Assembly: GCA_942491945.1 (NCBI GenBank)
Contig: CALODD010000116.1
Span: 1,008 to 65,007, forward strand
Direction of reading: 5' to 3'
DNA: 64,000 nt
DNA from: an uncultured Gammaproteobacteria bacterium
GTDB taxonomy: Bacteria; Pseudomonadota; Gammaproteobacteria; JAJDYQ01
The notes under the pieces are model-generated. The model had not been told where the DNA came from. It did no database searches and saw nothing but the letters and a program-made list of their open reading frames with translations. A program made the position numbers and the translations under genes. Below are positions 1 through 64,000 of the stretch, one piece after another; position 1 is the first letter of the stretch; the number at the start of each line of letters is the position of its first letter.

Positions 1-23
1 GCGATGAGATTATTGTTCAGTAT

Positions 24-2409
24 TTGCTGGCTTTAATGAGTGTTTTACTCGTTTTGGCGCTGCTCTGGCTTAGTTTGCCGCATTTAATCGAAAGCGTTGT
101 TCCGTCGCAGCTGACGCAGCAGGGATTCTCCGTCATCGATATTGAGATTGGAAAAGTAGGTTTGCAGTCAACGGCAGTTGAGCGGCTGCAGATTTCAAAT
201 GAACAGCTGGACATCAACCTCCAGGGGCTGCAGGCTGAGTACCAGCTTTCTGATCTGATTTCAGGGTCAGTGATTTCAATACTCGCTGATCAGGTCCGCG
301 TTAACAGGAAGCCATGGCAGAAGAATGAGCCGACATTACCCGACCCTATGTTACTGCTGAGCTTGTTGAAAACTAACTGGGATGAATACCTTCCAGCACG
401 CTCTGTTGTGATTAATGAGCTTTCAATTTACGACGAAAATGGCACCCTGTCCCTGAATTCTTCCGTGAATATTCTCAAACAGGGGAAAAATGTCAACGGC
501 GAGATTATGCTCGTCGATAGAAATAGCGTTGAGTATCTGCTGAAGATGGATATCTCATCTGAAACTGGCGCCGAGCTGCAATTGCATAGCTTAACTGAGG
601 GTGAGAAACATCCGCTATCTATTAAAGTTTTACCCGCTGAGGAAGCGAATGGCCTTAACGGGCAAATAAATATAGATCTGTTGGGAATTGCAGGCTTGTT
701 TTCTGAGGTTGATGGGCTGTCTGGCCAGTTACAGGCGGATTTTCATATCTCAGTCAGCTGGCAGTGGCGAAACGGTTTCGCTGTGCAGGCCTCGCTGATT
801 GAGACAGGAATTGCCGATTGGCAGGTGAAGAACGCGACAGCCTTACTGCTGGGCAAGCCTCTATCAAACAGATAGTGGCTTCAGGCTGGAATTTGCAGAG
901 CCATCGTCAATGGTGGCGCATGCCCTGTCGCAAGAGACAGGCATCATAAAAGTGCTGACTGTAAAACTCCCAAAAATGATCAAAATCGTTGAGCAAGGTG
1001 TGCAGATAGCTGGCGAAAGCGGAGCCAGCGTCATGCTGGATAATGTCAGATTCGACAACCTCACAGTTCCTGAAATGCAGATAAATAATATTGCTCTTGC
1101 AAGCAGCCCGCAGAGTGATGAACAGGCTGCCTGTCGGTTTAGCATGCAGCTGAAGGCGCCAGCTGCTGAAATTAGTAATATGCAGATATCAGCTGAACCA
1201 GTCGAGATAGAGGGGGTTTGCCCCGATAGGGACAAATCGCAATGGGCGGTTAGCGCTAACGTCGCAAACCTAACAGTCGAAGATATTGATTTTCTGCTGC
1301 CACTGAATCATTGTAGTGCGGATATCAAAAACTTGATTGAACATAGCCTGTCAGAGTTTGAGGGAAAGCTATTTTGTCAGTCCAGCAAGCAAAGTGCTGC
1401 AGTGCATTCAAAATTCCGTTTCAATGCGGAGTTTGACACAGGCAGCGCTACTTATTCGTTTTCAGGCATTAATCCCAATAGCGATACACCACTTTTCAGC
1501 AGCCTGCTGAAGGGCTGGAAAGAACCTTATGATCTCGTCTCAGGCAGCCTCTCTCTCAATGGAGAATATCGCTGGTGGAAGAACAGCAAAGGACAGGACA
1601 GTGAAAAACTGAACATGAATCTAAATGTCAGGGATGCAGGGGGATTCTATGATGGCATATTATTTTCCGGCCTGAATTACAAAGACAGTGTTGAAATTCT
1701 GCCAACAATAAAGTCAGCAGGTTTCGCCGAGCTTTCAGTGAGTGACATTGATATTGGAATTCCAATTGAGCAGACATCTGCTCGGTTACAATACAGTGAT
1801 ACAAAAAACGGTGATTTACCGATAGTGACCATGAACAACCTGAGCATGTCTCTCCTCGGCGGTAAAGTTTTAGGGAATGATGTTGATATCGATTTAAACA
1901 GTGACAGCCATAACATGGTGCTGGTGGTTGTTGGCCTCGATTTGGCGCAGATAGTTGCCTTGCAACAAGTAGATGGACTAACTGCAACAGGACGAATTGA
2001 TGGCTATGTGCCGATAAATCTAACCCCTGAAGGAATGAAAATCACAGACGGAAAGATTGTTTCACAGCCACAGGGCGGGCAGATAAAATACACGCCAACA
2101 GGTGGTACTGCTGAGATTGAAAAGTCGGCAGTTGGTTCTGAATTCGTATTCCGCATTATCGAGGATCTGAAATATGATTCGCTTGATATTGACGTCAATT
2201 ATGATGAAAGTGGTGAGATGGAGATGATGCTTGCTCTTAAAGGTATGAGTCCAAAAGTAGACAAGAAGCGCCCGGTGCATTTTAATCTGAAATTACAGCA
2301 GAATGTTCTCAAGCTGCTGCGAGGGTTGCGCTATGCTGAAGGTCTCAGCGAGGACATAGACAGGAATGTCCAGAAGTACTTCAGAAAACAGGAAAATCCG
2401 GTAAACTAA
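24..2409 (+). pseudogene. ydbH: YdbH-like AsmA-family envelope protein, split into two ORFs (24-875 and 910-2409) in different frames
   Basis: N-terminal membrane anchor MLALMSVLLVLALLWL. The C-terminal region (GRIDGYVPINLTPEGMKITDGKIVSQPQGGQIKY...) is followed directly by ynbE and ydbL, as in the E. coli ydbH-ynbE-ydbL operon. The frame changes between 875 and 910. Confidence 0.6.
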
Positions 2410-2549
2410 CCCCTCTGATGATTCAGCTTATATTCATATTAATAGCAGTATAGTTAGTACAACAGCTCTATATGCAGCATAATTTAACACTTCGACTGAC
2501 TATATGAGTTCTTTGAAATAAGCAGAGCGTCGCCTGCGAGGATGATAAA

Positions 2550-2747
2550 ATGAAGCAAAGCCTGATTAAAGTTTTTACCGGCGCATTTCTACTTTTAACA
2601 GTGGCTGGCTGTACGCCAACTGTTAAGGTGGCGGCGCCGGATGAACCGATTACGATAAACCTTAATGTCAAGGTTGAGCATGAGATTCGTGTCAAGATTG
2701 ACAAGGGTCTGGATGAATTGATGACCAAAGACAGTGGACTGTTCTGA
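2550..2747 (+). CDS. ynbE: YnbE-family small lipoprotein
   Basis: 65 aa with a lipobox (LLTVAGC), lying between the ydbH-like and ydbL-like genes. Confidence 0.75.
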   Translation: MKQSLIKVFTGAFLLLTVAGCTPTVKVAAPDEPITINLNVKVEHEIRVKIDKGLDELMTKDSGLF

Positions 2748-2763
2748 TAGCGAGGAAGATAGA

Positions 2764-3054
2764 ATGTTAAATCAATTAAGAAATAAATTACACTGGATTG
2801 CTCCTGTGCTGCTTGCGCTTACCCTGTTTGCACTCCCTGCATCGGCACTTGACCTGGCACAGGCAAAATCACAGGGGCTTGTTAAAGAGACATCCACTGG
2901 CTACCTTACAGCGGTAAAACCATCAGGCGAAGTCAACAGCCTGGTTCAGAAAATCAACGCAGGGCGGAAAGCTGCATATCAGAAACTGGCGAATGACACC
3001 GGAGCACCATTAAGTGCAGTTGAGCAGCGCGCAGGCGAAAAGCTAACCCGGTAA
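2764..3054 (+). CDS. ydbL: YdbL-family periplasmic protein (DUF1318)
   Basis: Signal peptide MLNQLRNKLHWIAPVLLALTLFALPASA, then LDLAQAKSQGLVKE...RKAAYQKLA. The ATG at 2764 is preferred over the ORF-track start at 2734. Confidence 0.7.
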   Translation: MLNQLRNKLHWIAPVLLALTLFALPASALDLAQAKSQGLVKETSTGYLTAVKPSGEVNSLVQKINAGRKAAYQKLANDTGAPLSAVEQRAGEKLTR

Positions 3055-3198
3055 AGTGCCCCAGAGCTGCGTTCATAGCCGCTAGATCCTGGCCTGGCAT
3101 GAGGTTTCAGTTCAGGCCATTTGCCAGCTAGACAATTTAGTGCTTGAACATTATTACCAGAAACTTTAATCTTTGCCTCCCAAAAATTGGAATAAGAT

Positions 3199-3837
3199 AT
3201 GAATCAGGAACAGGCACGCGAAAACATGATCAAGCAACAGGTGCGAACCTGGGAGGTTTCAGACCCCAGAGTTTTGGCGCTAATGTACAAGTATCCTCGC
3301 GAAGAATTTGTACCATCACCCTGGCGGGATCTTGCCTATTCCGATACGAATATCGTGATTAATGACAGCAGCTGCATGCTGTTTCCTGGAATGGAGGCTC
3401 GCATGCTGCAGGCACTCGACGTCCAGTCAGGAGAGCGCGTGCTTGAGCTTGGGACGGGATGTGCATACATGACGGCATTACTGGCTGATCTTTCCGGTAA
3501 TGTTGTATCACTGGACACTACTGACAGCGTGCAGTCAGGTATTAGAGAAAACCTCGAAAATGTACAGTTTGAAACAGGCAGCGTGCTCGATGGGTGGCAG
3601 AATAAAGGCAGTTTTGACGTCATCGTATTGAATGGATCAGTGCAGTCGGTCCCAGAAGGTCTGCTTGATAAGCTAAACGTTGGCGGCAGGCTTTTCGCTG
3701 TTGTCGGAAATCAGCCTGTCATGTCTGCAACACTGATTACTCGCAACCAGGACCACAGCCTGGTAGAAGAAGTGTTGTTTGAAACATCGCTACCACGCCT
3801 GGCCTCCGCTGAGCAGGAAGATACATTTAATTTTTAA
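3199..3837 (+). CDS. Protein-L-isoaspartate O-methyltransferase family protein
   Basis: N-terminus MIKQQVRTWEVSDPRVLALMYKYPREEFVP and SAM-binding motif VLELGTGCAY are typical of the PCMT family. Confidence 0.7.
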   Translation: MNQEQARENMIKQQVRTWEVSDPRVLALMYKYPREEFVPSPWRDLAYSDTNIVINDSSCMLFPGMEARMLQALDVQSGERVLELGTGCAYMTALLADLSGNVVSLDTTDSVQSGIRENLENVQFETGSVLDGWQNKGSFDVIVLNGSVQSVPEGLLDKLNVGGRLFAVVGNQPVMSATLITRNQDHSLVEEVLFETSLPRLASAEQEDTFNF

Positions 3838-5134
3838 CGGCACCAGCCTGGTCTGAAGCTGCGCAGGTGTTTTCGGCCAGAGTGAATATAAGTTCTGATG
3901 TACGTTCCAGAGCGCCACGGTTTTGCAGCACAAGCTTCTTGCCTTTCTCACCTGTTTCAAACCTCAGGTTCGCGTCACCAAGATACGTCGCAACGGCGGC
4001 TACCAGTTCAGGAATGGTTTCCACCTGTTTACCGGCATGGCGGTCCAGTGTCAGCTGGCTGATTTCATCAAAATTGTGCATGTGAGGGCCAAAAATAACA
4101 GGCAGACCCACCGCGCAGGCCTCGAGTACATTGTGACCACCAACAGGCACCAGTGAACCACCGACAAAAGCAACGTCTGAAGCTGCATAAAGTTTAAGCA
4201 GTTCACCCATGCTGTCGGCAATGATCACCTCAATATCCTCATCAACCGGACCTCTCAGCTCGCTTCTAAGCACAGTTTTATAACCATCACGGCGGCTTAT
4301 TTTTGCGACAGGAACAAAGCGTTCAGGGTGCCGTGGGACAATCAGCAGGAGCAGGTCGGGATATGTGCGTCGCAGTTCCCGAAAGGCAACGAGTATCTGC
4401 TTTTCTTCATCGTCATGAGTGCTGGCGGCAATCCAGACCGGACGCATACTTCCGAAGTCACGGCGTAAAGATTCTGCTGCTTCACGCAGGCTGGCAGGTA
4501 ATTTTATTTCAAACTTGATGCTGCCGGTGATAGCATATGATCTTTTCGGTGCACCCATGCGCCGTAAGTCGACGGGCATCAGCGCGTGACTGAGCGGCAA
4601 TCAGGGATACCTTGCTTAGTGTCACACGTGTCAATTTTTCGAAACGAAATACCCACGCATAGATGATTCCGACATACGTGCATTGGCAACTACAATCGGA
4701 ATACCTCGTTGTTTACAGCCGTTGAATATATTAGGCCACAGCTCTGTTTCCAGAGTAACAGCAAGGCAGGGCTTGAGCTTGTCAAGGAAACGCTTTACAG
4801 ACCAGGCAAGGTCATAGGGTACGTAACAATGGAGCACACGACCACCTAATTGTCTTAATACCTCAGCCGATCCAGTAGGAGTCATTGTCGTCACCAGTAC
4901 CGAAGTGTCCGGGTAACGACTTAACAGTTCATTGATTAGAGGAACTGCAGCACGTGCTTCACCTACTGATACAGCATGAACCCAGATGACAGGAGCATCC
5001 GGTCTGAGATTGTTAAACCCAAAGCGTTCACCCCATCTTCTGAAGTAATCAGGATTCTTTAACCCGCGAATTAGCAGATGTAGAATGACTACAGGGATGA
5101 GCAGTGGCAGTAACAGGGAATAGAGCTTTAACAT
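3827..5134 (-). pseudogene. waaA: 3-deoxy-D-manno-octulosonic acid (Kdo) transferase WaaA, interrupted
   Basis: The N-terminal ORF (4631-5134: VIWVHAVSVGEARAAVPLI) and C-terminal ORF (3827-4600: AITGSIKFE...VPRHPERF) are in the same frame. About 66 nt between them only reads as KdtA-like (KLTRVTLSKVSLIAAQSRADARRL) in another frame. That implies two compensating 1-nt indels, one in the A5 run at 4634-4638. Confidence 0.8.
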
Positions 5135-5359
5135 TCGGGATATGTTTAGATTAGGTGATTATGCGAGACTCTGGGAATAGTAGCTGATTGGAAACTTAAG
5201 TGTGTCCCTGTGTTTACCGGCTCTACCTGCTTGATACTTACTATTTGTCATATCAAGAAAGATTCGCACGGAATAGTTGGCCATTGCGAAGTGTTGACAT
5301 TGAAATGGAAGATTTAAAAACAATATGCTTCTTCATGAATTATTAAAGGCGATTTTACA

Positions 5360-6109
5360 ATGAATACACCCCTGTCGGCGGTTATTATTACACACAATGC
5401 TGCCGGGCAGCTTGAAGACTGCCTGAACTCACTATCATTTGTCAGTGAAATAATCATACTTGATTCAGGAAGTGATGACGAAACTGAGAATGTCGCAGTC
5501 AAACACCGGGCAAAGTTCATCCACCAGGACTGGTTAGGTTATGGTCCACAGAAGCAGAGAGCCGTAGAACTTGCAAAGCATGACTGGGTGCTGTGTCTGG
5601 ATGCGGACGAACGCGTCACTGACGAACTTGCCGCATCGATACAGACTGAACTCGAGAATCCACTACACCAGGTCTATCAGTTCCCAAGATGCAACCGTTT
5701 TATGGGGAGCTGGTTGAGGCATGGCGAAGGCTACCCTGATTTGAGTTTACGTCTTTTCAATCGTAAGTTTGCCCAATGGAGTGACGCGCCTGTTCATGAA
5801 TTCGTACAGTCTAATGTTACGCCCGGTACTCTACAGGGTGATCTTCTGCATGATTCAGCAATCTCACTGCAGCGCTACCTGGAAAAACAAAATCTTTATA
5901 CCAGTCTGCAGGCAGAGGAAATGCTGAAGGCAGGTAAACATGCGGGGGCTGGTAAGCTGCTGTTAACTCCACTGTACCGGTTTATCAAGTTTTACCTTTT
6001 CCGCCTGGGCTTCCTTGATGGCATGCCGGGACTTATTCATATTCTTATAGGCTGCCAGAATACTTTTCTAAAATATGCCAAGTTAATCGCCTTACAGGGA
6101 AAACAATAG
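5360..6109 (+). CDS. Family 2 glycosyltransferase (LPS core, WaaE/KdtX-like)
   Basis: LSAVIITHNAAGQLEDCLNSLSFVSEIIILDSGSDDET and a DADE motif; divergent from waaA. Confidence 0.75.
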   Translation: MNTPLSAVIITHNAAGQLEDCLNSLSFVSEIIILDSGSDDETENVAVKHRAKFIHQDWLGYGPQKQRAVELAKHDWVLCLDADERVTDELAASIQTELENPLHQVYQFPRCNRFMGSWLRHGEGYPDLSLRLFNRKFAQWSDAPVHEFVQSNVTPGTLQGDLLHDSAISLQRYLEKQNLYTSLQAEEMLKAGKHAGAGKLLLTPLYRFIKFYLFRLGFLDGMPGLIHILIGCQNTFLKYAKLIALQGKQ

Positions 6110-6111
6110 AA

Positions 6112-7269
6112 TCAGACGGCTTTACGCGTTTGGCTAAACATGGCACCCATCAGCAGCATCGCCAGCATTGCAGGCTCCTGATAAAAAGGCGTGTTGAAAA
6201 AACCGGCAGTGACTGGAACCACAAGCGCTGCAGCGCCAGAAATCCAGATCCATTGTTGCTGATTTTCTCTGCAATATGCCCAGCTCTTTAGCAAACGGGA
6301 TATTACCAGGAAAAAAAATGCCAGCATCGCAAGCAAGCCTATTAGTCCCTGCTCAACCCATTGTGTGAGAAAAAGATTATGGGCATGGTGCATCTTGCCG
6401 GTGCGCTGATAGAAGGCAGAGTCTATGCCAATTTTTTCAGGATCAATGGCCTGATAATTCCTTGGACCTATACCCCAGAATAAATTATTCCCCGTTGCTA
6501 TCGTTGCTATCGCAATGTTCCAATTTTCAAGTCGCTCACTATCTGATTTCTTAAATCGTTCAACTGAAAACCTTTCCCTGTATTCCGGATTGTTGATATT
6601 TGTCGGATAGGTATTTATCAGGAAATAAGATGACAGATAACGGCAGAAGTTACAAGTGCGGCTGATGATAATAAAAGACGTTGACTGCGATTGAGAGCAA
6701 GTACCTGGAAGCAGGCAGGTGACGACTGCAAATATTGAACCTCTGCTGCCCATGTAAAGCAAGGCTACACCCATCAGGAAAAGAGAAATAAACATTAGCG
6801 CTGTGTATAGAAATATATCCTCCGTATCATCAGCCTGAAAACCATAAGCTGTCATTATGGCAATGCCTAGATATATTGAAGACTGTGTTGTTACTCCAGC
6901 AGAATGAAAACTCAACGATGATGTTACGCCACTGGAATATTCAATAAGTCCAAATGTTAAACCAGTCAGTACACCTGCCAGCATTATCAAGGCAATAGAT
7001 TGAATTTGCCTGCCTGTATAACCACCATGATAGAGGCAAAGAAAAAGTGCGCAGAAACTAAGAGTATCAAATGGTCCACTAAAACTTTTTTCCAGCGGCC
7101 AGTTTATCAACGTACTGAAAAGACTTACCAGGAATAGTGCGATCACTGACATTGTTATACTATCAGGCTGCGTGATAGACATATCGTTATTCAGGAAACG
7201 CCGCACAACAAAGACCAGCATATACATTGCCCAGAAAATAATTTTTGGTGTTTCAAGGCTGGGCAGCAC
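6112..7269 (-). CDS. O-antigen ligase / polymerase family membrane protein (WaaL-like), copy 1; probably carries an internal out-of-frame stretch
   Basis: Wzy_C-type motif HHAHNLFLTQWVEQGLIGLL and multiple TM segments. Around 6640-6720 the annotated frame reads non-hydrophobic CLLPGTCSQSQSTS. An alternate frame reads VLALNRSQRLLLSSAALVTSAVI, which matches copy 2 (AVLALNIKTGHILLAGLAG). Confidence 0.6.
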   Translation of the reverse strand: MLPSLETPKIIFWAMYMLVFVVRRFLNNDMSITQPDSITMSVIALFLVSLFSTLINWPLEKSFSGPFDTLSFCALFLCLYHGGYTGRQIQSIALIMLAGVLTGLTFGLIEYSSGVTSSLSFHSAGVTTQSSIYLGIAIMTAYGFQADDTEDIFLYTALMFISLFLMGVALLYMGSRGSIFAVVTCLLPGTCSQSQSTSFIIISRTCNFCRYLSSYFLINTYPTNINNPEYRERFSVERFKKSDSERLENWNIAIATIATGNNLFWGIGPRNYQAIDPEKIGIDSAFYQRTGKMHHAHNLFLTQWVEQGLIGLLAMLAFFFLVISRLLKSWAYCRENQQQWIWISGAAALVVPVTAGFFNTPFYQEPAMLAMLLMGAMFSQTRKAV

Positions 7270-7344
7270 AAAAACAAATCAGCCCAGTAGCGTTACTAGC
7301 TCGATGTTTTTATATTAGATTTTCTGATGTCACGTACTCTATAC

Positions 7345-8585
7345 CTAATATCTTGCCGGTCGGCCAGTTTCGTTTGAAGCTGCAAACATCATCCCCATTA
7401 CCAGCATCGCCAGCATTGCATGTTCCTGATAAAACGGTGTGTTGAATAATCCAGCGATGAGTGGAATGGCAAAACCGCCTATCCCTCCATACCATGCCCA
7501 GCCTGGTGAATGATCAGGGTCAGAGCGCCAGATCGCTATGATTTTCAGCAGCACCAGCAAGAAAAAATAGAGCTCGGCAAGTAGTCCAATAATGCCTTGC
7601 TCTATTAGTTGCGTAAGGAATAGATTGTGTGCGTGGCTATATTTTTTCATCTGCATTAAATTTTCATTTTGTGTGACAAATTCCATCTCATTGATGGAAT
7701 TGTAATTACGTGGTCCAACGCCCCATGCCAGATCTTTTCCGGTTGCTAATTTGGCAATAGCTATCTGCCACGCAGCTAAACGCTGAGTATCTGATTCCTT
7801 GATGCGTTCGATAGAGTACTGGGTAAAAATATCTTTGCTGAAAACGTTATCTGGGAATACCTATGTACGAACACAGAAAACAGGATCACGATGATACCCG
7901 CAAGACCTGCTAACAAGATATGACCAGTCTTGATATTCAGGGCCAGGACAGCCAGCAGGACGAAGACAAGGGCAATAGCGAGCATGCTACCGCGACTGCC
8001 CATATAAAGCAGCGCAATAACCTGGATTAACAGGGACAGCTTAAGAAAGTTTGTTAGTTTGTCTGGAACATTATCTTTATCAAGCAGTAAGCCGGCATTA
8101 AGCACGATGGCAATACCAAGATAGATGGAGGACTGGGTCAGAATGCCAGCTGAATGGAACTGGAAGTCTGTACGTATCTGCAGTAAAAATTCTACCAGGC
8201 CATAGACAAGCCCACCCAATACGCCGATGATGATCAAGATAGCAATTTGCCGGTATTCCCTGGCGCTGTAACCGGCACTATAGAGACAAAGAAACAGGGT
8301 GGTGAATCGAAACTCATCAACAAAGCCCTTGAATCCGTTGTCAAATGGCCAGTTCACAAAAGTACTGATTAATGTCACAAGAAGATAAAGCGTAATGGCG
8401 ATATTTACCGGTTGTCGAGGAACTAGCGAGAGATTCCCGTCCTGGTACCGCCTGACCAGGTAGATGACAAGATAGAGAAACCAGAACAGGGTTTTCCCTG
8501 CCTCCAGGCTGGGCATTATCAGAACCAGAAATGAGATGCAGAATAGTTCGTACTTGCGCAGATTGGCCGAGCTCATTTGTTGCAT
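7345..8585 (-). pseudogene. O-antigen ligase family protein (WaaL-like), copy 2, frameshifted
   Basis: The N-terminal ORF 7776-8585 and C-terminal ORF 7345-7686 (HAHNLFLTQLIEQGIIGLL) are paralogous to 6112-7269. Homology (SIERIKESDTQRLAAWQIAIAKLATGKDLAWGVGPRNY) continues in another frame from about 7838. Confidence 0.7.
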
Positions 8586-9673
8586 TTTCTATCGATTACT
8601 GCTGAAAAAATAGTCGTCATACTGTTTATCATCTGATTAATGGAGAATTGCTTTTTTGCATTCAGGTTTGCGGCCTCTGACATGGCTGTCAGCTTATCTT
8701 TATCATTGTACATTGCTTCAAGTGCGGCAAGAATGCTATTGCTGTCCTGCGGTTCAACAATAATTGCCGTTTCCCCTGCAATAACTGCCTCATTGATGCT
8801 TCCATTTAGAGTCGTAATAGCTGGTATGCCACAAGCCTGAGATTGCATCAATGCCTGTGGGACACCTTCATTAGCATAGGAAGGCAAACAGAAAATATCC
8901 ATTGCGTTCATCCACTCGGCAATATTATTCTGGCGTCCGCTAAAAATGACGCGGCTCTGGAGGCCAAGGTCGCTGACCAGGCTATGCAGTGCCTCCCACT
9001 GGGGTCCATCACCAACGATAAGCAAAATACTGGATGGGTCACTGAATTGTTTGAATGCATGGATCAGGTAGCGATGTCCTTTCCAGCTTCGCAGCGTCGC
9101 AACAATACCCACTACAAAAGCCTCTTTATCAATTCCAAGTTTGTCTCGCGCCTGCTGTTTATCTGCCGGGTGGAAATAATTAAGATCAATACCGGTGCGG
9201 ACTGATGTGATATGGTCAGCCGGATAGTGATTGATATCGATCAGTGTCTGGCGTAGTTTTTCCCCGGTAGTCACTATATGGTCGCAAGACTTTGTATACA
9301 GCCACCGGGATGAGAAGTTGTCGGTGATTGGTGCTGAGATATGCCGGGTACGTATGATTGCAGGGCGCTTTGACATTATGCGTGTTGCCAGTGCCACCAG
9401 CCAGCTATCAGTTGAGCTGTGGGTATTGATAATGTCCTGCGGGTTTTCTTTCAACCAGCTAGAAAGAGAAAAAACTGCGCTGAGCCGCTTTTTCCCGATA
9501 GGCATAGTGTGTACCGTCAGCCCATGATCTTTTGCCAGCTCGCCTATTTGTGCCTCTTGCGGACACAGTAAACAGACATCGTGCCCTAGTTGCTGCATGC
9601 CCTGAGCCTCTTTGACGATACGCATCTCCTGACCGCCATAACCGAGAGAGGACTCTGTGTGTAGAATTTTCAT
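8573..9673 (-). CDS. Family 4 (GT1-fold) glycosyltransferase
   Basis: MKILHTESSLGYGGQEMRI... with C-terminal EGVPQALMQSQACGIPAI, a GT4 signature. Confidence 0.75.
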   Translation of the reverse strand: MKILHTESSLGYGGQEMRIVKEAQGMQQLGHDVCLLCPQEAQIGELAKDHGLTVHTMPIGKKRLSAVFSLSSWLKENPQDIINTHSSTDSWLVALATRIMSKRPAIIRTRHISAPITDNFSSRWLYTKSCDHIVTTGEKLRQTLIDINHYPADHITSVRTGIDLNYFHPADKQQARDKLGIDKEAFVVGIVATLRSWKGHRYLIHAFKQFSDPSSILLIVGDGPQWEALHSLVSDLGLQSRVIFSGRQNNIAEWMNAMDIFCLPSYANEGVPQALMQSQACGIPAITTLNGSINEAVIAGETAIIVEPQDSNSILAALEAMYNDKDKLTAMSEAANLNAKKQFSINQMINSMTTIFSAVIDRKCNK

Positions 9674-9820
9674 CTCTTTTGGGAATTTGTTGGTGGTGAT
9701 ATTTTTACGACAGGACAGGGATGGTAATGCATTCTGTGCTCCAGCAAGAAGGTTTAGCGCATTTTACGCTTGTATGTAGCATAAACAACTACTTGTAGCA
9801 GGAAGAAACACTGAATGGCT

Positions 9821-9851
9821 TTGTCGCGATTTCGAATCTAACTGCTATAAT
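9821..9851 (+). promoter_or_regulatory. Possible sigma70 promoter for the tviB/tviC-like operon
   Basis: Perfect TATAAT at 9846-9851 and TTGTCG at 9821-9826, but the spacer is 19 nt (long). The ATG is at 9883. Confidence 0.25.
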
Positions 9852-9882
9852 ATGAATTTTGTATTCCTATTCTGGAGACTCT

Positions 9883-11157
9883 ATGGATCCTCAAAAAATA
9901 ACAATCGCAGTTGTCGGCCTCGGTTACGTTGGGTTACCGCTAGCTGTAGAGTTTGGCAAACATTTCAATACCATCGGTTTTGATATTGATGACAACCGGA
10001 TAAAGGAACTGGCAGAAGGCCAGGACAGAACACTTGAGGTTGATAGTGAAACTCTGAAATCAGCTTCAAAGTTACAATATACATCAGATAGCGAAGAGCT
10101 CGCCAAGGCCAATGTTTATATCGTGACCGTGCCGACACCGATAGATAGGCATAAAAACCCGGATCTGACACCATTACGCAAGGCCAGTGAACTGATTGGA
10201 CGCTTTCTTTCCCGCGACGATATCGTTATTTACGAATCAACCGTGTACCCTGGCGCCACCGAGGAAGTCTGTGTCCCGATACTGGCTGCTCAGTCCGGGC
10301 TTGAATTTAATCGCGATTTTTATATCGGCTATTCCCCTGAGCGCATCAACCCGGGAGATAAAAAACACGGTGTTACCAGTATTCAAAAGGTGACTACCGG
10401 ATCTACACCAGCAATAGCAGATTTTGTAGACAACCTGTATAAAAAGATAATTACTGCAGGCACCTACAAGGCAAGTAGCGTGATGGTGGCCGAGGCCGCA
10501 AAGGTAATTGAGAATACCCAGAGGGACGTCAATATTGCATTGATTAACGAGCTGGCGATGATTTTTAAAAGAATGAACATCGATACTGAAGAGGTTCTCA
10601 AGGCGGCTGGAACCAAGTGGAATTTTCTTCCATTTCGCCCCGGCCTGGTTGGTGGCCATTGTATCGGTGTGGACCCGTATTACCTGACCCACAAGGCTAT
10701 TGAAATCGGCTATCATCCGGAAATGATACTAGCAGGACGGCGTATCAATGATGACATGGGCAGTTACGTAGTTGACCAGATTACTCGCATCATGACTCAG
10801 TCCAGAATACATATTGTGGACTCGAATATTCTCATTATGGGCCTCACTTTCAAAGAGAATTGCCCTGATCTGCGGAATACCCGAGTTATCGATGTTATTA
10901 ATAGTTTTACAGAGCAGCATGCGAATATAGACGTATTTGATCCCTGGGTGGATGCTGATGAAGCAAGTGATGTCTATGGCTTCAGGCCAGTAAGTGAGCC
11001 CGTGCTAAATAATTATGATGCCATTGTTCTGACTGTCTCACATCAACAGTTTATTGACATGGGTGTGGATGCCATTCGTGGTTTCGGAAAGCCTAAGCAT
11101 GTATTGTTTGATGTTAAATATATGTTTCCAGCTGAGCAGACTGACGGTAGGCTTTAA
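9883..11157 (+). CDS. UDP-N-acetyl-hexosamine 6-dehydrogenase (TviB/VipA/WbpO family nucleotide-sugar dehydrogenase)
   Basis: [22 protein letters not shown], catalytic-Cys region [19 protein letters not shown] upstream of the ATG at 9883. Confidence 0.8.
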
Positions 11158-12182
11158 TGACGACATATGAAAAACTTAAAACGGGGCTGATCGCTGAACC
11201 CCGAACCTGGTTGATTACCGGCGTAGCAGGATTTATCGGTTCCAATTTGCTTGAGACCCTTTTGGATCTGGATCAGCATGTTATTGGGATTGATAACTTT
11301 TCTACCGGCTATCAGCATAATCTCGATGCTGTGCAGTCCCTCGTTACTGGCAGTCAATGGCAGCGCTTCAATTTTATAAACATGGACATTCGAGATGAAG
11401 ACGCCTGTGTGCAGGCCTGTAAAGGGGTTGACTATATATTGCATCAGGCCGCACTGGGTTCAGTGCCTCGCTCAATAGAAGACCCACTGACAACGAATGC
11501 AAATAACATAACCGGCTTCCTCAATATGCTTGTTGCAGCAAAAGATTCTAATGTTAAGCGATTCGTTTATGCCGCATCGAGTTCAACTTATGGCGACCAC
11601 CCCGGCCTGCCCAAGCAGGAAGATACTATTGGTAATCCGCTGTCGCCCTACGCAGTAACCAAACTGGTCAATGAACTGTATGCCAGTGTGTTTAACCGAA
11701 CCTATGGTTTCAAATCGATAGGTCTGCGTTATTTCAATATCTTTGGCCGTCGGCAGGACCCGGAAGGTGCCTATGCGGCAGTGATGCCGAAATGGTTTGC
11801 TGCACTGATTAATGGTGAAGAAACCTTTATCAACGGTGATGGTGAGACCAGCCGTGATTTCTGCTATATCGATAACTGTGTGCAGGCAAACCTGCTAGCG
11901 GCAACAACCAGTAATGATGCAGCGTCTGACCAGGTTTACAATGTCGCCTTCGGCCAGAGAACAACCTTAAACGAACTATACCGGATGATTCGCGAACGTG
12001 TCGCGGTTGTGCACCCTGACTGTATCGACAGGGATCCTGTTTACCGGGATTTCCGCGCCGGAGACGTACGCCATTCCCTGGCTGACATCAGTAAATCTGA
12101 GCAATTGCTCGGTTATACGCCTGAATATTCAGTAAGTGCAGGGCTGGATGAGGCGGCACAATGGTATCTTGATAACATCTGA
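11157..12182 (+). CDS. NAD-dependent UDP-sugar 4-epimerase (TviC/VipB/WbpP family)
   Basis: [19 protein letters not shown], YxxxK motif ([11 protein letters not shown]). Its start overlaps the stop of the dehydrogenase (TAATG). Confidence 0.8.
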
Positions 12183-12196
12183 GATGGCACTGCAAA

Positions 12197-12484
12197 TCAG
12201 GTTCTGCGTTGCTGTTTTTCGTTTTCCAGCGCCACTGAGGCTATCTCATTATAAAAATGTGTGACCTGCGAAAAGAGGTCGTTATATTCCGGGTGCTGCT
12301 GGCAAAAGGCATGACAATTTTTTGCTTCGCTGCAAACAGTATCAAGAAAACTAATGTCGTAATCATCCAGCACATTGCCGCTCAGGACCTTTTTATGTAA
12401 GGCGAAGACATGCGGCAACCTCTGCCGACGCAGGCGCAGCAGCATGACTGTGATGATGCCGTCATCCTTTGATACTGTTTCCAT
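12197..12484 (-). CDS. Hypothetical 95-aa protein
   Basis: ORF only; convergent with the epimerase gene. I do not recognise a family. Confidence 0.35.
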   Translation of the reverse strand: METVSKDDGIITVMLLRLRRQRLPHVFALHKKVLSGNVLDDYDISFLDTVCSEAKNCHAFCQQHPEYNDLFSQVTHFYNEIASVALENEKQQRRT

Positions 12485-12611
12485 CTCTTACCCTGATGTT
12501 GTCGCTGCTTATGTTTATATTTGTCCTGTAGCATTGCGACGGGTTCAGCACCTATACTACAGAACATAAAACAGCACTTCCAGTTATGAACTATTTCATG
12601 TTTTGAGATAA

Positions 12612-13661
12612 ATGAGCGCTATTAAAAGAGAAATTTGCTTCGTTCGCAGAAACCGCACACAGTTTGGCGGTGCGGAGAAATATCTTCTGCGCTTATCAAA
12701 TGAGCTAACACAACAGGGCTACAATCACCGGGTAATCTATTCGAGACTACCGAAATTTCTACCTTCTTTTTTGCGGGCAATGCTTTTTAATATCGGTGTT
12801 TGTTTTCACAAAGGCAGACGTTTCTATTTCTCCCTGGAAAGAATAAGCTGTCCGGATATCTATCGGGCAGGTGACGGTGTGCACCGGGAATTTTTACATA
12901 GCAAGGAAAAAAGTTTTAATCCGCTTAACACGGTCTACCTTTACCTGGAGAAACGCTGCTTTAGAAATGCGAAGAAGATTATTGCCAATTCGATGATGGT
13001 CAAGAATGAAATTATGCAGCATTACGATATCGACAGCGGCAAGATCAATGTCATCTACTCCGGTGTTGAAATGGACATAGAAACATCACTGGCAGGTTCT
13101 GTAAGAAAAGAATATAAGATTGATCCTGCATCTCGAATAATTCTTTTTGTCGGCTCCGGGTTTGCACGTAAAGGTGTCACAGATATGCTGCATCTGCTGG
13201 CAAAATTGGACCGTAATTTCTTTGCCATTATCGTCGGAAAAGATAAGCATCTTAAACGCTATATTGAAATGAGTGAACAGCTGGGCCTGGCTGATAAAGT
13301 AAAGTTCACCGGGCCGGTGAGTGATATTGATCGCTACTATCTTGATAGCGACATCCTGATGCTGCCAACACGTTATGAACCGTTTAGTAATGTTGTGCTG
13401 GAAGCGATGCGCAGCGGAAACGCCGTGATAACGACACGTCAAAATGGTGCTGCTGAAGTTTTGCAGGATGAATTGCTAATGGATCAAAGCTCAGATGTAA
13501 TGATTCTTCCTGTAATGCGCCGTTTACTGGACGAAACAGAATACCTGGAGGAGATAAAAAATCTCAACAGGGACACTGTAAAAGAGTATTCAATAGAACG
13601 GAATGCCAGGGAAACGCTGGCACTGATTGAGGCGACATTGAGCGATTCGTCTTCGCAGTAA
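12612..13661 (+). CDS. Family 4 glycosyltransferase (LPS core)
   Basis: FVGSGFARKGV...EPFSNVVLEAMRSGNAVITT, a GT4 C-terminal signature. Confidence 0.75.
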   Translation: MSAIKREICFVRRNRTQFGGAEKYLLRLSNELTQQGYNHRVIYSRLPKFLPSFLRAMLFNIGVCFHKGRRFYFSLERISCPDIYRAGDGVHREFLHSKEKSFNPLNTVYLYLEKRCFRNAKKIIANSMMVKNEIMQHYDIDSGKINVIYSGVEMDIETSLAGSVRKEYKIDPASRIILFVGSGFARKGVTDMLHLLAKLDRNFFAIIVGKDKHLKRYIEMSEQLGLADKVKFTGPVSDIDRYYLDSDILMLPTRYEPFSNVVLEAMRSGNAVITTRQNGAAEVLQDELLMDQSSDVMILPVMRRLLDETEYLEEIKNLNRDTVKEYSIERNARETLALIEATLSDSSSQ

Positions 13662-13668
13662 CAAGCAA

Positions 13669-14760
13669 TCAGGCCAGAATATCCACTACCGCCGTAGTGA
13701 CTTCTTTGCTTTCGATTGTCATCAGGCAATCACTAAGCTTGCTGTTTCCACAGCCATCAAGGCCGCAGGGCCGGCACGGATAAGGTGTCGTTAATACCTT
13801 GTGCCTGACATGCCAGGGACCCCAGATCTGTTCGTCACTGGGTCCGAATAAAGCGATGCAGGGTGTGTTCATGGCCGCTGCAATGTGCATCGGAACGGAA
13901 TCGAGGCCAATGAAACAGCCGGCCTTATCAACTATGACAGCCAGTTCCTTTAGACTCAGCTGACCTGCAAGATCTACAATCGGCAGCTCTCCAACGTCCG
14001 CCTTAATTTGGGCAACGACTTCAAGTTCGACAGGGTCAGGTGCAGAAGTAAGGACTAACTTATGTCCCATGTCATGCAGTTGTCGAATGACTTCTGCAAA
14101 GCCCTGTCTCGACCAGCCTTTGAACATCCAGCGGGAAGTTGGATGAATAAGTAAGTATTCACCCTGCTTCAGACCATGCTGCAGCAACAGTTCTGTGGCT
14201 TTGGCTTCTGCATCAGCGCCAGGGTTTAGTACCAGCCGCCGATCTTCAACAGCAGGATAAATGCCCAGGCGCCGCAGTGCATCGAGGTGTACTTCTACCG
14301 TATGGCGAGACCTGGCTGGAATGCCATAGGTATGTGTGAAGCTGTTTCTCCACCAGCGCCCACGTTTACCCGGGTAGGATTGCGCGACAGAATAAGCCGG
14401 TTTGAGGCGCCGTACCAGGCGCGCTCCCCGCGCATGCTCTGTCAGATGGATAATAAGATCATATTGACGACTGCGCAGGTTTTTTAACAGCTGCCGCTCA
14501 TGGCCCCATTGTGTAATGATGCTCTGTTTTTTCCAGTCCCTGTCTATACAGTGTAATTGGCTTAGTGCTGGATGGTCAGTCAGCATCGGGGATGTTTCAG
14601 AATAAACCAGGGCATCAATTTCCGCACCGGGAATTTGATTACCAACAACTGTGAAGACTGGTGAAGTGAGCAACACATCACCGAAATGCCGCAACTTGAT
14701 GATAAGGACGCGTTTTACTCTCGTCAGGTCTATCGCATCAGGCAGGTAGGATTCTTTCAT
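13669..14760 (-). CDS. LPS heptosyltransferase (GT9, heptosyltransferase III / WaaQ-like)
   Basis: RVLIIKLRHFGDVLLTSPVF...FIGLDSVPMHIAAAM, GT9 family motifs. Confidence 0.75.
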   Translation of the reverse strand: MKESYLPDAIDLTRVKRVLIIKLRHFGDVLLTSPVFTVVGNQIPGAEIDALVYSETSPMLTDHPALSQLHCIDRDWKKQSIITQWGHERQLLKNLRSRQYDLIIHLTEHARGARLVRRLKPAYSVAQSYPGKRGRWWRNSFTHTYGIPARSRHTVEVHLDALRRLGIYPAVEDRRLVLNPGADAEAKATELLLQHGLKQGEYLLIHPTSRWMFKGWSRQGFAEVIRQLHDMGHKLVLTSAPDPVELEVVAQIKADVGELPIVDLAGQLSLKELAVIVDKAGCFIGLDSVPMHIAAAMNTPCIALFGPSDEQIWGPWHVRHKVLTTPYPCRPCGLDGCGNSKLSDCLMTIESKEVTTAVVDILA

Positions 14761-14766
14761 GGAATA

Positions 14767-14801
14767 ATTTCAGTTTTCAGTTTTCAGTTTTCAGTTTTCA
14801 G
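14767..14801. repeat. Heptanucleotide tandem repeat (T/A)TTTCAG x5
   Basis: Read directly: ATTTCAG then TTTTCAG x4. It begins 7 nt upstream of the heptosyltransferase start codon at 14760 (minus strand). Confidence 0.95.
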
Positions 14802-14857
14802 TTCCAAGTTCCAAGTTCCAAGTTCCAAGTTCCAAGTTCCAAGTTCCAAGTTCCAAG
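14802..14857. repeat. Heptanucleotide tandem repeat TTCCAAG x8
   Basis: Read directly: 8 perfect units, abutting the first repeat. A polypyrimidine tract follows at 14868-14905. Confidence 0.95.
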
Positions 14858-14908
14858 AAAAAACTATTCTTAGTTTTCCCCTTTCCTCTTTTTCTTTTTC
14901 TCTGAGTT

Positions 14909-15913
14909 TTACTCCTGCATCTTCGCCCACTTTGATTCCCATTCATAGGCCGTGCGGCAAATCACTTCCAGGTCCTGATAGCGTGTTTTCCAGTCCAGCA
15001 GTTGATGTATCAATTGATTGCCGGCGATTAATTCCGGCGGGTCACCAGCACGTCTTGGTGATTCAATAACGGTGAAGTCTACACCACTAACCTTTTTTAC
15101 CATCTGGATCACTTCACGTACCGAATAACCCTGACCATAACCACAGTTGATAATTTGCGAGTCGCCGCCGGCCCTTAACCTGGCTACAGCTGACAGGTGG
15201 GCAGAGGCAAGATCCTCAACATGAATATAATCGCGCACACCGGTGCCATCACTGGTGGGGTAGTCAGTACCGAATATTTCGATAGATTCACGCTGACCCA
15301 GTGCGGCCTGGCAAGCTACCTTGATTAAATGCGTTGCCTCGGGTGTTGCCTGGCCGACTTTCAGGTCGGCGCGGGCACCGGCGACATTAAAATATCGTAG
15401 AGCCGTGAAGCGAAAATTATCCTCAACATCCGGTCGATTTGACAGGTCTTTCATCATCCATTCAGTCATCAGTTTTGAGCGACCATAGGCATTTATCGGT
15501 GAAGTCTCTGTCTGCTCTGTAGCGGGTTGTTCGTCAGGGATGCCATAGACTGCAGCTGTCGATGAGAAGACAAATTGATTTACCCCGCTATTAACGCAGG
15601 CCTCGAGCAGGTTGCGAGAATTTTGTGTGTTGTTGCGGTAGTACTTCAGCGGATCAGTGACTGATTCAGGGACCACGATATGACCTGCAAAGTGGATGAC
15701 TGTATCTACATCATGCTCTTGCATAAGCTGTGAAGCCAGTTCAATGTCTCCGGCATCACCTTCAACCAGCACAGCTTCTTTCGGTACAGCCCAGCGGTGG
15801 CCGGAATAGAAATTGTCTATGATAACTACTTTTTCACCGGCATCGACGAGTTGATGGCAGGTATGTGAGCCGATATATCCGGCACCACCGGTCACCAGTA
15901 CTGACTTAGTCAT
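14909..15913 (-). CDS. galE: UDP-glucose 4-epimerase
   Basis: VLVTGGAGYIGSHTCHQLVDAG...YGRSKLM (YxxxK); full-length GalE-like. Confidence 0.85.
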   Translation of the reverse strand: MTKSVLVTGGAGYIGSHTCHQLVDAGEKVVIIDNFYSGHRWAVPKEAVLVEGDAGDIELASQLMQEHDVDTVIHFAGHIVVPESVTDPLKYYRNNTQNSRNLLEACVNSGVNQFVFSSTAAVYGIPDEQPATEQTETSPINAYGRSKLMTEWMMKDLSNRPDVEDNFRFTALRYFNVAGARADLKVGQATPEATHLIKVACQAALGQRESIEIFGTDYPTSDGTGVRDYIHVEDLASAHLSAVARLRAGGDSQIINCGYGQGYSVREVIQMVKKVSGVDFTVIESPRRAGDPPELIAGNQLIHQLLDWKTRYQDLEVICRTAYEWESKWAKMQE

Positions 15914-16943
15914 TTATTAACTCCTTAGTTCGTTGATTTATTTGTTGTTGAAGCTGTTGCCAGACTGTCACAGGTTTTATGGACTGGTAACAGGCGGGAT
16001 GAACTGCTGACTCTTTTGTATATGTGCATTCACGCCGCAGGCAGGGCGCACATTCAAAATCGGCAGATAACTGTACCTGAAATTGCCCCCTGGTGCCGGT
16101 TAGCGAAGGATCAGTTGAACCGTATATCGACACGGCAGGTAACGACAGGGCAGCTGCAAGGTGTCCAAGTCCGGTATCGACAGCAATTGCACCGGCTGAA
16201 CAGGATAGCAGTGATGCTATCTCATTTAAATCCATTGCCGGTGACAGCTGCGCCAGATTATTGTTTTGTGCAAGCCTGTTTGCGCGTGCTTTTTCTTCAT
16301 CGTTGCCCCAGGGTAGTTGCACCTGGAACCCATCATTCGTTGCCAGGTTTACCAGTTCCAGCCAGTACGGCTCTGGCCAGTGTTTGCTTTGCCAGGTAGT
16401 GCCATGCAGAAACACCAGCTGTCTGGAAGCGATAGCTGGATCTTCGGTATAGATTCCGTATTCTGCAGGAGTAGCTGGGAGTGGGTAATCAAAAGATTTT
16501 GCAAACAGTTCACGTACGCGTTCAATAGCATGCTTGCCTTTACTGACATGATGAGTTTTATCATAGCTCAAAGCCACCAGGCGCTCGCGAGCAGAAGTGC
16601 GGTCAAAGCCATGTGATGTACTTTTTACCATTCGTGTAAGCCATGCACTTTTAAGCAGTCCCTGGGCATCAATGACCAGGTCATAATCAGCAGCCTGGAT
16701 CCGGTGCTTGAATTCGTGCCACTGGTGGCGTGTCTGCTTTGAAAGAGGGGCCTTGCGCCATCGGCGCAAGGCAACCGGAATAACCTGGATGACAGCACTA
16801 TGCCATGATGGAATTGGGGAAAAAGCTTCTTCCACCACCCAGTCGAATAATAGACCAGGTATTTCGCGTTGTGCATCAGTCAATGCCGGCAAGGCATGAA
16901 CCACATCACCAAGTGAGGATGTTTTGACAATCAATACACGCAT
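15906..16943 (-). CDS. waaC: LPS heptosyltransferase I
   Basis: MRVLIVKTSSLGDVVHALPALTDA...AIAVDTGLGHLAAAL. It overlaps the galE start by 8 nt. Confidence 0.8.
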   Translation of the reverse strand: MRVLIVKTSSLGDVVHALPALTDAQREIPGLLFDWVVEEAFSPIPSWHSAVIQVIPVALRRWRKAPLSKQTRHQWHEFKHRIQAADYDLVIDAQGLLKSAWLTRMVKSTSHGFDRTSARERLVALSYDKTHHVSKGKHAIERVRELFAKSFDYPLPATPAEYGIYTEDPAIASRQLVFLHGTTWQSKHWPEPYWLELVNLATNDGFQVQLPWGNDEEKARANRLAQNNNLAQLSPAMDLNEIASLLSCSAGAIAVDTGLGHLAAALSLPAVSIYGSTDPSLTGTRGQFQVQLSADFECAPCLRRECTYTKESAVHPACYQSIKPVTVWQQLQQQINQRTKELIND

Positions 16944-16949
16944 GGCATG

Positions 16950-17483
16950 TCAGGTGTTAGTTTCTGCAGATGAATCAAAATATGTTTTGGCCTCACTTAT
17001 CTCGTTCTCACTAAAAACTCGTATCCCATTTTGACGCAGCATTCGTGTAGTCACACCTTCTCCCGGTATAAATTTGTGACTAAAGCTGCCATCAGTCACG
17101 GTTGTTGATCCACACGATGGGCTGTTTTCTTTTAATATCGCAATACGGATATTGTGTTGTAGGCATAGACTTAATGCATGCTGTGCACCACAAAGATAAA
17201 AGCGGGTGATATCTTCATTTTTTACAGTTGTTACCTGTGCAACACCGGTCAATACATCTGCTGCGGTACCCTGGATTTCTCCAGCAGGTCTAGGTACTGG
17301 CAGGCCTCCACTGACTTCCGGGCAAACCGGAACCAGTATACCTTCATTCTTCCACAGCTCCAGTGTTGCATTATCTACGTGTTTTGATTGACCGTCATAG
17401 CGTACCGGCTGACCAAGCAGGCAGGCACTGATAAGTATTTTCGATGGTGATTCAGCCACTGATCCAGTTAAACCAGTCTTCAT
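16950..17483 (-). CDS. DUF523 (YbbK/TudS-like) protein
   Basis: ILISACLLGQPVRYDG...VPVCPEVSGGLPVPRP. The internal ATG at 17483 is preferred because the longer ORF overlaps the upstream gene by 131 nt. Confidence 0.65.
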   Translation of the reverse strand: MKTGLTGSVAESPSKILISACLLGQPVRYDGQSKHVDNATLELWKNEGILVPVCPEVSGGLPVPRPAGEIQGTAADVLTGVAQVTTVKNEDITRFYLCGAQHALSLCLQHNIRIAILKENSPSCGSTTVTDGSFSHKFIPGEGVTTRMLRQNGIRVFSENEISEAKTYFDSSAETNT

Positions 17484-18255
17484 AGAGATCTTTACTGGCA
17501 GCGGCAACCGCTGAGCGCGGTTCAAGCACTGCGTGGAAATCACGGTCACCCTGTAAGGAAGATGAATAACCGCCAGCTTCATCGAGGATCAGCCAGCCAG
17601 CGGCATAGTCCCACAGTTTTTGCTTTCCATGCAGGTAAACCTGTCCGCGCCCGGCAGCAAGCCAGCACCAGTCGAGTGCAACGGAGCCAAAACTTCGTTG
17701 AGAAGAGTAGGGCGCCTTTATTGCGAGACGTGTGGCAAGGTCACCGGAAAGCCGTTTGAAATCGATAATTGCAGAACACTGCTTGAGGGCTGTATGTGCA
17801 GTGAGAGTTGCATCAAGCGGTTTATCGTTGAGGTTTGCGCCCTTGCCTTTTTCAGCAATAAAACACTCATCTCGTATCGGGTCGTAGATAATGCCGAGCG
17901 TCGGCTGGCCATTTTCAATCAATGCCAGCGAGGTGCTGAAAAAAGGGATGCCAGAGGCAAAATTGCTTGTGCCATCAAGCGGATCGAGGCACCAGAACGT
18001 GGTTGTTCCATCACCAATGACGGCATTCTGATGCTGTTCAGACATCTCCTCGCCAAGCAGCGGTATCTCCGGGTGCAATTCGTATAATGCCTGCTGCAAT
18101 CGGTTTTGTACGTTCAGGTCTGCCTCGGTAACAAGGCTGCCATCCTGTTTGTAGGAAAAAGCGCTATGCTGAAATCGTGGCAGCAGTTCTTCCCTGCATG
18201 CATCGATAACAAGCTCCCTTATTAGTGATAGTTCGATTGGAAACACGTTAGTCAT
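17452..18255 (-). CDS. Inositol monophosphatase family protein (SuhB/CysQ-like)
   Basis: Motifs LGEE, LDPLDGTSNF and WDYAAG. Confidence 0.8.
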   Translation of the reverse strand: MTNVFPIELSLIRELVIDACREELLPRFQHSAFSYKQDGSLVTEADLNVQNRLQQALYELHPEIPLLGEEMSEQHQNAVIGDGTTTFWCLDPLDGTSNFASGIPFFSTSLALIENGQPTLGIIYDPIRDECFIAEKGKGANLNDKPLDATLTAHTALKQCSAIIDFKRLSGDLATRLAIKAPYSSQRSFGSVALDWCWLAAGRGQVYLHGKQKLWDYAAGWLILDEAGGYSSSLQGDRDFHAVLEPRSAVAAASKDLYEDWFNWISG

Positions 18256-18324
18256 CGAGATATATCCTGTCAGTAATCATCGCCATCAGTTACGGCGTTT
18301 AAGATTGCCATTAAGTATCCTTTC

Positions 18325-19647
18325 TCAGGGCTTCTGGATTTCAGCCCACAGGTCGTGTGCGTTGCTTGCAGTAATTTTAGCACGGACGATGTCCCCTGCT
18401 TTGAGGCCATGGTCACCTTCAATAAAAACCATACCGTCAATTTCCGGTGCATCCCCTTTGCTGCGGCCGATAAATCCTTCTTCGTCTTCGCCGTCGATAA
18501 TAATGTCTTCAACTCGTCCAACACGGTCAGCTAGCTTCTGTTCGGAAATTTTTTCCTGCACTTCCATGAAGCGCTGCAGGCGTTCCTGCTTGATTTCTTC
18601 TGTGACGGGATTGGCCAGTGCATTAGCCGTCGCTCCATCTACAGGTGAATAGGCAAAGGCCCCAACACGGTCGAGCTGGGCGACCTCGAGGAATTCCAGC
18701 AGTTCTTCGAACTGTTGTTCAGTTTCACCGGGGAAGCCGACGATGAAGGTGCTGCGCAGGGTAATATCGGGACAGATGTCGCGCCATTTTTCTATACGAC
18801 GCAGCACATTTTCGGCATTTGCAGGCCGTTTCATGGCCTTCAGGATATCGTAATTCGCGTGCTGCAGGGGTACGTCAAGATAAGGAAGTATCACCCCTTC
18901 TGCCATTAACGGAATGACATCATCGACATGCGGATACGGATAGACATAATGCAGCCTTACCCATGCACCCAGTTCACCAAGTGCACGAGATAATTCTAAA
19001 AAACGAGTTTTCAGCGGTTTGCCGCGCCAGAACTCATCGCGATAGCGGGTGTCCAGGCCATAGGCGCTGGTGTCCTGGGAAACCACCAGCAGTTCACGCA
19101 CCCCGGCACTGATCAGGCCCTCCGCCTCGTCCATGACGTCAGACACCGGTCGGCTGACCAGGTCGCCGCGCAACGAGGGAATGATGCAAAAGGTGCAGCG
19201 GTGATTACAGCCTTCAGATATCTTCAGGTAGGCGTAATGCCGCGGCGTCAATTTAATGCCGCCGGGTGGGATCAGGCTCAGTTTCGGGTCAGTATCCGGT
19301 GGCAGGTGCTGGTGGATGGCTGACATGACCTCATCGGCCGCATGCGGCCCGGTGACGGCGAGCAGGTCGGGAAAGGCCTTTTCAACTACGCCCTGTTTTG
19401 CCCCCAGGCATCCCGTCACGATCACCTTGCCGTTCTCATTTAACGCCTCAGCGATCGCCTGCATTGATTCTTCCACGGCATCATCAATGAACGCACAGGT
19501 ATTGATAACAACCACATCCGAGCTTTTATAGTCAGGCTGGATGGCATAGCCTTCAGCGCGCAGGCGCGTGATGATCTGTTCAGAATCAACCAGTGCCTTG
19601 GGGCAGCCAAGGCTAATAAAGCCGATTGATGGTATGTGATGGGACAT
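18325..19647 (-). CDS. rimO: Ribosomal protein S12 methylthiotransferase
   Basis: [16 protein letters not shown], radical-SAM CNHRCTFC and a C-terminal TRAM-like region; 440 aa. Confidence 0.9.
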
Positions 19648-19752
19648 TCGCCTTCCAGTTGTGAGGAGCAGATTGCAGCTGCAGTTTTGATGCTGGTTAT
19701 TTTATGTTAAAAGAGGCGAACATGAAATCAGGCAAACCCCATTGAGATTACA

Positions 19753-20493
19753 TTGAAAATATCAACACACCCTTTATTGTTTACTGCCCTGCTATTAATA
19801 CCTGCATTTGCCAGCTGTTCTGATACTACCAGTGATAAAAGTGTCACTAACTCTTCCAGTACTCCGGTTTCTCCCAATCAGAGGGGGCAGCGCATCCCTG
19901 ACTATGAAACTGCGCGAACAGTGTTCTGGAAAGAACTGTATAACGATGGTGGCAGCACACTGTACTGCCAGCAGCAATTCGGCAGTGGTTATAACCGCGG
20001 GATCAACATCGAACACATCTTCCCGGCCTCATGGATTGCCTATAGCCTACATTGTGGTAAACGTAACCAGTGCCGCATCAACAGCCCACAGTTCAACATC
20101 ATCGAAGCGGATTTGCATAACCTCTATCCGTCGCGCACTGATATCAACAAGGCACGCAGCAACTACCAGTTCACGATAATTCGTGGAGAGCAGCGGTCAT
20201 TCGGCAACTGCGACTTTGAGTTTGATGAGCGTGCCCGTAGCGCTGAACCCTCACCGGAGGCACGCGGACGTGTTGCCCGCGCTATGCTGTATATGAGTGA
20301 CGAATATGATCTATACCTGAAGCATAAACAGAAGTCGCTGTTACAGGCATGGGACAATAAATATGCGCCAGATCAGGATGAATATAGAAGAAATGACCGT
20401 ATTGAACAGCTGCAGGGTAATCGCAATCCCTATATTGATAACCACAGCAGGCAACTGCAAAACTCGTCATTAACTGGATTAACCACTAGATGA
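19753..20493 (+). CDS. Endonuclease I family extracellular/periplasmic DNase, predicted lipoprotein
   Basis: Lipobox-like LLIPAFASC. Also NIEHIFPASW, DLHNLYPSRTDINKARSN and ARGRVARAMLYM. Confidence 0.75.
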   Translation: MKISTHPLLFTALLLIPAFASCSDTTSDKSVTNSSSTPVSPNQRGQRIPDYETARTVFWKELYNDGGSTLYCQQQFGSGYNRGINIEHIFPASWIAYSLHCGKRNQCRINSPQFNIIEADLHNLYPSRTDINKARSNYQFTIIRGEQRSFGNCDFEFDERARSAEPSPEARGRVARAMLYMSDEYDLYLKHKQKSLLQAWDNKYAPDQDEYRRNDRIEQLQGNRNPYIDNHSRQLQNSSLTGLTTR

Positions 20494-20509
20494 AAGTTGT
20501 CAAAAAAAT

Positions 20510-20523
20510 CTGATATAGATCAA
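20510..20523. promoter_or_regulatory. FNR/CRP-family box
   Basis: cTGATatagATCAA matches TTGAT-N4-ATCAA at 9/10 positions. It is centred about 40 nt upstream of the predicted start site of a TATAAG -10 element at 20544-20549. Confidence 0.4.
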
Positions 20524-20613
20524 GGAAGCTATAATTTTATTTTTATAAGATAAGAATGAGTTGTTAATTAGATAATTAGTTGTGCCGATAATGAATTCTT
20601 AGGAGGATGTCAG

Positions 20614-21252
20614 ATGCCAGATCCCGACAATAAGCCCTCCATTTTTTCCCGCAAGATTTTTTTAGGTACGACCCTGGCAGGCATGTTGATACTGATGGCG
20701 CTTGGCGCCGTCTTCTGGAGCGGCTTCAACAAGGTCATGGATATCACCAGTTCGACGAACTTCTGTATTTCCTGCCATGCAATGAAAAAGAATGTTTACC
20801 AGGAGTATGTGCACACGGTTCATTACAGCAACAGGACCGGTGTCCAGGCCTCGTGTTCAGATTGTCATGTTCCCGATCCATGGCTGCATAAGATGGTGCG
20901 CAAGATTAAATCTACCAAAGAAGTGTTAGACACGATGCGGGGAGTCATTAATACACCTGAGAAGTTTGAGCTGCTCCGTATGCAGATGGCCAGTCGCGTC
21001 TGGGAGACGATGAAAGCGACAGATTCCAGGGAGTGCCGGAGTTGCCACAATGTTGATGCTATGGAATTATCAGCACAAAGTGATGGCGCTAATGAACGCC
21101 ACCAGAAGTGTATAACTGGTGACAAGACGTGTATTGATTGCCACAAAGGGATTGCCCATACGTTACCGAAAGAATTTCTTGAGCAGGAGCACGAGCGTTT
21201 CGTCGAACAGGAAGTCCCCTGCGAAGACTGTCACGTTAACCTTGATATATAG
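20614..21252 (+). CDS. NapC/NirT-family membrane-anchored multiheme cytochrome c with five CXXCH motifs
   Basis: An N-terminal TM helix, then CISCH, CSDCH, CRSCH, CIDCH and an extra CEDCH 8 residues from the C-terminus. Confidence 0.8.
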   Translation: MPDPDNKPSIFSRKIFLGTTLAGMLILMALGAVFWSGFNKVMDITSSTNFCISCHAMKKNVYQEYVHTVHYSNRTGVQASCSDCHVPDPWLHKMVRKIKSTKEVLDTMRGVINTPEKFELLRMQMASRVWETMKATDSRECRSCHNVDAMELSAQSDGANERHQKCITGDKTCIDCHKGIAHTLPKEFLEQEHERFVEQEVPCEDCHVNLDI

Positions 21253-21267
21253 GAATCTCTAATTTGT

Positions 21268-30860: not shown

Positions 30861-31493
30861 ATGACCATAAAGATTAGTGAAGTTGGATACTGGTCAGGTT
30901 TAGCCGCATTCGCGTCAGTCTTGGCATACGGTATGGTGCAGATATTGCAGGTTGTAGGCGTACTACAATTTCCAATTGACGAGATTCTAATCTATGGCTC
31001 CTCCCTCTGCATCGTCGTACCATTCGTTCTGGAGATGCTCTCGTTCCACTACCTAACGGCAAAGGACAAACAATTCTGGACCCATGCATCGCTAATATTC
31101 ACGATTATCTATGCAATATTTGTCATAGCGAATTATGTCGTACAACTCGCAACAGTAATCCCCTCGAAGTTAAGAGAAGCATCTGAGACTATTCTTATTC
31201 TCGAACAAACTCCACATTCAATGTTCTGGAACTACGACGCGATTGGTTACATATCGATGGGTTTGGCGACCTTGTTTGCCATTCCCGCGCTGAGCACATC
31301 AGGTTTTGAGAGGTGGGTTAGAATGTCCTTTATCGCACATGCTCTTGTAACTCCGCTAATCAGTATCGTGTATTTTTATCCAACGTACTCCCATAACCTA
31401 CTTTTTCTTGGTTTTCCGTGGGCAATCACTGCGCCCCTTTTCATGGTGATGCTCGCGATCATGTTGCGGAGAAGGCAGGTAGAGAGTGTGTGA
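30861..31493 (+). CDS. Hypothetical multi-TM membrane protein (cassette)
   Basis: Hydrophobic 210-aa ORF. Confidence 0.55.
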   Translation: MTIKISEVGYWSGLAAFASVLAYGMVQILQVVGVLQFPIDEILIYGSSLCIVVPFVLEMLSFHYLTAKDKQFWTHASLIFTIIYAIFVIANYVVQLATVIPSKLREASETILILEQTPHSMFWNYDAIGYISMGLATLFAIPALSTSGFERWVRMSFIAHALVTPLISIVYFYPTYSHNLLFLGFPWAITAPLFMVMLAIMLRRRQVESV

Positions 31494-31499
31494 AGAACG

Positions 31500-31580
31500 G
31501 CCTAACAAGCGGGTCAAATTCGCTACCTTTGGTTGCTCGGACGCGCAAATAGCGCGAGCCGTTTACCCTAATCGTTATGT
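31500..31580 (+). repeat. attC site
   Basis: GCCTAACAAGCGGGTCAAATTCGC ... GTTATGT. Confidence 0.75.
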
Positions 31581-31611
31581 GTTCGTACAAGATTGAAGTA
31601 TTGGAGGAGAA

Positions 31612-32034
31612 ATGACTGAAGGAAAAGGTCAATGCCTTTGTGGTGCTGTAAAGGTTACAGTTAAAAACATGAAGAACAATGTTGATGTGTGTCATTGCGG
31701 CATGTGTCGCAAATGGGGCGGTGGGCCGTTCATGTGCGTTGATTGCGGTTCAGACGTAACATTTGCAGGAGAAGAAAACATTACTGTGTATGACTCGTCC
31801 GACTGGGCAGAGCGAGGATTTTGCAAAAAGTGCGGAAGTCATCTGTTTTATCGACTTAAAGAAGTTAATGACCATCAGGTGTCAGTCGGACTATTTGATG
31901 AACAAAAGAATTATCATTTCGAATTACAAGTATATATAGATCAGAAACCCGCTTTTTACGACTTCGCGAACAAAACGAAAGAGATGACGGAAGCCGAGGT
32001 TATAGAAAAATATGCAACGAAGGACGTCACATAA
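31612..32034 (+). CDS. GFA (glutathione-dependent formaldehyde-activating / CENP-V) family protein
   Basis: CLCGAVKV...CHCGMCRKWGGGPF...CKKCGSHLFY cysteine pattern. Confidence 0.75.
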   Translation: MTEGKGQCLCGAVKVTVKNMKNNVDVCHCGMCRKWGGGPFMCVDCGSDVTFAGEENITVYDSSDWAERGFCKKCGSHLFYRLKEVNDHQVSVGLFDEQKNYHFELQVYIDQKPAFYDFANKTKEMTEAEVIEKYATKDVT

Positions 32035-32086
32035 CAAGTTGCTCCAGCTGACCGCTGAACGCGGCGGCTAGTCTCACACGTTATGT
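32029..32086 (+). repeat. attC site
   Basis: ACATAAC (containing the stop codon) ... TCTCACACGTTATGT. Confidence 0.75.
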
Positions 32087-32101
32087 TTAAAAATATAAAT
32101 C

Positions 32102-32584
32102 ATGAATATACGAGAAGCATCAGAAAATGATTTTGATAATATCTGGCCTATTTTCCATGAAATAGTTTCAGCTGGTCAAACTTATGCATATTCTCAAGAT
32201 ACAACAAAAGAACAAGCATTAAATATTTGGATAAAAACGCCTAGGAAAACTTACGTCTTTGGTGATAATAACAAAATACTTGGTACATATTATTTAAAAA
32301 CTAATCAGGCGGGTCCTGGGAGTCATGTATGTAATTGTGGTTATATGGTGTCTTCTAAAGCTAGAGGTCGTGGCCTAGCTACTTCTATGTGCGAACACTC
32401 CCAAGAAGTAGCAAAGAAACATGGGTGTAAAGCTATGCAGATCAATTTCGTAGCCTCAAGTAATGAGGGAGCAGTAAGGCTGTGGTCAAAACTAGGCTTT
32501 AACACGGTTGGCAAATTACCCAAAGCTTTTAACCAACCTTCAAAAGGTTATATTGACGCTTTGGTAATGTATAAATGGTTATAA
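32102..32584 (+). CDS. GNAT family N-acetyltransferase (cassette)
   Basis: ARGRGLATSMCEHSQEVAKKHG ... VRLWSKLGF. Confidence 0.75.
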   Translation: MNIREASENDFDNIWPIFHEIVSAGQTYAYSQDTTKEQALNIWIKTPRKTYVFGDNNKILGTYYLKTNQAGPGSHVCNCGYMVSSKARGRGLATSMCEHSQEVAKKHGCKAMQINFVASSNEGAVRLWSKLGFNTVGKLPKAFNQPSKGYIDALVMYKWL

Positions 32585-32585
32585 A

Positions 32586-32660
32586 ACATAACAACTCGTT
32601 CGTGTGGGACCGTCTAAAGCGCTGCGCGCTTTATCCGCCCCGACAACTCTAACGTTAGGC
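32586..32660 (+). repeat. attC site
   Basis: ACATAAC ... GTTAGGC; inner AAAGCGCTGCGCGCTTT palindrome. Confidence 0.75.
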
Positions 32661-32690
32661 AAAAATACAAATTTAAAATTGAGGGGGTAA

Positions 32691-32780
32691 GTGTTATTTA
32701 ATAAATGGTGGCCAGTCATCATTTTAATTACCGCCATTTTTTATTGCAGAAATTCACAATATTTATTCAATGTTGACTGA
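32691..32780 (+). CDS. Possible 29-aa hydrophobic peptide in an otherwise ORF-less cassette
   Basis: GTG start preceded by GAGGGGG; product VLFNKWWPVIILITAIFYCRNSQYLFNVD. Confidence 0.25.
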   Translation: MLFNKWWPVIILITAIFYCRNSQYLFNVD

Positions 32781-32814
32781 AAAAAGTAATAGAAAATTTA
32801 AAACAAATGAATAA

Positions 32815-32911
32815 ATATAACAAATCGTATAACTATGCAGGGCTACCAGCCCCGGCGCGGACTCTCAAAAGGCTATCGCCTTTTTCGAGCCCGTTAACTC
32901 TATCGTTATAT
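32815..32911 (+). repeat. attC site
   Basis: ATATAAC ... GTTATAT. Confidence 0.6.
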
Positions 32912-32932
32912 TTCAAAAGAGCCTATTGCAAA

Positions 32933-32952
32933 AGCGTACGGGTAAGCGTACG
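32933..32952. promoter_or_regulatory. Putative YefM-YoeB operator
   Basis: AGCGTACG repeated twice, with GTAC cores 12 bp centre to centre, 25 nt upstream of the yefM start. Confidence 0.5.
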
Positions 32953-32976
32953 ATGTGCTCATATTGGAGATGAAAT

Positions 32977-33219
32977 ATGGTAATTTTAAAAGCAACAGAT
33001 GCAAGGGCAGATCTTTATAACCTCATTGATGAGGCTGCAGAGTCTCACCAACCAATTGTTATAACGGGAAAAAGGAACAATGCTGTTCTTATTTCTGAAA
33101 GTGATTGGAACGCAGTAAATGAAACACTTTATTTACTGTCAGTACCAGGTATGCGGGAATCTATAAAAGAAGGCCTTGAAGAGGATGTGGCGGCATGCTC
33201 AAAGGATATTGAATGGTAA
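32977..33219 (+). CDS. yefM: Phd/YefM family antitoxin
   Basis: ATDARADLYNLIDEAAESHQPIVITGKRNNAVLISESDW...ETLYLLS. Confidence 0.85.
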   Translation: MVILKATDARADLYNLIDEAAESHQPIVITGKRNNAVLISESDWNAVNETLYLLSVPGMRESIKEGLEEDVAACSKDIEW

Positions 33220-33479
33220 GTTGGAAAATAGTCTATACAAAACAAGCCCAAAAAGATGCTAAAAAGATAACCCAGTCAGGCCTTAAGAATAAGGCAAAAA
33301 TTCTATTAGATATTATAAAAGAAGACCCTCTCCAAAATCCCCCATCGTACGAAAAACTTGTTGGTGACTTAGCAGGTGCGTACTCAAGAAGAATAAATAT
33401 TCAACACCGTCTTGTGTATCAATTATATGAAAAAGAGAAAATAGTAAAAGTTATCCGGATGTGGACGCATTACGAGTAA
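33213..33479 (+). CDS. yoeB: Txe/YoeB family toxin
   Basis: YSRRINIQHRLVYQL...MWTHYE. It overlaps yefM by 7 nt. Confidence 0.85.
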   Translation: MVSWKIVYTKQAQKDAKKITQSGLKNKAKILLDIIKEDPLQNPPSYEKLVGDLAGAYSRRINIQHRLVYQLYEKEKIVKVIRMWTHYE

Positions 33480-33483
33480 TGAA

Positions 33484-33561
33484 ATATAACAAGAGAGTCA
33501 AGTTGACACATTACGCATCGCTTCGCTCTGCTTCATGTACAACTTACCCAAAAAGTTATGT
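33484..33561 (+). repeat. attC site
   Basis: ATATAACAAGAGAGTCAAGTTGAC ... GTTATGT. Confidence 0.7.
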
Positions 33562-33609
33562 GTCTGTATGAGCTCTTCTCATAATTATGGCTAGGTAAGG
33601 CGCAAATAG

Positions 33610-33915
33610 ATGAGCTTTAATGAAAAGACAGGCCAGATGAATTGGAAAGATGAGCTTGTTTGGGTTTTAATATCCATTGCTTCGGGGATATTACTATCAT
33701 TAGTATATTTTCACTTCCAAAGGTTTGCGAATGTAAATAATTTTACGGTAGTTTTAGCCTGCTGCATGGCGTTTTATGTTCTCAGTATATTGGTAAGAAT
33801 ACAAAACCATAGAGGGCAAGCTTTAACAGGGAGGCCTGCTTTTAATGAGGCTAAATTAAAATTAGTTTTTCCGGTATTGGGTTTTGCTATTGGTGTCGCA
33901 CTATTATTATTCTAG
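33610..33915 (+). CDS. Hypothetical 3-TM membrane protein (paralog of 46093-46398)
   Basis: MSFNEKTGQMNWKDE...VRIQNHRGQALTGRPAFNE, closely similar to the ORF at 46.1 kb. Confidence 0.6.
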   Translation: MSFNEKTGQMNWKDELVWVLISIASGILLSLVYFHFQRFANVNNFTVVLACCMAFYVLSILVRIQNHRGQALTGRPAFNEAKLKLVFPVLGFAIGVALLLF

Positions 33916-33941
33916 TTATTGTCGATGATGATAAATGAAAC

Positions 33942-34036
33942 ATATAACAAGTCTTCGAGATGACCCTTATCCGGGGCCTCGCGTCGCCTCCGCTCTGCTC
34001 GTCGCCGTCAAGGCAAGCTCAACTCACACGTTAGGT
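33942..34036 (+). repeat. attC site
   Basis: ATATAAC ... AACTCACACGTTAGGT. Confidence 0.7.
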
Positions 34037-34053
34037 GGGTTAAAACTGGCGAG

Positions 34054-34525
34054 ATGAATATTTTTATACTAGATAAAGATATCGAAAAATGCGCACAGTA
34101 TCACTGTGACCAACATGTAGTAAAAATGATACTTGAGAGCGCACAGATGTTATGCACAGCATTAAATAAAAAGGATTTACGACGCCGTATAAATCTACTC
34201 ACGTAAAACACCCTTGTGTTCTCTGGGTAGAAGAATCTTATGAGAATTTTACATGGCTAAAAAAATTCTTGCTTTTGCGTTAAATACAGAATATCGGCTA
34301 AGATTTGAAAAGGATACCGATCATAAATCAATTTCTGTCATCAATGAGATTTCAAGCATCGACTACGATAATCGTGGGCTTACTGAGTTCTCTAAGGCAA
34401 TGCCAGATAAATATAAGATTGCGGGAGATGCTGTTAAAGCCTACAGGCAGTTTTACGTGGGAGAAAAGATGAAGTTTGCTAAATGGACCAAAAGAAGCAT
34501 TCCCGAATGGGCACTAGAATCTTAA
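34054..34525 (+). pseudogene. Conserved hypothetical gene (family not confidently named) broken into three frames
   Basis: The reading MNIFILDKDIEKCAQYHCDQHVVKMILESAQMLCTALNKK is followed by TPYKSTHVKHPCVLWVEESYENFTWLKKF, then by ILAFALNTEYRLRF...AYRQFYVGEKMKFAKW. This continuous reading needs shifts at an A5 run and an A7 run (34259-34265). Confidence 0.5.
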
Positions 34526-34540
34526 GAGATTCTAAAGCGC

Positions 34541-34599
34541 ACCTAACACAAGGCGCGCCAGCGGATGCGAGAACACGCCGCTAAACTCACACGTTAGAA
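34541..34599 (+). repeat. attC site
   Basis: ACCTAAC ... AACTCACACGTTAGAA. Confidence 0.7.
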
Positions 34600-34618
34600 C
34601 TCATAAAAGGAACAGGAA

Positions 34619-35035
34619 ATGACAGATTGTTGCGAATCAAGCTGTAATTCATCTAGAAAGCATCGTTGCCCCATTAATGGAAAAGAATACGGTTCAGTTA
34701 GTACCAAAACAATATTACATCACCTAAATGAACCATGGAAAAGAGACCTGGAAGGTAAAGGATATTATTTCTGTTCAGACAGTGACTGTGATGTTGTCTA
34801 TTTCGGGCAGGATAATTCTGTAATATCAAAAAAAGAACTAAGAACAGAAATTGGTATTAAGGAAACCGCACCTAGCCGAACGGTTTGTTATTGTTTTGGT
34901 GTTTCCTATTCTACAGCCGCACAAAACAAGACAATTGTGAGTTTTGTAAAAGATAAAACGAAACAGTCTCTTTGTTCTTGTGAAACAAGCAACCCTTCAG
35001 GCCGGTGTTGTTTGAAGGACTTTCCAAAACAATGA
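34619..35035 (+). CDS. Cysteine-rich putative metal / Fe-S binding protein (CopZ-N-terminal-like)
   Basis: CCESSC, HRCPING, CSDSDC, CYCFG and CSCETSNPSGRCC clusters. Confidence 0.5.
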   Translation: MTDCCESSCNSSRKHRCPINGKEYGSVSTKTILHHLNEPWKRDLEGKGYYFCSDSDCDVVYFGQDNSVISKKELRTEIGIKETAPSRTVCYCFGVSYSTAAQNKTIVSFVKDKTKQSLCSCETSNPSGRCCLKDFPKQ

Positions 35036-35036
35036 G

Positions 35037-35109
35037 TTCTAACAAGCGGGTCAAGTTCGCTTCGCTTGGACGCGCAAAAAACGCGCGCCACATACCCTGG
35101 GCGTTAGCT
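35037..35109 (+). repeat. attC site
   Basis: TTCTAACAAGCGGGTCAAGTTCGC ... GTTAGCT; inner GCGCGCAAAAAACGCGCGC. Confidence 0.7.
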
Positions 35110-35420
35110 GCTAAAAATCACATCCAGAGGAAACATTCTAATGAATTAAAGCGTTAAATTCATTTAGTGTAAAATAATACTCATAGCCGCGAGCTAAATG
35201 ACACAGGATGAGTATTTGAATCTCGCCGGTAAAGAGTTAGAAAAAGAAAGATTAAAATGACACCTATCAAGGCGCCCATTCAGATACAAACTACGCTGTG
35301 CTTCGTTTGCGCCGTATAGCTTTGTAGTTATATTTTCATAAGGAACTTTAAATGAATAATAATAACTGTGCTCAATTCAAATTACTTCATATAGTTGAAT
35401 AGTCTATATAGCGCATTAAG

Positions 35421-36679
35421 ATGGCCAACGACTCTAAAAATGTATTGCAGCGTGGTCTGGAAAATATCCACGATCCTTTTTCCAATTTCATTCGCGCCCA
35501 GACAACCTCCAGCCTGTTTCTCCTGGTCGCTACAATCGCTGCCCTTTGGTGAGCGCACCAGCTTATTCTTCTACCTACCATGAATCTTATACACACGCCG
35601 ATTGGTTTTTTTGTGGGAGAATTCGAGCTACGGGCTTCACTCAAACACATTTATTAATGATGGTGTATTTTTCTTCCTGCTCGGTCTTGAGATCAAACGG
35701 GAAGTACTAGCCGGTGACCTCGCTCGACCTGAAAATCGACGTATGCTGATTCTCTGTGCCGCCGGTGGAATGGTTTGTCCGGCTGTGATTTATTCCCTGT
35801 TCAACTGGTCACTTGATTCACAGATTGGATGGGGCATACCAATGGCAACCGATACCGCGTTTGCGCTGGGTGTCCTCACCATCGTGAGAAAACATATACC
35901 TGTTAGCCTCCTGGCGTTCATCGTTGGCCTCGCCATTGTCGACGATGTCGGCGCGATACTGGTCATTGCAATATTTTACACCCAGGAACATTCTTTAATT
36001 CATCTGTCCGGATCACCCACTGCACGCGCCGCCGCGGCGGCACCCGCCGGCAGTCGCCCGGGCAGCCGCGGATGCCGGTCTTCAGGTCTGCGCGCCCCCC
36101 GGGTCGCCACCGCCCTCGACGGCGCCGCAGATCCCAAGTTAGCATCAGGAAATTGCTTGATAATGCAAAATGGGGGGGGGGGGGGGGGGGGTTATTCGCA
36201 AGAAAAAGCAAGGGGGGAGCCGGAGAAGGGAAGAAAAGGGGAGGGGAGGGCGGTATTTCCGTGGGGAGGGGCGCTTGCTGCTAGCCTATTCATCTTACCG
36301 CGGTTCACATTCGCCAGCTGGCGTAGTATTTGGCTTTAGCTCATTTACTCGATAGCCTCGCAGCATCCAATTGGATTGGAGGAATTTATTCTGGACGTCG
36401 TGGTTGGGTCTGCGCTGCAAAATTGGCTGCTTACCTGATGACGTTAATTTAAAACATGTGTTAGGTGTTTCGCTCATAGCGGGAATAGGATTCACTATGT
36501 CGACTTTTATCGCCGCACTGGGTTTTGACGCGCAACCCGAGCATCTCCATAACGCAAAAACATCGATCCTGGTCGCCTCAGTTCTTTCCGCAGTCCTTGG
36601 TGTTTTATATTTTCGTATACTATCTACAAAAAGTTATAACAGGTCCCTCAATTCGACACCAGGAAATGGCGCGAATTAG
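35421..36679 (+). pseudogene. nhaA: Na+/H+ antiporter NhaA, copy 1, heavily disrupted
   Basis: Recognisable segments are FIRAQTTSSLFLLVATIAALW, INDGVFFFLLGLEIKREVLAGDL, GWGIPMATDTAFALGVL, AIVDDVGAILVIAIFYT and C-terminal LIAGIGFTMSTFIAALGF. They lie in different frames, with an aberrant patch in the middle. Confidence 0.8.
36003..36275. other. Compositionally aberrant patch (very GC-rich, then G-rich with a G20 run at 36172-36191) inside nhaA copy 1
   Basis: Read directly. The patch is still collinear with nhaA copy 2 (47.5-47.9 kb), for example CCAAGTTAGCATCAGGAAATTGCTTGATAATGCAAAATG versus CCAAAGTTGACATCGGAAAAACTAGCCATTAATGCGAAGAC. Confidence 0.8.
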
Positions 36680-36698
36680 TTCAGACGTAACGTTTTGG
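36634..36698 (+). repeat. attC-like site
   Basis: TTATAAC ... GTTTTGG (weak right core); stem TCAATTCG / CGAATTAG. Confidence 0.45.
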
Positions 36699-36706
36699 AG
36701 TTTCGC

Positions 36707-37860
36707 ATGGAGTTACTTAGCACAAATAAACATTTAAACGACACCAGGCTAGCACAGCGAATACGTAATCGATCAATCGATATACCATTTAACGTTCGGT
36801 TACCAAACGGAAGTATTTTGCGGTTTGGAGAAGGAGACCCGGCGTTTATCCTTACTGTTAATGACCATAATGCCTTGTCAGCTATTGCAAGGTTTGATGA
36901 ACTGCGATTTACCGAAGCATACATAAATGGCGGCCTGGACATTGAAGGGGAAATGTGGGCGGTTTTAAACTGCCGTGAGGCTTTTCGTGATCTGCATCCG
37001 CTTCATCACTTCTGGCGACGATTACTGCCCTTTATAACGGGTCAATTGCATACCAACGAGCATGCAATACACGATCACTATGACTATGACTATGAACAAT
37101 TTTTCCCTGAAATTCCTGGTTCAATCCGCTGTTACTCGCAATCCATCTTTGAACATGACGATGAGTCTCTTGAAACAGCGCGATCACGAAAACTGAACAC
37201 TATAGTGAAAGACTGCAGCCTTAAACCGGGCGATCGAGTGCTGGATGTAGGCGGTGGCTGGGGGGCATTTGTCGAACACGCTGGAAAACAGGGAATTCAT
37301 GTTACAGCGCTTACGCTTGCAAGGAATTCTGAACGGTTTCTAGGTGATTTAATACAACGCCTTCAATTGCCCTGCGATGTTAAATACATGGATTTTTATG
37401 AGTATGAATCGCTAGAACCCTATGATGCTATTGTTATTCTTGGTGTCATGGAGCACCTTCCGAATTATCGTGCTGTCCTGAAGCAGTTCCGGCGATTATT
37501 GCGGCCCGGCGGTAAAATTTATTTAGATGCCAGTTCTTACCGAGAAGAATATTCTAAACCGACATTTATATCGCGTTACGCGTTCCCAGGAAATCACCGT
37601 TACTTTTGTTTGCATGATTTTCTGTCTCAAGTCTAAAAAACGAATCTGGAATTAAACAGTGTTCATAACGATCGCCACAGTTATTACCTGACTTGCAGAG
37701 AGTGGGCGAAAAACCTTGAACCAGCACACGATGAAATCATTAATCGTTGGTGTGAACAGCTTTACCGAATATTTCATCTCTATCTTTGGGGTTCGGCGCA
37801 TGCCTTTTTTTAAGTCGTAGTATGGATGCCTACAGGGTAGTTTTAGAGCTACCTGCGAAT
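36707..37860 (+). pseudogene. Cyclopropane-fatty-acyl-phospholipid synthase-like SAM methyltransferase, frameshifted near the 3' end
   Basis: VLDVGGGWGAFVEHAG...GVMEHLP...LRPGGKIYL. After the stop at 37636 (A6 run) the C-terminal reading ELNSVHNDRHSYYLTCREWAKNLE...YRIFHLYLWGSAHAF continues in another frame. Confidence 0.7.
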
Positions 37861-37935
37861 AGGTGTCATAGCAGCTCTTCACAAAGAATACAACATTAGA
37901 GATGAAACAATGGTGGGATTCAAACATTTAGCGGA

Positions 37936-38012
37936 ACATAACATTCACATTAAATTCCCTCCTGTGGGCCGCCGACGCTCCTTACGTCGCGGGGTTTATG
38001 TGGGCGTTAGCC
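37936..38012 (+). repeat. attC site
   Basis: ACATAAC ... GTTAGCC. Confidence 0.6.
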
Positions 38013-38332
38013 ATGATCAGGATAAATCAATGATAGGGGGGTACGTTGATCGACGAAAAGCCAGGTCGAAATTGACGCAAATTGATACAAATTTTTATAG
38101 TGGAACTGGATCAATTTGAAACAGTGGGGCTTGATTCACTTTTAACACTCGATTGTGAAACAGTAGATCAGTAAGCTAATATTGTTTGGTTTGGTGGTGA
38201 ACCTGTGCACTATGATGAAGAGTCGGGTATGGCGCTATTGTCTGTCTCAGCAGAAGGCATCGATTTCGTATGCAGGTGTTCAGGCGAATTAGATGAGTGG
38301 TACAACATCAATGTAATAAAACGGAGAAAACA

Positions 38333-38623
38333 ATGAGCAAGAAAGAACTGTATAAACAGAAAATGCAGGCCCAGTTGGACGAATGGGAAGCAGAGGTAGA
38401 CAGGTTCAAGGCTAAGGCTTCTGGAGCCAGTGCCAATGTGCAACTGGAAATGAACAAGGAGATCACCGCACTGAAAGGCAAGATAGAACAAGGAAAGACT
38501 AAGCTTGCTGAAATGGCGGACGCTAGCGAAGATGCGTGGGAGTCAATCAAAGAGGGTGTAGATTCCACGTGGGATTCGCTAAAGGCTGCCGTCAGTGACG
38601 CAAAAGCGAAGTTCAAAGGATAG
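38333..38623 (+). CDS. Coiled-coil protein (96 aa), function unknown
   Basis: RBS GGAGAAAA upstream of the ATG at 38333. Lys/Glu/Ala-rich heptad-like sequence. Confidence 0.55.
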   Translation: MSKKELYKQKMQAQLDEWEAEVDRFKAKASGASANVQLEMNKEITALKGKIEQGKTKLAEMADASEDAWESIKEGVDSTWDSLKAAVSDAKAKFKG

Positions 38624-38667
38624 TTAACAGTATTTATCGAGTTTATTGATATTTAGAAGGTATTCTG

Positions 38668-39141
38668 ATGCGTAAGAGAATTATCAATCCAGTTCAGGAG
38701 CAAAACGTATATTCTGATCAGAACTGGCTGGATATCGAGAAACTTGCGGTAGCTGAGGTCACCTCAGAGGATGATGCTTATCCGATCGAGTCCGCATTAC
38801 TGCCCGGCAACGATTCTGGATGGCGCGCCTCAAGTCCAGGAGAGCAGATGATAAGGCTTCTCTTTGACAATCCTCAGAGGCTCGAATGGATCAGACTGAA
38901 CTTCGAAGAGTTAGATATTGAACGTACGCAAGAATATGCCTTACGTTGGTCTCCTGACGGCGGACATTCGTATCAGGAAATTATACGTCAGCAATGGAAC
39001 TTCAGTCCCGAAGGTGCAACCAGTGAGATCGAGGAATACGAAGTAGATCTCCCGGCAGTTACTATTCTTGAGTTGAGCATCAATCCAGATATAAGTAAGA
39101 AAAATGTTTTCGCGTCTTTAGCGGAGTTGCGGCTTGCCTAA
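38668..39141 (+). CDS. Hypothetical protein, possibly a galactose-binding-domain-like beta-sandwich
   Basis: 157-aa ORF in the same cassette as the coiled-coil gene. The family assignment is tentative. Confidence 0.45.
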   Translation: MRKRIINPVQEQNVYSDQNWLDIEKLAVAEVTSEDDAYPIESALLPGNDSGWRASSPGEQMIRLLFDNPQRLEWIRLNFEELDIERTQEYALRWSPDGGHSYQEIIRQQWNFSPEGATSEIEEYEVDLPAVTILELSINPDISKKNVFASLAELRLA

Positions 39142-39242
39142 CAAAGGGGCCAGGCGGACAGTCCTCCGCGGTGTTCGTTTGTGCTTATTAACAGCGCAAG
39201 CCTCACAACGCTACGGCCTGCCGCTTAACGCCGGCGTTAGGC
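39136..39242 (+). repeat. attC site
   Basis: GCCTAAC (containing the stop) ... GTTAGGC. Confidence 0.7.
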
Positions 39243-39249
39243 AAACATA

Positions 39250-39311
39250 GTGAAATTAAGTTTTAACTTAGAGGATGCAAGTCAAGTTGCTATTGGAGCT
39301 TTTGCTTTAGC
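39250..39311 (+). pseudogene. 5' fragment (20 codons) of a paralog of the membrane protein at 48345-48740, truncated by IS256
   Basis: VKLSFNLEDASQVAIGAFALA versus MNLSFNLEDASQVTIGAFALA at 48345. Confidence 0.7.
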
Positions 39312-40513
39312 GAGACTGTAAATTAGTTTGTGTATTTGCTTATCATTAACCCCAACGGGAGATAAGCACGATGAATAAAAAAGAAATGTTAGCCTTTGCA
39401 AAAGAGGCAGCTAAAAGCATGAAAACAGAGAAAGACCTGAGTGACTTTAGTCGCATGCTTAAAAAGGTCACGGTTGAGGCAGCACTCGGTGCTGAGCTGG
39501 ATGAGCACCTTGGGTACGACAGGAATCAGCCCTCTATTGGTTCTAATAGTCGTAACGGCCACACATCAAAGACACTGTATACCGACAACGGAGCCATTGA
39601 CCTTAACGTGCCGCGAGACAGGGATAGCTCATTCGAGCCCCAGCTTGTTCAAAAGCAGCAGACTCGATTCACGGGTATGGATGACAAGATACTATTTCTC
39701 TACGCCCAAGGGATGACAACGCGAGAAACCTGTCAAACGTTTAAAGAATTATATGACGCAGATGTGTCAGCCAGTCTTATCTCCAAAGTCACTAACGCGG
39801 TAATGGAGCGTGTGGTTGAATGGCAATTTCGTCCACTTGACCCTGTGTACCCCATTGTTTATTTGGACTGCATTGTGGTCAAAATTCGACAAGATAAACA
39901 GGTGATTAACAAAGCGATTTATTTAGCGCTTGGGGTTAATGTTGAGGGGCATAAAGAGCTACTGGGTATGTGGTTATCAGAAAATGAAGGGGCTAAATTC
40001 TGGCTTGGTATTCTAACGGAGCTGAAAAATCGTGGCTTAGAAGATATTCTCATCGCTTGCGTAGACGGGCTTAAAGGCTTCCCTGAAGCGATACAGGCAG
40101 TGTACCCTCAAACGCATATCCAGCTTTGCATTGTGCATATGGTGCGCAACAGCATGAAGTTTGTTCCTTGGCGTGACTACAAGGCCGTTGCGGCAGATCT
40201 AAAGCGCATCTATCAATCGTCAACCGAAGAAGAAGCGGCTGGCAATCTTGAAGAATTTGCCAAATCGCTGGGATGAAAAGTATCCGCAGATCTCTCGCAG
40301 CTGGCGGGCGGCCTGGGACAATCTCAACACGCTTGTTCCGCTATCCGCCGGAGATTCCGTAAGGCCATCTACACGACCAACGCCATTGAGTCATTAAACA
40401 GCGTTATCCGGAAAGTGATCAAAAAACGGAAACTGTTTCCCACGGATGATTCCGCCAGGAAGGTTGTTTACCTGGCGATACTGGAAGCATCTAAAAAATG
40501 GACCATGCCGATC
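39312..40513 (+). mobile_element. IS256-family element remnant (left end present, right end missing)
   Basis: It begins GAGACTGTAAATTAGTTTG. The mutator-type transposase reading ends abruptly at ...ASKKWTMPI and is fused to a VIT-family gene fragment. Confidence 0.65.
39371..40513 (+). pseudogene. IS256-family transposase, frameshifted and 3'-truncated
   Basis: Recognisable segments are LDEHLGYDRNQ...NSRNGHTSKTL, YLDCIVVKIR and CVDGLKGFPEAI. After 40276 the reading [13 protein letters not shown]...[17 protein letters not shown] continues in other frames. Confidence 0.8.
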
Positions 40514-41065
40514 TGCCAGCAGGAGTTGCTGGCTTATGGTGCAGGAGCCATGTCTATGGCGGCTGGTGAATACGTATCCGTCAGTTCTCAGTCTGATACA
40601 GAAAATGCCGATCTGGCACTCGAAAAAATATCATTAGAGAACGATATAGAGTTTGAAACTGATGAACTCGCAAAAATTTATCAAAATAGAGGGCTTGAAC
40701 CTAATCTAGCAAAAACAGTAGCTATACAATTAATGGCGCACGACGCGCTTGGTGCGCATGCTAGAGACGAAATTGGTATATCAGAGAGTGCCAGTGCCCG
40801 CCCGGCTCAGGCAGCATTTTATTCAGCCGGTACGTTTACAGTCGGTGCCGCACTTCCATTATTAGTGGCATGGACCATCTCAGGAAGTTACCTGATACCT
40901 TCAGTAGCTATTTTCTCGCTGGTATTCCTGGCGCTCCTTGGTGGGATTGCAGCACGCACTGGTGGTGCATCGATTACTGTCGGCGCCATTAGAGTGACTT
41001 TTTGGGGTGCGCTGGCAATGGGTTTAACCGCAGCAGTAGGTCGTATATTTGGTGTTGCGACATAA
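40514..41065 (+). pseudogene. VIT1/CCC1-family Fe/Mn transporter, 5'-truncated
   Basis: [12 protein letters not shown]...[19 protein letters not shown]...HARDEIGI, then the C-terminal TM segments. The N-terminal part, roughly the first 50 aa, is absent. Confidence 0.7.
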
Positions 41066-41102
41066 TGAGTTGTTTACCTATAGCACTAATCTATCTACAT
41101 GC

Positions 41103-41162
41103 AGCTAACAATTGGGTCAAGTTGACGCCAAAAAACGGCGCAGCTTACTCTGAACGTTCGCT
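41103..41162 (+). repeat. attC-like site
   Basis: AGCTAACAATTGGGTCAAGTTGAC ... GTTCGCT. Confidence 0.5.
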
Positions 41163-41186
41163 GCACAAGTAGAAGCGAAATTAGCT

Positions 41187-41789
41187 ATGACATCAAAAAG
41201 AAAAGAACTAAATTGCGCGTTACTTAAAGGCATCGAAACTGGCGACGCTGCGGCAGTTGCTGTTGTCAATGAGGAAAAGTACATTCACCACAACCCCCAG
41301 GCTCACGAAGGTAGCGAGGGTCTGGCAGCGTTGTCCGAGCGCCTGTCGAAAACCTCTCCCAGCGTCAAAGTCGTACGTGTCTTCGTGGATGGTATGGCCG
41401 TTGAGCACTGGGACAACATCCAGCAAAGACAGGGTTTCAAACCATCCGGTCATACTATGGTCGATGAACCGACCGAAGTAACCGATCTGGAGCGGACTGT
41501 AGATAATCGAGAAATTGTACGATCCTTCGTTGATGGTATGTCGTCACTGCATTCGGCGCTATCCGATCCCGCCTCAAGCGATGGCATCACGATACAATAA
41601 GACAAAATGCACCGCCTTCTAGCAGAGGGGAGTTTCGTGCTTTCGGTTAGTGAAGCTTATCTTAACGGAGTCCACTCCTCGTTTTATGATCTTTTTTCGG
41701 GTTGCCCATGACAGGCTTGTAAACACTGGGATACGACAGAAGCGATCACCCCTCGCAATGAATGGAAGAACGACAACGGCAAGTTTTAA
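41187..41789 (+). pseudogene. SnoaL/NTF2-like protein, decayed paralog of 55247-56011
   Basis: Collinear with the intact paralog to the shared end EWKNDNGKF. It has an internal deletion, in-frame TAA (41598) and TGA (about 41709) stops, and a scrambled segment. Confidence 0.7.
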
Positions 41790-41872
41790 GGCAGTATTCA
41801 AATTATTGGTACTCGCACCTCAAGACGCCGAATAAATACAGGAGTATATATAGATGATCAAATTTGTTATGT
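41783..41872 (+). repeat. Possible degenerate attC
   Basis: TTTTAAG (overlapping the stop) ... GTTATGT at 41866. Confidence 0.3.
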
Positions 41873-41953
41873 GCAAAACACGACACCCGCATTTTATTGA
41901 TAGTCAAAATCAATTATTATATTAAAAATAAACGATTATACAAATCGTTATAA
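41873..41953 (+). repeat. Possible second attC-like unit or cassette junction upstream of katG
   Basis: GCAAAAC ... GTTATAA at 41947. It contains the AACGATT-N5-AATCGTT palindrome. Confidence 0.3.
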
Positions 41954-42032
41954 ATGACCTAAATTGTGGCATGGGTACAATATGCAGTTGTACTGATAAC
42001 GAATTATTTCTACGTACAAAACAGGAGATTAA

Positions 42033-44193
<2,161 letters not shown>

Positions 44194-44205
44194 GCTTCGA
44201 TACGC

Positions 44206-44239
44206 ATCCGCTCGCTGCAAATAATTGCGGCGAGCGGAT
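44206..44239 (+). terminator. Stem-loop downstream of katG
   Basis: ATCCGCTCGC...GCGAGCGGAT, a 10-bp stem 12 nt after the stop, with no clear U-tract. Confidence 0.4.
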
Positions 44240-44301
44240 ACATAAGTACCACAGGGGACAGACAGAGAAAATGAATGCCTGCTCCTGTCCAAAATGTGAC
44301 G

Positions 44302-44406
44302 TAATAACATTTAAATCATAAGGAGATATTACAAATCACGAGGCGACCCAGTCGGAGGCTAAAACCGCCCTGCGGTATTTTACGCCGCTGGTCTTAAACG
44401 TTATAA
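44302..44406 (+). repeat. attC-like site
   Basis: TAATAAC ... GTTATAA at 44400. Confidence 0.4.
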
Positions 44407-44422
44407 ATCGCAAGAGAGAAAC

Positions 44423-45976
44423 ATGACTAATCCTATTATTGCAGACAACAAACCCGTTAAAGTGACCCTTACAAAAGGGCAGGAATACTATTTTTGCACA
44501 TGCGGTCGATCTGAAAATCAGCCGTTTTGCGATGGTTCACATGTTGGGACACCATTTAAACCAAAGGTTATTGTTGCAGAAGAAGATGGTGACGCATATT
44601 TATGCGCATGCAAGCATAGTGGTAACAGGCCGTTTTGTGACGGAACGCATCAAAAGTTTAGTGATGACCAGGTAGGCAAAGAAGGACCGGGCCTGGAAGC
44701 AGAGAAAACAGGCCCCCCTGTCGCGGTTGCCACACCTGAAGAGCCTACCGTAGAGTTTATTCATCAATTAGCGAAAGATGGTCTGAGGACATTTGGTCAT
44801 CATGGACCAATGACCTCTATGGGCGTACCTCGTCACGAACTGCCTCATTGGGATGATCTGCAAATCATGGTGGCGCAGATGGCAACCAAGCCCTTGATGG
44901 AAGATCATGATGTGTCCGCTGAACTCGTTATTGGGCCCGAAGCCAGAAAACCTTTGACGTTAAAGATTCCCCTGTTTGTGTCCGATATGAGCTTTGGTGC
45001 TTTATCTGAAGAGGCTAAAGTCGCCCTGGCGCGTGGCGCCGAGCTTTCGGACACAGGTATTTGTTCAGGTGAAGGTGGTATGTTGCCTGAAGAACAGGCA
45101 GAGAATTCGCGCTATTTTTACGAATTGGCGAGTGCGAAATTCGGTTACCGGGAAGAATTGCTGGAAATGGTCCAGGCTTTTCATTTCAAGGGCGGACAAG
45201 GCGCCAAAACGGGAACCGGAGGCCACCTTCCGGGCAACAAGAACAAAGGAAAAATATCGCAAGTCAGAAATATACCGGAAGGAAAGGCGGCAATATCGCC
45301 ACCCACATTCAAAGACCTTTCTACGGTTGCTGATTTCAAGCGATTTGCGGATCGTGTCAGAGAGATATCCGGAGGTATACCCGTGGGTTTCAAGCTCAGT
45401 GCAAATCATATTGAAAAAGACATTCAATTTGCGCTGGATGCTAGTGCAGACTACATCATACTCGATGGCCGGGGTGGCGGCACTGGCGCCGCACCTGAGA
45501 TATTCAGAAATCATATCAGTGTGCCGACTATTCCTGCCCTTGCAAGAGCGCGTCGATATTTAGATAACCAGGGAGCCAGTGGTCGCGTGACGTTAATCAT
45601 AACTGGTGGATTACGTCTGCCGATTGACTTCGTTAAAGCCATGGCATTGGGTGCTGATGGCATTGCCCTTTCCAATAGCGCAATGCAGGCAATCGGCTGT
45701 GTTGCCGCAAGAATCTGTAATACCAACAACTGTCCGGCAGGTATCGCTACCCAGAATGAGGAACTACGAAAGAAACTGAATATCGAGAAATCAGCATTAC
45801 AATTGAATAACTTTTTTACAGCATCTGTAGAACTCATGCAGGTTATGGCACGAGCATGTGGCCATGATGCATTAAACCAATTCAATTATGATGATCTTGC
45901 GACCTGGAATCGAGAAATGGCTTTGTTATCAGGTGTGCGGTATTCCGGTTTTGATGGTTCAATTAACGACCAATAA
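44423..45976 (+). CDS. Fusion protein: two CDGSH iron-sulfur domains plus a glutamate-synthase-like FMN-binding domain
   Basis: CTCGRSENQPFCDGSH and CACKHSGNRPFCDGTH, then GEGGMLPEE, QGAKTGTGGHLPG and DGRGGGTGAAP. Confidence 0.8.
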   Translation: MTNPIIADNKPVKVTLTKGQEYYFCTCGRSENQPFCDGSHVGTPFKPKVIVAEEDGDAYLCACKHSGNRPFCDGTHQKFSDDQVGKEGPGLEAEKTGPPVAVATPEEPTVEFIHQLAKDGLRTFGHHGPMTSMGVPRHELPHWDDLQIMVAQMATKPLMEDHDVSAELVIGPEARKPLTLKIPLFVSDMSFGALSEEAKVALARGAELSDTGICSGEGGMLPEEQAENSRYFYELASAKFGYREELLEMVQAFHFKGGQGAKTGTGGHLPGNKNKGKISQVRNIPEGKAAISPPTFKDLSTVADFKRFADRVREISGGIPVGFKLSANHIEKDIQFALDASADYIILDGRGGGTGAAPEIFRNHISVPTIPALARARRYLDNQGASGRVTLIITGGLRLPIDFVKAMALGADGIALSNSAMQAIGCVAARICNTNNCPAGIATQNEELRKKLNIEKSALQLNNFFTASVELMQVMARACGHDALNQFNYDDLATWNREMALLSGVRYSGFDGSINDQ

Positions 45977-45996
45977 GAGAAGGCAGCTGGTTCGTG

Positions 45997-46044
45997 TGAT
46001 AACTCCGCTACGCTTATTTTCGCCTCACCGCGTACTCGTTATTT
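45997..46044 (+). repeat. Short attC-like site
   Basis: TGATAAC ... GTTATTT, 48 bp. Confidence 0.4.
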
Positions 46045-46092
46045 GTCTAGACGCACGTTTATCATAAATAAGAGTAATTAAGGTCTATCTAT

Positions 46093-46398
46093 ATGAGCCT
46101 TAACGAAAAGACTGACCAGATGGACTGGAAGGATGAGTCTGGCTAGATGCTTATATCTATTGTTTCAGGTCTTTTACTTTCATATTTGTATATTTATTAC
46201 CAGAGATTTCCAGATGCAGATAATTTAACTATTGTTGTAATCTGCTGTGTAGCATTCTATGTGTTCAGTATCATATTAAGAATACAAAATCATAGAGGGA
46301 AAGCAATAACAGGTAAACCTGGGTTTAATGAAAAAGCATTAAAGTATTTTTTTCCGGTACCAGGTTTTGTAATAGGTATAGCACTTTTATTATTATAG
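46093..46398 (+). pseudogene. Paralog of 33610-33915 with an in-frame amber codon at codon 18
   Basis: MSLNEKTDQMDWKDESG-TAG-MLISIVSG... The paralog has TGG (Trp) where this copy has TAG. An ATG immediately follows (46147). Confidence 0.7.
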
Positions 46399-46577
46399 AT
46401 TTTTTGAACAATGCAGAATAAACATATAAAAAAGAGAATTAAACTGAACATATGTCATTGGGAAAAATGTCAACAGTGAAATTATCACAGGTGATTATGT
46501 CTTTAGATTTCGATGATAAAAATTAGAAAAATGCACGGTATTTTGGATTCACTATTTTCCATAAGTTGGTATACAAG

Positions 46578-47066
46578 ATGAGAACAGCAAAACCGCATAC
46601 GCGATTGAGAAGATTTATCAGGGATGTCGTTGCCCATACGCCATTTGCTAAAATGGTAGTTCTATTGACCGTATTGTGGTTAATATTTTCCGCTGGTGTA
46701 TACCTGGCAGAACGGAGTACTGTTGGCGCGTCAATTAATACGTATGGAGAAGCACTGTATTGGGGGGTGGCTGCATTTTCTACTGCAGGAATCGCAGATG
46801 CGCCGGTGTCTGGTACTGCTCAGTTAGTTGGTGGCCTATGGATAGTAATTGGTTCAGTGCTGTTCTTCGGAACAATCGTAGCAACTGTTACGACCTATTT
46901 TATGAGGCCTATGCAGCGTCCCCATAAGAAGATAATCGATACGATAGAGTATAACCTTGAGCAATTAAATGATCTGTCACTAGAAGAGCTTGATTTGTTG
47001 AGGGAAACAGTTGACACACTGATCGTTCATGTCGAACGCTTAAAGGAAAAACAATCAAAGGGATAG
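46578..47066 (+). CDS. Two-TM ion-channel (K+ channel-like pore) protein with a non-canonical filter
   Basis: TM1, pore helix YGEALYWGVAAFSTAGIAD, TM2, then a C-terminal coiled coil. The filter reads STAGIAD rather than TxGYGD. Confidence 0.55.
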   Translation: MRTAKPHTRLRRFIRDVVAHTPFAKMVVLLTVLWLIFSAGVYLAERSTVGASINTYGEALYWGVAAFSTAGIADAPVSGTAQLVGGLWIVIGSVLFFGTIVATVTTYFMRPMQRPHKKIIDTIEYNLEQLNDLSLEELDLLRETVDTLIVHVERLKEKQSKG

Positions 47067-47071
47067 TCGAA

Positions 47072-47147
47072 ATCAAACAATGGCTTAGAGAAGGGCTGGC
47101 TTTTTCGCTGGCTCTTAAAAACCAAGCTCTGAAGCAATGCGTTAGCT
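47072..47147 (+). repeat. attC-like site
   Basis: ATCAAAC ... GTTAGCT. Confidence 0.45.
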
Positions 47148-47229
47148 CTGTAATGATGTTAATCAAATAAAAGGTGATTTAGTAGTGGAAAATATAATAC
47201 AAATTCTGATTGAATAAACTACTCTTTGG

Positions 47230-47433
47230 ATGCCGAGAAAAGGAGGTGCAGTATTCATCTTAATCGTATTTTTTATTATTTCAAAAGTAATTAAGCGTGC
47301 AATTATCGAGGGAGCTGAGCAGCTAAAACTTGATCGCAATCTCACTTCACTCTTAGCCCGCATAAGCAGTTTGACAGGAATAACAGTTCTCCAGCAGGAA
47401 GACAGTAAGAACCTGGTAGCAAAGGAAAAATAG
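47230..47433 (+). pseudogene. Possible N-terminal fragment of an MscS-like channel
   Basis: FILIVFFIISKVIKRAI...KLDRNLTSLLARI resembles MscS-family N-terminal regions; 67 aa only. Confidence 0.3.
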
Positions 47434-47479
47434 CAAATAATCTAATCAACTTTGACTCTATTTAGATTGACCAAAAAGC

Positions 47480-48336
47480 GGCCGATGTCGGGGTTATATT
47501 GGTCATTGCAAAATTTTATACTCAGGTTTTATCACTATCGCATCTATTAATCGCGTTTGCACTTATTGTGTTTTTGGCGCCAGGCAATTACGCAAGCGGT
47601 ATTTCTATATTATCGTTCGAATAACAACCTGGTGGATGATGCTTAAATCCGGTGTCCACCCTACGTTTGCCGGTGTCGCAATTGCTTTGACTATACCAGC
47701 ACGTCCAAAGTTGACATCGGAAAAACTAGCCATTAATGCGAAGACAATAATCAACTCAATACAGAAAAAGTCAGAACCTGTCGATGTTCTTGGCAGTCGT
47801 ACGGGGACCATGAACAGGTGCTAGAGGTACGTGATTTTGCGGAACGTGCCGGTACACCACTGCGTCGCTGGGAGGATGCGCTGGAGTTACCCGTGGCTCT
47901 ATTTATCTTACCCCTGTTTGTGCTGACCAATGCCGGCGTGCCCTTTAGCTTGTCCTCATTTATCGAAAGTCTTCAGCATCCGACCGGATTAGGCATTGTT
48001 ACTGGACTCATCCTCGGGAAATTTATCGGCTTTTCCGGTGCGTGCTGGCTGGGTCTGCGCTACAAAATTGGCTGTATACCCGATGGTGTTAATCTTAAAC
48101 ATGTCATTGAAGTCTTCCTCATAGCCGGAATTGGATTTACTATGTCCACATTTATTGCAACGATGGGATTTGGCTCACAACCAGTACATCTGCAAAGTGC
48201 AAAATCATCTATTCTGGTTGCTTCATTAATTTCTGCAATCCTCGGTGTGTTGTATATTCGATTTGTTGCTGCAAAGAAACAGATCATGTCACTCAATTCA
48301 ACGCCAAAAGGCGGCGCGAATGAGTTTAATCGTTAG
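47480..48336 (+). pseudogene. nhaA: NhaA copy 2: 3' two-thirds only, with frameshifts
   Basis: Homology starts at DVGVILVIAKFYTQ. The segments SGVHPTFAGVAIALTIPARP and LFILPLFVLTNAGV...LIAGIGFTMSTFIATMGF are spread over three frames. Confidence 0.75.
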
Positions 48337-48338
48337 GA
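48274..48338 (+). repeat. attC-like site (homologous to 36634-36698)
   Basis: AAGAAAC ... GTTAGGA; the same TCAATTC...GCGCGAAT core as after nhaA copy 1. Confidence 0.5.
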
Positions 48339-48344
48339 AAAATA

Positions 48345-48740
48345 ATGAATTTAAGCTTTAACTTAGAGGATGCAAGCCAAGTAACTATTGGTGCCTTTGC
48401 TTTAGCAGTTCCAATTTCGTTCTCTGAAGAGGCCTGGAAACTAGGCGAGACACTTCCTTTATCTAATCTACTAATGATATTTATTCTGTCTATTTCATTC
48501 TTGGGCTTCTTCGCATATGAAAGTGTATTCCAAGGCAATATTAAACACAGGGTCCCCGTTTTCTTGTTGCGTATAGCTATTGCTTATACAATTACAGCAT
48601 TAGTCGTAGCGTTAGTATTGCTTTCTTTAAATAAATTCCCGTTATTTATAGACACAGCTATCGCATTTAAACGTTTAATAGTAATTACAATGCCTGCTTC
48701 TATGGGGGCTATCATTGTGGATAGCTTTGACAAAGAGTAA
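48345..48740 (+). CDS. Integral membrane protein (possibly DUF2391-like)
   Basis: 131-aa, 4-TM ORF. The family name is uncertain. Confidence 0.55.
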   Translation: MNLSFNLEDASQVTIGAFALAVPISFSEEAWKLGETLPLSNLLMIFILSISFLGFFAYESVFQGNIKHRVPVFLLRIAIAYTITALVVALVLLSLNKFPLFIDTAIAFKRLIVITMPASMGAIIVDSFDKE

Positions 48741-48746
48741 ATCGCC

Positions 48747-48869
48747 TGACAACTTGTTCAAGTTGATTTCAAGCGCTATGCATTCGTAGTATGTCTCGGC
48801 TTTTGTGTTTACGGTGGTCATGTTACGCTTGGTGCAAAGCTTTTTTTACAACTTAACATTGCGTTAGTC
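48747..48869 (+). repeat. attC-like site
   Basis: TGACAACTTGTTCAAGTTG ... CAACTTAACATTGCGTTAGTC. Confidence 0.5.
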
Positions 48870-48899
48870 GAATCAAATATAAATTAACAGGAGAAAAAA

Positions 48900-49187
48900 A
48901 TGTCGAATGAAGGCTACCACGAGCCCATTGAAGAACTCACTGATGAAACACTGGATATGCATCGAGCGATAACTTCATTGATGGAGGAGTTAGAAGCAGT
49001 TGATTGGTATAACCAGCGAGTTGATGCGTGTAAGGACGACGAGTTGAGAGCAATACTTGCGCACAACCGAGATGAAGAAAAAGAGCATGCAGCAATGGTC
49101 CTGGAATGGATAAGAAGAAAAGATCCTGCTATGGATAAAGAACTAAAAGACTATCTATTTACCGAAAAACCAATTGCACATAAATAG
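48900..49187 (+). CDS. EncFtn-type (encapsulin-associated) ferritin-like protein, copy 1
   Basis: HEPIEELTDETLDMHRAITSLMEELEAVDWYNQRVDA...ILAHNRDEEKEHAAMVLEWIRR matches the EncFtn fold sequence as I recall it. It ends at ...FTEKPIAHK with no C-terminal extension. Confidence 0.75.
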   Translation: MSNEGYHEPIEELTDETLDMHRAITSLMEELEAVDWYNQRVDACKDDELRAILAHNRDEEKEHAAMVLEWIRRKDPAMDKELKDYLFTEKPIAHK

Positions 49188-49246
49188 GCAAGCCAGACAA
49201 GGCAATTCAACCTCGACAACGCAAAAAGACTCGCCGCCGGTTACTG
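49187..49246 (+). repeat. Possible degenerate attC
   Basis: GGCAAGC ... GTTACTG; poor cores. Confidence 0.2.
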
Positions 49247-49319
49247 CACCATGTATATAGTAAACACCCAGACAAAAGGCCCGCCATTGACCGACCTTTG
49301 TCAGACAACAAGTGAATTA

Positions 49320-49976
49320 CTATGCAGCGGCTGCTAATGCCTCTAATGCCTTGATGATCTCTACTGGCTCGCAGCGCTCGATGTAATTTTTATTTATAAA
49401 GGCAAAGCTAATCGTGCCATCGCGGTCGATGACATATGCCGCCGGGATTGGTAACTCCCAGCTGTCATCACCATTGGCGGCCGGCACATCCAGGCCCCAT
49501 TTGAGATACAGCGGCACCATGCTCGGGGGTACATCCATGACAATGCCATACTCACGCGCTACTTTGTTACCGACATCGCTTAACACATCAAACGGCAATT
49601 GATGTTTTTCTTTGGTGCTCATTGAATTGTCCGGCAGTTCGGGAGAAATGCCAATAAGGTTGGCACCCAGTTCACGAATCCTCGGCAGCGCATCGGCCAG
49701 CGCCTTGAATTCCAGATTGCAATACGGACACCAGCCACCGCGATAAAAACTGATTACTAACGGTCCGTCTTTTAATAACGCGGTTAACGATAAGTCACCC
49801 CCGGTGGCATTGGGCAGGGTAAAGTCCTTGGCCTGCTCACCGACGTTTAGTGCATTCTCGCCATAAGGGGTGTTTGTGATCACATCAAAGCCCTGCATAA
49901 CGGCAGATTTGTCGGTCTCATCCAGGCCATTAATAAAGTTGTTGGTCAGTTCCTGGGTTTGTTCAGTTAAACTCAT
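49320..49976 (-). CDS. AhpC/TSA (peroxiredoxin-like) thioredoxin-fold protein
   Basis: VISFYRGGWCPYCNLEFKAL. Confidence 0.7.
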   Translation of the reverse strand: MSLTEQTQELTNNFINGLDETDKSAVMQGFDVITNTPYGENALNVGEQAKDFTLPNATGGDLSLTALLKDGPLVISFYRGGWCPYCNLEFKALADALPRIRELGANLIGISPELPDNSMSTKEKHQLPFDVLSDVGNKVAREYGIVMDVPPSMVPLYLKWGLDVPAANGDDSWELPIPAAYVIDRDGTISFAFINKNYIERCEPVEIIKALEALAAAA

Positions 49977-50123
49977 GGTTGTCTCCTGATGTTATGATAT
50001 GCGCTCAGTAAAATTCCTGTCACTCACACCTTATTTTTCCAGCCAACATCATGCGGTATAAAGTCAGCGGATTTTGCTTTAATGTCAGAAATTTTAGAAA
50101 AACGATGTACATGTTCTGTCTTA

Positions 50124-50705
50124 TTATGTGTGTTGGATTTGTTCAGCAAGCCAGTCATCCAGCTGTTTGACTTCCTGTTGAATGAAAGCTTTGTCTTGAA
50201 AAGCATTGGATAAGGTTGCAATGCCCTGACTGCGCGCCAGCAAATGCATGGCCAATGCTTCGGCCTGAGCTTCATCTTTACCGAGCAGTGTGAATTGACC
50301 GGTTAACCAGTGACGAAATAGCGCAAATAACTTATTGGCTTCTTGCTTTGAGGCATGATTGAGTTTGGCCAGTTCTGTGCATAAGGTACCGACTGGACAA
50401 CCATAGCGTTGAATGTTCGACTGGTTGTCGTAAATCATATGAATAAAGCAGCGAATGTTCTCCACCGGTGTGTTGCCCTGCGTCTCCCAGGTTTGCAACA
50501 TGTCGCCTGTTTTAGCGAGACGCTTATCGATTACCGCATCAAGAATGTCATCTTTCGTTTTGAAGTGATAATAAAAATTACCACGCGAGATCTGTACGGC
50601 ATCAGCAATATCGGCAAACGAGGTATTCTCAAAGCCCTGCGTATAAAACAACGCATCAGCGGCTTCGACAATACGTTCGCGTGCCTGTTGTGCCTTCGGT
50701 CCCAT
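50124..50705 (-). CDS. TetR family transcriptional regulator
   Basis: FYTQGFENTSFADIADAVQISRGNFYYHFKTKDDIL helix-turn-helix region. Confidence 0.8.
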   Translation of the reverse strand: MGPKAQQARERIVEAADALFYTQGFENTSFADIADAVQISRGNFYYHFKTKDDILDAVIDKRLAKTGDMLQTWETQGNTPVENIRCFIHMIYDNQSNIQRYGCPVGTLCTELAKLNHASKQEANKLFALFRHWLTGQFTLLGKDEAQAEALAMHLLARSQGIATLSNAFQDKAFIQQEVKQLDDWLAEQIQHT

Positions 50706-50725
50706 GGGTTATGCCTTTATGGGTT

Positions 50726-51820
50726 TCACGCCGTTTCGGTTTCCGGTTCTTCATAAACCGGATAATCGGTATAGCCATGCTCATCACCGCCATAAAAGGT
50801 CTCCTGATCAGCCTCGTTTAATGGCAAGTTGTGGGCAAAGCGATGCACCAGGTCTGGATTGGCCAGGAACGGCACACCAAAAGACACCATATCGGCATCG
50901 CCGTTTTGCAATGCGTTTTTTGCACGCGCCAGGTCATAGCCGTTATTTGCCATGTATGGAGCATCGAAGCGATCGCGCAACGCGCGATAATCAACACTGG
51001 CCGACTTCGTCATCATGTCGCCCTCGAGCACATGCAAATAGGCCAGGCCGCGTTGGTTAAGTTGATCAACAAAATAGCCAAAGTGCGCCTGCGGATCCGA
51101 ATCGGACATCGAATTAAAACTGTTCTCTGGCGTAATTCGCACTCCGACATGATGCGCCGGCCACCGTTCGCACACCGCATCGAGTACTTCGTTTAATAAA
51201 CGCATGCGATTTTCAACGCTACCACCGTATTGATCATCACGCTGATTGGAGCCATCACGTAAAAACTGATCAAGCAAATAACCATTTGCGGCATGCACTT
51301 CAACACCATCGAAGCCGGCCCGGCTCGCCATCTCGGCAGCATGACGATATTGCGCGACAATGTCGGGTAACTCATCGGTGGCAAGAGCACGGGGCGTCAC
51401 AAACGGTTGCAAGCCTTCATACGTAAATGCATCACCTTCCGGGGCAATGGCGGACGGCGCCACCGGCGTGGCGTTGTTCGGTAACAGGCTAGGGTGCGAT
51501 ATGCGCCCGCAATACCACAACTGAATAAAGATATGTCCACCTTCTTTATGCACCGCATCAGTGACGCGCCGCCAGCAGGTGACCTGTTCATCGGTATAAA
51601 TGCCCGGCGTGGCTGGATAGCCGACACCGTCGGGTGATACCTGCGAGGCCTCGGTAATAATCAATCCGGCGCTGGCCCGCTGCGAATAATACTTTACCGC
51701 GATCGGTGGCGGGGCAAGTTGTTCATCGGCGCGATTACGCGTCATTGGCGCCATGACAATGCGGTTGGATAAAGTTAAATCGCCAATGGCGATGGGGTCG
51801 TACAGGCTGGCATTACTCAT
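50726..51820 (-). CDS. Old Yellow Enzyme family NADH:flavin oxidoreductase (alkene reductase, NemA-like)
   Basis: LSNRIVMAPMTRNRA...GFDGVEVHAANGYLLDQFL. Confidence 0.85.
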   Translation of the reverse strand: MSNASLYDPIAIGDLTLSNRIVMAPMTRNRADEQLAPPPIAVKYYSQRASAGLIITEASQVSPDGVGYPATPGIYTDEQVTCWRRVTDAVHKEGGHIFIQLWYCGRISHPSLLPNNATPVAPSAIAPEGDAFTYEGLQPFVTPRALATDELPDIVAQYRHAAEMASRAGFDGVEVHAANGYLLDQFLRDGSNQRDDQYGGSVENRMRLLNEVLDAVCERWPAHHVGVRITPENSFNSMSDSDPQAHFGYFVDQLNQRGLAYLHVLEGDMMTKSASVDYRALRDRFDAPYMANNGYDLARAKNALQNGDADMVSFGVPFLANPDLVHRFAHNLPLNEADQETFYGGDEHGYTDYPVYEEPETETA

Positions 51821-51863
51821 GATTTATACACTCCTGTGTGAATGCTTGAAATAAAAGGTTAAA

Positions 51864-51911
51864 TTAGGACGCTTATCCTAAAAATGACCAAATAATAGGA
51901 CGTATGCCCTA
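51864..51911. promoter_or_regulatory. Two operator-like palindromes upstream of the OYE-TetR-peroxiredoxin operon
   Basis: TTAGGACGCTTATCCTAA (51864-51881) and TAGGACGTATGCCCTA (51896-51911). The shared pattern is TAGGAC-N4-xxCCTA, 44-90 nt upstream of the OYE ATG. Confidence 0.5.
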
Positions 51912-52332
51912 AGATATCAAGCCGGGAGAGAAGTTCAAAACTTGCAGCAGGCCAAACAACAGTTCGGCCTCAAGCAACACAAGAAACTAAATCGCCAGCA
52001 ACGAGCTCAGCAAAGGCAGGGTAATCAGTTTTATATTGTGGGTCTTTTCTTTCATAATAGGCACTTCATGAGCAAGAAGTGCCAGCAGACAACTATCCCC
52101 GAGTAATTAGTTTAAGTACTTAGCGCAGTGTGGATGGGTTATTGAGCAGATAAGTTAGCGATAAATAAAAAAATATGTATAAGACCTGCAACTAAAATTG
52201 GCGAATTGTTTGATAGAGTAGAGTCAGATATGGAGCCGATAATTGAAGTGTTATGAGTTTAATGGTTATTCGGTATCGGACGATCAAGGGTTCGATGACA
52301 TCTATAGAAACGTATGAAAAGCGATACGCAAC

Positions 52333-53306
52333 ATGAAAGCCTGGATTATTCGAAAAGCGGGTGGAGCCGAGCAATTTCAGCTTGAGGAGGTAGAAACGCC
52401 AAGCCCACGAGAGGGCTGGTCACTAATTCGAATTCGCGCATTTGGACTGAACCGATCAGAATGGTTCACTCGAATAGGAGATTCCCCTACCGTGCAGTTT
52501 CCACGGGTGCTTGGAATTGAATGCGTGGGAGAAATCGTGGACGCGGGGGGATTGGATTTGGATCCCGGCACCACTGTCGCTGCAATAATGGGCGGAATGG
52601 GCCGTCAATTTGATGGCTCCTATGCAGATACACTTTGGTTCCACATCAGTGTGTATTTTCAATTCGCACCAAATTGCCCTGGGAAAAGTTTGCCGCCCTT
52701 CCCGAGATGCTTCAAACCACTCACGGGTCGTTATATGCCGGACTCGAGATCGACCGAGCAAAATCTCTATTGATTCGGGGAGGTACGTCTTCGATTGGAA
52801 TGGCCGCCCTGGCCCTGGCCAAGTATGCCGGTTTGAAAGTTGTTACCACTACTCGCGGTCCGGGAAAAATTGATGAACTCAAAGCTGCAGGCGCAGACGA
52901 GGTCTGGATCGATAATGGCGAAATACACCAGCAAATCGAGGAACAACGTGGAGAGCCCTATGATCGAGTAATTGAGTTAATCGGTGCGAGCACTTTGCTC
53001 GATTCGCTACGTTGTGTCGGACCTGGTGGTATCGTTTGTATGACGGGAATTCTTGGTGGAGAATGGGTCCTCAATGACTTCCATCCAATGGGGGATATAC
53101 CTACTGCGGTCAAGCTGACTTCATATAGCGGTGAGGCGGCGGATCTGGCGCCCACGCAACTACAAGGTTATATCGGCCTCGTGGAAAATGGAGAACTAGA
53201 AGTTAAGACGGGCCCTGTTTTTGATTTTGAGGAGTTGGTAGGGGCTCATAAGCTAATGGATGCCAATCAGGCAGGAGGGAAGATAGTTATTCGCGGTAAA
53301 GAATGA
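52333..53306 (+). pseudogene. Zinc-type / MDR-family alcohol dehydrogenase or quinone oxidoreductase, frameshifted near 52625
   Basis: The N-terminal reading MKAWIIRKAGGAEQFQLEEVETPSP...LGIECVGEIV is followed by YTLVPHQCVFSI...LLIRGGTSSIGMAALALAK in another frame. Confidence 0.75.
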
Positions 53307-53341
53307 ACACCCTATTACCAACACAAAATGAGGATAAATTA

Positions 53342-53629
53342 ATGTCAAACGAAGGCTATCATGAACCAGTCAATGAACTTTCAGACGAGACAAGAGATAT
53401 GCATAGAGCGATTACATCGTTAATGGAGGAATTAGAAGCAGTTGACTGGTATAACCAGCGAGTAGATACGTGTAAAGATAGTGAGCTAAAGGCAATACTT
53501 GCCCACAATCGTGATGAAGAAAAAGAACATGCCGCGATGGTGCTTGAATGGATTCGCCGTAAAGACCCCTCGTTTGACAGCGAATTAAAGGATTACTTGT
53601 TTACCGATAAACCAATTGCTCATGAGTAA
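53342..53629 (+). CDS. EncFtn-type ferritin-like protein, copy 2
   Basis: Near-identical architecture to 48900-49187 (HEPVNELSDETRDMHRAITSLMEELEAVDWYNQRVD...); RBS GAGGA. Confidence 0.75.
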   Translation: MSNEGYHEPVNELSDETRDMHRAITSLMEELEAVDWYNQRVDTCKDSELKAILAHNRDEEKEHAAMVLEWIRRKDPSFDSELKDYLFTDKPIAHE

Positions 53630-53638
53630 GAGTCGCCC

Positions 53639-53707
53639 GGCAAACGCATGCAGTCGGACAAAGTGCCCGCTACACGATCACTTTGCCGCTGATGCGAAGC
53701 GTTAGGC
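53639..53707 (+). repeat. attC site
   Basis: GGCAAAC ... GTTAGGC; stem CAAAGTG / CACTTTG. Confidence 0.7.
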
Positions 53708-53727
53708 AACAAGCGGAGATCTGTATA

Positions 53728-54222
53728 GTGTCACAGTCAAAACAGAGACAAATCCTGGGGCTTATCGGTTGGCTCGTTGTGAGCTTTGCCGCTTCTGCCG
53801 TTGGAGCTTTTGCATCAATGCAGGCGAAGTCTTTTTACAGCCAGCTAGCCCAGCCTGCCTGGGCACCGCCTCCATGGATTTTCGGGCCAGTCTGGACAGT
53901 TCTGTATGTCATGATGGCTCTCGCCGCATGGCTGGTATGGCGCTCCGGAGGATTCCGCACCAATCGCATCGCGCTCTCGTTATTTCTAGTGCAACTCGCA
54001 CTGAACGCCCTCTGGAGCTGGGTCTTCTTTGCCTGGCATTTCGGTGCCCTGGCATTTGCCGACATCGTGTTGCTTTGGGTCCTTATTGTTGCCACCCTTG
54101 TTTTTTTCTGGCGCGTGCGTCCTCTAGCCGGCGCTCTCCTCATTCCGTACCTGCTATGGGTCAGTTTCGCATCTGCACTCAACTACGCTTTATGGCAGCT
54201 CAACCCCCAGGTTTTAGGTTAG
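53728..54222 (+). CDS. tspO: TspO/MBR tryptophan-rich sensory protein
   Basis: PAWAPPPWIFGPVWTVLY...LNALWSWVFF...IPYLLWVSFASALN. The GTG at 53728 is preferred because the ORF-track start lies inside the attC. Confidence 0.8.
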   Translation: MSQSKQRQILGLIGWLVVSFAASAVGAFASMQAKSFYSQLAQPAWAPPPWIFGPVWTVLYVMMALAAWLVWRSGGFRTNRIALSLFLVQLALNALWSWVFFAWHFGALAFADIVLLWVLIVATLVFFWRVRPLAGALLIPYLLWVSFASALNYALWQLNPQVLG

Positions 54223-54243
54223 TGGCGTGCTGCCTGAAAATCA

Positions 54244-54298
54244 GGACAACAAGGACCCCGCGCCAACGCACTCGCGCATGCTAGCTGTGACGTTAGGC
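54244..54298 (+). repeat. attC site
   Basis: GGACAAC ... GTTAGGC. Confidence 0.65.
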
Positions 54299-54456
54299 AT
54301 ACAAATATGGGATCTAACGAAAAAAATCGGGCATCGGTTAGGAAGGCATGAAGCACATGCCATACAAACACATGAATTGATCTTTGGGGCAAGATGAAAA
54401 ACTATTGATAATGAATCTTTTATAAACCTTATGTATTGGAAAATTATTACAACACT

Positions 54457-55101
54457 ATGACTATGAAGCTTATACAAAAACGCTTTTTTAAAGGCACCAG
54501 GGAATTCGAAATCATCGATGATGCCGTATATGTGCGGATGAAAGGGCTGCTAAAAGAGGAAAAGTCGACTGTGGGTCTATCGATACTAAACCCTGAACCG
54601 GTGGTGTCCGGGTCAGAGCTGGAGTTTCATGGACGAACCAAGCGTGAGCCTCTGCTATCACTGTTAATAAATAATCCCAATGCTGAGAAATTTAATACCT
54701 TTGTCGATGCGCTGAAGCAAAGAGTCCTGGCAGAGGGCAACGCCTATGCAGGAGTTGAGGAAGTATCCCCTGAAACTTCACGGTCTGAAGCCCTTGGTTG
54801 GAATGTGTATGAGGAACCACCGGACTTCGAGGAAGATGACGAGACGCGAGAGAGATTTAGCCATCAGGCTGTCAATGCAGAAAGACTGGATAATGATATC
54901 GCCATGCTGAAAACCTATCTGGATGAGGATGAGATCAGGCCCTTGCTCGTTTCTCTTAAAACACTCAAAGAGCAACCTCAAGACGAAGAGGCTTTTCAGA
55001 AGATGGTGGATGCCTTCAACGATCTGGGTATCATTCAAGGCGCGGTATTGACCTATGCGCCTTATCTCAAAGTTCTGCTATCTGAATCCATTCGATTATA
55101 A
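54457..55101 (+). CDS. Hypothetical protein (about 214 aa), no family recognised
   Basis: Single-ORF cassette with an acidic central region and a helical C-terminus. Confidence 0.5.
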   Translation: MTMKLIQKRFFKGTREFEIIDDAVYVRMKGLLKEEKSTVGLSILNPEPVVSGSELEFHGRTKREPLLSLLINNPNAEKFNTFVDALKQRVLAEGNAYAGVEEVSPETSRSEALGWNVYEEPPDFEEDDETRERFSHQAVNAERLDNDIAMLKTYLDEDEIRPLLVSLKTLKEQPQDEEAFQKMVDAFNDLGIIQGAVLTYAPYLKVLLSESIRL

Positions 55102-55133
55102 ATAAAGAGAAATTCGGCTAAAAAAGAATAAAT

Positions 55134-55213
55134 ACCTAATAATCACATCAACGCCGACAGCCAAAACCTGCGGCCTGATAAAGCAAGGGCTTTGGTATGA
55201 CTGCCGGTTATGT
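55134..55213 (+). repeat. attC-like site
   Basis: ACCTAAT ... GTTATGT. Confidence 0.4.
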
Positions 55214-55246
55214 AGGTTTCATGGATAGAAAGAAGCTTTATCATTT

Positions 55247-56011
55247 ATGGTATCAATACGAAAAAATCGGATAATTACATTACTTAAAGGTATTGAAACC
55301 GGGGAGCCGTCTTCGGTCGAGGTTATAAATCCCGAAAAGTATATTCAACACAACCCTCAAACTAACGAAGGTCGAGAAGGTTTAGCCAGGCTCTTTAAGC
55401 GACTGTCGTTGACTTCTCCTCGAGTAAACATTGTTCGAATATTTGAAGATGGTGACTATGTTTTTGCGCATACTGAATATGATTTTGCTCATTCAAATAT
55501 TGGTTTTGAAGTATTTAGGTTCGAAGATGATATGACCGTAGAGCATTGGGACAATATCCAGTTGAGGCAAGGCCCAAATGGTTCAACTCACTCTATGTTG
55601 AGTGGCCCGACTGAGGTAAGCGATCTCGATAGTACTGACGAAAATCGACAGATCGTAGGTTCTTTCGTTGATGAGATTCTCATAAACACCAGGTTTTCAA
55701 AGATCGAAACCTACATAAGTAAAGAGCAGTTTACGCAACATAACCCTTCTATGGTTGATGGGAATACGGCGATAATCGACGCATTGAAAGATAGTTGCGA
55801 TAAAGGAATTCGGCTGAATTACGAAAAAAACTACAAAATTTTAGCTGAAGGAAATTTTGTACTATCTGTGTGCGAAGGGTATTTTAATGAAGTCCATTCG
55901 GCGATCTATGATTTATACCGTGTCGATAGAGGGAAACTCGTCGAACACTGGGATACAATCGAAGCGATCCCTCCACAAAGTGAATGGAAAAATGATAATG
56001 GTAAGTTTTAA
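55247..56011 (+). CDS. SnoaL/NTF2-like protein (two tandem NTF2-like halves)
   Basis: EKYIQHNPQTNEGREGL and FTQHNPSMVDG repeats; an intact paralog of 41187-41789. Confidence 0.6.
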   Translation: MVSIRKNRIITLLKGIETGEPSSVEVINPEKYIQHNPQTNEGREGLARLFKRLSLTSPRVNIVRIFEDGDYVFAHTEYDFAHSNIGFEVFRFEDDMTVEHWDNIQLRQGPNGSTHSMLSGPTEVSDLDSTDENRQIVGSFVDEILINTRFSKIETYISKEQFTQHNPSMVDGNTAIIDALKDSCDKGIRLNYEKNYKILAEGNFVLSVCEGYFNEVHSAIYDLYRVDRGKLVEHWDTIEAIPPQSEWKNDNGKF

Positions 56012-56029
56012 ATAAAATATGAGAAAAAT

Positions 56030-56087
56030 TCCTAACAATTGCATTGTGCCGGGGCTGCCAACCGTGCCGCTTATTAAAATGTTAGGC
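56030..56087 (+). repeat. attC site
   Basis: TCCTAAC ... GTTAGGC. Confidence 0.7.
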
Positions 56088-56104
56088 GCCACTTGAGATA
56101 GCTT

Positions 56105-56713
56105 ATGATCGATTTTTTGGCAACGTTTATCTTCTTTTTTGCGGTGATCGACCCTATTGGCACGATACCTGTTTTTATCGCGGTTACCCGCCAATTCGAT
56201 GAGCACACTAAAAGAGGAATAGCAGTTAAAGCTACACTCGCTGCAGCAGGAATTCTCTTGTTCTTCGTTGTGGCCGGTGAAGTCATCCTTACTGCAATGG
56301 CGATTCCACTTTCGGCATTTCAGATTGCCGGGGGTATTGTGTTGTTTCTATTTGCTCTTTCAATGATTTTCGGTGAGAGCAAGCCTGAACAAGAAGTTAA
56401 ATTGGCGGTAAGCGGCAGTGAAACTGCCATTTTTCCGCTTGCAGTTCCGTCTATTGCTGGACCAGGTGCAATACTGGCGGCAGTTTTGATGACTGAGAAT
56501 GCTCGTTTCGGCCTTATTGAGCAGGCTCAGACTGCAGCAGTGATACTTGCGGTGTTACTGATCGTTCTTCTACTCATGCTTGGAGCGAGCTGGATTTACC
56601 GCTTTATTGGCAGCAGTGGAGCTAGCATTGTCAGTCGGGTAATGGGCTTGATCCTTGCCTCTGTTGCAACCGCAAATGTATTGGTCGGAATTAAGGAATA
56701 CTTTTCATTGTGA
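56105..56713 (+). CDS. MarC family (UPF0056) membrane protein
   Basis: FIFFFAVIDPIGTIPVFIAVT motif; 6 TM segments. Confidence 0.75.
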   Translation: MIDFLATFIFFFAVIDPIGTIPVFIAVTRQFDEHTKRGIAVKATLAAAGILLFFVVAGEVILTAMAIPLSAFQIAGGIVLFLFALSMIFGESKPEQEVKLAVSGSETAIFPLAVPSIAGPGAILAAVLMTENARFGLIEQAQTAAVILAVLLIVLLLMLGASWIYRFIGSSGASIVSRVMGLILASVATANVLVGIKEYFSL

Positions 56714-56726
56714 AGTACGAAATTTC

Positions 56727-56786
56727 ATCTAACAAGTGCAAGCAGTCTGACGCCCAATACGCAGCGTGGTATTACCGTAGTTGTTG
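56727..56786 (+). repeat. attC-like site
   Basis: ATCTAAC ... GTTGTTG (weak right core). Confidence 0.35.
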
Positions 56787-56939
56787 CAGGCTTTATGAAA
56801 TCGATGGAGTCAGACACTAATGATCTTAGTGCGCTTTTTATTCAACTTAGTCGAACAACACATCACCGGTTGTTTTTCTTTTCATCTGTGTTGTGGTAGG
56901 TAGAGTGACGCTAATTACTTCCCTGGTTTGGAACTTGCG

Positions 56940-57452
56940 ATGAATGATGAGATTAATTACCAGAATAACCCTCTGCATGGCGTTGGTTTAAAACAACTTT
57001 TGACTGAAGTCGTCAATCACTATGGGTTCAATATTCTTTATGCCTATTTGAATATCAATTGTTTTAAGAACAATCCTGGTATTGAATCCAGTGTGAGGTT
57101 TCTTAAAAAAACGGACTGGGCGCGTGAAAAAGTTGAAGCTTTCTATTTATATGAATTTAAGAACTTACCTAGAGCGTCAGACGAGCAGTTTGAATTATCG
57201 CCCAGGGATCGCATTGTGCCTGAAGGGCAAAAACCGGGTGAGCCTGCGGAATTAAGTCTGGAAGATGCTGAGCGTTTGCGCGAAAAACGTGCGAAGAAAT
57301 CAGCTGCGTATGATTCGGGCTCGGGTAAAAATTTTGGTGCTCAAAGAGGTGGCAGGTATAGTGAAAATCGGAACAGTGGACGCGAATCGTTGAAATCTCC
57401 AAAGCCATCTACCAAGAGTGGATCAGATCCATGGGCTAAGTGGAGAAAGTGA
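56940..57452 (+). CDS. VF530-like (DUF2132) putative DNA-binding protein with a basic C-terminal tail
   Basis: [21 protein letters not shown]...[17 protein letters not shown]. Confidence 0.65.
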
Positions 57453-57480
57453 ATCAGTTTTAAAGTTTGCAGGTGTGGTG

Positions 57481-57553
57481 TGGCAACTAGTAACCAGTTC
57501 TTCAGCTAGCACTTATCAAGTGATTGAGAGTCCGGTGTAAAAAAACGTTGCGC
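57481..57553 (+). repeat. attC-like site
   Basis: TGGCAAC ... GTTGCGC. Confidence 0.45.
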
Positions 57554-57628
57554 CTTTAAAATCAATCGTTGGTTTTATGCTGCATGTAGATGCATAGCAT
57601 AAATTATAAATCTGGAGGAGTACTTGAA

Positions 57629-58000
57629 ATGAATAATACTAATGTTACAGCCTTTAAAGACTTACAATTCGCACCCCTGGCAGAGGGAAGCCCTGTTGAA
57701 GTAGCTATGCTATGGGGCGATCCAGAAACAGGCCCTGCTGCAGTTATGGTTCGGTTTCCAGAAGGATACCAGGAACCCTGGCATAGCCATTCAGCAACTT
57801 ATCACTCAGTGCTTATAAAAGGTGATTTTCAAACACGCAGCAAAGATGCAGATGGTACTACTGTATCAGAAGTCTATGGTCCGGGATCATACGCGGTTCA
57901 ACCTGGAGGAGCCGTTCATGCAGAAATTAATGCTGGATCCGGCGAATTAGTTGCACTGGTATATTTTGATGGGCCGGTTGATTTTGCTTTAGATGAGTGA
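57629..58000 (+). CDS. Cupin domain protein
   Basis: RBS GGAGGAG. FPEGYQEPWHSHSATYHSVLIKGDF...GGAVHAE. Confidence 0.65.
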   Translation: MNNTNVTAFKDLQFAPLAEGSPVEVAMLWGDPETGPAAVMVRFPEGYQEPWHSHSATYHSVLIKGDFQTRSKDADGTTVSEVYGPGSYAVQPGGAVHAEINAGSGELVALVYFDGPVDFALDE

Positions 58001-58220
58001 CTGCGTCGCGCATCCTGGCTATTACACAACATATGGCATTTCATCTGCTGGGATAAAAAGATTCGACGCACCGTATCCTATCCCGCTTGAGAATTCTGAT
58101 GGATGGATGGTTCAATAGCTTGATGCGCGGATTTTTCGGCGTTTTAGCGGGCAAGTGTTATGTGCTGATGCACTCAATGATCCAAAGTATTGGCGAGAGT
58201 CATATTAAAAATGATCGCTA

Positions 58221-58280
58221 ATAAAACGTTAAACCAGATCGGCGTAAAAGTATGCCTCCTGACTAACTGTAACGTTATGT
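58221..58280 (+). repeat. attC-like site
   Basis: ATAAAAC ... GTTATGT. A second GTTATGT at 58157, paired with ACACAAC at 58024, may mark another degenerate site. Confidence 0.4.
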
Positions 58281-58304
58281 GTCAATAAGGATAAAAATTA
58301 TTCT

Positions 58305-58577
58305 ATGGACTGGAAAATATTTATTACAATTTTCGCATCAGTATTTATAGCGGAGCTAGGAGATAAAACCCAACTAGCAACCATGTTATTTGCTACTGAC
58401 AAAGATGTAAGCAAATACACTGTTTTTTTTGCTGCATCTGCTGCTTTAATCGTTGCATCGGCACTAGGTGTGTTAGCCGGAAGCCTTTTTTCTGAATACA
58501 TTAATGAGAAATATTTGCATTACATCGCGGGTCTTGGTTTTATCATGATAGGTGCTTTTACTTTATACAATGCCTAG
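58305..58577 (+). CDS. UPF0016 (GDT1/TMEM165) single-domain membrane protein, putative Mn2+/Ca2+ transporter subunit
   Basis: ELGDKTQLAT signature; 90 aa, 3 TM segments. Confidence 0.75.
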   Translation: MDWKIFITIFASVFIAELGDKTQLATMLFATDKDVSKYTVFFAASAALIVASALGVLAGSLFSEYINEKYLHYIAGLGFIMIGAFTLYNA

Positions 58578-58588
58578 ATAATATAAAA

Positions 58589-58651
58589 AGGCAACTAAGA
58601 TCCCCCTTAAAAAGCACCCTGGACGCCGCGCACTTTTTTAGAACGTTATGC
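58589..58651 (+). repeat. attC site
   Basis: AGGCAAC ... GTTATGC. Confidence 0.55.
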
Positions 58652-58679
58652 CGACATTAAGCAGTAGAGGATTTCCGAG

Positions 58680-59000
58680 ATGAAACTAGGTTTAGTTATT
58701 TATTCAAACGATCCTGAAACAGTATGGAATGCGTTTAGACTGGGAATATTTTCTTTAAAAAAAGAAGATCAAGTGAAAGTATTTTTATTAGCAAAAGGGG
58801 TCGAATGTGAGTCTTTGGACACTGATAAATTTAACGTTACAAATGAAATGAGTGAATATATTCGATCAGGCGGAGAAATACTCGCTTGCGGTACGTGCCT
58901 CAAAATCAGGCAATCTGAAGGTTCTGATATATGTCCCTTATCAACAATGGCTGATTTATACGAAGTTATTCAGGTATCTGACAAGCTGTTAACATTTTAA
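58680..59000 (+). CDS. DsrE/DsrF-like family protein
   Basis: MKLGLVIYSNDPETVWNAFRLG ... ILACGTCLKIR. Confidence 0.65.
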   Translation: MKLGLVIYSNDPETVWNAFRLGIFSLKKEDQVKVFLLAKGVECESLDTDKFNVTNEMSEYIRSGGEILACGTCLKIRQSEGSDICPLSTMADLYEVIQVSDKLLTF

Positions 59001-59094
59001 GCATAACAACGCACTTGCCTTTGTGAGCGCTTCTATTGGTAAACTCGCTACTAATCTCAGAACAATATTTTGTTCTTTTGAGGAATGCTTAGGA
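59001..59094 (+). repeat. attC-like site with a mutated right core
   Basis: GCATAAC immediately after the stop ... CTTAGGA (G to C in the core). Confidence 0.35.
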
Positions 59095-59131
59095 TCATTT
59101 GGCCTGGTGGTGATCTGAAGAAAGCAACGAC

Positions 59132-59677
59132 ATGAATAATTAAAGATTGAAATCATTAAAACATTTACTAGATACCAACCTGGTTTGGGCTGAATCAGCT
59201 AAGTAAAAAGACCCGAAATTTTTCACGCGACTATCAACTTAGAACCTGGCGAGGTGTTTGTACATCGTAACATTGCAAATGTTGTAGTGCATACATATCT
59301 GAATTGCCTTTCAGTAATACAGTTTGCTGGTGAAATCCTAAAAGTTAAACATATTATACTTTGTGGTCATATGGCTGTGGTGGTATCAAAGCCGCATTGG
59401 AAAACCAGGAGCATGGTCTGATAGATAACTGGTTACGAGACGTAAAAGATGTTATTCGCTTCAATGCGCGATTGTTTGAAGGGTTTGAACATGACAGGAA
59501 ACTGGGTTTGCTTTGTGAGTTCAATGTAAAAGAGCAAGTTAAAAATATATGCAATACTACTGTTGTCAAGAATGTCTGGAAACAGGGAAAGACCTTACTG
59601 TACACGGCTGCATCTACAGTATTGAAAATGGTGTTCTAAAAGATTTAGATACCGGCTTTACGTCAGAAGACATATAA
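59132..59677 (+). pseudogene. can: Beta-class carbonic anhydrase (Can-like), badly decayed
   Basis: Recognisable segments are [51 protein letters not shown] and [26 protein letters not shown]. Lesions are in-frame TAA codons, loss of the CSDSR region, and frameshifts. Confidence 0.75.
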
Positions 59678-59742
59678 AATATCGCTTTATCAGAATGTAC
59701 TTCTGCTACGCTTCAGAGAGCCGGGAAGTCAGATTGTTATTC
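59672..59742 (+). repeat. Possible degenerate attC
   Basis: ATATAAA ... GTTATTC. Confidence 0.3.
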
Positions 59743-59746
59743 CAAT

Positions 59747-60340
59747 ATGCGGAGAAAAGATGTGGACTTTTATAACGATCCTTTAAAAGTCGATGAATAT
59801 GAAAAAATCTGCGAAGGGTACGACGGCACAGAACTATATAAAGTGTTAGATCAGTATCTTGCGGAACAATCTACCTTGCTAGAAATAGGTAGCGGTCCTG
59901 GTAATGATATTAATTATTTGCTTAAGAAATACTTAGTTACGGGTTCAGATTTATCCGATGAATTTCTTGCTAGATGTAAAAAAAGATTTCCAGGTATACC
60001 TTTCGTACAGTTAGATGCGGTATCAATCAATATAGATAAAAAATTTGATTGTGTGTATTCAAATAAGGTGTTGCATCACTTGACTATAGAGCAATTAGAA
60101 AAGTCATTTAAACGACAACAAAAAGTGATTCAAGAAAATGGCATATTTGCACATACATTTTGGTTAGGAGATAAAGAATTTACAATGGAGGGTATGTTGT
60201 TCATGTTTCATGATCGAGAACGGTTAATCAGCCTGGTTGCTAAATATTTTACGATTCTCGATACCCATGACTATGAAGAATTCGAAGAAGGTGACTCAAT
60301 TTTTGTTATCGCTCAAAACTGTGCGGAAAATTACGGCTAA
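59747..60340 (+). CDS. Class I SAM-dependent methyltransferase
   Basis: LLEIGSGPGNDINYL ... FDCVYSNKVLHHL. Confidence 0.75.
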   Translation: MRRKDVDFYNDPLKVDEYEKICEGYDGTELYKVLDQYLAEQSTLLEIGSGPGNDINYLLKKYLVTGSDLSDEFLARCKKRFPGIPFVQLDAVSINIDKKFDCVYSNKVLHHLTIEQLEKSFKRQQKVIQENGIFAHTFWLGDKEFTMEGMLFMFHDRERLISLVAKYFTILDTHDYEEFEEGDSIFVIAQNCAENYG

Positions 60341-60394
60341 TAATCTACATCAGCGGATGGGGCTATAACATGCTGATGGACCGGGGCGTTAGAT
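60335..60394 (+). repeat. attC site
   Basis: GGCTAAT (containing the stop) ... GTTAGAT; stem CATCAGC / GCTGATG. Confidence 0.6.
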
Positions 60395-60632
60395 GTCGAC
60401 GGTATTGATTAAATCTATATGTTTAATATTAGGAACTTACACAACATTGATTCTTATTGGAATAATTCCTGTAATTATTTTCTGGATAATAAGTATTATT
60501 CTTTTTATAGTTTCCCGGCTCTCAAATAAAATTAAATTATTCTCAGAATGGTCGTTACTCCAGTTCTTATTAACATTAAGTGTTGCCCTGGGAATACCAT
60601 ATTTACTTTTGTTAGCAAGTCCCGGATTCTGA
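60393..60632 (+). CDS. Hypothetical small 3-TM membrane protein
   Basis: Hydrophobic 79-aa ORF starting at the attC right core. Confidence 0.45.
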   Translation: MSTVLIKSICLILGTYTTLILIGIIPVIIFWIISIILFIVSRLSNKIKLFSEWSLLQFLLTLSVALGIPYLLLLASPGF

Positions 60633-60637
60633 AAGTA

Positions 60638-60748
60638 GGCTAACAATTAAACAAACCACGCAGAAATAAGTGAGTGAAAAATGATATTTAATTCTATTAC
60701 CATCACCCAGGAAGACGAACTCACAGATCATCAGCAATTGCATTAAGG
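60638..60748 (+). repeat. attC-like site with a degenerate right core
   Basis: GGCTAACAATT ... CAATTGCATTAAGG. Confidence 0.4.
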
Positions 60749-60759
60749 GCAGGCTAGTA

Positions 60760-64000: not shown

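Follow-up and report, generated by a model that had tools for sequence, protein, structure and literature searches.

Hypervariable heptanucleotide arrays abut the start codon of a putative LPS heptosyltransferase gene in an uncultured sediment gammaproteobacterium

The window, which is the whole 64-kb stretch of DNA that was analysed, carries an LPS core cluster at 3.8-16.9 kb that includes waaA and GT2, O-antigen-ligase-like, GT4 and tviB/tviC-like genes. On the minus strand, a gene for heptosyltransferase I (rfaC/waaC) overlaps the start of galE by 8 nt, which indicates an operon-like run of genes. This run ends with hepIII, the sole gene downstream of the repeats described here, and a GT4 gene converges on it from the other side. 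Elsewhere in the window there are local assembly or sequence defects, namely frameshifts in waaA and a G20 insert. The nearest relatives are MAGs from sediment that carry the label Arenicellales or Gammaproteobacteria, and the host itself is an Arenicellales bacterium of the sediment environment. The features of the region are as follows.

13669 to 14760, minus strand: hepIII, putative LPS heptosyltransferase III, GT9 (TIGR02201, 299.7 bits, cut-off 170.2)
14761 to 14766, minus strand: TATTCC, from the last repeat unit to the ATG, without a Shine-Dalgarno sequence and with no likeness to AGGAGG
14767 to 14801, minus strand: proximal heptamer array, (CTGAAAA)x4 plus CTGAAAT, by repeat finding and direct reading; 2-5 copies across close relatives
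14802 to 14857, minus strand: distal heptamer array, (CTTGGAA)x8, perfect, by repeat finding and direct reading; 2-8 copies across close relatives
14858 to 14873, minus strand: unique 16-nt spacer CTAAGAATAGTTTTTT at the boundary of the purine tract and the array, conserved in the close lineage
14874 to 14903, minus strand: all-purine tract AGAGAAAAAGAAAAAGAGGAAAGGGGAAAA, 30 nt, a degenerate third array of GAGGAAA/GGGGAAA heptamers
14909 to 15913, minus strand: galE, UDP-glucose 4-epimerase, the upstream gene (TIGR01179, 441 bits), with its stop codon at 14909-14911
15906 to 16943, minus strand: rfaC/waaC, heptosyltransferase I, in 8-nt overlap with the galE start

The gap between galE and hepIII is 148 nt long and holds three adjoining heptanucleotide SSRs upstream of the LPS heptosyltransferase gene. 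Read along the coding (minus) strand, the order is the galE stop (14909-14911), AACTC, the 30-nt purine tract, CTAAGAATAGTTTTTT, (CTTGGAA)8, (CTGAAAA)4 CTGAAAT, TATTCC and the ATG at 14760. Tandem Repeats Finder reported two perfect period-7 arrays, one at 14768-14803 (5.1 copies, 100% matches, score 72) and one at 14800-14857 (8.3 copies, 100% matches, score 116). Regular expressions on the forward strand resolved them into ATTTCAG followed by (TTTTCAG)x4 at 14767-14801 (35 nt) and (TTCCAAG)x8 at 14802-14857 (56 nt), which together make 91 nt. An earlier reading made from the sequence alone (the sequence-only reading) had described these two abutting repeats of five and eight units 5′ of the hepIII start, named both flanking genes and seen no Shine-Dalgarno sequence between repeat and ATG, and the repeat finding, the profile matches and the sequence TATTCC bear it out on all of these points. 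It had also described a polypurine/polypyrimidine tract of 38 nt, of which the uninterrupted run is 30 nt (14874-14903). Since relatives carry GGGGAAA/GAGGAAA units at this place, the purine tract is a decayed third heptamer array; a duplication of GAAAAA within it is unique to this window and gives a period-6 match at 14887-14901 (Tandem Repeats Finder).

Chance is excluded as the origin of the array. Allowing at most one mismatch, the window contains five (CTKRAAA)x2 doublets, all within the array, against 0.49 expected, and none of 100 shuffles gave five. The two main units differ in their stop codons: (CTGAAAA)n supplies a TGA to each of the three frames, at 12, 19 and 26 nt 5′ of the hepIII ATG, while (CTTGGAA)n has no stop in any of the three frames and contains a single GGA and a single TTG in every unit. 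We considered whether the repeats are coding, as an N-terminal extension of HepIII, and rejected this on the in-frame TGA 12 nt 5′ of the ATG and the conserved MKESYLPD start. ORFs that span the arrays (51-52 aa on the minus strand, 127 aa on the plus strand) were likewise set aside; they are due solely to the lack of stops in CTTGGAA and in the reverse complements of both units. A 4-mer Shine-Dalgarno was found in just 12 of the 33 first-ATG ORFs of the window, and the missing Shine-Dalgarno at hepIII is therefore not exceptional.

Variation in the spacer was followed in a population set made up of members of a 90%-identity protein cluster, fetched by exact sequence; the window's own HepIII had no exact record. 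Three natural classes were found, namely long-array, short-array and array-less lineages. The window belongs to the long-array lineage, whose hepIII genes are within 8 of 1092 nt of that in the reference contig L164 and whose 13 complete spacers comprise 11 alleles, as counted between assemblies from different samples. Heterogeneity of repeat number among related strains was the check that the sequence-only reading had itself proposed, and it is thus present. Across the 13 spacers, CTTGGAA occurs in 4-8 copies and CTGAAAA in 2-4 copies, and the purine heptamer tract measures 28-63 nt. The relatives' spacers in this lineage are 114-163 nt long and always differ in 7-nt steps, from which the 148 nt of the window departs by the extra GAAAAA. 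Spacers differ in 8 of the 9 pairs that have at most two differences over 2080 flanking nt, usually with two or three arrays changed, and nearly every strain of this Arenicellales population has its own spacer allele. In the short-array sister lineage, in which hepIII is 23-27 nt different, each unit is present once (CCTGGAA CTTGGAA CTGAAAA CTGAAAT), and the 78-nt spacer is identical in 15 of 15 contigs; in the array-less lineage, all 7 contigs share one 25-nt spacer. Because the single-copy and array-less lineages are invariant whereas the long-array lineage is hypervariable, the instability is length-dependent. Taken together, these results show that the arrays are a hypermutable SSR hot spot at which 7-nt gains and losses occur far faster than point substitution, and that slipped-strand mispairing is behind the changes, at a rate that depends on array length and copy number.

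Differences in copy number could also be errors of short-read assemblers, and Logan contigs (k=31) do break within the arrays (L189, L202-L206), in a window that shows the waaA and G20 defects described above. However, at 56 and 35 nt the arrays fit within a k-mer of the MEGAHIT contigs (k=141) and within a typical read, and the differences consist of whole units only, in three separate arrays. Moreover, the 15 short-array and 7 array-less contigs are invariant across several assemblers and projects, and identical alleles were recovered from independent sources (L164 = L198, L173 = L199). An assembly artefact is effectively excluded.

The same spacer was compared in more distant relatives. Orthologous spacers at 70-98% nucleotide identity have heptamer arrays in the same place and orientation, which end 0-16 nt from the ATG, and all array-bearing relatives likewise have forward heptamers near a hepIII start codon without a Shine-Dalgarno sequence. 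The units drift; relatives at 70-86% nucleotide identity have CTTGAAA, CCTGAAA and CCTGGAA, in up to 17 units. The arrays in individual spacers are as follows.

L081: (CTTGGAA)2 (CTGAAAA)5
L001: 5 units, then 3 with degenerate copies
L109: 7 and 3 units
L163: (CTTGAAA)3
L086: (CTTGAAA)4
L090: 17 units of CTTGAAA/CCTGGAA
L007: 10 units of CCTGAAA/CTTGGAA plus (GGGGAAA)5
L003, L043, L004 and L008: short arrays of GACGAAG, ACTAAGG or CCGAAAA

In array-less relatives, the galE stop and the hepIII start either overlap (ATGA) or are separated by a gap of 9-26 nt (L085, L091, L105, L005/L006, L002), and in others the same spacer has taken up unrelated palindromic inserts (L087, L088, L009, L089). This comparison suggests that in the lineage of the window a long untranslated spacer may have replaced a tight translational coupling of galE and hepIII.

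Promoters, terminators and RNA structure were then searched for in the spacer. With the sigma-70 consensus, even a lenient scan gave no sigma-70-like hexamer pair in the galE-hepIII spacer, and the 10 promoter-like sites across the 6.3-kb region compare with 7.6 ± 3.0 by chance. No terminator-like hairpin was found in the galE-hepIII spacer. Since the spacer is without a promoter or terminator, galE and hepIII are close or overlapping in relatives, and rfaC overlaps galE, we infer that the arrays are probably a transcribed, operon-internal leader between two genes of an rfaC-galE-hepIII unit. For the spacer RNA, a minimum free energy of -21.4 was predicted, while its shuffles averaged -25.1 (z = +1.26), so that it folds worse than they do, and the only predicted element is a short A/U hairpin outside the arrays. 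A candidate conserved hairpin between the purine tract and a T-run was rejected, with 0 consensus pairs across lineages. Searches against Rfam were negative, both for the spacer (E <= 1) and, at gathering thresholds, for all of the window.

These results bear on the switch that the sequence-only reading had proposed, in which the arrays lie in or next to a hepIII promoter and changes in unit number flip the gene by altering promoter spacing, as in classical phase variation. A perfect SSR with highly polymorphic copy number directly 5′ of an LPS glycosyltransferase gene would suit such a switch, and -35-like hexamers (TTGAAA, TTGGAA) can be read inside the CTTGAAA and CTTGGAA units. However, besides the absence of a -35/-10 pair from the spacer and a regional number of sites at chance level, the sequence from the array to the ATG, TGAAATTATTCC, gives weak -10-like hexamers only, from which the transcript would start at or inside the start codon. 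Pairs read by hand, with TGAAAT or AATTAT as the -10 and CTGAAA or TTGGAA as the -35, were dropped as poor matches or for the same placement of the transcript start. In addition, unit changes within a homogeneous array would leave the local spacing and the sequence next to the ATG unaltered, and the gene order of the relatives, with galE and hepIII overlapping or 9-26 nt apart, points to co-transcription with galE. Nor is there any sign of relaxed selection on hepIII. The ORF is intact behind every allele, its MKESYLPD N-terminus is conserved, and pN/pS is 0.13-0.36 within and between lineages, which shows that hepIII is under purifying selection and therefore that the arrays do not silence it over evolutionary time. 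Both the promoter-spacing and the on/off parts of the proposal are thus left without support, and we regard such a switch as very improbable.

Heptamer arrays were also found outside this population. Three Syntrophaceae MAGs have (GAAACTT)2.9-4.9 or (AACCCGT)3.4 arrays that end 4-11 nt 5′ of the ATG of heptosyltransferase II, with (GAAACTT)n at a distance of 4 nt, and GAAACTT is the same unit as CTTGAAA. In IMG/VR, 52 stretches of (CTGAAAA)>=3 (at least three copies) were found, and some phage contigs have 4-7 arrays, all on one strand. An ORF start lies at most 60 nt downstream on the forward side in 34 of 54 cases versus 13 of 54 on the reverse side, and the distances from viral array to ORF start cluster at 12-27 nt. 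Several viral arrays are followed by a CTTGAAA unit or an SD+ATG pair, with (CTGAAAA)3-4 just 5′ of SD+ATG in phages. A stricter gene-set analysis gave 10 viral arrays co-oriented with co-directional neighbours versus 3 in the opposite orientation, a noisy count given the many apparent antisense ORFs in GC-rich contigs, and one taken as supportive at most. These orientations suggest a role of the CTGAAAA unit that depends on its lying on the mRNA strand. A literature search returned no bacterial paper with the exact heptamer doublets of this locus.

The reading that we prefer, and to which we give about even confidence, is that the hypermutable triple SSR lies in a transcribed leader and tunes HepIII in a graded manner, as a rheostat and not as an on/off switch. 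The arrays would be transcribed as the hepIII leader inside the rfaC-galE-hepIII unit, and this leader, which is long, A-rich, unstructured and SD-less, with arrays ending 6 nt before the AUG, would take the place of the tight galE/hepIII coupling. Copy number would then set leader length, and leader length would affect how ribosomes load or, after galE, re-initiate, and perhaps also how stable the mRNA is. The outcome would be a graded, heritable and reversible strain-to-strain difference in the amount of HepIII, and through it in LPS inner-core substitution. Calculated opening energies of the start region (-20 to +13) are 1.3-6.5 kcal/mol for array alleles versus 6.4-18.7 kcal/mol for array-less or overlapping arrangements, a comparison that is confounded by the GC-richer upstream coding sequence; they are consistent with a leader in which an SD-less start stays accessible. 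The arrays are not required for the gene as such, since hepIII is conserved in both the short-array and the array-less lineage, which have no long arrays, and the drift of the unit (CTTGGAA, CTTGAAA, CCTGAAA, ACTAAGG, GACGAAG) speaks against a strict sequence-specific site.

The main rival to graded tuning is a neutral hypermutable repeat, that is, slippage in a tolerant spacer with no effect on HepIII, in which the arrays last solely through their constant renewal by expansion and contraction. No long SSR class is commoner in prokaryotes than the heptamers, which has been credited to polymerase slippage alone (Mrazek 2007, as cited in PMC4679880 and PMC4692102), and in 614 kb of unrelated LPS loci we found period-7 arrays of at least three copies to be generally favoured (20, versus 6 of period 6 and 7 of period 8). 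The unit sequence is not conserved across relatives, hepIII is kept behind single units or no array, and the tolerance of the spacer is also seen in the unrelated palindromic inserts of L087, L088, L009 and L089. Against neutrality, the arrays have been kept at one site in relatives down to about 70% nucleotide identity, always abutting the start codon and in the same orientation; the phage contigs show an orientation bias of CTGAAAA (34 vs 13; 10 vs 3); and the Syntrophaceae arrays are an independent case before a heptosyltransferase gene. A shift of 60-160 nt between coupled genes also seems unlikely to spare translation wholly. A neutral repeat is possible in our judgement, but on the unlikely side.

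Two further mechanisms assign a function to the units themselves. The arrays might be a multivalent binding platform for S1, a CsrA-like protein acting on GGA, a cold-shock protein or a DNA-binding protein, with copy number as the valency. Alternatively, they might be a uORF relay, in which weak GGAA-N8-TTG configurations in (CUUGGAA)n serve as loading sites, and the ribosomes terminate at the three-frame UGA cassette of (CUGAAAA)n before starting again at the AUG. In line with these, GGA is present in every CTTGGAA unit and in the purine tract, CTTGGAA is open in all frames and contains TTG, (CTGAAAA)>=3, with at least three copies, sets the three-frame TGA at 12, 19 and 26 nt before the ATG, and phages have (CTGAAAA)3-4 arrays just upstream of SD+ATG pairs; the same candidate binders have been proposed for TAACTGA repeats (PMC4679880). 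However, the order of the units is scrambled in L007 and L090, the unit sequences drift, and about 30% of random heptamers hold a stop triplet, so that the stop cassette could be incidental. We consider either version improbable.

Variation of surface structures by SSRs is textbook knowledge for host-adapted pathogens, and the SSR-linked LPS glycosyltransferases of mucosal pathogens generate heterogeneity of surface structure within populations. The tetranucleotides of Haemophilus lic and lgtC and the homopolymers of Neisseria and Campylobacter make LPS glycosyltransferases phase-variable, mostly through repeats within the ORF that give on/off frameshifts. The locus described here resembles them in the link of an SSR to an LPS core glycosyltransferase, but its repeat lies outside the ORF, changes in 7-nt steps without a frame shift and leaves the gene intact. 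The parallel with mucosal pathogens in the sequence-only reading also fails on the host, an environmental bacterium. A repeat related to those of the Haemophilus hmw genes, likewise in the 5′-UTR, is the (AGAT)n of Moraxella uspA2. In H. influenzae hmw1A and hmw2A, (ATCTTTC)n is a transcribed 5′-UTR heptamer with graded output, and the repeats form a long 5′-UTR hairpin with a G-rich segment, which is processed by RNase III (PMC12721329). Both systems have a 7-nt SSR of polymorphic copy number upstream of a surface-related gene, and a leader position (probable here) and a graded effect (expected here) would be common to them as well. At the RNA level, the analogy with hmw that had been drawn does not hold, because no hairpin of repeat and G-rich sequence is predicted in the spacer RNA and the leader appears unstructured (z = +1.26, no consensus structure). 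The hmw genes further have a dedicated promoter upstream, in contrast to the probably operon-internal repeat of an environmental host at this locus.

The anatomy is nearer to that of the TAACTGA repeats of marine Beggiatoaceae and some Cyanobacteria and Bacteroidetes than to the hmw switch. MacGregor 2015 (PMC4679880) describes these as forward heptamers, mostly one to a few nt before SD-less starts, with no predicted structure and with stops in all frames, and puts forward a translational role via S1, Csp or CsrA as a proposal only. Forward heptamers that end near an SD-less start, an unstructured RNA and three-frame stops are thus common to that class and to this locus. In the best register, AAACTGA matches TAACTGA at 6 of 7 positions (one base off) and GAACTTG at 4 of 7; AAACTGA itself accounts for just 4 doublets in the BOGUAY genome (PMC4679880). 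The locus differs in having three different tandem arrays with up to 8 copies, and in a hypervariability among near-identical strains that the sections of PMC4679880 consulted do not report for TAACTGA repeats. As to dispersal, the BOGUAY genome is credited there with 169 TAACTGA sets, whereas no further heptamer doublet was found in the 64-kb window or the fetched flanks, which is weak evidence, since about two would be expected at BOGUAY density. Because genome-wide dispersion could not be shown, the locus is not filed as a member of the TAACTGA class.

Among long SSRs of non-pathogens (the 5-11 nt class of Mrazek 2007), the locus falls within the long heptamer SSRs by its 7-nt unit, its length beyond chance, its intergenic position and its polymorphism between close relatives. 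Intergenic heptamer arrays of Xanthomonas differ widely among close relatives (PMC4692102), and heptamers near start codons in Nostoc have been implicated in regulation (bioRxiv 10.1101/2022.06.06.494920). The Xanthomonas GGGAATC and Nostoc GGGGAYT and TTTTGAA repeats are similarly intergenic, variable between close relatives and in some cases near start codons or promoters, and the (GGGGAAA)n of some relatives of the window resembles their G-rich heptamers. However, the two main units here are not G-rich and cannot form G-quadruplexes, and the locus occupies a single LPS-operon site within 64 kb where those repeats are dispersed. With a single GGGG run, the purine tract of the window falls short of the at least four G-runs of at least three that define a G-quadruplex; L083 and L007 carry (GGGGAAA)x4-5, and some alleles could reach that number.

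SSRs of this kind may have a wider reach. We put forward, as a tentative idea that we think rather doubtful, that heptamer arrays abutting the start of LPS-core heptosyltransferase genes are a recurrent, unrecognised contingency device in free-living sediment bacteria. An unstructured leader with a 7-nt period would serve as a tunable platform for ribosome loading or re-initiation, or as a site for S1-, CsrA- or Csp-like proteins, perhaps with a three-frame stop cassette; slippage would diversify the LPS inner core under pressure from phages or grazers, and phages would use (CTGAAAA)n before their own genes.

We know of no established role for the abundant heptamer repeats of environmental bacteria. 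The population described here is a natural experiment in public metagenomes, in which the same gene is preceded by long arrays with many alleles, or by single units or no array with one allele each. Two things add to its value, this unusually clean natural control and the possibility that start-proximal heptamer arrays occur more generally at LPS genes and in phages. If copy number is without effect, the locus would be a clean case of length-dependent neutral microsatellite dynamics in bacteria. If graded tuning holds, these would be the first strain-level variability data for a TAACTGA-like class of start-proximal heptamers, and if copy number tunes HepIII, the contingency-locus concept would extend to uncultured marine-sediment Gammaproteobacteria, through LPS-core heterogeneity made by slippage.

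Other relatives have GC-rich palindromic elements, REP- or MITE-like (e.g. GTGGGAGGCGCGCCC..CGCGGCGAA), between galE and hepIII, and one of those in L087 is present again downstream of hepIII. Since such elements occupy the same spacer in other relatives, the galE-hepIII spacer is a general hot spot for insertions. In addition, some alleles have an expanded purine tract, (GGGGAAA)x4-5 or more, whose G-runs would be sufficient for a potential G-quadruplex, either in the coding strand or in the mRNA. In the window allele this tract has a single GGGG run.

L087, about 1330-1480 and 2610-2650: GC-rich palindromic elements
L088, L008, L009 and L089, galE-hepIII spacers: GC-rich palindromic elements
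L083, 1-45; L007, 80-131; L170, spacer: expanded purine tract

Heptamer arrays also precede a heptosyltransferase II gene (TIGR02195, 234.8 bits) in Syntrophaceae metagenome-assembled genomes, with lpxL lying upstream and the ATG beginning 4-11 nt past the array end.

L052, 1350-1373; L053, 1333-1370; L050, 64-98: heptamer arrays before heptosyltransferase II

The units are (GAAACTT)2.9-4.9, which is equivalent to the CTTGAAA unit, or (AACCCGT)3.4. These arrays are thus an independent case, in a different phylum, of heptamers adjoining the start of an LPS heptosyltransferase gene.

The (CTGAAAA) unit recurs in viral contigs (L261, L281, L294, L243/L246/L247/L248, L252 and L271), with 4-7 arrays of (CTGAAAA)3-4 per contig on a single strand. 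Reading frames mostly start 12-27 nt downstream of the arrays, some of which are directly followed by CTTGAAA or by a Shine-Dalgarno sequence and ATG, and inverted pairs of the form (TTTTCAG)n...(CTGAAAA)n occur in L252. The phage repeat appears to be a hitherto undescribed element, dispersed over intergenic sites. The loci fetched from outside the clade, 614 kb in all, hold 20 period-7 tandem arrays with three or more copies, vs 6 of period 6 and 7 of period 8; this roughly 3-fold excess matches the general excess of heptamer repeats already reported (Mrazek 2007, as summarised in PMC4679880 and PMC4692102).

Two genes in the window are each read as two ORFs.

35602-36679: split NhaA-type Na+/H+ antiporter gene, PF06965 in two ORFs
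3827-5134, minus strand: waaA (Kdo transferase), break near 4540-4650

In the antiporter gene, a GC- and purine-rich insert of ~350 nt parts PF06965 positions 52-181 (ORF 35602-36339) from positions 302-373 (ORF 36371-36679), and it contains a G20 homopolymer (36172-36191) and a 29-nt purine run. A phase-variable tract is a disfavoured reading of the G20; the insert looks like a poly-G assembly or sequencing artefact, or the gene a pseudogene. For waaA the two ORFs are an N-domain one (PF04413) and, after it, the GT1-like C-part. Translation in a single frame meets four stops in ~15 codons, and the conserved 'SLIAAQS' segment lies in a different frame, which points to two compensating frameshifts, whether from sequence errors or gene damage.

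Heptamer arrays were also found within the reading frames of GT4 or GT9 genes; the frames are intact, and the arrays fall in linkers between domains or close to the C-terminus.

L054, 4480-4514; L140, 2231-2265: heptamer arrays within GT reading frames
L064, 4495-4527; L159, 2983-3030: heptamer arrays within GT reading frames
L038/L042 and L133/L135: heptamer arrays within GT reading frames

Orthologues can carry differing units at the same position (ACTTCCG vs CCCTCTA, x5 each), and in another orthologue pair the arrays differ by 15 nt in length, which keeps the frame. It is possible that these genes are frameshift-type variable glycosyltransferases of environmental bacteria.
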